DNA of 64,000 nt from Squalus acanthias (Eukaryota). Positions 1 to 64,000 of this stretch are shown one piece after another (the stretch's first letter is position 1; each line of letters opens with the position of its first letter). The position numbers and the translations under genes are program-made. Location of the stretch: positions 159,466,001 to 159,530,000 of the forward strand of contig CM059431.1 of NCBI GenBank assembly GCA_030390025.1. The letters run 5' to 3'. Under the pieces are notes generated by a model, which made no database searches, was not told the DNA's origin, and saw only the letters and a program-made list of their open reading frames with translations.

Positions 1-211
1 AAATGACGAGCAAAATGGAGATTAAATTAATAATCAGTTGTTGCTGATGCATAGAAATAACATTTCTTTCAAATGTTGGGCACTGGATGTCTCCACCTCT
101 TCAGCAGACCGAGGACGTGATGTGTCCCTCCGGTTAACGATTCCCTTTGCCTCTCTTGAAACTTGCAAGAGCTGCTGCTTACTTCTGCTCAGTCAATCCT
201 CCCCAGTGCAT

Positions 212-985
212 ACCAATAACAAGAAATTGTATTTATATAGTGCGTCCAATGCAGTAAAACGTCCCAAGGCGCTTCACAGGAGCGTTACCAAACAAAATTT
301 GACACCGGGCAACATAAGGAGATTTTAGGGCAGATGACCAAAGGCTTGGTCAAAGACATAGGTTTTAAGGAGCTTATTAAATGAGGAAAGAGATGTTGAA
401 AGGCGCAGAGATTCAGGGAGGGAATGACAAATCTTAGGGACTTGGCCGCCAATGGTGGAACGATAAAATCTCGGATGCTTAAGAGGGCAGAATTGGAGAA
501 ACACAGATATATCGGAGGGCTGTAGGGCTGGAGGAGATTACCCAAATAGGGAGGGATTTGAAAACAAGAATGAGAATTTTAAAATCGAGGCGATTTCTTA
601 ACCGAGAGCCAAAGAAGGTCAGCGAATACAGGGCTGATGGGTCAACAGGACTTGGTGAGAGTTAGGACCCGGCAGCAGAATATTGGATAAACTCAATTTC
701 CGGTGTGTAGAAAGTGGGAGGGCGGATAGGAATGCGTTGGAATAGTTAGGTCTAGAGGTAACAAGAGCACGGATGAAGGTTTCAGCAGCAGGTGAACTGA
801 AGCAGGGGCGGAATTGGGCGATGTTACAGAGGTGGAAATAGGAAGTATTAGCGCGGATATGTGGGCGCAAATTCATATCGGTGTCAGATATGGCACCAAC
901 GTTAGGAATAATCTGGTTCAGCCTAAGACAGTTGCCGGGCAGAGGGATTGAGTCGATGGCCAGGGAACAGAGTTCGTGGCAGCCT
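212..985 (-). mobile_element. L2-clade LINE, 3' fragment (RT C-terminus and tail)
   Basis: ORF 619-876 reads YFHLCNIAQFRPCFSSPAAETFIRALVTSRPNYSNAFL, resembling the L2 RT C-terminal motif; tail-like sequence (ttgtatttatatagtgc...aaacgtcccaaggcgcttcaca) at 227-278. Confidence 0.75.
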
Positions 986-1591
986 CACACTTACCATCTC
1001 GCCACATGGCATGCCAATTTCGATGCTGGTGCGTTGTATTGCGAGAGCGAGTAACCAAGCATTCTCATCACGTTTTGTTTATCGTCAACCTGGCGTCGCA
1101 ATGTTGATCAAGTCTTCAAATTAATCTAGTAAAAGGGGAGAGGGAGACGTGTTAGGATAAAGCTGTTAAGGAAAATATTGGAAACCAGCGGCCTCTCCAT
1201 GAATCAGCAAGTTATCAAAGGTCAGTGAGTGCATGACTGAAAGAAGTAGCAGAAGAATAGGAAGATAAGCTGTCAACACAATCTGCTGTGCCAAGCCTCT
1301 GGCCTCGGTACATCCGATCCTGACTCATGTGCAGCTTTCTATTATTTATATCGCAGCCTGTTCCATAGAGCGAGTGTCTGCTGTGTGGTGAGAATTTCCG
1401 CGTTGCCGTTTGCCTGTCTTCTATTGTGTGACAGGTTCTGCTACAAGAGCAAATGAAACTCGGTTAACATGTGTTCTGGGAAAGGGTGTTCTATCCTTTC
1501 CATACATTAGGCACTTTACCATATGGAGCTCGAGTGAAGAGCACAGCAAAGAGAGAACTGAATTGTCGGCCATTGCTCAGGTGTTAATTAA

Positions 1592-2935
1592 ACATAAGAA
1601 CATAAGACGAAGTTCTGACGAAGGGTCATCGACCTGAAACGTTAACTCTGTTTCTCTCTCCACAGATGCTGCCTGACCTGCTGAGTATTTCCAGCATTTT
1701 CTGTTTTTATTTAAGAACATAAGAATTAGGAGTAGGAGTAGGCCATTCAATAAGGTCATGGCTGATCTTCTACCTCAACTCCACCTTCCCGCCCGATCAC
1801 CATATCCCGTGATGTCCCTAGAGTCCAAATATCTATCTATATCAGCCTAGAATAGACTCAACGACTCAGCATTCACATCCCTTTCGGGTAGAGAATTCCA
1901 AAGATTCACAACCCTCTGAATGAAGAAATTCCTCCTCCTCTTAGTCCTAAATGGACAACCCCTTATCTTGAGACTATGTGCCCTAGTTCTTCACTCTCCA
2001 GCCAGGCGAAGCAACCTCTCAGCAACTACCCTGTTAATCCACCACAGAATCGATATGTTTCAATGAGATAAACTCTCATTCGTCTAAACTCCAGAGAGTA
2101 TAGGCCCAATCTACTCAATATCTGCTCATAGGACAACCCTCTCATCCCAGGGATCAATCTAATGAACCTTTGCTCCACCGCCTCAAAGACAGGTGTTGCC
2201 TTTCTCAGATAAGGAGATCTAAACTGTGCACAGTACTCCAGGTGTGATCTAACCAAAGCCCTATACAATTGTAATAAGACTTCCTTACTCTTGTACTCCA
2301 ACATCCTTGCAATAAAGGCCAACATGCCATTTGCCTTCCTAATTGCTTGCTGTAACTGCATGCTAAATTTTTGTGTTTCCCATAAGTGGACACACAAATC
2401 TCTCTTTAGAGCAACATTTAATAGTTTCTCTCCATTTAAAAAATATTCTGTTTCTCTATTCTTCCTTCCAAAGTGAATAACCTCACATTTTCCCACATTA
2501 TACTCCATCTGCCACCTCATTTCGCATTCACTTCACCTGTCTATATCGCTTTACAGGCTCTTTGTATCCTCCTCACAGCTTACTTTCCCACCTAGCTTTG
2601 TATCATCAGCAAACTTGGATATATTGCACTCGGTCCATTCATCTAAGTCATTAATATAGATTGTGAAGGGCTGAGGCTCAAGCACTGATCCTTGCAGCAC
2701 CCCATTAGTTACAGCCTGCCAACTGGAAATTGACTCGTTTATACTTATTTTCTGTTTTCTGCCCGTTAACTAGTCCTCTATCCATGCTAATATATTAACC
2801 CAACCCCATGAGCGCTTATCATGCATAGCAACCTTTTATGTGGCACCTTATCGAACGCCTTTTGTAATTCCAAATGTACTGGATCCATCGGTTTCCCTTT
2901 AGCTACCCTGCCTGTGCATTCTCAAAAAACTCTGA
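1592..2935 (-). mobile_element. CR1 (HER1-like) LINE, 5'-truncated and decayed
   Basis: ORF 2026-2520 (WQMEYNVGKCEVIHFG...LYRALVRSHLEYC) is the CR1 RT C-terminus; (aacataag)n tail at 1591-1724. Confidence 0.9.
1608..1711 (+). mobile_element. Penelope-derived short insert with minimal hammerhead ribozyme core
   Basis: ctgacga-agggtc-atc-gacct-gaaacgtt at 1615-1643; flanked by direct repeat taagaacataaga (1595-1607, 1712-1724); equals one arm of the palindrome at 62285-62523. Confidence 0.7.
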
Positions 2936-3009
2936 TAGAATTCTGTAGAAAGCAAACCTAGAAAACGGAAGATGGGGTTGCCTCTGGGCTTGAGGATCTG
3001 ACAGCATCG

Positions 3010-3705
3010 AATCATACTAATTTACGGTCCAGAAGGAGGCCATTCGACCCATCGTATCTGTATCTGCCGAAAATGAGCTATCCAGCATAATCCCAATTTC
3101 CAGCTCTTGGTCTGTAGCCTTGCATGTTATGGCACTTCAAGTGCACATGCTAGTACTTCTTTAATGCAATGAGGGTTTCTACCACACTTTCAGGCAGTGA
3201 GTTCAAGACCCTCACCACCCTCTGGGTGAAAAACAAGTTCTCCTCAACTCCCCTCTAATCCATCTACCAAATACTTTAAATATATGCCCCCTGGATACTG
3301 ACCTCTCTGCTAAGGGAAATAGTTCCTTCATATCCACTCTATCTTGGCACCCCTCATAATTTTATACACCTCAATTAAGTCTCCCCTCAGCCTCCTCTGT
3401 TCCAAAGAAAACAACTCCAGCCTATCCATTCTTTCCTCATAGCTAAAATTCTCCAGTCCTGGCAACATCGTTGTAAATATCCTCTCTAGTGCAATCACAT
3501 ATTTCCTGTAATATGGTGACCAGAACTGTACACTGTACTCTAGCTGTGACCAAAACTAGTGTTTTATACAATTCAAGAATAACCTCCAGGCTCGTATATT
3601 CTATATCTCGGCTAATAAAGGAAAGTATCTCATATGTCTTCTTAACCACCTGACCTACCTGTCGTTCTAATGTCAGGGATCTCTGGACATGCATTTCAAG
3701 GTCCC
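3010..3705 (-). mobile_element. CR1 LINE 3' fragment
   Basis: ORF 3443-3808 (ILSFISRDIEYTSLEVILELYKTLV); CR1-type tail aggccattcgacccatcg near 3037. Confidence 0.8.
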
Positions 3706-3774
3706 AAAATATCCTGGGTTGACAGAATGCTGAAGGAAGCATACGGGGAACCAGCTGACGTCGTCCACGCACCT

Positions 3775-4125
3775 GACACGGTAGCATAGTGGTTAATTTA
3801 CAGAACAAGTAATCCAGAGGCCTGTACTAATGATCCAGAGACGTGAGTTCAAATCACACCACGACTGCTGGGGAGTTTAAATTAACTTAATTAATTAAAA
3901 ATGGAACAAAAACTCGTATCAGTAATCACCATGCAACTGCTGGGTTTTCGCACAAACCCATCTGGTTCACTTTCGGGAAACAACCTGCTGTTCTGACCTG
4001 GTCTGACCAGCATGTGACTCAACAGACCCACAGCAATGTGGTTCACTCTTAACTGCCCTCTGAAATGCCGCTACTATAATAAGAATAAAACCAGACGGAC
4101 CACCGGCATCGAACTAGGCACTGTA
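3775..4125 (+). mobile_element. tRNA-derived SINE, decayed
   Basis: A-box-like ggtagcatagtggtt (3780) and B-box-like gagttcaaatc (3845), followed by a body resembling shark SINEs (aaacccatctggttcact...agacccacagcaatgtggtt). Confidence 0.65.
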
Positions 4126-4131
4126 AACAAT

Positions 4132-4560
4132 GGCCCGAAAATTAGACCTAATGCGGGAGAGTACGCACTGTGTACTCTCGCGTCTTAGGTCCCGAATTGC
4201 CGGTTTCCTGCATGCACTGCGCATGCGCGGGTAACCGGCACTTCGTGTATTGCAAAGGGGGCGGTTCCTAAGTGAACCGCGTGCGCACAACAGGTTGTGC
4301 GCACGCAGCGCACTTAGTTTTTTTTCAGCTTTGAACGCGCAGGTTAGTGTTGAAGATTTTACACATAAAGAAAGCAGGCGTAAGATGCCCTTTTAACAAG
4401 ATAAGTAGTTAATTAAGTATTATTTTAAAAAAATTTCAACAGGTTTATCTTTTTTAAAGACTTTAAAGAAAGGTAAGTTTATTTTTATAACTTTTAAAAA
4501 GAATTAAAAAAATTTCAAAGTTTAAAGTGGTTAATTTGTTTAACTATAGTTATTTTATCA
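4132..4560 (+). mobile_element. Harbinger-type MITE, left half only
   Basis: Starts ggcccgaaaattagacctaat; near-identical to 59081-59520 and to the reverse complement of 5620-6055; cut off where duplication copy A begins. Confidence 0.85.
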
Positions 4561-4561
4561 A

Positions 4562-6720
4562 TACAGATGCCAGACGTAAAACGCAAGTCATATTCTGACA
4601 ATTTCAGGACATACTCATTATCGCTACTCTCTGTTCCCTACCTCCTAGCCAATTCCTTATTCAAGCCAAAAGGTTGGCTCCAGTTCCATGTGCTCTCTTT
4701 TTTCTTACAGTTGAAAATTATCGAATTACTTCTGAAAGTCCGTAAAATGACATCCATTATCACTCCCTTATATGCCACGTTATTTATCGCCTCAACATAT
4801 TGCACTAGTTTCGTTATAAATGACTTACCCCTTACAAATCCATGCAGCTTTTCTCCGATCACCTCATATTTGTTCAAATGCTCAGCCACTCTATCCGCAA
4901 CAACAGATTCCAATAATTTCCGCACAGCTGACATTAGATTCATAGTCCTATTATTTCCCAGTTTATCTCTCCTACCCTTCGTAATTAATGAAGTGACTTT
5001 GGCACTTTTGCATTCCAAGAGAATTCCTGAATCGAGAGAATTTTGTAAGATATACTGACGCATTTCCTCACATAGTACTTTTAATACCCTGGGGTGAAAG
5101 CTATCGTGTCTGAAGATTTGTTTATTGTTAATCACATTTCTTTTCTCCACCACTGTGCTTTGACGTATATTGAATCTAGTTAGTTGCTCACCTTGATTGA
5201 TTTTTAGTTTTCCTTGTATCTCTGGTGCTTGTGGGATGGAACAGAGGTTCCTGGGAGTTAATGTGCATAGGTCCCTGAAGGTGGCAGGACATAATGGCCC
5301 AGAAATTAAACATCGATGTTTCCCGCGGGGGTAAGGATTCCCCGTGATATCGCACTCCGTGCCTACCTTTTTGTTTGGGGCCCACACGAACTTTAGTTTC
5401 AGGGCCACTCCCTGTTGCAACCGTGCAGTGCTTGCGTCTCCCAGAGGCGCAATTAGGTCGTGGGAGCTCTGGGATCACGTGATTCAGTTAGAGCCAATGG
5501 CAGCACACCATCTTTCATTCATAGTTTTGACAGCAAGGGCTGTCAAAGCTATGAATACTACAAGCCCCCAAAAGAACAGCGAAACCTCAATTAAATTAAA
5601 AAAGCCATCACATTAATAAAATAGCTATAATTAAATAAATTATCCACTTTAAACAAAAAATTAAATTTTTGAATAATTTAAAAATCTTTTTAAAAGTTAT
5701 AAAAATAAACTTACCTTTCTTTAAAGTCTCTAAAAAAGATAAACCTGTTGAAAAAATTTAAAATAACACTTCATTAACTACTTACCTTGTTAAAAGTGGG
5801 CCCTACGCCTGCTTTCTTTATGTGTACAATCTTCACTACTTACCTGCGCGTGCAAACCTGAAAAATAAACTAAGTGCACTGCGTGCGCACAACCTGTAGT
5901 GCGCACGCGGTTCACATAGGAACCGCCCCCTTTGCAATACACGAAGTGCCGGTTTCCCGCGCATGCGTAGTGCATGCAGGAAACCGGCAATTCGGGACCT
6001 AATACGCGAGAGTACACAGTGCGTACTCTCGCGTATTAGGTCTAATTTTCGGGCCATTGACTGAGTGGTTAGCAAAGCATATGGGATCTGGTGCTTCAGA
6101 GATAGAGGTACTGAGTATAAAATTAGAGAAGATATCCTGAACCTTTAAAAAGCGCTGGTTAGGCCACAACTGGTGTATTGCGTCCAGTTCTGGTCACCAG
6201 ACTTTAGGAAGGATGTGAAGGCCCTTGACACGGTGCAGAGGAGATTGACCAGAATGGTTCCGGGGATGGAGGATCTTAGCTACAAGTGCAGGTTGTAGAA
6301 GCTGGATTTATTTTCCTTAAGAGCAAAGGAGGTTGCTGGGTGATTTGATAGATGTGTACAAGATTATGACGGGTTTGGATAGGCGAGAAGGGGAAAGGCT
6401 GTTCCCAGTCGTTGATGTTACAAGAACCAGGGGCACAGATTTAAGTTTTTGAGCAAGAGATACAGGGGGGACGTGAGGGAAACTTTTTTAAGCAGCGAGT
6501 GTTGATGACCTGGAATTCGCTGCCGATAGAAGTGGTGGAAGCGGAGACACTCAATGTTTTCAAGGGGAGACTGGATAGGCACATGACAGAAATAAACTTG
6601 ATGGGCTACGTGGAAAGAGCGGGGCAATGGGACTGTTTAGATTGCTCCACAGAGAGCCGGCACGGACTCGATGGGCCGTATCGCCTCCTTCAGTGCCGTT
6701 ATGACCCTGTGACTCTATGT
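4562..6720. mobile_element. Head-to-head CR1 fragments (minus to ~5235, plus from ~5236), the plus fragment interrupted by a MITE
   Basis: Minus ORF 4638-5420 contains HPRVLK...HGFVRGKS; the plus strand carries a CR1 RT end and tail (ctatgt) near 6715; the same junction recurs at ~13510 and ~28195. Confidence 0.85.
5296..6055 (-). mobile_element. Complete Harbinger-type MITE (760 bp)
   Basis: Ends ggcccagaaatt / aattttcgggcc; absent at the paralogous site 13561-13571 (gacatattga); reverse complement of 59081-59844. Confidence 0.9.
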
Positions 6721-6836
6721 CTTTATCCTCATCCTCTAATTTCAACAAGATAGAAAGTAACTATTTTTAAGTTGACCATATCCTGATTTTCAATAATTTA
6801 AATTGCATCTGCATCTGTCATTAGCGGAGGCACAAT

Positions 6837-7584
6837 GGCCCAGATTTTTCGATCCCCACGGGTGGGTACGCGCTGTGTACCCATCCGTTGGGACATCGGA
6901 AATTCCGGTTTCAAGCATGCACAGCGCATGCGCTGAAAACCGGCATTTCCGATCTGTCAAGAATGGTCTTGACAGATCCTCCGGCTTCACTGGAGAAGGG
7001 CCTCTGCGGCCGGATAGTTCCGCTTTTTGGAGAAGTTCCGCCCGCAGAAAACCCTTACATTTCTGACGCCTGGTAAAAGCAGGCGTAAGGCCTCCTTTTA
7101 CCAGGATAAGAGTTTATTTTTTTTTAAATGTTTCCACTGACTTATCATTTACAAATACTTTTTAAAAGGTACGTTTATTTTTAGCTCCGTAAAAAGCTTC
7201 AACTACTTTTTTTCAAGAAAATTATTTTTTTCTTTAAAATACTTACCTTATTGTAATTTCAAGTCATTTTAAACATGTTTTTTTTTAATTTATTTAACGT
7301 TTTACTATGTTTTTGGGAGGATCTCCGTTCATATATTTGACAGGTCTTCCTGTCAAATGTCTGAAGGGTGACTCTCTTCTTTCATTTGCTCTCCATGGCC
7401 CACGTGATCCCAGAGACGCTGCGAACTACATGCGCCTCTGGGATACGTGGGCCCTGCAAACTTCGAGTTTGGAGAGGCACAGAAGCGGAAGCGTGTGTGT
7501 CCGGGGAACTTTCATGTAAGGTCGTAGATTTTTCCAGATCGGAGGAATGCGCACGCAGGAAGCCTCCGATCGGAATGTACAGCC
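6837..7584. mobile_element. Harbinger-type MITE
   Basis: Starts ggcccagattttt after aat, ends ggaatgtacagcc; internal hairpins (ccggtttcaagcatgc...gcatgcgctgaaaaccgg; tttgacagg...cctgtcaaa) shared with the other MITEs. Confidence 0.7.
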
Positions 7585-7608
7585 TCTAATAACGAGTTCG
7601 AACACATT

Positions 7609-8365
7609 GGCCAGGATTTTACCGGGCCTATGACGGTGTATGCACAGTGTACGCCATCGTAAGTGCCCCACAAGTTCCGGGTTTCCGCATGTCATGCGCT
7701 GCGCGAAAACCCTGAACTTGCGATGTGTCAAATTTCTGCTTGACAGTTTGCACGCATCTGCTGGAAATTGACATTCGTTGGCGCACATTTGGGCCACTTG
7801 CCCAAATACTGCCCAGCGAATACCCACCAAACACTTATGCCTGATAAAAGCAGGCTTAAGGCCTTCTTTTACAGGCATAAGGGTTTAAATAAATGTTAAA
7901 TAAACATTTTAAAATAATTAAAACATTCCCTTACATTTAAAATTAGTGTAGGTTATTTTTTGTCCCGTTTAAAAATGTTTAAATTTAATTTTCAAACAAG
8001 TTAATGATTAAGTAAATGGTATTTTATTTAATTTTGAATCTGTGGTGATTTATTTTAATATCTGTGTTGCGAAAATGTGTTTTTGGGTAATTTCTATTAT
8101 GCTTATGGGGATTCCGTTCCCAAATGGAATCTCCATAAGCATAATGGGAATCCCTCTTTGTGATTGGTTGGGCTTGCCCACGTGATCCCATGGACGCTTG
8201 AGAATCGCATGCACCCCTGGGATACGTGGCCCTTTACGCAGGCGTATGACTACAGGCCCAGGAGCGCAAGTGTTCGAAGGTCCGCAGCAATCAGCTCGAT
8301 GCGGAGTCTTCTTGTGGTTCGGAGGTGCTCGCCCGCGGCAAGCCTCCGAGCACAATGTCCACCCC
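7609..8365. mobile_element. Harbinger-type MITE with ATT target-site duplication
   Basis: att|ggccaggatttt ... aatgtccacccc|att; GC-rich arms around an AT-rich core. Confidence 0.75.
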
Positions 8366-8379
8366 ATTATGTTCCCTGT

Positions 8380-9560
8380 TAGCTAGGCGTTCCCTTAGTG
8401 AATAATCTAGGCTTATTACTCATTCCTAAATAAGGCCTGTTCTCTTGTTGGTTCAAGAACCTATTATTCCCAAAAATGTTTCCGAAAACACTCAATAAAT
8501 TCGCTGCCTTTAGGACTCGAGCTGTCTGCTTCCCACAGTCGACCTGATAATTGAAGTCTACCATTATAACTGCTCAGTTCTCTGATCTTCGCCTTTATGT
8601 ATCCCGCTACTTTAATGCTGCTATCTGGAGGTCTATAAATAACTCCACCAAAGACTTGCTTCCTTTTCTATTCCTCAGTTCTACGCGCATAGCGTTTCTA
8701 CAGCCTGCTCATCTTTATTGATTTCTCATCTTTCTAACGATGTAACAGTGCACCTTGTCAATATTGCTCCTCATTCTCTTTCTGTCCCAATTCCCTGTCC
8801 TTTTAAAGACTTTATAACTTGGAATATTTATCTCCCAGTCATTTCCAGCTTGTAGCCAGGTCTCAGTGATGGCCACTACGCCATACCGGTTAAGATGATT
8901 TTAGGCTTCTAATTCACTTCCAATTGGCAATCGACCCTCATGCCCTGATGTTTAAACACACATTTCAATTCATCGCATTTCCTTGTTTATTACCACGTCT
9001 GTTGTATTTTGATCCGTATTTTGTTGCTACCTCCTATCTATTTCTGATTCTGAAATATGTATATTATATTTAACACTAATGATGATCTGGACTCCCCTTT
9101 TTAAATTTTTAAGCTAGTTTTAGTTGTATTTTTGTCTGAGCCTTCCATCACCCTCCCCGTTTTATTGGTTTACAATCGTTCATACAACCCTATTTTACCT
9201 TGCATCTTGTACCTTCGTCCGAAATCAGTTCAGGTGAAGCCTGTCCCAGTGTTACAGCTCCTGCCTGTATCAGCAGTATTGGCAGTGTCCCATGAAATGG
9301 AACCACTCTTTTCCATGCGAATCATTTAGCCAGGTATGAACTTTTCTAATCGGTTTTTCCTCTATGCCATTGTTCACGTGGGTGGGGAATAATCCCGAGG
9401 TTCTTGCCCTCGAGGTCCTGCCTTTTAATGTAGCGCCAATCTCCTGGGACTGTCTGAGTCGGACCTCCCTGTTCATTCCTATGTCATTCGTCCAAATATC
9501 GACCACGACAACTGGATCATTCACCGCACCCCTCCCCCGCCACTTCCAAATTCCTTTCAA
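8380..9560 (-). mobile_element. Decayed CR1 (ORF1 esterase and endonuclease remnants)
   Basis: ORF 9270-9578 DPVVVVDIWTNDIG...HTWLNDSHGKEWFHFMGH resembles the ORF1 esterase of 23137-23790; MVDFNYQVD at 8564. Confidence 0.75.
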
Positions 9561-10393
9561 AAAAACATCGAAATACAATTAGGATAATTAAGCAGGCCAA
9601 CGCATGGCTGAGTCTTTGGTGTAGGGAGTCAATCTTTTCAGTTCTTCAAACAATGAGAAAAATGTCAAACAAGGGGAGCCTATACAGAACTGATCTGGCT
9701 GCACATAAACAAAGGCGAGGGGTACAGGCGTTAGCAGACAAGATGGTAGAATGGGGGGGGTGGAGTATTTACACTAGATTCGGGGATAGTTGCGGTAGGT
9801 AAAAGAGAGTATCCATAGCGATGGTAGCAATCGTTAAGGCGTCCCACTGAAAACATGAATGATTATGATTAATAAGTGAAATTCCAAAGGTGTAAAAAAA
9901 ACAAAGTAAAAATGTTAGTAATGGAAATGGGAAAGTTAAAAGCCATTGGAGCTTTGCTTGTATTATTGCAAAAAATGTCAAACAAATAACATGAGCGACG
10001 TCGAAAGTCTTTCAGGTGCTGCTAGTTTGGACATCATTCGCGTCATGGAGACATGGTGGATTGATTCCACTCAATCGGTTACATATATGGAACGACATAA
10101 ATTGATTGGAAGAGACGATATCACGAGAAGATGAGATGGTCTGACAGTATGTTTAAGAAGGGAGATAGAACATGTCCAGGGAATTATAGACGAGTTAGCT
10201 TAACATAGATTAAGATAGGGTAGATAGATAATGGAATCTCTACTAAAGGGTGAAATAGAAAAGCATCTAGAAACTAAATATATTCTTTGAACAGAAATTC
10301 CTCTTTTTTGCCCCACATAGTTGTAAACAAATAAACGGCGATTTCGCTACGTTAATTCACCAAAATTGTGCTCAGTATATTCCGGGTCCTTAC

Positions 10394-10474
10394 CTTGTGC
10401 GGCGACTCTTGTATCAAGTTCCAGAGAGTCCGGTTAAGTTAACGTTGTGGATTCTGTAGATTAATGAACACACC
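10394..10474 (-). other. Candidate 81-nt exon, copy 1 (probably non-coding or C-terminal)
   Basis: Minus strand ctgatctttactcag|GGTG...CACAAG|gtaagg; same length in four paralogs. Confidence 0.5.
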
Positions 10475-11769
10475 CTGAGTAAAGATCAGTTACACATCAC
10501 AGTCATAAACAAGACCTTCAGCCTGATCAGTACAATCCCTCCCCGCCCTGTTCTCTGGTACAGGTTTCGATCTGAATCGCGCACTGTCTGATGCAGATTG
10601 AAATGTTGTGATAAATTAACCAAAATCATTAATCCTCTGTGTGGTAACAATGACTACATTTCCACCACAGCTCTTCCAACTGCGGTTCAGAAGACCCGCA
10701 GTGAAACCGTGTTCTGTAGCTGCAATCATTTCCTTGACCTCAAAAATATGTTATTGCTCACCATAAAAAAATGTATTAAAATACTATGAAAGGGAAGAAG
10801 GGACAAAGTTCGGTGATTATAATCTCCAGCAAATAGCCTCCAGTTCATGAGTATTAGTTTGGGCCTTTATCAGGATGGCCCAACCCATGGTTATCAGGCT
10901 CCAGGTTTCACGTACTGGAACTAATCAGTAATTGTGTGGGTTAAACTACTGACATTTCTGCTTCATCAGCCTATTAACTTTTAGTGCTGGTGATGTAATT
11001 TCTCATTTTAATTTAATCTTTCTTTTAACAGTTTGGCAGCGGATTCAATTTATTGTGAGAGTGAGAATCTCTGAACATTAAAATAAATTCCGAACTAGCA
11101 TTTGTATTTAATATGAATGTCAAAAGTTCATGCTAGCTCTGGCGTCTCCTCCGTGTCTCATTTCCCTTCCTGCTTCTCTGTGCTGCCGCTTCCAGTCTGT
11201 GTACGGCTCCCGCTGCTTCCTGCCTGCAATCCCTGCCTTTTACCTATCTGCTTCCCTCGATATTCTGCGCCTTAATTTTAATGTTTACTTTCTTCCGCCA
11301 CCGGTCCCATATCTCTTTCTTACCCAGTTTCCATTCTTATCAGCTCTATGTCTTATTCTGTCGTAACTCCCCTTCCCCAGATGTATTTTGATTCCATCTG
11401 CTCCATGCCTGAATGTCTCACTTTCTCTGTAAACGCCTCAAACTCGACAGCCTTCCTCCACCCCTAAATCTCTCCCCTAACCCTTTAGACCTCCCCCCCC
11501 TACTGCAATCATAATTGGTCTGTTGCCCTCCGTTTCCTCCTACTCTTCTTCAAGCAATACATCGAATTAGCCAATTAGGGATGTGTAATAAATGCTGGCC
11601 TTGCTAGCGATGCCCACATCCTCTGAATGAATAAAAATACGTGGGAAAGAATAAGAGGTAGAAGTGGACCAGAGGTCTTCACACTGAATTTTTGTTATTC
11701 GAACGGAAGCTTAAACGATGGACTCCAGATGTTATGTTTTGTGCAGCGAGATAGAGGATAGGACACAGG

Positions 11770-14230
11770 CACGTTGGAACAGACGTAGGCCATTCAGCCC
11801 TCGAGTCTGTTCCACCATTGGATTACATCATATCGGATCAGTATCTTAAATCATTTACCCGCCATTATTCCATAACCCGTAATACCCTTGCATAACCTAA
11901 ATCTGTCAATCTCAGTTTTTACATTTTCAAATGACCTTGTCTCAGCAGCTTTTTGAAGGAAAGAATTCCAAATTTCCACTACCTTTGTGATGAAGGACTA
12001 CTTTCTGACATTACCCCTGAAAGGCTTACCTCTAATCTTACCATCTGGTTATTGATTAATTCAAGATCATTTCTTAGAACTAAATGTAAGATGGGTTGTT
12101 TTCTTATTGGTTCAAGAATGTACTGTTCCAGAAAACTATCCCTATGGTGGACTTCCACACCAGAGGAAATAGTTTTTTCTATCTACCCTACCAAATCTGT
12201 AATCATTTTAAACACCTCAAGTAAATCATCTCTGAACCGTCTACATTCAAGGAAATGGAAGCCGAGTCTACGCAACCTGTCCTCATAATTGCAACTTTTC
12301 AGCCCCGGCATTATTCTGGGGAATCTGCATTGAACTTCCTCGAAGACAAACATATCCTTCCTGAGATGAGGCGCTTAGATATGAATGCAGTTCTCCAGGA
12401 GGGGTCTAACCAGAGCTCCGAACAGCTGTGACATAAATTCCAACGCATTTTATTACAGCTTCTTTGGGTTAAAGGCAAACATTCCAATCGGCTTTTCAAT
12501 TGTGTTTCGTAACTGTTCACCAGCTTTCAGTGATTTCTGTACTTAGGCCCCTAAATTTCTCTGCTCATCCACAGTTACATGTTTCTCGCCATTTGAAAAT
12601 ACTCGGATCTATCTATCTTATGTCCAAAGTAGCTGAACTCACACTTTGCCACATTGAACTCCAACTGCCACAGTTTTGGCCACTAACTTAATCTATCAAT
12701 GCAACTTTCTCCTACCATCTAAACTATTTGCTTGTGCCAATTAAGATAGTGTCGTCAGCAAACTTAGATATACGGCTCTCTGTTTCTACATACATGTAAA
12801 TTATAAATATAGTGAAAAGCTGCTCCCACAGTACAGATGCCAGACGTAAATCGCAAGTCATATTCTGACAATTTGAAGACATATTCATTATCCCGACTCT
12901 CTATCCCCTTCCTACTAACCAATTCCTTATTCAAGCCAAAAGGTTGGCGCGAATTCCATGTACTCTCTTTTTTCTTACAGTTGAAAATTATCGAATTACT
13001 TCTGAAAGTCCGCAAAATGACATCCATTATCACTCCCTTATAGGCCACGTTATTTATCGCATCAACATATTGTGCTAGGTTCGTTATACATGACTTACCC
13101 CTTACAAATCCATGCAGGTTTTCTCTGATCACCTCATATTTGTCCAAATGATCAGCCACTCTGTCCGCAACAACAGATTCCAGTAATTTCCGCACAGCTG
13201 ACATTAGATTCACAGGCCTATAATTTCCCAGTTTATCTCTCCTACCCTTCGTAATTAATGAATTGACTTTGGCACTTTTCCAATCCAAGAGGGCAATTCC
13301 TGAATCGAGAGAATTTTGTAAGATATACTGATGCATTTCCTCACATAGTACTTTTAATATCCTGGGTTGAAAGCTATCGTGTCTGAAGATTTGTTTATCG
13401 TTAATCACATGTATTGTCTCCACCACTGTGCTTTGACGTATATTGAATCTAGTTAGTTGTTCAGCTTGATTGATTTTTAGTTTTCCTTGTATCTCTGGTA
13501 CTTGTGGGATGGGACAGAGGGTCCTGGGAGTTAATGTGCATAGGTCCCTGAAGGTGGCAGGACATATTGAAAGAGTGGTTAGAAAAGCATATGTGATCCG
13601 GTGCTTCAGAGATAGATGTATTGAGTATAAAAGTAGAGAAGATATCCTGAACCTATAAAAAGCGCTGGTTAGGCCACAACTGGAGTATTGCGTCCATTTC
13701 TGGTCACCAGACTTTAGGAAGGATGTGAAGGCCCTTGACACGGTGCAGAGGAGATTGACCAGAATGTTTCCGGGGATGGGGGTTCTTAGCTACAAGGGCA
13801 GGTTGGAAAACTGGATTTATTTTAATTAGAGCAAAGGAGGTTGCTGGGTGATTTGATAGATGTGTACAAGATTATGACGGGTTTGGATAGGCTAGAAGGG
13901 GAAAGGCTGTTCCCAGTCGTTGATGGTACAAGGACTAGGGGCACAGATTTAAGGTTTTGGGCAAGAGATACAGGGGGGGCCGTGAGGGGAACCTTTTTTT
14001 ACGCAGCGCGTATTGATGACCTGGAATTCGCTGCCGATAGAAGTGGTGGAAGCGGAGACACTCAATGTTTTCAAGGGGAGACTGGATAGGCACTTGAGAG
14101 AAATAAACTTGTAGGGCTACGTCGATAGAGCGGTGCAATGGGACAGTTTAGATTGCTCTACAGACAGCCGGCACGGACTCGATGGGCCGTATCGCCTCCT
14201 TGTGTGCCGTTATGACCCTGTGACTCTATG
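11770..14230. mobile_element. Head-to-head CR1 fragments (minus ~11770-13505, plus ~13510-14230)
   Basis: ORF 12764-13741 has DWKSAKVNSLITKG...GNYRPVNLMS...HGFVRGKSCITNL; plus ORFs 13470-14089 are the CR1 RT C-terminus. Confidence 0.85.
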
Positions 14231-14347
14231 ACTTTATCTTCATCCTCTAATTTCAACAAGATACAAAGTAGATATTTTTAAGTTGACCATATCCTGATTT
14301 TCAATTATTTAAATTTCACCTGCGTCTGTCATTAACGGCGGCACAAT

Positions 14348-15087
14348 GGTCCAGATATTCCGATCCCTACGTTGAGTACGCGCTGTGTACCCACCCGCTG
14401 GGACATCGGAAATGCCGGTTTCAAGCATGCACAGCGCATGCGCCGAAAACCGGCATTTCCGATCTGTCAAGAATGGTCTTGACAGATCCTCCGGCTTCAC
14501 TGGAGAAGGGCCTTTGCAGGCGGATAGTTCCGCTGCTTGGAGAACCTCCGCCCGCAGAAAACCCTTACATTTCTTACGACTGGTAAAAGCAGCCTTATTT
14601 AACCAGGATAAAAGTGTCAAAAAGTTTTAAAAATATGTTTCCACTGACTTATCATTTAAAAATACTTTTAAAAAGGTAAGTTTATTTTTACCCGCGTTAA
14701 AAGGCTTCAACTATTTTTTTGAAAAAAATAATTTTTTGTTTAAAATACTTAACTTATTGTAATTTCAAAATTTAAAAATGTGTTTCTCTTATTTATTTAA
14801 AGTTTTACTATGTTTTTGGGATGATCTCCATTCATATATTTGACAGGTCTTCCTGTCAAATGTATGAAGGGAGATTTTCTTCTTTCATTTGCTCCCCATG
14901 GCCCACGTGATCCCAAAGACGCTGCGATCTGCATGCGCCTCTGGGATACGTGGGCCCTGCGCACTTCAAGTTTGGAGAGGCCCAGGAGCAGAAGCGTGTG
15001 CGTCCGGGGAACCCTCATGTAAGGTCGTAGATTTTTCCAGATCGGAGGAATCCGCACGCAGGAAGCCTCCGATCGGAATGTACAGCC
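14348..15087. mobile_element. Harbinger-type MITE (paralog of 6837-7584)
   Basis: Same ends and internal hairpins as 6837-7584. Confidence 0.7.
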
Positions 15088-15111
15088 TCTAATACCGAGT
15101 TCTAACACATT

Positions 15112-16579
15112 GGCCAGGATTTTACCGTGCCCATGACGATGTATGCACAGTGTGCGCCATCGTAAGTGCCCCACGAGTTCCGGGTTTCCGCATGTCATGC
15201 ACTGCTCGAAAACCCTGCACTTGCGATCTGTCAAATTTCTGCTTGACAGTTTGCACGCATCTGCTGTAAATTGGCATTCGTTGGCGCACATTTGGGCCTC
15301 TTGCCCAAATACTGCCCAGCGAATACCCATCAAACACTTATGCCTGATAAAAGCGGGCATAAGGCCTTTTACAGGCATAAGCGTTTAAATAAATGTTAAA
15401 ATAAACATTTTAATATAATTAAAATATTCCCTTACATTTAAAATTAGTGCAGGTTATTTTTGTCCCGTTTAAAAATGTTTAAATTTAATTTTCAAATAAG
15501 TTAATGATTTAGTGAATGGTATTTTAATTAATTTTGAATCTGTGGTGATTTATTTTAATATCTGATTTGCGAAAATGTGTTTTTGGGTGATTTCTATTAT
15601 GCTTATGGGGATTCCGTTCCCTCTGGCCAAAAATTCGGCACTTCCGGTGAGTACGCGCTGTGTACTCACCCGCAAGGCCACCTAAAGTGCTGTTTTCCTG
15701 CATGCACTGCGCATGCGCGGGAAACCGACACTTCCGGTCTCGTGAAGGGAGGGGTTGACAGGTGAACCGCGTGCGTGGGAGAGGCTGAGCGCACGCAGCG
15801 AACTTAGGTTTTTTTCAGGTTTCTCCGGGAAGGTAAATATGGAAGAAGCTGCATTTTTAAGAAGGTTCCAGTTAAAAAAAAATGTCAAAAGGTTTATCTT
15901 TTTTAGATACTTTAAAGAAAGGTAAGTTTATTTTTAGCACTGTTAAAAAGTATTTTAATTTTTTCAATAATTTAAATTTTTGTTTAAAGTAGTTAATTTA
16001 TTTAACTTATAGTTATTTTAAAAATGTGATGGCTTTTTAAAATTTATTTGAAGTTTAGGTGTTGTTTTGGGGCCGATTTCAATTCATAGATTTGACAGGT
16101 CTGTCAAATCTATGAATAAAAGATGGTCTGCTGCCATTGGCTCTCCATGGCCCACGTGATCCCAGGGGACGCATTGCACTAACTGCGCCCCTGGGATACA
16201 CAAGCACTGCACGCCGGAAGCTGCAGGAGGCCCAGGAGCTGAAGTCTCCGTGGGCCCAGAGGTCCACGGCAGGCATGGTAGGTAGGTGCGCGCGGGATCC
16301 TTGCACCCGCAGGAAGTCAGGCAGCCTAATTTCTGGGCCATTATCTCAATAAGCATAATGGGAATCCCTCTTTGTGATTGGTTGGGCTTGCCCACGTGAT
16401 CCCTTGGACGCTTGAGAACAGCATGCACCCCTGGGATACGTGGGCCTTTACGCAGGTGTATGACTGCAGGCCCAGGAGGGCAAATGTTCAAAGGTCCGTA
16501 GAAATCAGGTAGTTGAGGAGTCTTCTTGTGGTTCGGAGCTGCTCGCCCGTGGCAAGCCTCCGAGCACAATTTCCACCCC
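15112..16579. mobile_element. Harbinger-type MITE (paralog of 7609-8365) containing a nested MITE
   Basis: att|ggccaggatttt ... aatttccacccc|att. Confidence 0.75.
15625..16339. mobile_element. Nested Harbinger-type MITE specific to copy B
   Basis: Ends ggccaaaaatt / aatttctgggcc; absent at the paralogous site ~8120. Confidence 0.85.
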
Positions 16580-18585
16580 ATTATGTTCACTGTTAGCTAG
16601 GCGATCCCTTCGTGAATAATCCAGGCTCATTACGCATTACTAAATAAGGCCTGTTCTCTTGTTGGTTCAAGAACGTATTATTCCTAAATATGGTTCCGAA
16701 AACACTCAAGATATTCGGTGCCTTTAGGGCTCGAGCTGTTCTGCTACCCACCGTCTACATGAAAATTGAAGTCTACCATTATAACTGCTCATTCTCTGTT
16801 CTTCGCCTTTATGTATCCCGCTACTTTAATGCTGCTAACTGGAGGTCTATAAATAACTCCACCAAAGACTTGCTTCCTTTTCTATTTCTCAGTTCTACAT
16901 ATAGCGTTTCTACAGTCTGCTCATCTTTATTGATTTCTCATCTTTCTAATCATGTAATAGTGCCCATTGTCAATATTGCTCCTCATTCACTTTCTGTCCC
17001 AATTCCCTGTCTTTTTAAAGACTTTAAAACTTGGAATATTTATCTCCCAGTCATTTCCAACTTTTAGCCACGCCATACCCTGTAAGATGATTTTAAGTTT
17101 CTAATTCACTTCTAATTGGGCAATCGACACTAATGCCCTGATGTTTAAACACACATTTCAATTCATCGCATTTCCTTGTTTATTACCACGTCTGTTGTAT
17201 TTTGATCAGTATTTTGTTGCTACCTCCTATCTATTTCTGATTCTGAAATATGTATATTATATTTAACACTAATGATGATCTGGAGTTCCTTTTTAAAAAT
17301 TTTAAGCTAGTTTTAGTTGTATTTTCGTCTGAGCCTTCCATCACCCAACCCCGTTTTATTGGTTTACAATCTTTCATACAACCCTATTTAACCATTCATC
17401 TTGGACCTTCGTCCGAACCCAGTTCAGGTGAAGCCTGTCCCAGTGTTACAGCTCCTGCCTGTTCCAGCAGTGTTGACAGTGTCCCATCAAATGTAACCCC
17501 TCTTTTCCATGCGAATCATTTAGCCAGGTATGAACTTTTCTAATCGGTTTGTCCCCTATGCCAATTTTCACGTGGCTCGTGGAATAATCCCGAAGTTATT
17601 GCCCTCAAGGTCCTGCCTTTTAATGTAGCTCCTATCTCCTGGGACTATCTGAGTCGGACCTCCCTGTTCATTCCTATGTCATTCGTCCAAATATCGACCA
17701 CGACAACTGGATCATTCACCGCACCCCTCCCCCGCCACTTCCAAATACCTTTCCAAAAAACATCGAAATACAATTAGGTTAATTAAGCAGGCCAACCCAT
17801 GGCTAAGGCTTTGGTGTAGGGAGTCAATCTTTTCAGTTCTTCAAACAATGAGAAAAATGTCATACAAGGGGAGCCTATACAGAACTGATCTGGCTGCACA
17901 TAAACAAAGGCGAGGGTTACAGGCGTTAGCAGACAAAATGGGTAGAATGGGGTGGAGTATTTACACTAGATTCGGGGATAGTTGCGGTAGGTAAAAGAGA
18001 GTATCCATAGCGATGGTAGCAATCGTTAAGGCGTCCCACTGAAAACATGAATGATTATGATTAATAAGTGAATTTCCAAAGGTGTAAAAAAAACAAAGTA
18101 AAAATGTTAGTAATGGAAATGGGATAAGTGAAAGCCATTGGAGCGTTGCTTGTATTATTGCAAAAAACGTCAAACAAATAACATGAGCGACGTCGAAAGT
18201 CTTTCAGGTGCTGCTAGTTTGGGCATCATTCGCGTCATGGAGACATGGTGGATTGATTCCACTCAATCGGTTACATATCTGGAACGATATAAATTGATTG
18301 GAAGAGACGATATCACGAGAAGATGAGGTGGTCTGACAGTATGTTTAAGAAGGGAGATAGAACATGTCCCGGGAATTATAGATGAGTCAGCTTAACATAG
18401 ATTAAGATAGGGCAGATAGATAATGGAATCTCAACTAAAGGCGAAAATAGAAAAGCTTCTGGAAACTAAATATATTCTTTGAACAGAAATTGCACTTTTT
18501 TGCCCCACATATTTGTAAACAAATAAACGGCGATTTCGCTACATTAATTCACCAAAATTGTGCTCAGTATATTCCGGGTCCTTAC

Positions 18586-18666
18586 CTTGTGCGGCGACTC
18601 TTGTATCAAGTTCCAGAGAACCCGGGTAAGTTAACGTTGTGGATTCTGTAGATTAATGAACACACA
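18586..18666 (-). other. Candidate 81-nt exon, copy 2
   Basis: ctgatctttactcag|TGTG...CACAAG|gtaagg on the minus strand. Confidence 0.5.
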
Positions 18667-20154
18667 CTGAGTAAAGATCAGTTACACATCACAGTCATAA
18701 ACAAGAACTTCAGCCTGATCAGTACAATCCCTCCCCGCCCTGTTCTCTGGTACAGCTTTCGATCTGAATCATGCACTGTCTGATGCAGATTGAAATGTTG
18801 TGATAAATTAGCCAAAATCATTAATCCTCTGCGTGGTAACAATGACTACATTTCCACCACAGCTCTTCCAAGTGCGGTTCAGAAGACCCTGCAGTGAAAC
18901 CGTGTTCTGTAGCTGCAATCATTTCCTTGACCTCAAAAATATTTTATTGCTCACCAATAAAAAAAATTATTAAAATACTATGAAAGGGAAGAGACAGCAA
19001 GGGACAAAAATCGGTGATTATAATCTCCAGCAAATAGCCTCCAGTTCATGAGTATTAGTTTGGGCCTTTATCAGGATGGCCCAACCCATGGTTATCAGGC
19101 TCCAGGTTTCACGTACTGGAACTAATCAATCATTGTGTGGGTTAAACTACTGACATTTCTGCTTCATCAGCCTATTAATTTTTAGTGCTGGTGATGTAAT
19201 TTCACATTTTAATTTAATCTTTCTTTCAACAGTTTGGCAGCGGATTCAATTTATTGTGAGAGTGAGAATCTCGGAACATTAAAATAAATTCCGAACTAGC
19301 ATTTGTATTTAATATGAATGTCAAAAGTTCATGCTAGCTGTGGCGTCTCCTCCGTATTTAATTTCCCTTCCTGCTTCTCTGTGCTGCCGCTTCCAGTCTG
19401 TGTACGGCTCCCGCTGCTTCGTGCCTGCAACCCCTGCCTTTTACCTATCTGCTTCCCACTATATTCTGCGCCTAATTTTAACGTTTACTTTCTTCCGCCA
19501 CCGGTCCCATATCTCTTTCTTTCCCAGTTTCCATTCTTATCTGCTCTATGTCTTATTCTGTCGTAACTCCCATTCCCCAGATGTATTTTGATTCCATCTG
19601 CTCCATGCCTGAATGTCTCACTTCCTCTGTAAACGCCTCAAACTCGACAGCCTTCCTCCACCCCTAAATCTCTCCCCTAACCCTTTAGACCTTCCCCCAC
19701 CTACTGCAATCCTAATTGGTCTGTTGCCCTCCGTTTCCTCCTACTCTTCTTTGAGCAATACATGGAATTAGACAATTAGGGATGTGTAATAAATGCTGGC
19801 CTTGCTAGCGACGCCCACATCCTCTGAATGAATAAAAATACGTGGGAAAGAATAAGAGGTAGAAGTGGACCAGAGGTCATCACACTGAAGTTTTTGTTAT
19901 TCGAACGGAAGCTTAAAAGATGGACTCCAGATGTTATGTTTTGTGCAGCGAGATAGAGGATAGGAACACAGGCACGTTGGAACAGACGTAGGCCATTCAG
20001 CCCTCGAGTCTGTTCCACCATTGGATTACATCATATCGGATCAGTATCTTAAATCATAGAAACATAGAAACATAGAAAATAGGTACAGGAGTAGACCATT
20101 CGGTCCTTCGAGCCTGCACCGCCATTCAATGCGTTCATGGCTGAACATGCTACC

Positions 20155-23089
20155 TCAGTACCCCATTCCTGCTTTCTCGCCATACCCCTTGATCCCCCTA
20201 GTTGTGAGTGTTATATCTAACTCCCTTTTGAATATATTTAGCGAACTGGCCTCAACAACCTTCTGTGGAAGAGAATTCCATAGATTCACCACTCTCTGGG
20301 TGAAGAAGTTCCTCCTCAGCTCAGTCTTAAATGGCTTCCCCTTAATCCTTAGACTGTGAACCCTGGTTCTAGTTTTCCCTAACATTGGGAACATTCTGCC
20401 CGCATCTAATTTGTCGAAACCAGTCAGGATTTTAAATGTCTCTATAAGATCCCCCCTCATTCTTCTGAACTCCAGAGGATACAAGTTCAGTTGACCCAAT
20501 CTTTCTTGATATGTCAGTCCGGCCATCACAGGAATCAATCTAGTGAACCTTCGCTGCACTCCCTCAATAGCAAGAATGTCCTTCCTTAAGTTAGGAGACC
20601 AAAACTGCGCTCAATACTCCAGGTGTGGCCTCACCAAGGCCCTGTACAACTGCATCATCACCTCCCTACTCCTGTACTCAAATCCCCTTACTATGAAGGC
20701 CATCATTCCGTTTGCTTTCTTGACTGCCTGCTGCACTTGCATTCCCACCTTCAGTGACTGATGTACCATGACGCCCAGGTCTCGTTGCACCTCCCCTTTC
20801 CCTAATCTGCCACCATTCAGGTAATAGCCCACCTCTCTATTTTTACCACCAAAGTGGATAATCTCACATTTATCCACATTGTACTTCATCTGCCATACAT
20901 TTGCCCATTCACCCAACCTGTCCAAGTCACTCTGTAGCCTCCTAGCATCCTCCTCATTGTTCACACTGCCTCCCAATTTAGTGTCATCCGCAAATTTGGA
21001 GATATTACATTTAATCCCTTCGTCCAAATCATTAATATATAATGTAAACAGCTGGGGTCCCAGCACCGAACCCTGCGGTACCCCGCTGGTCACTGCCTGC
21101 CATTGTGAAAAGTACCCATTTACTCCTACTCTTTGTTTCCTGTGTGCCAACCAGTTCTCAATCCACGTCAACACATTACCCCCAATCCCATGTGCTTTAA
21201 CTTTGCTCACCAATCTCTTGTGTGGGACCTTGTCGAAGGCCTTCTGAAAGTCCAAATACACCACATCTACTGGTTCCCCCCTGTCCACCCTATTGGAAAC
21301 ATCCTCAAAAAATTCCAGAAGATTTGTCAAGCATGATTTCCCTTTCACAAATCCATGCTGACTTGGACCTATCATGTCGCCACTTTCCAAATGGTCTGTT
21401 ATGACATTTTAATAATTGCTTCCATCATTTTACCCACGACCGATGTCAGGCTGACCGGTCTATAATTCCCTGCTTTCTCCCTCCCTCCTTTTTTAAAAAG
21501 AGGGGTTACATTGGCCACCCTCCACTCCATCGGAACTGATCCAGAGTCTAAGGAATGTTGGAAAATGATCGTCAATGCATCCACTATTTCCAAGGCCACC
21601 TCCTTAATACTCTGGGATGCAGACCATCAGGCCCCGGGGATTTTTCAGCCTTCAGTCCCATTAATTTCCCCAATACCTTTTCCCGACTAATAAGGATTTC
21701 CCTCAGCTCCTCCCTCTTACCAGATCCTCTGACCCCTTTTATTTCCGGCAGGTTGTGTGTGTCCTCCACAGTAAACACCGAACCAAAGTACTTGTTCAAT
21801 TGATCAGCCATTTCCTTGTTCCCCATTACGACTTGCCCTGTTTCCGACTGCAGGGGACCTACGTTTGTTTTTACTAACCTCTTTCTTTTTACATATTTAT
21901 AGAAGCTTTTGCAGTCCATTTTAATGTTCTCTGCAAGCTTCCTTTCATATTTTATTTTCCTTGCCCTAATCAAACCCTTCGTCCTCCTTTGCTGAGTTTT
22001 GAAGTTCTCCCAGTCCCCGGGTTTGCTGCTACTTCTGGCCAATTTGTATGCAACTTCCTTGGTTTTAATACTATCCCTGATTTCCCTTGTTAGCCATGGT
22101 TGAGCCACCTTCCCTTTTTTATTTTTACGCCAGAACGGGATGTACAATTGTTGTAGTTCATCCATGCGATCTCTAAATGTCTGCCATTGCCCTTCCACTG
22201 ATAGCCCCTTAAATATCGCTTGCCAATTTAACCTCGCCAATTCACGCCTCATACCATCAAAGTTGCCCTTATTTAAGTTCTGGACCATGGTCTCTGACTT
22301 AACTGTTTCCTTCTCCATCCTAATGTAGAACTCCACCATACTATGGTCACTCTTCCCCAGGGGGCCTCGTACCACAAGATTGCTGATTAGTCCTTCCTCA
22401 TTACACAGCACCCAGTCCAGGATGGCCTCCCCTCGAGTTGGTTCCTCAACATATTGGTTTAGGAAACCATCCCTTAAACACTCCAGGAAATCCTCCTCCA
22501 CCGTATTGCTTCCAGTTTGAGTAGCCCAATCTATATGCATATTAAAGTCACCCATGATAACTGCCGTGCCTTTTTTGCACGCACCTCTGATTTCCTGTTT
22601 CATACCCTCCCCCACCTCACCACTGCTGTTTGGAGGTCTGTACACAACTCCCACTAACGTTTTCTGCCCTTTGGTGTTCTGCAGCTCAACCCATATTGAT
22701 TCCACATCCTCCAAGCTGATGTCCTTCCTAGCTATTGCATTAATCTCCTCTTTAACCAGCAATGCTACCCCACCCCCTTTTCCTTTTATTCTATCCTTTC
22801 TGAATGTTGAATACCCCTGGTTGTTCAGTTCCCAGCCTTGATTGTTCTGGAGCCACGTCTCTGTAATCCCAATCACATCGTATCCGTTAACATCTATTTG
22901 CACAGTCAATTCATCCACCTTATTACGGATACTCCTTGCATTAAGACACAGAGCCTTTACGCTTATTTTATTAACATCCTTTGTCCTTTTAGACTTATGA
23001 TTTAGTATGGCCCTTTGTGTTTCTTGCCTTTGTTTACTCGGCCTTCCCCTATTGTTTCTCACCCTTCTAACATTTGTTTCTGACTGCAT
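20155..23089 (-). pseudogene. CR1 ORF2 (APE endonuclease plus reverse transcriptase), a few disruptions
   Basis: LNARSIRNK, ITETWL, VYRPPN, MGDFN, SDH (endonuclease); SPGPDG, NYRPVSLTS, QHGF, YLDFQKAFDKV, GVPQGSVLGP, FADD (RT). Confidence 0.95.
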
Positions 23090-23136
23090 ATTACTTCCCC
23101 CTGTTTCGCTACATAGGTTCCCCTTCCCCTGCCATA

Positions 23137-23790
23137 TTAGTTTAAATCCTCCCGAACTGCTTTAGCAAATATTACCCCGAGGACATCGGTTCCAGTCCTG
23201 CCCAAGTGCAGACCGTCCCTTTTGTACAGGTCCCACTTCCCCCAGAACTGGTTCCAATGCCTCAGGAATTTGAATCCCTCCCTCCTGCACCACTGCTCAA
23301 GCCACGTATTCAATCTCACTATCCTGTTCTCTCTATTCTGATTAGCTCGTGGGCCTGGTAGCAATCCAGAGATTACTACCTTAGAGGTCCTACTTTTTAA
23401 TTTAGCTCCTAGCTCCCTAAATTCTGCTTGTAGGACCTCTTCCCGCTTTTTACCTATATCGTTGGTACCTACATGCACCACGACAGCTGGCTGTTTACCC
23501 TCCCTCTTCAGAATGTTCTGCAGCCGCTCCGAGACATCCTTGACCCTTGCACCAGGGAGGCAACATACCATCCTGGAATCTCGGTTGCGGCCACAGAAAC
23601 TCCTGTCTATTCCCCTTACAATTGAGTCCCCTATCACTATAGCCCTACCACTCTTTTTCCCGCCCTGCTGTGCAGCAGAGCCAGCCATGGTGCCATGAAC
23701 CTGGTTGCTGGTGCCTTCCCCTGGTAGGCCATCTCCCCCAACAGTATCCAAAGCGGCATACCTGTTTTGGAGGGAGATGACCACACACAT
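23137..23790 (-). CDS. CR1 ORF1 SGNH/GDSL esterase domain (N-terminally truncated)
   Basis: VIGDSIVR, CLPGA, HVGTND and DGLH motifs. Confidence 0.9.
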   Translation of the reverse strand: MCVVISLQNRYAALDTVGGDGLPGEGTSNQVHGTMAGSAAQQGGKKSGRAIVIGDSIVRGIDRSFCGRNRDSRMVCCLPGARVKDVSERLQNILKREGKQPAVVVHVGTNDIGKKREEVLQAEFRELGAKLKSRTSKVVISGLLPGPRANQNRENRIVRLNTWLEQWCRREGFKFLRHWNQFWGKWDLYKRDGLHLGRTGTDVLGVIFAKAVREDLN

Positions 23791-23937
23791 TTACTCACAA
23801 CCCGTAATACCCTTGCATAACATAAATCTGTCAATCTCAGTTTTTACATTTTCAAATGACCTTGTCTCAGCAGCTTTTTGAAGGAAAGAATTCCAAATTT
23901 CCACTACCTTTGTGATAAGGACTACTTTCTGACATTA

Positions 23938-25205
23938 CAAAAGGCATTTGATAAAGTACCACATAACACACTTATCCGGAAAATAGAAGCACACAATATT
24001 ACAGGGACGGTGGTTACTTGGATACGAAATTGGCTAAGGGTTGGGAGACAGGGATTACAGGTGAAAGGATGCTTTGTTTCTGATTGGAGATAAGTATGTA
24101 GTGGGGTCCACCAGGTGTCGATATGAGGACCAATGCTTTTCTTGTTATATATAAATTAACTGGAGATGGGTACAGGAAGTACAATTTCGAAGTTTGCGAG
24201 TGATACATAACTTGGCAACGTAATAAATAGTTATCATGATAACAGCAGGCTGCAGGTGGACACAGACATACTGGTGAAATGGGCAGACACATGGCAGATG
24301 CAATTTAAGGCGGATGACTCTGAAGTGATGCACTATGCGTGAAACAGAACGAAGAGGCAGTATAATCGAAATTGTATTCATTTTAGGAGGTGCAAGTGCA
24401 GAGGGGCCTGGATGCATATTCACAGATCTTTGAAGGTGGCAGGGCAAGTTGAGAAGGTGGTTAAAAAAGCGTATGGGTTTCCTTGCTTTGAAAATAGAGG
24501 CATTTAATACATAAACAAGGAAGACATGGAAAACATTTATAAGTCTCTGGTTATGCCTCAGCTGGAGTACTTTATACAATTCTGGGCACCAAACTTTAGG
24601 AAGGATGTCAAAGCTCTGGAGAGTGTGCAGAAGAGGTTTGCCAGGATGATACCAGGGTTGAGGGACTTCAGTAATGTGGAGATTGGAGAAGCTTGGATGG
24701 CTCTCCTGAGAGCAGAAAAGGGTAAGAGGAAACCTAATAGAGGTATTCGAAATCATGAGGGGTTTAGATAGAGCAGGTAGGGAGAAAATAGTTCCTCTGT
24801 CAAGTGGGAAGATAGCCAGAGGTCATAGATTAAAAATAATTGATAAAAGAGATTGTTAAGATCTGGAACGCATTACCTGAAAGGGTGGTGGAATCAGATT
24901 CCATAGGAACTTTTAACAGGAAATTAGGCATGTACTTGAAGAGGACTAATTTGCAGGGTTACGGGAAAAAATCTGGGTCATGTAACTTAATTAGACAGCT
25001 CTTTCAAAGAGCCGTAATAGTCCTGATGGACCGAATGGGATCCGAATGTGCTGTAAGATTCTATGATTATATTCTATGCTCCGTGCTCGATCTATCTCAT
25101 TTCCGTCCGCCCTCCTGGTCTATATCTGAGTCTCCCCCTCCTTTCCTTTCCATCTGTCCCATGCCTGATTACCCTCTCTGCTTCCTTCTCCATCCTGCTG
25201 CTTAT
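23938..25205 (+). repeat. Decayed CR1 3' fragment plus unique flank, duplicated at ~42120-43358
   Basis: CR1 RT remnants; the post-tail flank (ctcatttccgtccgccctcctggtctatatctga) recurs at 43251. Confidence 0.85.
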
Positions 25206-25237
25206 GTAAGGAGAACCATCCAAGCTTCTCCAATCTC

Positions 25238-25672
25238 CACATTGGCCTTTATTGCAAAGGGGATGGAGTATAAAAGTAGGGAAGTCTTGCTACAACTGTA
25301 CAGGACATTGGTGAGACGACACCTGGAGTACTGCGTACAGTTTTGGTCCCCTTATTTAAGGAAGGATATACTTATATTGGAGGCAGTTCAGTGAAGGTTC
25401 ACTAGGTTGATTCCTGAGTTGAAGGGGTTGTCTTATGAGGAAAGGTTGAGCAGGTTGGGCCTATACTCATTGGGGTATAGAAGAATGATAGGTGATCTTA
25501 TTGAAACATATAAGGTTCAGAGGGGGCTTGACAGGGTAGATGCAGAGAGGATGTTTCCGCTCGTGGGGGAATCTAGAACTAGGGGGCATATTTTCAGAAT
25601 AAGGGGTCGCCCATTTAAAACGGAGATGAGGAGAAATTCTTCTCTCAGAGGGTCGTGAATCTTTGGAATTCT
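25238..25672 (+). mobile_element. CR1 RT fragment
   Basis: LAFIAKGMEYKSREVLLQLYRTLVRRHLEYCVQFWSPYL; ORF 25407-25658. Confidence 0.85.
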
Positions 25673-25679
25673 CAACTGT

Positions 25680-26320
25680 ACCAGCCACATAAATACTCTG
25701 CCTATAAGAGCTGGTCAGAGGCTGAGTATTCTGCGATGTGTACACACCTCCTTACTCCCCAAAGCCTTCCCAACAACTACAAGGCACCCGTCAGGAATGT
25801 AATGTAGCCTGAATAAGTGGAGCTCCAACAGCACTCAAGAAGCTCGACACCATCCTGGAAAAAAACAGCTCGCTTAATGGGCATCCCATGCACAACTTCC
25901 TCTTCCACTGGCGCCCCGTGGCTGCAGTGTGTACCATCTGCAAGATACACTGCAACAACTCGCCAAGTCTTCTGCGACAGCACCTCCTAAACCCACGACC
26001 TCAACCACCTAGAAGGACAAGGGTAGCAAGCACATGGGAACACCATCACCTGCAATTTCCCTTCCACGTCATACACCATCCTGACTAGGAAATATAACAG
26101 CACTGTCACCATCCTGACTTGGAAGTATATCGCCATTCCTTCATCGTCGCTGGGTCAAAATCATGGAACTCCCTACCTAACAGCAGTGTGGGAGTACCTT
26201 CACCACTCGGACTGCAGCTGTTCAAGCAGGCGGCACAGCACCACCTTCTCAACGTCAATTAGGGATGTGTAACAAATGCTGGCCTTGCTAGCGACGCCCA
26301 CATCCTCTGAATGAATAAAA
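25680..26320 (+). mobile_element. 3' end of a different CR1/L2-group LINE
   Basis: Decayed coding for LLTPQSL.T.YKA.VR.VM...APTALKKLDTI; tail caattagggatgtgtaacaaatgctggccttgc. Confidence 0.65.
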
Positions 26321-28493
26321 ATACGTGGGAAAGAATAAGAGGTAGAAGTGGACCAGAGGTCCTTCACACTGAATTTTTGTTATTAGAACGGAAGCTTAAA
26401 CGATGGACTTCAAGTGTCATGTTTTGTCCAGGGAGATAGAGGACAGTAATGTAGGCTCATTGGAACAGAAGTAGGCCATTCAGCCATAGAGTCTGTTCAA
26501 ACATTGGATTACATCAAAGCGAATCAGTATCTTAACTGCACTTAACCGCCGTTGTTCCATAACCCGCAATACCCTTGCACAACATAACTCTGTCAATCTC
26601 AGTTTTTACATTTTCAAATGACCTTGTCTCAGAAGCTTTTTGAAGGAAAGAATTCCAAATTTCCACTACCTTTGTGAGAAGGTCTACTTTCTGACATTAC
26701 CCCTGAAAGGCTTACCTCTAACCTTACCATCTGGTTGTTGATTAATTCAGGATCATTACTTAGAACTAAATGTAAGATGGGTTGTTTTCTGGTTGGTTCA
26801 AGAATGTACTGTTACAGAAAACTATCCCTATAGTGGACTTCCCCACCAGAGGAAATAGTCTTTTCTATCTAACCTACCAAATCTGTAATCATTTTAAACA
26901 CCTCAAGTAAATTATCTCTGAATCGTCTACATTCAAGGAAATGGAAGCCGAGTCTACGCAACCTGTTCTCATAATTGCACCTTTTCAGCCCCGGCATTAT
27001 TCTGGTGAATCTGAATTGAACTTCCTCGAAGACAAACATATCCTTCCTGAAATGAGGCGCTTAGATATGAATGAAGTACTCCAGGAGGGGTCTAACCAGA
27101 GCTCTGAACAGCTGTAACATAAATTCCAACGCATTATATTACAGCTTCTTCAGGATAAAGGCAAACATTCCAATAGGCTTTTCAATTATTTTTCTGACCT
27201 GTTCACCAACTTTCAGTGATTTCTCTACTTAGGCCCCTAAATCTCTCTGCTCATCCACAGTTACATGTTTCTCACCTTTGAAAATACTCGAATCTATCTA
27301 TTTTAGGTCCAAAGTAGATGAACTCACACTTTCCCACATTGAACTGCAACTGCCAAAATTTTGCTCACTAACTTAATCTATCAATGCAACTTTCTGCTCC
27401 GATCTAAACGATTTGCTTGTGCCAATTAACATAGTGTCGTCAGCAAACTTAGATATTCGGCTCTCTGTTTCTTCATGCATGTAAATTATAAATATAGTGA
27501 AAAGCTGCTCCCACAGTACAGATGCCAGACGTAAAACGCAGGTCATATTCTGACAATTTGAGGACATACTCATTACCCCTACTCTCTGCTCCCCTACCTC
27601 CTAACCAATTCCTTATTCAAGCCAAAAGGTTGGCTCCAATTCCATGTAATCTCTTTTTAGTTACAGTTGAAAATTATCGAATTACTTCTGAAAGACCGTA
27701 AAATGACATCCATTATCACTCCCTTATATGCCACTTTATTTAACGCCTCAACATTTTGCACTGGGTTCGTTATAAATGACTTACCCCTTACAAAGCCATG
27801 CAGGCTTTCTCTGATCACCTCATATTTGTCCAAATGCTCAGCCACTCTTTCCGCAACAACAGATACAAGTAATTTCCGCACAGCTGACATTAGATTAATA
27901 AGCCTATAATTTCCCAATTTATCTCTCCTACCCTTCGTAATTAATGCAGAGACTTTGGCACTTTTGCAATCCAAGAGGACAATTCCTGAATCGGGAGAAT
28001 TCTGTAAGCTATACTGACGCATTTCCTCACATGCTACTTTTAATACCCAGGGGTGAAAGCTATCGTGTCTGAAGATTTGTTTATTGTTAATCATATTCGT
28101 TTCTCCATCACTGTGTTTTGAAGTATATTGAATCTAGTTAGTTGCTCTCCTTGATTGATTTTTAGTTTTCCTTGTATCTCTGGTACTTGTGGGATGGGAC
28201 AGAGTATCCTGGGAGTTAATGTGCATATGTCACTGAAGGTGGCAGGACATATTGTGAGAGTGGTTAGCAAAGCATATGTCATCTGGTGCTTCATAGATAG
28301 AGGTATTGAGTATAAAAGTAGAGAAGATATGCTGAACCTTTATAAAGCGCAGGTTAGGCCACAAATGGAGTATTGCGTCCAGTTCTGGTCACCAGACTTT
28401 AGGAAGGATGTGAATTTCCTTGACACGGTGCAGAGGAGATTTACCAGAATGGTTCCGGGGATGGAGGATTTAAGCTACAAGGGCAGGTTGGAG

Positions 28494-31400
28494 ATCCTGG
28501 AGAGGCATAGAGTAACACCTCTTTTGTATGTAGCACCTTTTTAGTTGATTAAAGCTTACTTTAAGTTCACCACGCGTAAGGCTCATTCTTACGACAATTT
28601 AATCAACTTTGAAAAACTTCGCACTCAAACTTTTTGGACGAACTCGGAACTAAGGATCCAGGGAATCACCCATCATGGAAAACATCCTTAAACCATCGCG
28701 TCTTGACTTGGACCCAAACACCCCAGCAGCCGGTAAGGTGTGGAAACACTGGTATCGCACGTTTGACAATTTTCTCGAATATTGCAAGGTTGATGATGAC
28801 TCAAAATTGCGGATACTCATCAACTGTGTCACCCCGAATGTATTTCAGTATGTCGAGGAATGGGGCAGTTACGAGGAGGCAATTCGGACGCTTAAAAGAC
28901 TATATACTAAGACACCGAATGAGGTCTAGGCCAGACATCTACTAGCTACAGCCCAACAAGGGCCGGAGGAATCCATTGATAAATTCCTCCAAGAGCTTCG
29001 CAGACTTAGTATGGACTGTAACTTTCAGGCGGCCTCAGCTGAGCTGTACCGTGAAGAAATGATCCGTGATGCTTTCATCTGCGGGCTTGCCTCCCCATTT
29101 ATACGCAAGCGTCAACTGGAAAGTAAGACACTTGAGCTTCAGAGAGCTTATGACATGGCTTGCTCTCTAGATCTGGCAAAAAGAAATGCAAACCTTTATA
29201 CAGTGCCCAGGCCTCGGTCTGCTGCCTTAACTACAGTCAGGCAATTTAAGAGGCCACAGGTGAACTCTATTAGGGAGGACTTTATCCCTGACGATCAATC
29301 TGATGACTTCACTGATGAAGAGGATGATGACCCCACTGTGGCAGCCTCTTGGCAATCTAAGAAATGCTTCTTTTGTGGTGATGAGTTTCACCCTCGGAAA
29401 TTCTGCCCTGCTCGCAATGCGTTTTGCAGTCATTGCAACAAAAAGGGTCATTTTGCAAAGGTTTGCCTATCAAGAGCCTCTACGAGGGCTTATCAAGCTA
29501 AGTCCTACCGAACTGCCCCGGTAAGGGCCTATCAAGATGTTCCAGCTAAAATCTATCGTGCTTCCTCTCGGGTTTTCTCTCGAAGAAACACACCTAGAGT
29601 TTCAGCCACTCTTTGTGCAACGACACCAATTACAGCTGCTTGTCCTCAGAACCTATTCCATGCAGCTACAAAAGCATCAATTAATGGACATACTTTAGAT
29701 GCCTTAATTGACTCAGGTAGCACTGATAGTTTCATTATGGAACAGATTGTTGCAGAGTTAAAGCTACATGTTTTCCCATCGGACCAGGCAATTGCGATGG
29801 CTCAGTCATCACTTAATACCAGAATTTCTGGCTTTTGTATGGTTGAAATAACACTTAATGGTCACAGGTATCCCTCCACCCGGCTTTCGGTGCTCAAGGA
29901 CTTATGTAGTGATCTTATCTTAGGGCTAGATTTTCAAAAGCAGCATAAGAAGCTCACCATTGAGTTCGGCGGATCCAAACCTGAACTCACTATTTCTAAT
30001 ATACGACCTCGATTACCGTTCTGTGCATTGTCAGCAGCTTCACTGGATGAACCCACACTGTTTACCAGTATCCCTCCTCGATGCAAACCGATTATAACAA
30101 AGTCACGACGTTTCAGTCAGGAAGACCAGTCTTTTATTGCGGCTGAGATTTCTCGGCTTTTAGCAGAGGATATCATCGAGCCTTGTTCGTCGCCATGGCA
30201 CGCCCAGGTCGTTATTGTTAAGAACCCTCTACAACCTCACAAGAAACGGCTGTGCATTGACTATTCACAGACCATCAATCAATATACGGACTTGGACGCA
30301 TACCCATTGCCGCGCATCGATGATATGGTTAATAAACTGGCTGAGTACACGGTGTTCTCAACATATGATCTGAAAAGTGCCTATCATCAGGTACCCTTGA
30401 AGGTCTCAGACAAGCAGTATACGGCCTTTGAAGCCAATGGACGGCTGTATCAATTTCGTCGCCTCCCCTTTGGGGTCACTAATGGAGTGGCTGTCTTCCA
30501 GCGAGCAATGGATGACCTGGTCAAACAGGAAGACTTAAAGGATACGTTTCCTTATCTGGACAATATTACTGTCGCAGGTCGCAATCAGCGGGAACATGAC
30601 GCCAATCTCCAACGATTTTGGGATGCACTCCAGCACCGTAATTTGACATTAAATGCGGCTAAATCCATTGAGTCACAACCAACCATCAACATCCTTGGCT
30701 ATTGTGTGGGCAATGGCATTATTAAACCTGACCCTGAAAGGCTTCGCCCACTCCAAGAACTCCCGCCACCTTAGAATCCGGCCTCCTTGCGCCGGGCCCT
30801 CGGCCTGTTTGCATACTATGCTAAATGGATTCCTAACTTCTCGGACCGAATCCAACCTCTACTGAAGGCCAGCACATTCCCACTAGACACAGCGGCTGTT
30901 GCAGCCTTTACCCTCCTGAAAAAACAGTTGGACAAAGCGGCTCTTCACTCCATCGATGAGAGTCTTCCTTTTGTTGTTGAGTGTGATGCCTCGGAGGTGA
31001 ATCAGGAAGGTCGTCCGGTGGCATTTTTGTCCAGGACTTTTCAAGGGGCTGAGCTACATTATCCTCCAGTCGAGAAAGAAGCTACAGCCATCATAGAGGC
31101 AGTACGGAAGTGGACTCATCTCCTAGCTCGCCAGCACTTTACCTTAATCACGGACCAGCGATCGGTCGCCTTCATGCTCGATAATCGAAAACGGACCAAA
31201 ATTAAAAATAATAAAATCCAGCTTTGGCGGCTGGAATTGGCCTCTTTTGGTTACACCATCCACTATCGACCTGGCAAGGAGAATGTGGCTCCGGATACCC
31301 TCACACGAGCATTCTGCTCCGCCATGGCACCCTCTACGCTCGTAGACATCCATGATGGGTTGTGTCATCCGGGCGTTACTCGCATGCTACACTTCGTGCG

Positions 31401-32493
31401 GTCCCGAAATCTCCCATTCTCTACCGGGGATGTAAAGAAGATGTGCTCGGACTGCAGAGTCTGTGCGGAATTGAAACCTCAGTTTTTCCGCCCCTCGGGT
31501 GGTATACTCAAACATGCGACCCAGCCAATGCAACGGCTTAGCATCGATTTTAAGGGGCCGTTGCCCTCTTCAACTCGCAACACTTATCTATTGACCATGG
31601 TCGATGAGTATTCCCGTTTTCCGTTTGCCTTTCCCTGCCCCAATATGCTGACGACCACGGTTATCAGCTGCCTTGAGCAGGTATTTGCTTTCTGTGGCAT
31701 GGCATCCTATGTTCATTCGGATCGGGGCCCTTCTTTTATGTCAGGAGAACTCAAGGCCTATCTCTCGGAACGGGGTATTGCTGCCAGCAGAACGACGCCT
31801 TATCATCCGGTCGGGAATGGGCAAGTCGAGCGTTTTAACGCTATCATCTGAAATGCGGTACATCTGGCTTTGAGATCTCGGGGCCTACCCAACCAGCAAT
31901 GGGAAGCAGTACTTCCAGACGCATTACACTCCACACGGTCCCTCCTTTCGACCGCCACAAATACGACGCCTCATGAACGGATCTTCCGATTTCAGCGTCG
32001 CTCATCCTATGGGATATCTCTCCCGTCGTGGCTGACTGCACCGGGACCAGTGCTACTCCGAAGATATGTTCGGGCGTCTAAGAATGACCCCCTGGTAGAT
32101 GAGGTTGAGCTCACTGACGTCAACCCTACCTACGCCTATATTCGGTATCCTGACGGTCGGGAATCTACCGTGTCATTGCGGGATCTGGCTCCCTGCCCGC
32201 CGAAACATAGAGGGACACCAGGGGATGATCTTGTACCAGGCACATCTCTGGGCTCGCCAGGTGCCTCTCATCACGATCTGGATCTGACGCTGGCTGGTAC
32301 CTCACTCCAGCGTGCCGACCTGGGGCAGACTGACTATGAGCTCGTCGGGGCTCGCACGCGCAGCCACGATCCACCCCGTACCATACGCTCGGAAACGGAT
32401 CTGCCACAGCCCTGCCCGACACCCGTTCGGGCACCAGTACACAGTCAGGATCATCCTGACCCCTCACAGAGCGGGCTGGATCACTCGGACTCT
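28494..32493 (+). mobile_element. Ty3/Gypsy LTR retrotransposon: partial 5' LTR plus internal region, no 3' LTR
   Basis: Domain order gag-PR-RT-RH-IN; putative LTR end ...ttacgaca at 28596. Confidence 0.93.
28675..32490 (+). pseudogene. gag-pol: Single-frame Gag-Pol with three premature stops (~28927, ~30772, ~31849)
   Basis: ORFs at 28675, 29011, 30787 and 31870 share one frame; CSHCNKKGHFAKVC zinc knuckle, DSGS protease, LPFG and YLDN RT, CDAS RNase H, HDGLCH..CRVC and SIDF/HSDRG/QVERFN integrase. Confidence 0.93.
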
Positions 32494-32887
32494 AAGCTGC
32501 ATTTGTTTTCATTGGAGCAAAGGAGGTTGAGGGGTGATTCGATAGAGGTGGACAAGATTATGACGGGTTAGGATAGGTTAGATCGGGAAAGGCTTTTCCC
32601 AGTAGTTGATGATAAAAAGAGTAGGGGGTCACACATTTAAGATTTTTGCAAGGGATACAGGGGGGACGTGAGGGAAAAAAATGTTATGCAGCGTGTGGTG
32701 ATGTCCTGGAATTCGCTGCCAACGGAAGTGGTGGAAGCGGAGACACTCAATGTTTTCAAAGCAGACTGGATAGTCACTTGAGGGAAATAACTTGCAGGGC
32801 TACGAGGATAGAGCGGGGGAATTAGACTGACTGGATTGCTCTACAGAGCGCTGGCATGGACTCGATGGGCCGAATGGCCTCCTTCTG

Positions 32888-34143
32888 TGTAGGCTTTGCA
32901 AAATCCCCCAGAAACACGAACAGAGCCCTAAAGATAGTGACTTTTGGACCTTTCATACAAACTTCGGATGATGGGACCCAAGTGAAGTGATTTGATGTAA
33001 AAACCTCAGTTTTGGAAAGATCAGGGAAGAAAAACCCTGAGGAAACTGACTTTTGAATCTTACTGTTGGGAGAGACACCTTCCACAGACAAAAGACACGC
33101 TGTGGAGGGGCGTGGTCAGGCAGTGAACAGATGTGGTTATTGGGGCCCAATCAAGCTGTCTGAGAATTGTTTACACTGCAAATCCTACCAAGGTGGAGAG
33201 ACAAAGCAAAAACTCACACACACATCGAAATATGAATAATCCAATAACCCCTTTTCAAATTCCCAGGCCCAAACAGTATACCAGAAGCCTGAAATCAATA
33301 AAATACTAAGTACTTCATCAAAAACCAATCAACCAGGTATCCACAGAACAGATTTAAAAGCCCGCCAAAAGACCTAGGACAATAGGGTTGAGATTTGGCG
33401 CGTAGATAAAGCTGTGTTTAAATCGGAAAACGATCAAGTCTTGTTTAACACTGAGCTGAAGCCATCGGAACTGGCAAGCCCGCCAAAACTAGACAATGGA
33501 CTAGCAAAGGTTCATTTGCAACCTAAAGGAATCCGTTTTAGTAAGGGGTTTTTTGGGCGCGAAAAAGAAACAGTATAATTGAAAGCCTGTCCCATAACGT
33601 CTCTCTCTTTCGGACTCGCTGACTACGCTGACACAGCTCACTCCCTGCTCCAACAAAAACCACCACAAGCCACGAGGAGGAAGGCCAGAAAACAGACCAG
33701 CACGCAAGAAGAAACCAGAGCGTCTGCCTCAGTGACCAACGGATACCTCGCAGCAACAAGAGCCTTACAGAGTCTTTTAAACAAAAGACTCTAAAATCCT
33801 GTCAAGGATTCATCGGTGAGCATTATCCCTGATTTCCTGAAACCAAAAACCTAGCTAGATAGTGGGATCTTTGGAAGGGATAAGGTTTTGTTTGATATAT
33901 TGTCACTTTCCCTCGCTTGTACCATGTGGTCCCCAATCTGTGTTTAAGTAATAAGTGTGTTTCAAGTTTGTTACCTTTTTCTTTTAATACAGTAAAATTC
34001 TTTCATTAGAACCTGTCACCTACTGCAATTTTGTACACAACCCCTAAATACGTCCAAAGTCTAGGAACCAGAGGGGAGTGGTAGCGATTCGAACCACTCA
34101 CTGAGTCAGAAAGCGAAGGCTGACCCCCTTATTGCCCCCTACA
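32888..34143 (+). mobile_element. 5' LTR (1256 bp) of a second LTR retroelement
   Basis: TGTAGG...CCTACA terminal inverted repeat; begins within a CR1 tail; followed 4 nt later by a PBS. Confidence 0.85.
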
Positions 34144-34147
34144 TAAA

Positions 34148-34165
34148 TGGCGACCGCGGCAGGAC
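34148..34165 (+). promoter_or_regulatory. Primer-binding site complementary to the tRNA-Arg(TCG) 3' end
   Basis: tggcgaccgcggcaggac is the reverse complement of ...GTCCTGCCGCGGTCGCCA, the vertebrate tRNA-Arg-TCG 3' end as I recall it. Confidence 0.85.
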
Positions 34166-34218
34166 TTTGGCGAAAGGGTTGTGAAGCAGTAAATGCTGGT
34201 TTTGAGGAGAGAACAAAA

Positions 34219-35971
34219 ATGGAAGAGAGGATGTCATCCTATGTATATAAAAAAGTAAATATCACCAAAAAATGGGTCCTCAGGCTGTTGCATGCTGAAC
34301 GTCCTATGGACGCTGCAGCTGCATGGACTGCGAGCAAGGAATACAATAAGTCTGTGGAGAAAGCCATATGGTTGGTCTTCTCCCAGAAACAAATGCAGCT
34401 TATGGGGAAGCGCATTCAGGCTCTCACAGAAGAGCTAAAGGAAGAAAGCCAACTGTCCCGTGCCAGAGCTATAGCAGGGGACAGTTTGTTGGCAGAGCTC
34501 GGCACAAAATATCAGGAACAGTCACAGATGCTGGAGGAACACCGTGCCAGTAAGGGATACCTCCAGTGTCAGGCCACCGAAGCCAAAAGTAGTGAACTGG
34601 CATTGCGGGAAGAGAACACCCGCCTTGCCAAGCAATTAAGGGAACTCACAGAGAAGTTAAACGATGTTCAGGCAGCCTACAGAGTAGCCAGTACAAGGGA
34701 GTTTGAGGTAGGGGACCACGGCCCCTGTCAGAAGCAGATTGAGAGTCTGAACCTTGCTCTGTCCAAGACAAAAGGCATGCTGTGCCTGATAAGCTCGGGT
34801 GCGATCCAGGTAGACCTGGAAGAGCAGGGGGAGACTGTTAGACCATCACCTGTGGCGCCAAGGAGAAGCTTGGTTAGGCAGCAGGAGCGGCAGACAATCT
34901 GTGAGGCTGACAGGGAGTGCACACCAGCACCTGTGGCGCCGAGTTTTGACTCGGTCTGGCAGCAGGGAGAGGGGGGCAAACCGATGCAGGAGAAGTCGGA
35001 GCCAGGGCCAATGTGCCCAGCACGACAGCAAAAATTCGGCCCGCCCGCCGGTGGTGGAGGTCAGGGACCCCTTGAAAGTCAATTCTTGGCTCCCCACGGT
35101 ACACAACAGCTTAGGGCTATGGTAAGCCACCTGAGTAAACTTACCCAAAAGGAAGACCCCTCAGTCCACTTCATGGAGGTGGAGCAGGAGGCAGGCATCA
35201 ACGATTGTGACGATGCCGAAATGGCAAAAATGCTCCTGTTCTCATTAGATGGCAAACTTGTACCAGTCCCTCTCTACTGAGAGCAAGAGAGGACAGAACG
35301 GGTATGCGGCCGTCAGAGAGGATGTTTTAGAGACCATGGGAATGAATGAGGGAAGTCCTTTCTCCCGCGTGGAGAAAACAGTGCAGTTCGCAGGGGAGAC
35401 CCCACAGGCTTTCGCAGACAGGCTATGGCCGGTGTACAGGGGTGCTTGTAATGGGGCTCTCGACAGGGCTAACCTGAACAGGGACGAGCTGGCCCACTGG
35501 CTCCGTAGACTAGTGGCAAACAGCTTGCCACGTGTCAAAGCCAAGGCTGAGCTTTGGTTTGACCCAAGAGATCCCCGGGTCACCGAGGAGGCAGTGGTCA
35601 GGCAACTGACCCTAGCCTACCAGAACTGTAGGGGAGCTGAAGACACCCCAGCGAAAAGGAAGGTGCATGAGATAAAGCCCAGTCAGGATAAGAAGGAGTG
35701 GCACCAGGAAGGTGGTAAACCTTCTGACACGAAGCGTAGCTGCTTCGGGTGCGGGAAGACTGGGCACTGGAGAAAGGACTGTTGGAATCCCTGGAAGGAT
35801 AGCCTAGCAAATAAGTCCCCAACTCCTGCCCCAAAAGTAGAGGCACCGACCACTTCCCCCACACTGGACACAATAGTAGCGGCCGTCAGAGTCCTGTTTG
35901 ATGGCCCAGGGAAGGTGGCTACAGCCACTGGCGCTCTAATCCCATCTGCCCCACCCAACCCACAGGTATGA
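34219..35971 (+). pseudogene. gag: Gag (coiled coil, capsid-like region, CCHC knuckle), one frameshift near 35260
   Basis: ORFs 34147-35280 and 35249-35971; QFAGETPQAFADRL (major-homology-like) and CFGCGKTGHWRKDC. Confidence 0.85.
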
Positions 35972-36172
35972 CTGGAGCGAGCACAGCCGGTCTACCTGTG
36001 TCCCGACGAGTATGATGCCTGGAAGAGACCGCATGTTAAGATGAAAGGTTTAAAAGGTAGAAGGGACCTATCTGTTAGAAACAGGAGCTTCGAGCACCCT
36101 CATTTATTCAGATAACCCAGCCACTTCACCTCTGTCTAACGGGGTCCCGTACAGCCTAGTGGGATTCACAGG
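35972..36172 (+). pseudogene. pro: Retropepsin-like protease N-terminus, frameshifted and truncated by CR1
   Basis: RPHVKM then GTYLLETGASSTLI...SLVGFTG (the DTGA motif reads ETGA). Confidence 0.75.
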
Positions 36173-36209
36173 AGAGCGGCGGCGGACATGCGGGGAACCG
36201 TGCGGCTGC

Positions 36210-36472
36210 GGCGAGGTTAAAGAGGTGGCAGATTCAGGTAGGCCTCAGAGCGGCGGCGGACCTGCGGGGTACCAGGCGGCGGTGGCGAGTTTCAAGAGGC
36301 GGCTGAGACCGGGTAGGCCTCAGGGCGGCGCCGGACCTGCGGGGAACCAGGCGGCGGCGGCGATGTTGAAGAGGCGGCAGAGACCTGGTAGGCCTCAGAG
36401 CGGTGGTGGACCTGCGGGGAACCAGGCGGCGGCGGCGGCGAGGTTAAATAGGCGGCAGAGACCAGGTAGGCA
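36210..36472 (+). repeat. About 4 tandem ~62-65 bp GC-rich units in the CR1 5' UTR
   Basis: ggtaggcctcagagcggcggcggacctgcgggg(a/t)accaggcggcgg repeated at ~36237, 36312 and 36387, with a partial unit at 36465. Confidence 0.9.
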
Positions 36473-38895
36473 TACCAATCTCTGAGCTCGGAGGGAGAGA
36501 AGTAAAGGGTCATCGAAGTGTGACGTCACCAGAAAGCAGGTACGTGATTGGTTTGTGAGTAATTCTCTCTTTTAAAACTAAAACTCTGTGGTTTATAATT
36601 TCTAAGCTCTCTGTGGTGCAGCGGGGACTGTTGGTAAACCAGAGCCCTTAAGTATATCATTTAACTGTAGTGCAATTGGTGGGATTGATTTGTTTTAATT
36701 TAATTTGAATTAATTAAAGGGTAAGTCATGGCAGGAGAGCTCAGCAGCGTGGTGTGCTCCTCCTGTGCTATGTGGGAAATCAGGGACCCATCCGGTGTCT
36801 TTGACAACCATGTGTGCGGGAAGTGAATCCAGCTACAGCTACTGGCAGACCGCATTACGGCGCTGCAGCTGCGATTGGCTGCGTATTGGAGCATTCGCGA
36901 TGCTGAGAACCTCGTTAATAGCACGTTTAGCGAGTTGGTCACACCGCAGGCAAAGGGTGTACAGGCAGGAAGTAAATGGGTGACCACCAGGCAGAGTAAG
37001 AGGTGCAGGCAGGAAGTGCAGGGGTCCCCTGTGGACATCCCCCTCTCAAACAGATATACCACTTGGAATACTGTTGGGGGGGATGACTTATCAGGGGAAG
37101 GCAGCAGCAGCCAACTTCCTGGCACCATGGGTGGCTCTGCTGCACAGGCTGGGAGGAAAAAGAGTGGAAGAGCTATAGTGATAGGGGACTCAATTGTAAG
37201 GGGAATAGATAGGCGTTTCTGCGGCCGCAACCGAGACTCCAGGATGGTGTGTTGCCTCGCTGGTGCAAGGATCAAGGAGGTCTCGGAGCGGCTACAGAAC
37301 ATTTTGGAGGGGGAGGGCGAACAGCCAGCTGTCATGGTGCACATAGGCACCAATGATATAGGAAAAAAGTGGATGAGTTCCTAAAAGCAGAATATAGGGA
37401 GTTAGGAGGTAAATTAAAAAATGGGACCTCAAAGGTAGTAATCTCAGGATTGCTACCAATGCCACGTGCTAGTCAGAGTAGAAATAGGAGGATATTTCAA
37501 ATAAATACGTGGCTAGAGGAATGGTGCAAGGTGGCGGGATTCAAATTCCTGGGATATTGGAACCGATTCTGCGGGAGGTGGGACCAGTACAAACCGGACG
37601 GTCTGCACCTGGGCAGGGTCGGGACCGCTGTCCTAGGGGGAGTGTTTGCTAGTGCTGTTGGGGAGGGATTAAACTGAAGTGGCAGGGGGTTGGGCACCTG
37701 AGCAGGGAGACAGAGGAAAGCGTGTCAGGAAGGGACAGAAGGTATGGAGCTAAAAGGTAAAGTGTTAAAAAAGGAAAAAGCAGGAACTAAGTGTCACAAA
37801 ACATATTTGAAAGTTCTTTATCTGAATGCACGTAGCATTCGTAACAAAATGGACGAGTTAACGGCACAAATAACTACATATGGGTATGATCTTGTGGCCA
37901 TTACAGAAACATGGCTGCAGGGTGTAAACGACTGGGAACTAAATATGCCAGGGTATTTAACAATCAGGAAGGACAGGCAGGAAGGAAGGGAGGTGGGGTG
38001 GCTATGTTAATAAAGGAAGGAATCACTGTAATACAGAAAAATTATATTGGGTCAAAGGATCAGGATAATGGAACAGTTTGGGTGGAAATAAGGAATAATA
38101 AGGGGAAAAAAACACTAGTGGGAGTAGTATATAGGCCTCCTAATAGTTGCAACTCTGCTGGAAGAAGTATTAATCAGGAAATAGTTGGGGCATGTAATAA
38201 GGGAACAGCTATAATTATGGGGGATTTTAACTATCATATTAACTGGACAAATCAAATTGGGCAGGGCAGCCTTGAGGAAGAGTTTATTTAGTGTATTAGG
38301 GATGGATTTCTTGAGCAGTATATAACTGATCCTACAAGGGGGCAAGCAACCTTGGACCTGGTCCTGTGTAATGAGTCAGGATTAATTAATAATGTCCTAG
38401 TTAAGGATCCCCTTGGAATGAGTGACCATAACATGGTTGAATTCCATATCCAATTAGAGGGTGAGAAGGTTATTTCTCAAACAAGCGTACTGAGCTTGAA
38501 TAAAGGAGACTATGATGGTATGAAAGCGGAATTGATTAAAGTGGACTGGGAAAATAGATTAAAGGGTAAGACGGTACATGAGCAGTGGTGTTCATTTAAG
38601 GAGTTATTTTACAACTTTCAAAATAAATATATTCCACTGAGGAAAAAAGGGTGTAAAAGAAATGACAGCCATCCGTGGCTAAGTAAAGAAATTAAGGATA
38701 GTATCCGACTAAAAACAAGGACATATAAGGTAGCCAAACTTAGTGGGAGGATAGAAGATTGGGAAGACTTCAAAAGACAGCAAAAAGTAACTAAAGGATT
38801 GATTAAGAAAGGGAAGATAGATTATGAAAATAAATTAGCAAAAATATATAAAAACAGATAGCAACAGTTTCTATAGTTATATAAAAAGAAAAAGG

Positions 38896-40533
38896 GTGGC
38901 TAAGGCAAACGTAGGTCCCTTAGAGGATGAGACCGGGAAATTAATGGTGGGAAACATGGAGATGGCAATAATGCTGACCAAATATTTTGTTTCAGTCTTT
39001 ACGGTAGAGGACACTAAGAATATCCCAACACTGGACAAACAGGGGGCTCTAGGGGGGGAGGAGCTAAATACGATTAAAATCACTAAGGAATTGGTACTCA
39101 GTAAAATAATGGGACTCAAGGCGGATAAATCCCCTGGACCTGATGGCTTACATCCTAGGGTCTTGAGGGAAGTGGCAGTAGGGATTGTGGATGCTTTGGT
39201 AATAATTTTCCAAAATTCCCTGGACTCAGCAAAGGTCCCGGCAGATTGGAAAACTGCTAATGTAACACCCTTATTTAAAAAGGGTAGTAGGCAGAAGGCT
39301 GGAAATTATAGACCAGTTAGCCTAACATCTGTGGTGGGTAAAATTTTGGAGTCTATTATTAAGGAGACAGTAACGGATCATTTAGATAAACATAATTTAA
39401 TAGGCCAAAGTCAGCATGGCTTTATGAAGGGGAAGTCATGTCTGACAAATTTGCTTGATTTCTTTGAGGACATAACGAACAGGGTGGATAAAGGGGAACC
39501 AGTGGACGTAGTGTATTTAGACTTCCAGAAGGCATTCGACAAGGTGCCACATGAAAGATTATTGCTCAAGATAAAAAATCACTGGATTGGGGGTAATATT
39601 CTGGCATGGGTGGACGATTGGTTATCTAACAGGAAGCAGAGAGTTGGGATAAATGGTTCATTCTCGGACTGGAAACCAGTAGCCAGTGGTGTTCCGCAGG
39701 GGTCGGTGCTGGGTCCCCAACTCTTTACAATCTATATTAACGATTTGGAGGAGGGAACCGAGTGTTACATATCAAAGTTTGCAGATGATACAAAGATGGG
39801 AGGGAAAGTAGAAAGTGAGGAGGACATAAAAAACCTACAAGGGGATATAGACAGGCTGGGTGAGTGGGCGGAGATTTGGCAGATGCAATACAATATTGGA
39901 AAATGTGAGGTTATGCACTTTGGCAGGAAAAATCAGAGAGCAAGTTATTATCTTAATGGCGAGAAACTGGAAAGTACTGCAGTACAACGGGATCTGGGGG
40001 TCCTAGTGCAAGAAAATCAAAAAGTTAGTATGCAGGTGCAGCAGGTGATCAAGAAGGCCAACGGAATGTTGGCTTTTATTGCTAGGGGGATAGATTATAA
40101 AAACAGGGAGGTATTGCTGCAGTTATATAAGGTATTGGTGAGACCGCACCTGGAATACTGCGTACAGTTTTGGTGTCCATACTTAAGAAAAGACATACTT
40201 GCTCTCGAGGCAGTACAAAGAAGCTTCACTCGGTTAATCCCGGGGATGAGGGGGTGGACATATGAGGAGAGGTTGAGTAGATTGGGACTCTACTCATTGG
40301 AGTTCAGAAGAATGAGAGGCGATCTTATTGAAACATATAAGATTGTGAAGGGGCTTGATCGGGTGGATGCGGTAAGGATGTTCCCAAGGATGGGTGAAAC
40401 TAGAACTAGGGGGCATAATCTTAGAATAAGGGGCTGCTCTTTCAAAACTGAGATGAGGAGAAACTTCTTCACTCAGAGGGTAGTAGGTCTGTGGAATTTG
40501 CTGCCCCAGGAAGCTGTGGAAGCTACTCATTAA
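38896..40533 (+). CDS. CR1 ORF2 reverse transcriptase portion (uninterrupted 545 aa)
   Basis: SPGPDG, NYRPVSLTS, QHGF, YLDFQKAFDKV, GVPQGSVLGP and FADD motifs. Confidence 0.9.
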   Translation: MAKANVGPLEDETGKLMVGNMEMAIMLTKYFVSVFTVEDTKNIPTLDKQGALGGEELNTIKITKELVLSKIMGLKADKSPGPDGLHPRVLREVAVGIVDALVIIFQNSLDSAKVPADWKTANVTPLFKKGSRQKAGNYRPVSLTSVVGKILESIIKETVTDHLDKHNLIGQSQHGFMKGKSCLTNLLDFFEDITNRVDKGEPVDVVYLDFQKAFDKVPHERLLLKIKNHWIGGNILAWVDDWLSNRKQRVGINGSFSDWKPVASGVPQGSVLGPQLFTIYINDLEEGTECYISKFADDTKMGGKVESEEDIKNLQGDIDRLGEWAEIWQMQYNIGKCEVMHFGRKNQRASYYLNGEKLESTAVQRDLGVLVQENQKVSMQVQQVIKKANGMLAFIARGIDYKNREVLLQLYKVLVRPHLEYCVQFWCPYLRKDILALEAVQRSFTRLIPGMRGWTYEERLSRLGLYSLEFRRMRGDLIETYKIVKGLDRVDAVRMFPRMGETRTRGHNLRIRGCSFKTEMRRNFFTQRVVGLWNLLPQEAVEATH

Positions 40534-40811
40534 ATAAATTTAAAACAGAAATAGACAGTTTCCTAGAAGTAAAGGGAATTAGGGGTTACGGGGAGAGGGC
40601 AGGAAATTGTACATGAGGCTGAGTTCGGATCGGTCAAGGCCCTGTGGGTGGCGGAGCGGGCCCAGGGGCTGAGTGGCCGGGTCCTGCTCCTACTTCTTGT
40701 GTTCTTTAGAATTGAGGTTAGGATCAGATCAGCCATGATCTTATTGAATGGCGGAGCAGGCTCGAGGGGCCGATTGGCCTACTCCTGGTCCTATTTCTTA
40801 TGTTCTTATGT

Positions 40812-41977
40812 CCAAATATCGACACTTCAACTGGATCATTCACCGGGCCCCCATATCCACCCCCCCCCCTCCCCCCGCCACTTCCAAAATCCTTTCCAGC
40901 CACATCGAAATAAAATTAAGATAATTAGGGCCAACTCAAGGCTAAGTCTTTGGTGTAGGCTATGAATCTTTTCAGTTCTCCAAACAATGTTAAACATGTC
41001 AAAAAAGGGTAGTCTATACAGAACTGATCTGGCTGCACATAAACAAAGGCGAGGGTTCAGGTCTTAGCAGACAAGATTGATAGAATGTATGGGAGTGTTT
41101 ACAGTAGATTCGGGGGTAGTTACGGTGCTAAAAGAGAGTATCCAAAGCGATGGTAGCAATACCAAGGCGTACCACTGAAAACATAAATGATTATGATTAA
41201 TAAGTTGAATTCCAAAGGTGGAAGAAATACAAAGTAAAAGGTGTTAGTAATGGAAATGGGAAAGGTAAAGCCATTAGAGCTTTGCTTCTGTTAATGCAAA
41301 AAAATGTCAAACAAATAACATCAGCGACGTCGAAAGTCTTTCAGGTGCTGCTAGTTTGGACATCATTCGCGTCATGCAGACATGGTGGAATGACTCCAAT
41401 CAATCGGTTACATATCTGGAACGATATAAATTAAGTAGAAGAGATGCTATCACGAGAACATGAGGTGGTGTGAGAGTATGTTTAAGAAGGGAGATAGAAC
41501 ATGTCCAGGGAATTATAGACGAGTCAGCTTAACATAGATTAACATAGGGTGGATAGATAATGGAATCTCTATAAAGGCGAAAATAGAATAGCATCTAACA
41601 ACTAAAAATATTCTTTGAACAGAAATTCCACTTATTTGTCCCACACATTTCTAAACAAATAAACGGCGATTTCGCTACATTAAATCACCATAATTGTGCT
41701 CAGTATATTCCGGGTCTTTAACTAGTTCTGCGATTCCTGTTTCAAGTTCCAGAGAGTCCTGGTATGTTAGCGTTGTGTGTTTTGCAGGTCAATGATTACA
41801 CCCTGGGTAAAGATCAGTTACACATCACAGTCATAAACACGACATTCAGCCTGATCAGTATAATCCCTCCCCGCCCTGTTCTTTGGTACAGGTTTCGATC
41901 TGAATCACGCACTGTCTGATGCAGATTGAAATGTTGTGATAAATTACCCAAAGTCATTAATCCTCTGTGTGGTAACA
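40812..41977 (+). repeat. Segmental duplication, partial copy D (matches 9493-10648)
   Basis: Collinear with 9493-10648, including the exon module at 41722-41802 whose donor is mutated (GT to TT). Confidence 0.9.
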
Positions 41978-43358
41978 GACTTGGGGAAGCATGGGTGAAT
42001 AAGGGACAGCCAGCACGGATTTGTTAAAGGCAAATCGTGTCGACTAACCTGATTGAGTTCTTTGATGAACTAACACAGAGGGCTGATGAAGGTGGTGCAG
42101 TAGAATTTGTATATATGGAACTTCAAAAGGCATTTGTTGAAGTACCCCGTAACAGACTTATTCGGAAAATAGGAGCACTCAGTATTACAGAGACGGTGGT
42201 AACTTGGGTACCAAATTGGCTGAGGGATAAGAGGCAGAGATTATTACTGAAATAATGTTCATTTTCTGACTGAAGTTAAGTATGCAGTGGGGTCCCCCAG
42301 GTGTCGAAATAAGGACCATTGCTTTTCTGTTAATATATAAATTGCGGGCGATACAAAACTTGGCAACGTAGTAAATAGTTGGCAAAATAGCAGTGGCCTT
42401 CAGGAGCATGTAGACAGACTGGTGAAATGGGCAGACACATGGCAGATGCTAGTTAATGTGGATAACTGTGAAGTGATGCAGTTTGGGAGAAACAAAATGG
42501 CGAGGCAGAATAATCGAAATGGTATTTATTTGAGGAGGTGCAAGAGCAGAGGGACCTGTGATGCATATTTACAGATCTTTGAAGGTGGCAGGCCAAATTG
42601 ATAAGTTGGATAAAAAGCGTATGGGATACCTGGCTTTGTAAATAAAGGTTATGAATACACAAACAAGGAAGCCATGCTGAACCTTTCTAAGTCTCTGGTT
42701 CGGCCTCAGCTGGAGTAGTTTGTATTTTGTACAATTCTGGGGAGCAAACTTTAGGAAGGATGTCAAAGGTCTGGCGAGTGTACAAAAAGGGGCATACCAG
42801 GATGATACCAGGATGAGGGACTTCAGTAATGTGGATATTGGAGAAGCTTGGATGGTTCTCCTTAGAGCCGAGAATGGTAAGGCGCAACCTAATAGAGGTA
42901 TTCGAAATCATGAGGGGTTTTGATAGAGCAGGTAGAGAGAAAATATTTGCTCTGGCATGTGGGTAGGTAACTAGAGGTCATACATTTAAAATAACTGACA
43001 TAAGGGGATTGTTAAAGCTGGAACGCATTACCTAATAGGGTAGTGGAATCAGATTCCATAGGAACTTTTAACAGGCAATTGGGCATGTACTTGAAGAGGA
43101 CTAATTTTCAGGGTTATGGGGAAATACCTGAGGCATGGTACTTTATCAGACAGCTCTGTCAAAGAACCGGAATAGACGTGATGAACCGAATGGCCTCCTT
43201 CTGTGCTGTATGATTCTATGATTCTATACTACGCTCCGTGACCGAACAATCTCATTTCCATCCGCCCTCCTGGTCTATATCTGATTCTCGCCCTGCTTTC
43301 CTTTCCATCTCTCCCAAGCCTGATGATCTTCTCTGCTTCCTTATCCATCCTGTTGCAT
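41978..43358 (+). mobile_element. Decayed CR1 3' fragment plus flank (paralog of 23938-25205)
   Basis: ORF 42037 (TNLIEFFDELT...QKAFVEVP); shared idiosyncratic changes and flank. Confidence 0.85.
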
Positions 43359-43417
43359 ACCTAAATCGCCAGCACCACATAAGATACATCAAAGCAATTC
43401 TAATTATTCCAACATCA

Positions 43418-46400
43418 CATAAGAAGATAAGAAAATAAGAAATAGGAGCAGGAGCAGGACATTCGGCCCCTCTAGCCTGCTCCGCCGTTCAATAGATCAT
43501 GGCTGATCTGATCTTGGCCTCAACTCCACTTCCCTGCCTGTTCCCCATAACCCTTGAATCCCCTGTAACTCAATTATCTGCCTTGTATATATTCACTGAA
43601 TCCGCCTCCACAGCTCTCTGAGGTAGAGAATTCCAAAGATGCACGACCCACTGAGAGAAGAAATTCCTCCTCCTCTCCGTTTTAAATGAGCGACCACTTA
43701 TCCTGAAACTATGACCCCTATTCTAGATTCCGCCACGAGGGGAAACATCCTTTCAGCATCTAACATGTAAAGACCCCTCAGAATCTAATGTTTCAATAAG
43801 ATCACCTCCCATTCTTCTAAACTCCAATGAGAATAGCCCCAACCTGTTCAACCTTTCTTCATAAGACAACCCCATCATCTCAGGAATCAGCCTTGTGAAA
43901 CTTCTCTGAACTGCCTCCAATGCAAGTATATCCCTCCTTAAATAAGGAGACCAAAACTGTCCGCAGTACTCCAGGTTTGGTCTCACTAACGCCCTGTACA
44001 GTTGTAGCAAGACTTCCCTACTTTTATACTCCAGCCCCCTTACAATAAAGGCCAACATTCCATTTGACTTCCTTAACTGCTTGCTGTACCAGCTTGCTAA
44101 CTTTTTGTGTTTCTTGTACGAGGACACCCAGATCCTTCTGCACCGCAGCATTCTTTAGTCTCTCTCTATTTAAATAATATTTAGCTTTTCTATTCTTTCT
44201 ACCAAAGTGGATAATATCATATTTTCCTACATTATACTCCATCTGCCAATTTTTGGCCCACTCACTAAACCATCTATATCCCTTTGCAGACTCTTTGTGT
44301 CCTCCTCACATTTTGCTTTCACACCTTTCTTTGTATCGTCAGCAAATTTGGCTACAGTACACTCGGTCCTTTCATCCAATTCATTGACATAAATTGTAAA
44401 TAGTTGAAGCCCCAGCACTGATCCCTGTGGCACCCAACTAGTTACAGTTTACCAACGTGAAAATGACGCCTTTATCTCGACTCTATTTTCTGTTAGTTAG
44501 CCAATCTTCTATCCATGCCAATATATTAACCCCAACACCGTGAGCTCGTATCTTGTGCAGTAACCTTTTATATGGCACCTTAGCGAATGTCTTTTGGAAA
44601 TCCAAATACGCTACATCTACTGGTTCCCCTTGGTCCACCCTGCTCGATACATAAGAACTTAAGAACATAAGAAATAGGAGCAGGAGTAGGCCAATCGGCC
44701 CCTCGAGCCTGCTCCGCCATTCAATAAGATCATGGCTGATCTGATCCTAACCTCAAATCTAAAGAACACAAGAAGTAGGAGCAGGACCCGGCCACTCAGC
44801 CCCTGGGCCCGCTCCGCCACCCACAGGGCCTTGACCGATCCGAACTCAGCCTCATGTACAATTTCCTGCCCGCTCCCCGTAACCCCTAATTCCCTTTACT
44901 TCTAGGAAACTGTCTATTTCTGTTTTAAATTTATTTAATGATGTAGCTTCCACAGCTTCCTGGGGCAGCAAATTCCACATTCTCAATGAACTCTAATAAA
45001 TTTGTCAAACACGATTTCCCTTTCATAAAACTATGTTCACTCTGCTTGATTGTACTATGATTTTCTAAATGTCCTGCTACTACTCCCTTAATAATGGATT
45101 CCAGCATTTTCCCAATGACAGATGTTATGCTAACTGGCCTATAGTTTCCTGATTTCTGTCTCGCTCCTTTCTTGAAAAGGGACGTTACATTTGCGGTTTT
45201 CAATTGCGCTGGAACCTTTCCAGAATCTAGGAAATCTTGGAAGATTACAACCAATGCATCCACTATCTCTGCAGCCACTTCTTTTAAGAACCTAGAATCC
45301 AGGCCATCAGGCCCAGGGGATTTGTCAGTCTTGTGTCCCATTAGTTTGCCTAGTACTTTTTCTCAGTGATAGTGATTGTTTTAAGTTCCTCCCTCCCTTT
45401 TGCCCCTTGATTATCTATTATTATTGGGATGTTTTTAGTGTATTCTACCGTGAAGACAGATACAAAATATTTGTTCAAAGTCTCAGCCATTTCTTTGTTT
45501 CCCATTATTAATTCCCCAGTCTTATCCTCTAAGGGACCAACGCTTTCTTTAGTTACTCTCTTCCTTAAATACTTGGAGAGGATCTTACTGTTTGTTTTTA
45601 TATTTCTTGCTAGTTTACTCTCATCATCTATTTTCCACCTCTTTATTATTTTTTTAGTCATCCTTTGATAGTTTCTAAAAAAATCCCAATGTTCTGGCAT
45701 ACCACTTATCTTCGCAACCTTGTATGCATTTTCCTTCAATTTGATACCACCCTTAACTTCCTTAGTTAGCCACGGATGTTTCATACTTCTCATAGAGTCT
45801 TTCTTTCTCACTGGAATAAACATTTGTTAAGAGTTATGAAATATCTCCTTAAATGTCTGCCACTGCTTATCTACCGTCTTACCCTTTAATCTATTTTCCC
45901 TGTCCACTTTAGCCAACTCTGTCTTCATACCTTTGCAATTGCCTTTATTTAAGTTTAAGACACTAGTTTCAGCCCCAAGTTTCTCACCCTCAAATTGAAT
46001 GTGAAAATCTTCATGTTATGATCACTCTTCCCTGGAAGATCCTTTATCATTAATTAATCCTGTCTCATTACCAGATCTGAAATGTCCTGTTCCCTGTTTG
46101 GTTCCACAACGTATTGTTCTAAGAAACCGCCCGGAATACACTCTATGAACTCATCCTCAAGGCTGCCCTTGCCAATTTGATTTGTCCAATCTATATGAAG
46201 ATTGAAATCGCCCATGATTATTGCAGTACCTTTCTTACAAACTCCCATTATTTCTTGATTTATTCTCCGTCCTACAGTGTAGTTACTGTTAGGTGGCCTA
46301 TAGACTTCTCCCACCAGTGAGTTCTTTACCTTACTATTTCTTATCTCCATCCAAACTGATTCGACATCTTGATCTTCCGAGCCAAGATCATTTCTCACTA

Positions 46401-47780
46401 CTGTACTGATCTCATCCTTTATTAACAGAGGTACACCACCGCTTTTTCCTGTCTGTCTATCCTTCCGAAATGTCAAATATCCCATAATATTCAGTTCCCA
46501 GGCTTGGTCACCTTGTAACCACGTCTCTGTAATGGCTATCAGATCATACCCATGTATTTCTATTTGTGCCATCAATTCATCTTTCTTGTTACGAATGCTG
46601 TGTGCATTCAGATAAAGTGCCTTTATTTGATCTTTTTACGATTTTTCCCTACTCTGATCCTATTTGCTGGGGTACATTTATGTTCCTACGCTCTGTCCCT
46701 TACTGTTACAATCTGGTTATCAATACCCCTATTGCTACCTTGCACTATTGCCTTGTCCTTTCTTGTTAACTTTCTAAATTACCCCTCAACTTTCCCTCCC
46801 CCCCCCCCCAACTTTTAGTTTAAAGCCCTATCTGCAGCCCTAGTTATTCGATTCGCCAGGACACTGGTCCCAGCATGGTTCAAAGTAAAGCCCGTCCCAA
46901 CAGAACTGCTCCCTCTTTCCCCAGTACTGGTGACAGTGCCCTATGAATCGAAACCCATTTCTCCCACACTAATCTTTGAGCCACCCATTCAGCTCTCTGA
47001 TCTTATTGACCCTATGACAATTTGCTCGTGGTTCAGGTAATAATCCAGAGATTATTACCTTTGGGGATCTGCTTTTTAATTTGTATCCTATCTCCTCAAA
47101 CTCCCTCAGCAGAACCTCATCCCTAGTTCTACCTATGTCGTTGTTTCCTACGTGGACCACGACAACTGGACCCTCCCCCTCCCACTCCACGTTCCTCTCC
47201 AGCCGCAAGGAGGTTTCTTTAACATTGGCACCGGACAGGCAAAACAACCTTTGGAACAATCAGTCGCGGCTGCAGAGAACCTATAAATCTCCCTGATTAT
47301 ACTGTCCCTACCACAACTACATTCCCTTTCACACACCCCAGTTGAATGGCCTCCTGCACCCTGTTGCCATGGACAACTTGCTCATCCATCCTGCAGGCTT
47401 GTCCCTTATTCACACATGCAGCAAGCACCTCATACATGTTGGACAAGGGCTAATGCTGAGGCCCCTCCCGCACGGCACCTGGGGTCCCATTACCTACCTG
47501 GGTTGCACTCACACCCTCCTGTCCCTGACCACTAACCAGACCTGTACCACTACCTAACGTAAGGGTTGTGACTGCCTCTTGTATCAAAGTGTCCAGGTAA
47601 CTCTGCCCATCCCTTCTGCCCCGCAATGTCTGCACCTCAGACTCCAGCTCAAAAGCTCTGAGCTGAAGTTCCTCAAGATGCAGGCACTTACTTCAAACGT
47701 GGTTGTCCGGGATCACAATGTTCTCCAGAAATTCCCACTTGCTGCAGTTGCGGCACACTACCTGCACTGCCATCCCCATC
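43418..47780 (-). mobile_element. Near full-length, decayed CR1 LINE
   Basis: Tail at 43418; RT ORFs 43753-45823; EN 46054-46575; esterase 46969-47336; zinc finger start near 47773. Confidence 0.93.
44650..44979 (-). mobile_element. Short 5'-truncated copy of the double-tailed CR1 subfamily, nested in an older CR1
   Basis: Near-identical reverse complement of 40490-40811; acat microhomology at both junctions. Confidence 0.9.
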
Positions 47781-47989
47781 ACACTTTGTATGCATATTAC
47801 ATGCACAGCTCATGTTATCTTCACCGAATGCAGCTACAGACTCGAGAAATGGTAGCTACAGTAATGAAGCACTGGCTGGCTAAAGTTTCTCTTCAATATT
47901 CTTTTCTGTTTGGTCACACATCTCCATGTTGAAAACCCACTTGTGGTATCTTGCCTATGTTATAGTTTCACTTGGTCTGAGCCTCATTC

Positions 47990-49500
47990 TAAGATTCAAT
48001 TATCTCCCTTTGTACTTGATTCTTCAATCAGAGGTAATAGTTTCTATCTATCTAACATATTGAATCCTTTGACCATTTAAAAATCTCCATCAGATCATCG
48101 CTCAATCTACTATACATAATGGAATAAAATCCACATCTATGCAACCTGTCAATCTGTGTGCACACCCTTTATCCCAACTCTGCCTCCTAACTCCTGAACA
48201 AATTGTAACCCAAGTTAAAAAGATGCCATGCACTCTCATTTTTGCAACTTATATTTTGTGTGGAACCTTATCGAATCCTTTCTGTAAATCCCCATAGATA
48301 ACATCCATAAACAAGCCCTTATCTACCATATTAGTGATCTCTCAAAAAGTCGACGAGATTGTCAGACAAGTGTTACTTTTAGCAAAGGCATTCTGGCTCT
48401 CTCTGATGAGCTCACATTTTCTCAAGTGTTTAGTCGTTCCATCCTTAATGATAGATTCTAGTAGCTTCCCCTCAACGAGCGTTAAACTACAACAGAGAAA
48501 CAGGCCATTCAGCCCAACCAGTCCATGCGACAACTGGCAAGCGTGAAGTTACCTTCTTTCTCTATTTCGCCAATCTTAAATAATGGAATGGCGATAGCAA
48601 TTTTCCAGTCTTATGGCATAATACCTGAATCAAGAGAGCTTTGAAAGATTATAACTAATGCGTCTGTAATTCTAACCCCTACTTATTTTAGGACCCTTGG
48701 GTGTATGCCATTATGTCCAGCAAATGTATCTATCCTAAGTCCTATTATCTCCTCCATTAACATTATTACTTGTATTAATTCAGTTTGTTCCACCCCTTGA
48801 TTTATTTTTAGTATCCCTTCTACCAATGGTATTTTGCCCTCTTCTTCTACTGTGAAAACCAATACAAAGTATTGGGTAAATAATTCTGCTATTACGTTGT
48901 TAGCTATTGCAGAACCACATGTGTTTTTTTCTAATGAGCCCACACCTAACTTAGCCACTTTCTTACTCTTAATATATTGAAACAATTTTTTATTATTATC
49001 GTTGATATTAATTACAAGTTTAATTCTATTCCCTTTTGGCAACTCTTAATAATTTCTTTGAGTCCTTTGTTGGTTTTCTTTATTGTTCCCAGTTTTCTGG
49101 ATCACCTTATTTCTTGGCATTTGTGTAATTCCCTTCCATTAGTTTTACACTGCGTCTTACCTCACATGGTTGTTTGAATGCACAAGTGGAATTCTTCCTC
49201 TTTAGGGATATGACTTGGATGACCAGCAATGTTCTATCCACAAAATGAAGGACAGACTGAATCCAACCAATCACCGGCCTATTAACCACCTGACAATGAT
49301 CAGCAAAGTGATGGGTGGACTCATCAATGGCGCCATCAAGCAACATTTACTCATCAAAAACCTGCTCAGCAACGCTCAGTTCGAGTGGTGCCTGAAATCC
49401 GTGAGTCCCAACTTGAGACCAGGTCACCGTAACTCCCGCGACAATAAGGCAGCATTTGATTCGCCTGGCACCAAGGAGCTCTGGTATCCTGAGGTCAATG
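47990..49500. mobile_element. Old CR1/LINE remnants (minus ~47990-49215, plus ~49215-49500)
   Basis: ORF 48683 (FAGHNGIHPRVLK), ORF 48342 (GKLLESIIK) and ORF 49215 (NPTNHRPINHLTMISKVM). Confidence 0.7.
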
Positions 49501-49754
49501 CGGGTTAAATAAAGGTTTAACCGCCCCTGGCTGAAAACTGTATTTCGGTTGTGGTTGTGGTTTATTTTGAAAAGTCTCGACCTTTAACTTTTTGTTCAAA
49601 GCCGTGACATAATCGAGAACAATATATAAATACTATTTACTGCGGTAGAATTTTAGCGTGTGAATTTATATTTGGAAGTTTTATTCTGTTAAAAAGCAGT
49701 TTTTTCTTTTCTGATTTAATGATAGATACTTCAAATTTTCAAAAACATTAATGC

Positions 49755-50750
49755 ACAATAATTGCGCTCAGTATATTCCAGGTCCTTACCTTGTGCTGTG
49801 GCTTCAAATTCTGCTTCCAGGGAGTCCGTGTAAATTAGCGTTGTGAGTTCTGCAGGTTAATGATTACACCCTGGAAAAATATCAGTTGTACACCACCGTC
49901 ATAAACACGACCTTCAGCCTGATCAGTACAATCTTTAACCGCCCTGTTCTCTGGTGCAGGGCTCGATCTGAATCACACACGGTCTCATTCAGGTTGAACT
50001 GTTCTGGTGAGTTACTGATCCTTTAACCAAAGTCATGAATTCTTGGTCTGGTAACAGTTATTAAATTTCCCCCGGCTCTTCCATCTGTGGTTCCGAAGAC
50101 CCCGCAGATAAATTGTGTTCTGTTGCAGGAATCAGTTGCGTGTCCTCAACTCGATGTCATTGCTCTCCATAAAATCTCTTTATTATCGGAATATAAAATG
50201 CCACAGATAGCAATGGACAAAGGTCGCTTTTAGCTTCATAGATTGAAACACCAGAGGGAAGGGCACAGTAATCTCTCAACACTGAAATGTTAAGTATTTG
50301 GAATGATCTTCCATTTCGATCATGAGCTGTTTCTTTCGCCAGATTCTAACTCTGCGTAAATTCGAATCCCAGTTCGATGAATCTCGGTATCAGCTCTTTA
50401 TTATTCTAATCTAACCCGTTTGCCATGAATTTGTACAATTACCGTCACGGGTTACTTTCCTATTAACAAAAGAGCAATGATTATATTTTCTGGCAGAAAG
50501 CCTCCAGTTAATGTGTTGCAGCCTCGGCCTTGATCAGGATGTTCTTACCCATGAGTATCAGGCTCCGGGTTTAAATTTCTGGAACTGAATCAGCAAATGT
50601 GTTTCGGTAAGCAAGTGAAGTTTCTGCATCATCGGCCTGTTAACTTCTGCTTGAGGTGCTCGAATTGCACCTTTTGATTTAATCTTTATTTGAACTGTTT
50701 GGGAGCGGATTTAGTTCTTTGTGAGACTGGGAAACTCTGAAAATTAAATT
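49755..50750. repeat. Diverged paralog of the unique module 10365-11090
   Basis: Blocks 49755-50170 and 50485-50750 align to 10365-10764 and 10822-11090. Confidence 0.85.
49790..49870 (-). other. Candidate 81-nt exon, most diverged copy
   Basis: ctgatatttttccag|GGTG...CACAAG|gtaagg on the minus strand. Confidence 0.5.
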
Positions 50751-50789
50751 AATTGACTCCTAGGTTCGTGATACATCAACTGTTGAAAA

Positions 50790-52030
50790 CAGCTTGCTTC
50801 TGTCTATCCTGTCCCACCCGTTCATAATTTTAAATAAATCTGTCATATCGCTCCTTAATATGTGTTGTTCTAAGGATAAAAAAAACTACGTTTTACAAGT
50901 CTTTCTTTGTATCTGTTCATCCTGAAAGTAGGCAACATCCTCGTGAATCTGATTTGTAGACACTCTAGAGGCTCAATATCGTTCCTAAAGACTGCAGATC
51001 GATAGTGCACACAGAAATCTAATGCAGGTCTTATTAAGGTCTTATGTAGGTTCATTATTATCTCAATTTCTTTGTTCTATATACACAGGACTACATAGGA
51101 TATACGGCACAGAAACGGGCCATTCGGCCAACCAGTCCATGACACCGTTTATGTTCCACTCGAGCCTCTGCCATTCTTTCCTCATCTAACTCTGTCAACA
51201 TAACGCTCTTCCCTTCTCCTTCATATGCTTGTCTAGCCTCCCTTAAATGCATCTATACTTTTTACCTCAACAACTCCCTGTGGTAGAGGATTGCACATTC
51301 TCACCACTCTCTGAGTAAAGAAGTACTCCTGAATTCCCTATTTGATTTCTTGGTGACTATCTTATATTGATGGCCTCTAGTTATACTCTTCCCCTCAAGT
51401 GGAAACTTTCTCTCTGTATCTACTCTATCAAAACCCTTCATAATTTTAAAGACCTCTATTAGGTCACCCCTCAGCCTTCTTTTATTAAGCGAAAAGAGAC
51501 CCAGCCTCTTCATCGTTTCCTGATATGTATACCCTCGCATTTCTGGTATCATCCTCGTAAATCTTCTCTGCACCCGCTCCAGTGCCTCTATATCCTTTTT
51601 ATAATAAGGCGACCATATTTTATGCAGTACTCCAACTGCGGTCTAACCAAAGTTCGATACAAGTTTAGCATAACTCTTGTAATTTAACCTGGCCTTCCAT
51701 TAGCTTCTCTACGGCTTTATCAACCTGAGGTGCTGTGTGTAACTTCCCGCGAACGTGTACCCTCCAGATTGCTCTACTCTGCCACAGCACCGTCTCTACT
51801 TCAATTCAATTCACAATTACAGCTGATATTTTACCAGTATGTGTCACCTGACACTGACATTGATTGCATCAGTCACTTTTTTAGCACATCCCCCATATTT
51901 TCAATTTCCCTTTGGAGTTTCCTCCTGTCCTCTAAATAATTAACTGCACCCCCCATTTTTACCATCTGCAAATACTGACCAAGATCTATATTCAGATTAG
52001 TAATACGTGGCCCCAGAACTCAATCCTACG
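50790..52030 (-). mobile_element. Nested CR1 3' fragments
   Basis: ORFs 50870-51055 and 51301-51573 (QRRFTRMIPEMRG...RLRGDLIEVFKIMKG). Confidence 0.8.
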
Positions 52031-52329
52031 AGGCACAACCACACATTTCCAAACATTTGTTTTCAGCATAAAACGAGCATGTTTCAGGTAACCTCAATGC
52101 ATCGTTCAAATAAGTGAAATAATTCTTCCAGACTGTATCCAATGTGTAATAATACACCAATTTATACTTTAGGATATGTATTTTAATAATCTGTTACTGT
52201 CAAAACCTGGTGTTCTTCATTGGAAAGTGTATCAATAAAGGAGTTTTCGACGTTACGGGAGTCACTCATGACTATGTAATTTGATGTGTTGCCTCATTAA
52301 CACAGGCACCCTTTTTGCTGATGGATATT

Positions 52330-54110
52330 AAGTGGGTGGTCATCTGCAGGGTAGGAAGAGGCAGGCAGTGCAGGAATCCTCCAGGAGTATGGCAGTCTCA
52401 AGTTGGTTTTCAGTGCTGACGACACATCAGGGCAAGAAAGAAAGAATTTGCATTTCTCGACCTCAGGACGTCCCAAAGTGCTTTACATTCAATTAAGCAC
52501 TTGTTGAAGTGTGGTCGCTGTTGCAATATACTCTAGAGCACATCCACGGCACAGCGGGACAAATTACTTCACAGCGAAGGGCACAGAAAAGTGTAGAAAT
52601 GAAGTGAGCATAGGTGATTCGTTGGTCATGGAGATAGACAGGGATTTCTGCCACCGCCGTCGTGAGTCTTGCATGGTGTGTTGCCTCTCTGGTGTCCACG
52701 TTTAGTTAAGCAAAGGATCACATATGACTTCTTAACAGACTTCTCAAGATGTACTTCCACGTTCAATGATTTGTCTGCAAAAACCCCTATGTCTCACTGT
52801 TCCTGCACCCCCTTTAACATTGTAAATTTATGTTCAATTTGCCTCTCATCCTCCTTCAGTCCAGAACAGGGGTCACAGTCTAAGGATAAGGGGTAAACCA
52901 TTTAGGACTGAGATGAGGAGTAATTTCTTCACCCAGAGAGTGGTGAACCTGTGGAATTCTTTACCACAGAAGGCAGTTCAGGCCAATTCATTAAATATAT
53001 TCAAGACGGAGTTAGATATATTTCTTAAGGCTAAGGGGACCAAGGGATATGACGAGAAAGCAGGGACAGGGTACTGAATTTGGATGATCAGCCATGATCG
53101 CATTGAATGCCGGAGCAGGCTCGAGGGGCCGAATGGCCTACTCCTGCTTCTATCTTCTATGTTTCTATGTTTCTTCCTACCAAAATGAATCACTTCATAA
53201 TTCTCTGCGTTAAATTTAATTTGCCATGGGTCTGGCCATTTCACCAGCCTGTCTATCTCTTCCTGAATAATGTTACTATCCTTCTCGTTGTTTACTGCAT
53301 AATGGAGTTTCGTTTCATCTGCAAACTTTGAAATAATGTCCTGTAGACCCAAGTCCAGGTCATTAATATACATCAAAAAGAGCACCCCAATGCTGCAATA
53401 CCTACCCCTGGGGAACACCACTTTATAATTCTCTCCAGTCTGAAAAACAACTGCTAACCATTACTGTTTGTCCCATAGCAATTTCGTAGTCACGTTGCCA
53501 CTGTCAATTTACTCCCATGGCTTTTAATCTTGCTAACAAGTCTATTATGTGGTATTTTGTCAACCGCCTTTTGAAAGTCCAGAAACGCAACATCAACCAC
53601 ACTACCCTCTTCAAACTTCTCCGTCACTTCATCAAAGAACTCAATCAAATGAGTGAAACACGATTTGCCGTTAACAAATCGTGCTGATTTTCACTTCTTA
53701 GCCCATACTTTTCCAAATGTCAATTAATGTTGTCCCAGATTATTGCCTCTGAAAGTTTCCCCACAACCCACGTTAGGCTGACTGCCCTGTCTTTACCAGA
53801 TTTATCCCTCTCACCTTTTGTAAACAGGGATGTAACATTTGCAATCCTCCAGTCCTCTGGTAACACCTCCATATCTATGGAGGATTGGCAGATTGTGGCC
53901 GGTGCAGCTGCAATTTTTACTAATCCTTCCCTCAGTAACCTAAGATGCATTCCATCCAGATCGTGTGACTTTTCAACTTTGAGGACTTAAAACCATTTAA
54001 TTTCCTCCTCTTTATCTATTTCATCATATCCAATATTGCTACTAAATTCTCTGTTACTGTTACATTGGAAGCGTCCTCTTCTCTAGTGAAGATAATGCCG
54101 AGTATTCATT
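52330..54110. mobile_element. Mosaic of CR1 remnants (ORF1 bits, plus-strand 3' tail 52862-53172, minus-strand RT)
   Basis: IGDSLV...MVCCL at 52511-52705; (ttctatgt)n tail at 53150; EDWRIANVTSLFTKG at 53720-53950. Confidence 0.75.
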
Positions 54111-54111
54111 C

Positions 54112-54420
54112 GAACAGGAGAAGGCCATTCCACTCTTCCGACCGGTTCACAGGAACATGAGTAGGCCATTAAACCCCTTGAACCTGTTAGGTAGGAACAG
54201 TAGTAATCAATTTCAGCCGCTTGCGCCTGTTACATAGGAACAGGTGTAGGCCACTCAGCCCGTTGAGCCTGTTGCATTGGAATAGGTGTAGGCAATTCAG
54301 TCTCTAAGCAAGATACATATGAATAGGGGGAGGCCAATTTGGTCCTCGCATCTGTTACATAAGAATAGAAGTTAGGCCATTCAGCACCTTGAGCCTGCTA
54401 CAAAGTAACAGGGGTAGATA
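54112..54420. repeat. Minisatellite of ~40 bp units derived from the CR1 3' tail
   Basis: About 8 degenerate units of aggaacaggagtaggccattcagccccttgagcctgttacat. Confidence 0.75.
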
Positions 54421-55270
54421 TCCAATGGATATCTCTGAGTCGGTAAGATCCACACTACTGGTAAAAGGTTAGTTGCATTCAATCATCTTTGTTTTAAGTC
54501 CGAAGGAGGGAATGCTCATATTTAACACCAAATTATCTATATTTATCACCAAATGCAGCAAATCTATCACCAAATATTCTATATTTGTCTCCATTTGCTC
54601 CATATTTAACACTAAATGTTGGGAAAAAAAGAATGGCACTTCTGTGTATTGTTAAAGGGATGTAGGAGGCCCATAGTCGGCAGGATTCTCTATACGTGGA
54701 GACCCCCAACGTAATTCTCAGCCATCGCCTTAACCACGTAGCCACAACTACTCGCTGCTTTAGCCTTTTGGTTTCACACAATGATGGGTCGATACCTTTT
54801 GATTCCTAGGGCAGTGACATTAGCAACCGGACCTGCCGTTACCAGACACAAGCAGTGTGTCAGACAAAAGTGACACTGCACTTTGTCTCCCGGAACAGGA
54901 GCTCATGGGTCTGCTCGGGGGATTAATTTCAAGTGTATAGTTTTTACAATTTTTACTTTAACAATCAGGGAATGGTTTCATATTTTTACCTGACTGTTGT
55001 TTTCAGCTTCTAAGCCACAATCCCTTATATACATATATTGCTGATGTTCAGGTGGCTTTACGAAAGACTGGTAATTAGAGGTCCTTAGTAGATGAGAATC
55101 ATATATGTATAAATTTAAGTGCAGACATTGACCAACTAATCTTATCCATAATTCCTCCTGGGTATGAGCCATATTAACTTGAAACTAACATATTAAGGCT
55201 TTTTCGAACGTAGCCGCTAGGACAGTCAGAAGAAGTTTTGACTAAGCTCAGATAACAAACAGCCACAGGC

Positions 55271-55995
55271 TGTGAGTGAAGGTTAAATTGTTAAATAACC
55301 ATATTATAATGCAAAGTAGGAATTAGAGTTCGCTTACCAAAACTTAATGTAAAGGTAAGTAAAAGTTAATTAGTATAAGGAACATAATATGAGAGAGATC
55401 ATGGGAGTTAAGGTATCTATCTGGTAGATTAAATTGAGATAGTCTGGACATCGTCAAGACTAGTGAAATGGGCGCCTTGGTATAGAAACGCCGTGTACTG
55501 CTTCTACCAGGGAAGCTAGAAATAAGATAGATAAGGTAAATTCCAATGGGGTGAAGAACGTATAAACAAGATAATGATGAACATGGTAAAGTTGTAGGAG
55601 AAATACTGGGCCGGGCGGGGCCAAGATGCTAAACTTATTCTGAGTGACAATCGTATTTTGACCATTTGCACCAATTCAAAAAGGTTATGTTGTTAAAGAC
55701 CATATATAGACACTGGCCAAACGAACTTTTGATAAGAAATGGGTTAAAACCTCGATACTCAAAGAACTACATCACACAGACCTACTGTGAGAAAAAAGAA
55801 ACAGACTGAAGACGTCGTCACCTGTGTCCGAGAGGCTCTAGAGACCCAGGGCTGTGAGCTACTTGTTGAACTATCGCCTGTTGTTAAGTATATTACGCTG
55901 TATGCTTAATACACCTTGATCTATTGCTCAAACATACTGGCTGCTGTCTATTTGTGTCTTGTCCAAGAACTCTGAAAAATCATAAAGTTCTTACA
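55271..55995 (+). mobile_element. Solo LTR (725 bp) with 4-bp TSD
   Basis: aggc|TGTGAG...CTTACA|aggc; TATA-like tatataga at 55703. Confidence 0.75.
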
Positions 55996-56633
55996 AGGCG
56001 TTCCAATAAATAAATAAATACACAAATAATAATGAAACAGACATTTCCTGCCTCGGTTTTCAGCGTTAAAAGAAGGACAGCTCAGTCTGAATCATCCCCT
56101 CTCAGATATTGACTCCTGTCAGACAGTGAGGCCGGTAGCACAGAAATTAACTGCAGATGGGGCCTTAAACACAACGCCAGAATTACTCGGGAATTCTGGG
56201 AATTGCACTGAGAGATCCAACCGCTCAGCAAGTGACCGGAGTTCCCACAGGCACAGGTGCTGCACTAATCTCAAAGGACATGGTCTCGAGATCTTTCAAT
56301 GAAATATCAATCGATTGGTAAAAATGAATGGATTGGAACAAGTGAAATGTTTGGGAATCGTTAATATATCGTAATCCAACCTCGTGAAGATTCAAAAATC
56401 TATTTTGTGAAGAATACTTACTTGAAAACGAAAATTGTATTCAAGTGCACGTAAGTTGGTAATTTTGCAAAGAATAATGTTAGATTCAACGATGATATTG
56501 TCACAGCGATTTCAAGGACTACGCTGATGGAAGTCGAAGGCTATCCTGATGATTACACTCTCCAATAACAGGCGACATGTGAACTTAAAGTTCGAAAATA
56601 TTAATGGCATTGCTGTTGGCCGTTTGAAATAAT

Positions 56634-57665
56634 GGGGGTGAAATTAGATACGGACGGGGATGTAAAACAGACGGAATCGCTTATTGCCTACCGTATACAA
56701 AACACACCCGATATTCAGTTATATTAAAGTCAATGGAATCGAATATCAGGCACTGCTATAACGGGCGGTCGCTGCGATACCGTCAGTTTTGCGCCACCAC
56801 CCGAGACGAATTTCTAGACCTATGGATCTAAATATCGGTCGGGGCATATAACAGGTCACCGATATGATACTGCCAGTTAAGCGTCCCGCCGGTTTCCAAT
56901 TGCACCCCGCAGGTTTGCACAGCTGGTGCTCATTGCTCTCAATGGAGTTTCAGCAACCAGCTCAACAGATCAGACCAGCAGACAGTTTGGTCAGGAAAAA
57001 TAATGTGTGCAGCTTTTGTACTGTAATGTAACTTAATTAATCCAAAATTAATAAAATCCAACAGGAAGAAGATTTTTTATTTACATGGAAAAAGTAAAAA
57101 TAAAAACAGATCTTCTGATTCCGCGCTCTTGCCGCATGGCCTGGCATTGACCGGAAATTTCGCAAACACAAACCACCATTTCGCCTCCTTTAAATTTAAT
57201 CGAGCGAAAATCACGGGCTAGGTTTGCGCGAGTTCACGATACAAAGTGGAATATCTTCCTAAAATCGAAGCTGTAGAAATTCGTCTCGGGAATTGGCGCA
57301 TAACAGGCGGTATCGCACCGGCCGCCCGTTATACACACAGCCCGAAATTCTTTTCAACTGACTTCAATGAGACTGACTATAGGGCGGCGGCTATAACAGG
57401 TGACCCACGTGATAGCGCCCGTCTTGCACTGGTGTACAAGGCAAATTTCCACCCCAATGTATCTGCCTTCACCAATGCTAACAACAGACCTCGGGGAACA
57501 AATTCGTCTTGGCTTTTAGACCAAAACGGGTGATCGCACATGGGTCGCCCGTTAAACACTCCATCTGATAGTCAGGTTTATTGAAGCCAATGGAAATGTG
57601 TATATAGGGCGTGGTATATACAACACCGCTGGTTTTGTGCTACCGCCCAAACTGTATTCATACCC
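56634..57665. mobile_element. Cluster of short, old palindromic Harbinger-type MITEs
   Basis: Ends such as ggggtgaaatt (56635), aatttctagacc (56809) and aatttccacccc|aat (57444); internal inverted repeats around caatgga/caatgaga. Confidence 0.5.
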
Positions 57666-58439
57666 TGTAAAGCGATTAAATTTCCAAGGAACAAATGGAA
57701 GAACATTTTTATACTTTGTCCTTTCTTGTGTATTGAGTAACGAATCAATATCTCGATGTGATGTTCATTAACTTTCAGTGCAGTGGGAACTATCTAGCCA
57801 TCAACAGAAACGAAATTGGTTCGTAGTTTAAGTATGATCCGCAAGAATACACTTTCAATATCGCATTGAGTTTCAACAAACATGATATTGCATGTATGGA
57901 ACAAATTGTCAGTCAATAATAATAAAACGTATATTTTTGCATCTCCAGAGTTTTAATATAACACATTTGGAGCGTTGTGCCCATCTCCGGTAGTCGATCC
58001 GGTACAACATCCACCCACACACGAATGCTGAATTACTGCAACTATATTTCTGTGGGAAGTTCCGTTAGGTTGCTGCAACAAAGAGTTCAACATTTTTTTA
58101 AAAATGAATAAATATATCATGGATGTTGACGGCATAAGCAGACAAAGGTTTAACCTCTCCCATGGCATTGCTCAATCTGGTAATTTCAGGGAGCCCTTAA
58201 CCTCTTTAAAATAAAGTGGTTCAGCAGATGGATTATTTTCACCAGATCCCGTAAGGCATTGATCAGCTAATATCTTTTTTTTAATCAATTTCTATGCTGA
58301 CACTCAATCGGTACAGGAAGAATGAGAGTAACGGAAATGATCAGTGCTCAGCAAAGGGCACAATAATTGCAGATGCCGAACATGGCAAATGGAGTGAAAA
58401 TAGAAACTGCTGGCATTTCACCCCATCTTGCTTGCACCG

Positions 58440-58800
58440 GTAAAGATAGATAGATAGAGTGAGCTAGAGACAGGAAGAAGTATAAGAAGGAGGAGCAGAA
58501 GAAACAGAAGAATACGGATAAGGATAGGAAGAAAAAGGAAAGGAAAAAGACAAAAAAAGGCGAAGGAGAAAGGGAGGAAGAAGAAGAACAACAGAAAAGG
58601 AAGAAGGAGAAGGAGAAGAAAGAGAATAATAAGAAGGAAAAGGATATGTAGGAGAAGAGGAAAAAGAAGGAGAAGAAGAAGGAGAAGAAGACGAATAGGA
58701 AAGAGCAGAAAGGAAGTAGAAGAAGAATGCGAAGGTGAAGAATAAGAGCAAGAAGAAGATGAAGAACAACATCAATAACAACAAGAAACTGGTCACAGAA
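58440..58800 (+). repeat. Purine-rich (GAA/GGA) low-complexity tract
   Basis: Nearly pure A/G sequence built from gaagaa and ggagaa units. Confidence 0.9.
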
Positions 58801-59080
58801 ACAGATCTCATTGAAACATATGGAGACCGGAAGGAGCTGACCTGGTGGGAGCACAGCGAGAGTGGAGCAGTTAAAAGAAGCAGTCCTGAGCGGCAGGAGC
58901 CTGAGACCGGGAGGAGCAGACCTGCAGGGAGCTCAGCAAGAGCGGAGCAGATAAAAAGAGAGGCAGGAACTCTACAGAGCCAGTTTTTGAAAAAGTGAAG
59001 TCAGGGTAAAAAAAAGTGACATCGGCACAAGGGAAGGAGCTGATTGGTGAGTAGCTAGTGAGTGTAATTTTTAAGGTAAT

Positions 59081-59844
59081 GGCCCGAAAATTAGACCTAA
59101 TACGTGAGAGTACGCAGTGTGTACTCTCGCGTATTAGGTCTCCAATTGCCGGTTTCCTGCATGCACTGCGCATGCGCGGGAAACCGGCACTTCGTGAATT
59201 CAAAAGGGGGCGGTTCCTAAGTGAACCGCGTGCGCGCTACAGGTTGTGCGCACGCAGTGCACTTAGTTTTTTTTACAGCTTTGAACGCGCAGGTAAGTGG
59301 TGAAGATTTTACACACAAAGAAAGCAGGCGTAGGACCCCGTTTAACAAGGTAAGTAGTTAATTAAGTGTTATTTTAATTTTTTTTCAACAGCTTTATCTT
59401 TTTTTAGAGACTTTAAAGAAAGGTAAGCTTATTTTTATAACTTTTAAAAAGATTTTAAATTTTTTCAAAAATTTAATTTTTTGTTTAAAGTGGTTTATTT
59501 ATTTAACTATACTTATTTTATTAACGTGATGGCTTGTTTTTAAATTTAATTGAGGTTTAGCTGTTCTTTTGGGGTGGTGTAGTATTCATAGCTTTGACAG
59601 GTCTTCCTGTCAAAACTATGAATGAAAGATGGTGTGCTACCATTGGCTCTAACTGAATCACGTGATCCCAGAGCTCGCACGAACTAATTGCGCCTCTGGG
59701 ATACGCACACACTGCACGGTTGCATGTGAGAGAGGCTTTGAAACTAAAGTTTGTGTGGGCCAGGAGCAAAAAGGTAAGCGCGGAGTGCGATATCGCGGGG
59801 AATTCTTACCCCCGCGGGAACCCTCACTGTTTAATTTCTGGGCC
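59081..59844 (+). mobile_element. Complete Harbinger-type MITE (764 bp)
   Basis: ggcccgaaaatt ... ttaatttctgggcc; reverse complement of 5296-6055. Confidence 0.9.
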
Positions 59845-61862
59845 TATATGTTTATGTCTGCTAAGTTAGTAAATAGCCTATTAAATAGAGTTGATTGGTG
59901 AGTAGCTGGGGAATGTTTTTTGCTAGGTTTTAAGTTTATTTCTGCTGGGTTAGTCCTTAGTCTAGTAAATAGAGGCATGGCAGGGCAGCTCAGGCGCGTG
60001 GATTGCAGATCCTGTGCCATATGGAAAGTCCTGGACGCTTCGCGTAGCCTGGACGACCACATGTTCAGGAAGTGTCGCCAGCTACAGCAACTCGAGCTCC
60101 AGGTTTCATTGACCAATATGTTCTTGGCCCAAATAGGAAGGAGGCATTTCTGGATCTGGTGCTGGGGAATGGGGTGGGCCAGGTCGACCAAGTATCTTTG
60201 GGAAAACACTTGGATACGAGTGATCATCGTATCATAAGATTTAGATTACCAATAGTGAGCAGCAAGGAACAATGTAGAGTGGAACTTCTAAACTGGAATA
60301 GGGCTAACTTCAATGGGATGCGAAAGGATCTAGCCAGGGTCAAATGGAACCAAAGACTGACAGGAAAAACTGTAACAGAACAATTTTTAAGGAGGAGCTG
60401 TCCAAGTACAGGCTAGGTACATTCCAACAAGAGGTAATGGTAAGGGAACCAAAGCAAGGGCTCCTTGGATGACGAGGGAGATAGAGAAGATGATGAAACA
60501 AAAAAAGAGGGCGTATGATGAATGTCAGGTGAATTCTTCAAGGGAGAACCAGACCAAATACAATAAGTTGAGAGGGAATATGAAGATGAAAATAATATTG
60601 TCAAAGAGAAAATAAGAGAGTAGAATGGCAGTTAACATAAAAGAGAACCCAAACATCTTCTACCGGCATGTAAACAGTAAGCGGGTAGTAAGAGGCGGGG
60701 TGGGGCCTATTAGAGACAAAGAAGGTGATATATGCTTGGAGTTGTAGGGCAAGGCTAGAATGCTCAATGGGTACTTTCTATCGGTGTTTACCAAGGAGGT
60801 AGATGCTGACGAAATATCGGCAGAAGTGGAAAAGGTAGCAGCAATGGGAGGGGTGAAAATTGATAGACAGGATGTACTAGAAAGGCTGGGTATGCTTAGG
60901 GTGGACAAGTCGCCTGGTCCAGAAGGCTTGCATCCCAGGTTCATAAGGGAATTGGTGGAGGAGTTAGCGGAAGGGCTTGCCATAATTTTTCAATCTTCCC
61001 TAGATGCAAGGTAGGTGCCTGAGGACTGGAAAGTGGCAAATGTGACACTAATGTTCAAGAAAGGGTGTAAGGACAATCCTAGTAACTACAGGCCGGTCAG
61101 GATAACATCAGTGGTGGGTAAAGCTTTAGAAAGAATAACAAAGGATAAAAATAACGGGCATTTGGAGAGGTTTAAGGTAATTAAGGAGAGCCAACACGGG
61201 TTTGTAAAAGGAAGATCGTGTTTGACTAACCTAATTGAATTTTTTGATGAAGTAAAAGAGAGGATTGATGAAGGGAATGCAATGGATGTTGTCTACATGG
61301 ATATTCGGAACGCGTTTGACAAAGTACCACATAGAAGGCTGGTTAACAAAATTGAGGCTCATGGAATAGGTGGGTTAGCGGAAGCTTGGATAACAAAATT
61401 GGCTTAAGGACAGAAAACAGCGAGTTGTGGTAAATGGCTGTTTTTCAGACTGGAGCATGGTAGACAGTGGTGTTACAGACAGGGTCAGTGATGGGGCCAC
61501 TGCTTTTTTGATATATATTAATGACCTGGATATAGGAATACAGTGTAGAATTTCTAAATTTGCCGATGACACCACACGTGGGGGAGTGGCAAACAGTGAT
61601 GATGATATTAATCGACTGCAACAGGACATAGAAAGGCTGGCAGAATGGGCAGACAAGTGGCAGATGGAATTTAATACAAAGAAGTGTGAGGTGATGCGGC
61701 AGAAGGAACAGGGATGGGCAATATAACCTTAATGGCACAGTTTTAAAAAGTGTGCAGGGACAGAGGGACCTGGGAGTTAATGTGCATAGGTCACTGAATG
61801 TGGCAGGATATATTGAGAGAGTAGTTAACAAAGCTTATGGGATCTTGGGCTTCATAAATAGA

Positions 61863-62061
61863 CATGATGTGGAGATGCCGGTGTTGGACTGGGGTGGACA
61901 AATGTGAGAATCTCTTGAGAATATAGTCAGAATACTCTGACTATATATGCTGTGCCTATATACATTTCTTCACTTCACCTGACGAAGGAGCAGCGCTCCG
62001 AAAGCTTGTGATTTCAAATAAAACTGCTGGACTATAACCTGGTGTTGTGCGACTTCTCACA
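61863..62061 (+). mobile_element. Penelope-derived insert with hammerhead core and 12-bp TSD
   Basis: ctgacga-aggagc-a-gc-gctcc-gaaagctt at 61979-62007; ttcataaataga at 61851-61862 and 62062-62073. Confidence 0.75.
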
Positions 62062-62284
62062 TTCATAAATAGAGGTATTGGCCCAGAAATTAATCTCCTT
62101 CTCTTCACGCGGGTGTAAGGAGCCGGCGCGGTAATACATACCGCGTCTGCCGTTTCCATTTCTCCACGGAGGAACTTCATCTTTTTTGAGCTGGAGTGCA
62201 GGGCAGCGTATGACGTCACACTGCCCTGAGCGCAGCGTGCGCGTTGCATCGCGTGCAATGTTGAGTGTAGACACGCCCATTAAG

Positions 62285-62523
62285 ATAGCAATATACTGCG
62301 GATGCTGGAAATCCGAAATAACAAGAGAAAACGCTGGAAAAACTCAGCAGGCCAGGCAGCATCCGTGGAGAGAGAAAGAGAGTTAACGTTTCAGGTCGAT
62401 GATCTTTCATCAGAACTGAGTTCTGATGAAAGGTCATCGACCTGAAACGTTAACTCTCTTTCTATCTCCATGGATGCTGCCTGGCCTGCTGAGTTTTTCC
62501 AGCGTTTTCTGTTGTTATTACAA
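62285..62523. mobile_element. Palindromic Penelope-derived element with two opposed hammerhead cores and 10-bp TSD
   Basis: Inverted arms ~62312-62417 and 62419-62519; gcccattaag at 62275-62284 and 62524-62533. Confidence 0.85.
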
Positions 62524-62798
62524 GCCCATTAAGGTCTCTTTTCCATAGGCCACGCCCCCAATTTTTTTCTCAATTGAATGCAGTATCCCAGCAGCTGAAG
62601 GCACAATTCTATCAGTGGTAGACGTGGCAGTTAAAGTAAGTTGGATTTAATAGCATGTTTTGAAAACTTTTAAAGATTTTTAGTTGAATTGGAGTAATTT
62701 TAAACAGTTGCAAAGAGATTTAAAGTAATTTAAATAGTTTTAAAAGCCCAGAAATCATTTTTTTCATTGATTTTACTGTTTATAATCAGCAAACGGAA

Positions 62799-63050
62799 AT
62801 GGCTGCTATCAGCAATATCCAATTTATCAAAAGAACACAGAATTTCAGTGATGATGATCTCCGCACACTTCTTGACGAGGTAGAAGCGAAGCGATTACGG
62901 ATAATTGGAACTGAGAAGTCCAAGCCGCCTCGAAAAGGCCAAATGGCAGCGTGGAAAGAGGTTGCTCAAAGTGTGACCGCAACCTCGACCATTCCTCGTA
63001 CAGCTGAGCAATGTCGCAAAAAATTCAGTGATTTATTGCGAACGCTCAAG
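62799..63050 (+). CDS. Harbinger Myb/SANT-like DNA-binding protein, exon 1
   Basis: RTQNFSDDDLRTLLDEV...AAWKEVAQSV....RTAEQCRKKFSDL is a Myb/SANT-like (NAIF1/MSANTD-type) pattern; donor AAG|gtttgt. Confidence 0.85.
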
Positions 63051-63322
63051 GTTTGTATAGTTATAACAAAAGTCAATGTTAAAATGTCTTTACATTTAAA
63101 ATGAAAAACTTTGAAACAGTGTTTGTTTGCTAAGCTGAGTTAACTGAAGTCACAAGATGATGCCATAAATTCTTATGGCTTTTGTAGCCAGGCAAGTCTC
63201 ATAAAATGCTAATTTTATCTTGATTGCAATGCTTTGAGTTGCTTACTGAGTTAACTGTGTGAGTGCCAATGCAGTTTTGGTGTAAAAACCCTTACATTTC
63301 AGATTTTAATTTTCAATTTTAG

Positions 63323-63470
63323 AGTAAAACTGCTCACAACGCCAGAGAACGTTCACTGACAGGCGGTGATGTTGTCACGTTAAGGGCTTTAACCGAACAT
63401 GAGGAAAGGCTCGAGCATATGTTTCGATATCTTAGCGGATGTCCCTTTGAAAATGAACAAATCGACACAG
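63323..63470 (+). CDS. Harbinger Myb/SANT-like protein, exon 2
   Basis: ttttag|AGT acceptor, in frame with exon 1: SKTAHNARERSLTGGDVVTLRALTEHEER (TGG...LT..EE motif); donor CAG|gtgatg. Confidence 0.75.
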
Positions 63471-63517
63471 GTGATGTGTGCTGAATATTGCTAATGTTTA
63501 CTGTTTCCTTTACATAG

Positions 63518-64000
63518 GTTTATAGCAGACTTCTCAGTCACGGGATGAGCAGTGCGTTGAGTCTGCAGCAGAAGAGGTCATGGTGAAGGGCATGTCGAGC
63601 CAGTGGGAGATGCGAGTGAGGTGGTGGTGGAGGAGCAGCAAGAGGAAATTGTTGCTGAATTGAATATGGAGGATCTGGAATCTCGGTTGCAGGAGAGGTC
63701 CTCTCCATCTTCCTCTCCAACTCCTGGCCCCTCTGGCTCTGTGCCAAACAGACTGCAGCTTGATACTAGAGTGCATGTGGGAGACAAAAATATATATGCA
63801 GCATAACAGGAGATACAGGTTCACATCCACCATCTTGAAGGCTTGAGTCAATCGATGACTTCTCTTACAGAGAAATAAGTTGATTGTCTTGCCTCGGTCA
63901 AGCAGGGAGTGGAATGTCTGTGCATGTCATTTAATGAAATGAAAGATATCATATCTCAAAATCTGGGAATGGAGGTTAAGAAAATGAATGAGTCTCTTGT
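63518..64000 (+). pseudogene. Probable exon 3 of the Myb/SANT-like gene, disrupted
   Basis: Acceptor ttacatag|; early stop and frameshift; acidic and Ser/Pro-rich stretch EEQQEEIVAE...SSPTPGPSG. Confidence 0.45.

Follow-up and report, generated by a model that had tools for sequence, protein, structure and literature searches.

A clade of animal Ty3/Gypsy retrotransposons, one member of which lies in the window of Squalus acanthias DNA analyzed here (the whole stretch of 64 kb), appears to prime reverse transcription with RNA derived from its own long terminal repeat (LTR) instead of a tRNA, a reading to which we assign a probability of roughly 80%. The case for self-priming is built from sequence, namely a helix between the LTR and the stretch behind it, a fixed helix start one base past the LTR end, compensatory changes in the two strands, and the lack of a TGG-type primer-binding site (PBS). 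To our knowledge, self-priming has been proven experimentally only for yeast Tf1-type elements and is predicted for related chromoviruses and for the TAR group of plant copia elements. Our search of full-text papers listed none on self-priming in an animal non-chromovirus Gypsy clade. Repbase entries may call some animal Gypsy families self-primed, and prior notice is therefore possible.

The window copy and its family

The element in the window is a piece of a Ty3/Gypsy retrotransposon that matches the intact copy L043 at 98.7% identity over positions 28493-32493 only. It retains the 3' part of the 5' LTR (28493..28596, + strand) and a gag-pol frame (28675..32493, + strand) for Gag with CCHC-type motifs, protease, reverse transcriptase (RT), RNase H, and integrase, the 3' end of which is cut off. 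The first 90 nt of the 5' LTR, the end of the open reading frame (ORF), the polypurine tract (PPT), and the 3' LTR are missing, and stop codons interrupt gag-pol at 28927, 30772, and 31849. A Gag search of the 3.7-Gb host genome returned at least 150 scored matches at 99-100% identity. Twenty copies, picked by long open frames, served to describe the family, and 18 of them could be parsed as full-length. Family copies measure about 4.4-4.5 kb and carry 194-bp LTRs (TG...CA), a purine tract, and one ORF of 1315-1318 aa, typically 1316 aa. The single ORF claimed by an earlier, sequence-only reading of this DNA thus holds for the family but not for the window copy, with its three stops and lost 3' end. 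The two LTRs of a parsed full-length copy show 0-3 differences. TG...CA LTRs, a target site duplication (TSD), a PPT, and the order Gag-PR-RT-RH-IN are all present, as expected of Ty3/Gypsy (Metaviridae) elements, and Pfam matches on the family protein cover protease, RT, RNase H, and integrase, while the ESM Atlas gave generic Gag clusters only. The RT catalytic motif of the window copy is YLDN (30555-30566) in place of YxDD; this motif and the lack of a visible chromodomain, both noted in the earlier reading, are properties of the whole family. The window copy is therefore a truncated, stop-bearing member of a young Gypsy family.

The 4-kb piece ends at 28493 and 32493 without termini and without a TSD, inside a CR1-like fragment that appears to run on from one side of it to the other, with short microhomologies; the piece was possibly captured at a DNA break independently of integrase. 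A separate peculiarity of most parsed copies is a duplicated purine tract and LTR start (~4545-4616 of L043), about 72 nt before the true 3' LTR and overlapping the ORF end. The 1318-aa subfamily (L059-L062) and L044, unlike the other copies, have a single purine tract and LTR start.

An 11-nt pairing across the LTR end

Positions 28543-28553 inside the LTR read AGTTGATTAAA and positions 28598-28608 read TTTAATCAACT; they are exact reverse complements, as the sequence-only reading had reported. The 11-mer is found at these two places only in the 64-kb window (shuffles: mean 0.08 matches), and the composition-based chance of an exact 11-mer partner inside the 194-nt LTR is about 1e-4, or 6e-4 with five start offsets. 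The first stretch, the candidate self-primer arm (28543..28553, + strand), ends in ATTAAA (28548-28553); the second (28598..28608, + strand) is the candidate primer-binding position, hereafter the site. Between the LTR end and the site lies one spacer base, an A at 28597 (+ strand), whose counterpart is unpaired in 17/17 families. The LTR end at 28596 was confirmed by three 3'-LTR copies (L010-L012) that diverge directly after ..ACGACA and by 5-bp TSDs outside TG...CA in 18/18 parsed full-length copies. Folding of 28543-28615 gave the helix at -15.4 kcal/mol (z -3.25), and longer windows reached z -0.95 and -1.26 only. Among 36 family 5' ends examined, 34 keep both strands of the helix, one has a changed arm, and one a changed site.

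Register and covariation across families

Homologues with 58-76% RT-RNase H identity are many, and the named ones belong to crustaceans, corals and anemones, Trichuris, a tunicate, and cartilaginous fishes; viral contigs yielded no relatives. Among 120 relatives, the RT motif is YLDN in 88 and YLDD in 19, the YLDD members being interspersed in the same clade. From metagenomes we used the best 80 of 564 relatives, of which 20 have a flanking LTR pair and 56 lack a usable Gag start or LTR; L138 and L111 offer a usable 5' junction without an LTR pair, and L094 and L108 have no usable 5' LTR. The testable set comprised 15 metagenome families and two host-genome families (A and B), 17 in all, L111 having been added after a 16-family set. 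L122 was left out as a duplicate of L121, and L100 was left out of the register and covariation counts. A pattern search of the host genome for AATAAA-type families gave 0 matches. The RT-RNase H of the host families is 70-76% identical to unnamed, crustacean, or coral proteins, versus 59-60% to named cartilaginous-fish proteins. Judged from such comparisons, horizontal transfer of the host families is possible.

The helix starts at +2 after the LTR end, with +1 unpaired, in 16/16 families and also in L111 (14 bp), a register that is partly circular in five of the 17 families (L098, L101, L109, L138, L111), where the LTR end was set by hand from the CA beside the helix. Such a fixed start is the geometry that a primer 3' end would need. 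Arm positions 1-11 are paired in 182/187 cases over 17 families, compared with a row-shuffle mean of 137.2 and maximum of 167 (0/20000 shuffles reach 182); the variable positions 4-9 are paired in 99/102 cases against a shuffle mean of 59.4, and the 14 distinct arms alone in 149/154 against 107.0, all three shuffles ignoring relatedness. Three to four Watson-Crick pair types occur at each of positions 5-8. Pairing also runs past position 11, with positions 12-13 paired in 28/34 cases (16.1 in shuffles), so that helices span 11-17 bp across families, often 12-17. Out of 12 positions, a site matches its own LTR at 11.6 on average, other families' LTRs at 8.6, and displaced stretches at 6.9, and one of 80 displaced controls reached 10/12 or better. 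The covariation check on family members and relatives that had been suggested from the window sequence came out with the pairing kept, covarying, and precisely aligned to the LTR end.

Mismatches in the 5' LTR copy of the arm occur in L153 (10/12), L142, L150, L095, and L100, and in L142 and L153 the 3' LTR arm pairs better with the site than the 5' one. A double change sets L096 apart from the remaining copies of its family (L095, L121, L155), in which the arm is the common one. In L100, one arm mismatch, seen by eye, is present in both LTRs with the site unchanged, a pattern that would follow if new copies took their arm from the parent's 3' repeat.

Host family B keeps the same arm and helix in an LTR whose U3 is unrelated to that of family A (local score 21; shuffles up to 22). 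In its sister subfamily B', C-G replaces T-A at position 8 in 25 of 28 pattern matches. The host genome also holds 12 T:G copies, nine of them in B', and three C:A copies. Among B' T:G copies with a readable 3' LTR, 6/7 retain C there, and in every one of the three C:A copies the 3' LTR reads T; since the 3' LTR keeps the matching base, both kinds are later mutations, and most T:G copies reflect later CpG decay. A replicating wobble intermediate was considered for the T:G copies and ruled out, as 6/7 are changes in the 5' LTR alone. Within B' (L239-L278), the arm CpG shows C-to-T in nine copies and the site CpG the matching G-to-A in none.

Chance, tRNA priming, and poly(A) occlusion as alternatives

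The helix might be a chance pairing or a functionless inverted-repeat relic at the DNA level, to which the A/T-rich arm and the 25/240 cross-family comparisons reaching 11/12 lend some color; these cross matches, however, are mostly between families whose arms are identical or almost so, and covariation, a fixed register, and a helix kept while U3 was replaced together point to selection, which leaves this explanation with a negligible probability. Priming by a tRNA can be weighed more directly. As the earlier reading had observed, no TGG follows the LTR in the window, and a TGG site complementary to the tRNA CCA end is found in 0/17 families. The comparison of the site with host tRNAs, also suggested there, yielded no 3'-end match beyond 1 nt, in a sample of 77 genes with six anticodon calls (Lys, Cys, Gly, Thr, and two unassigned types). 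On these sequence grounds, canonical tRNA priming is excluded. An internal tRNA segment or a tRNA half could still prime at the site, the LTR match being secondary: half-tRNA priming is known in copia lineages, according to the portion of PMC6317226 available, and a sample of six anticodon calls is too narrow for a direct exclusion of halves. Against this stand the best internal tRNA match in the sample, 6 Watson-Crick pairs, the 14 site sequences across families, each following its own LTR in a way in which tRNAs do not vary, and the difference in site between sister subfamilies within one host, and we consider such priming very unlikely.

A different role for the helix is suggested by the arm's terminal hexamer. 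The arm ends in AATAAA or ATTAAA in 8/16 5' LTRs, or in 10/17 families when the L142 3' LTR and L111 are counted, and no other such hexamer occurs in the LTRs of families A and B. The partner strand exists behind the 5' LTR only, so the helix could serve just to occlude the 5' LTR's poly(A) signal, preventing premature polyadenylation, another primer being used. Yet in 7/17 families the helix is present but contains no canonical hexamer, the hexamer lies outside the helix in L097 and L101, a fixed +2 start with +1 unpaired is not required for occlusion, and the element would be left without a primer site. The helix may additionally serve to mask the 5' poly(A) signal, but this cannot be the whole reason for it, and the version in which this is the only function strikes us as improbable.

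A predicted route to the primer

According to the part of PMC7175516 available, the PBS of Tf1 is bound by the initial 11 nt of the RNA, with RNase H cleavage falling between bases 11 and 12. By analogy, self-priming here would begin with the element RNA folding back so that the arm pairs with the site. The RNA would probably be cut at the 3' end of the arm, between 28553 and 28554, with the element's own RNase H as the probable cutter, and the freed 3'-OH would then be extended across 28597 into U5. The arm might at the same time be the 5' end of the RNA, with transcription starting at or a few bases before 28543, for which we see about even odds. The same helix could also mask the poly(A) hexamer of the 5' LTR, with that of the 3' LTR remaining exposed.

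A W-A-G-Y motif at arm positions 12-9 (G in 16/16 families, A in 13/16) resembles the initiator consensus. Were transcription to start at this initiator-like motif, the primer would be 11 nt long, like that of Tf1 (PMC7175516, in the part available). Self-priming could also proceed with another geometry, in which transcription begins far upstream and places the arm inside the RNA, or in which an arm from the 3' repeat pairs with the site and circularizes the genome. In the two host families, TATA-like boxes precede the arm by 74 and 92 nt, too far for an RNA start at the arm; pairing beyond position 11 is unexplained by a strict 11-nt 5'-end primer; and the arm is present in both LTRs. Helices flanking the primer duplex as in Tf1 are likewise unsupported: by an uninterrupted-stem test over 16 families, which can miss bulged helices, a post-PBS duplex scored 6.1 versus 6.0 in shuffles and a U5-end hairpin 5.06 versus 4.99. 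On the other side, the initiator-like motif is kept in the 5' part of the arm and no TATA-like box was found in 13/16 families, and we regard the other geometry, itself a form of self-priming, as rather unlikely.

A 7-bp U5 hairpin is predicted just 5' of the LTR end (28574..28593, + strand) and is present in both host-genome families, with no enrichment across the clade. A seemingly conserved hairpin right after the arm, spotted by eye, was discarded at 4.25 versus 4.05 in shuffles. The conserved AG was also rejected as a splice acceptor: the distance from GTAAG to AG in family A, 33 nt, was judged by eye to be insufficient for an intron, and assembled contigs from sequencing runs contained no joints across it.

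Phylogeny and comparison with known and predicted self-primers

In midpoint-rooted trees that had no Tf1, Tf2, sushi, Mag, or Cigr-1 rows, RT-RNase H sequences of the helix-bearing elements formed one clade on a long branch, set apart from other Gypsy rows with support 1.0 in FastTree (185 rows) and from all 29 outgroup rows at 100/100 in IQ-TREE (47 rows). The clade also includes deep-branching members with 38-48% identity. The outgroup includes the chromodomain-bearing algal P0241 and SH3_Tf2-1 kin, the one chromovirus group sampled; L142, L162, L168, and L293, with short RT stretches, were left out of IQ-TREE, and L111 is in FastTree only. The RT phylogeny called for by the sequence-only reading thus placed the helix-bearing elements together and apart from the sampled chromovirus group, in a tree without Tf1/sushi rows, and on this sequence evidence a nesting of the clade within chromoviruses is unlikely. 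PF00385 and PF24626 had no match in L043 or five relatives at E<=1, and a home-made chromo HMM found, among 315 proteins and L043, a single match, outgroup P0241. In the host genome, a PF00385 profile search gave 16 matches, none adjoining a Pol match, so that this genome supplied no chromovirus for reference, and a PF16297 profile search gave no match, its controls being likewise without one. Ty3 of Saccharomyces cerevisiae is tRNA-primed. It supplied the best solved-structure match of the RT-RNase H (4OL8, 168 bits, E 2.8e-48), against 528-727 bits within the clade.

The nearest functional parallels are Tf1 and Tf2 of Schizosaccharomyces pombe and Tj1 of S. japonicus, Ty3/Gypsy elements that likewise have no tRNA site and in which a stretch of about 11 nt following the 5' LTR can pair with LTR sequence (available portions of PMC7175516, PMC4600332, and PMC10085805). 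The available text of PMC10085805 further describes two flanking duplexes in Tf1 that form a 'pretzel'. In contrast to Tf1/sushi elements, the present clade has neither a chromodomain nor a Tf2-type SH3, has YLDN in most members, and occupies a separate long RT-RNase H branch, in a tree without Tf1/sushi; in contrast to Tf1, it has no supported pretzel duplexes, its arm overlaps a poly(A) hexamer in 10/17 families, and the role of the arm as RNA 5' end is putative. The label 'Tf1-like' given by the earlier reading therefore fits the mechanism only, as tests found no chromodomain and gave no support for pretzel helices. In sum of these features, the mechanism would work like that of Tf1, while membership in Tf1/sushi is not borne out by the features tested.

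Self-priming has also been predicted from LTR-PBS complementarity for Tcn1 chromoviruses and for plant TAR copia elements (Houba, Osr-1), the latter indicating that the trait can arise outside Tf1/sushi (PMC6317226, in the part available). Those are other lineages in other hosts, one chromoviral and one copia, whereas the elements here form a non-chromodomain animal Gypsy clade. We tentatively entertain, as possible, a fuller scenario in which this clade would have evolved self-priming independently of Tf1/sushi with a one-helix design, the poly(A) signal forming the primer 3' end and one fold both blocking 5' polyadenylation and supplying the primer, which might derive from an arm that is internal or lies in the 3' repeat.

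The tunicate protein P0154 (Clavelina) falls inside the clade. Cigr-1 of Ciona intestinalis, which we take to have ~245-bp LTRs and one ~3.6-kb ORF, would resemble the 1200-1230-aa members of the clade. PMC6238403 and PMC8556966 name Cigr-1 and MolGy (molluscs) clades, and the term PBS had 0 matches in their main texts and searched supplements. Literature searches with motifs (YLDN-type and others) for a clade name returned nothing relevant, and 'Selgy' was dismissed as a name because it denotes a Selaginella clade (PMC6317226, in the part available).

Implications and neighboring elements

These results add a widespread animal clade without a chromodomain to the candidate self-primers. They are relevant to the number of times that tRNA-independence has evolved and to the question, raised in the available part of PMC3601003, of whether priming by a hairpin is the ancestral state. 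If self-primed, these elements would evade control of the PBS by tRNA fragments, and they would be missed by PBS filters in annotation. The family is very young and of high copy number in a 3.7-Gb genome, and its RNA ends should be readable from host tissue.

A second, unrelated Gypsy-like element, with a CCHC-type Gag, lies at ~34140-36000 of the window. Behind its putative LTR stands a TGG-type site (tggcgaccg..), which marks it as a presumably tRNA-primed neighbor. At 36163-36461, a G+C-rich unit of 75 nt is repeated four times in tandem.
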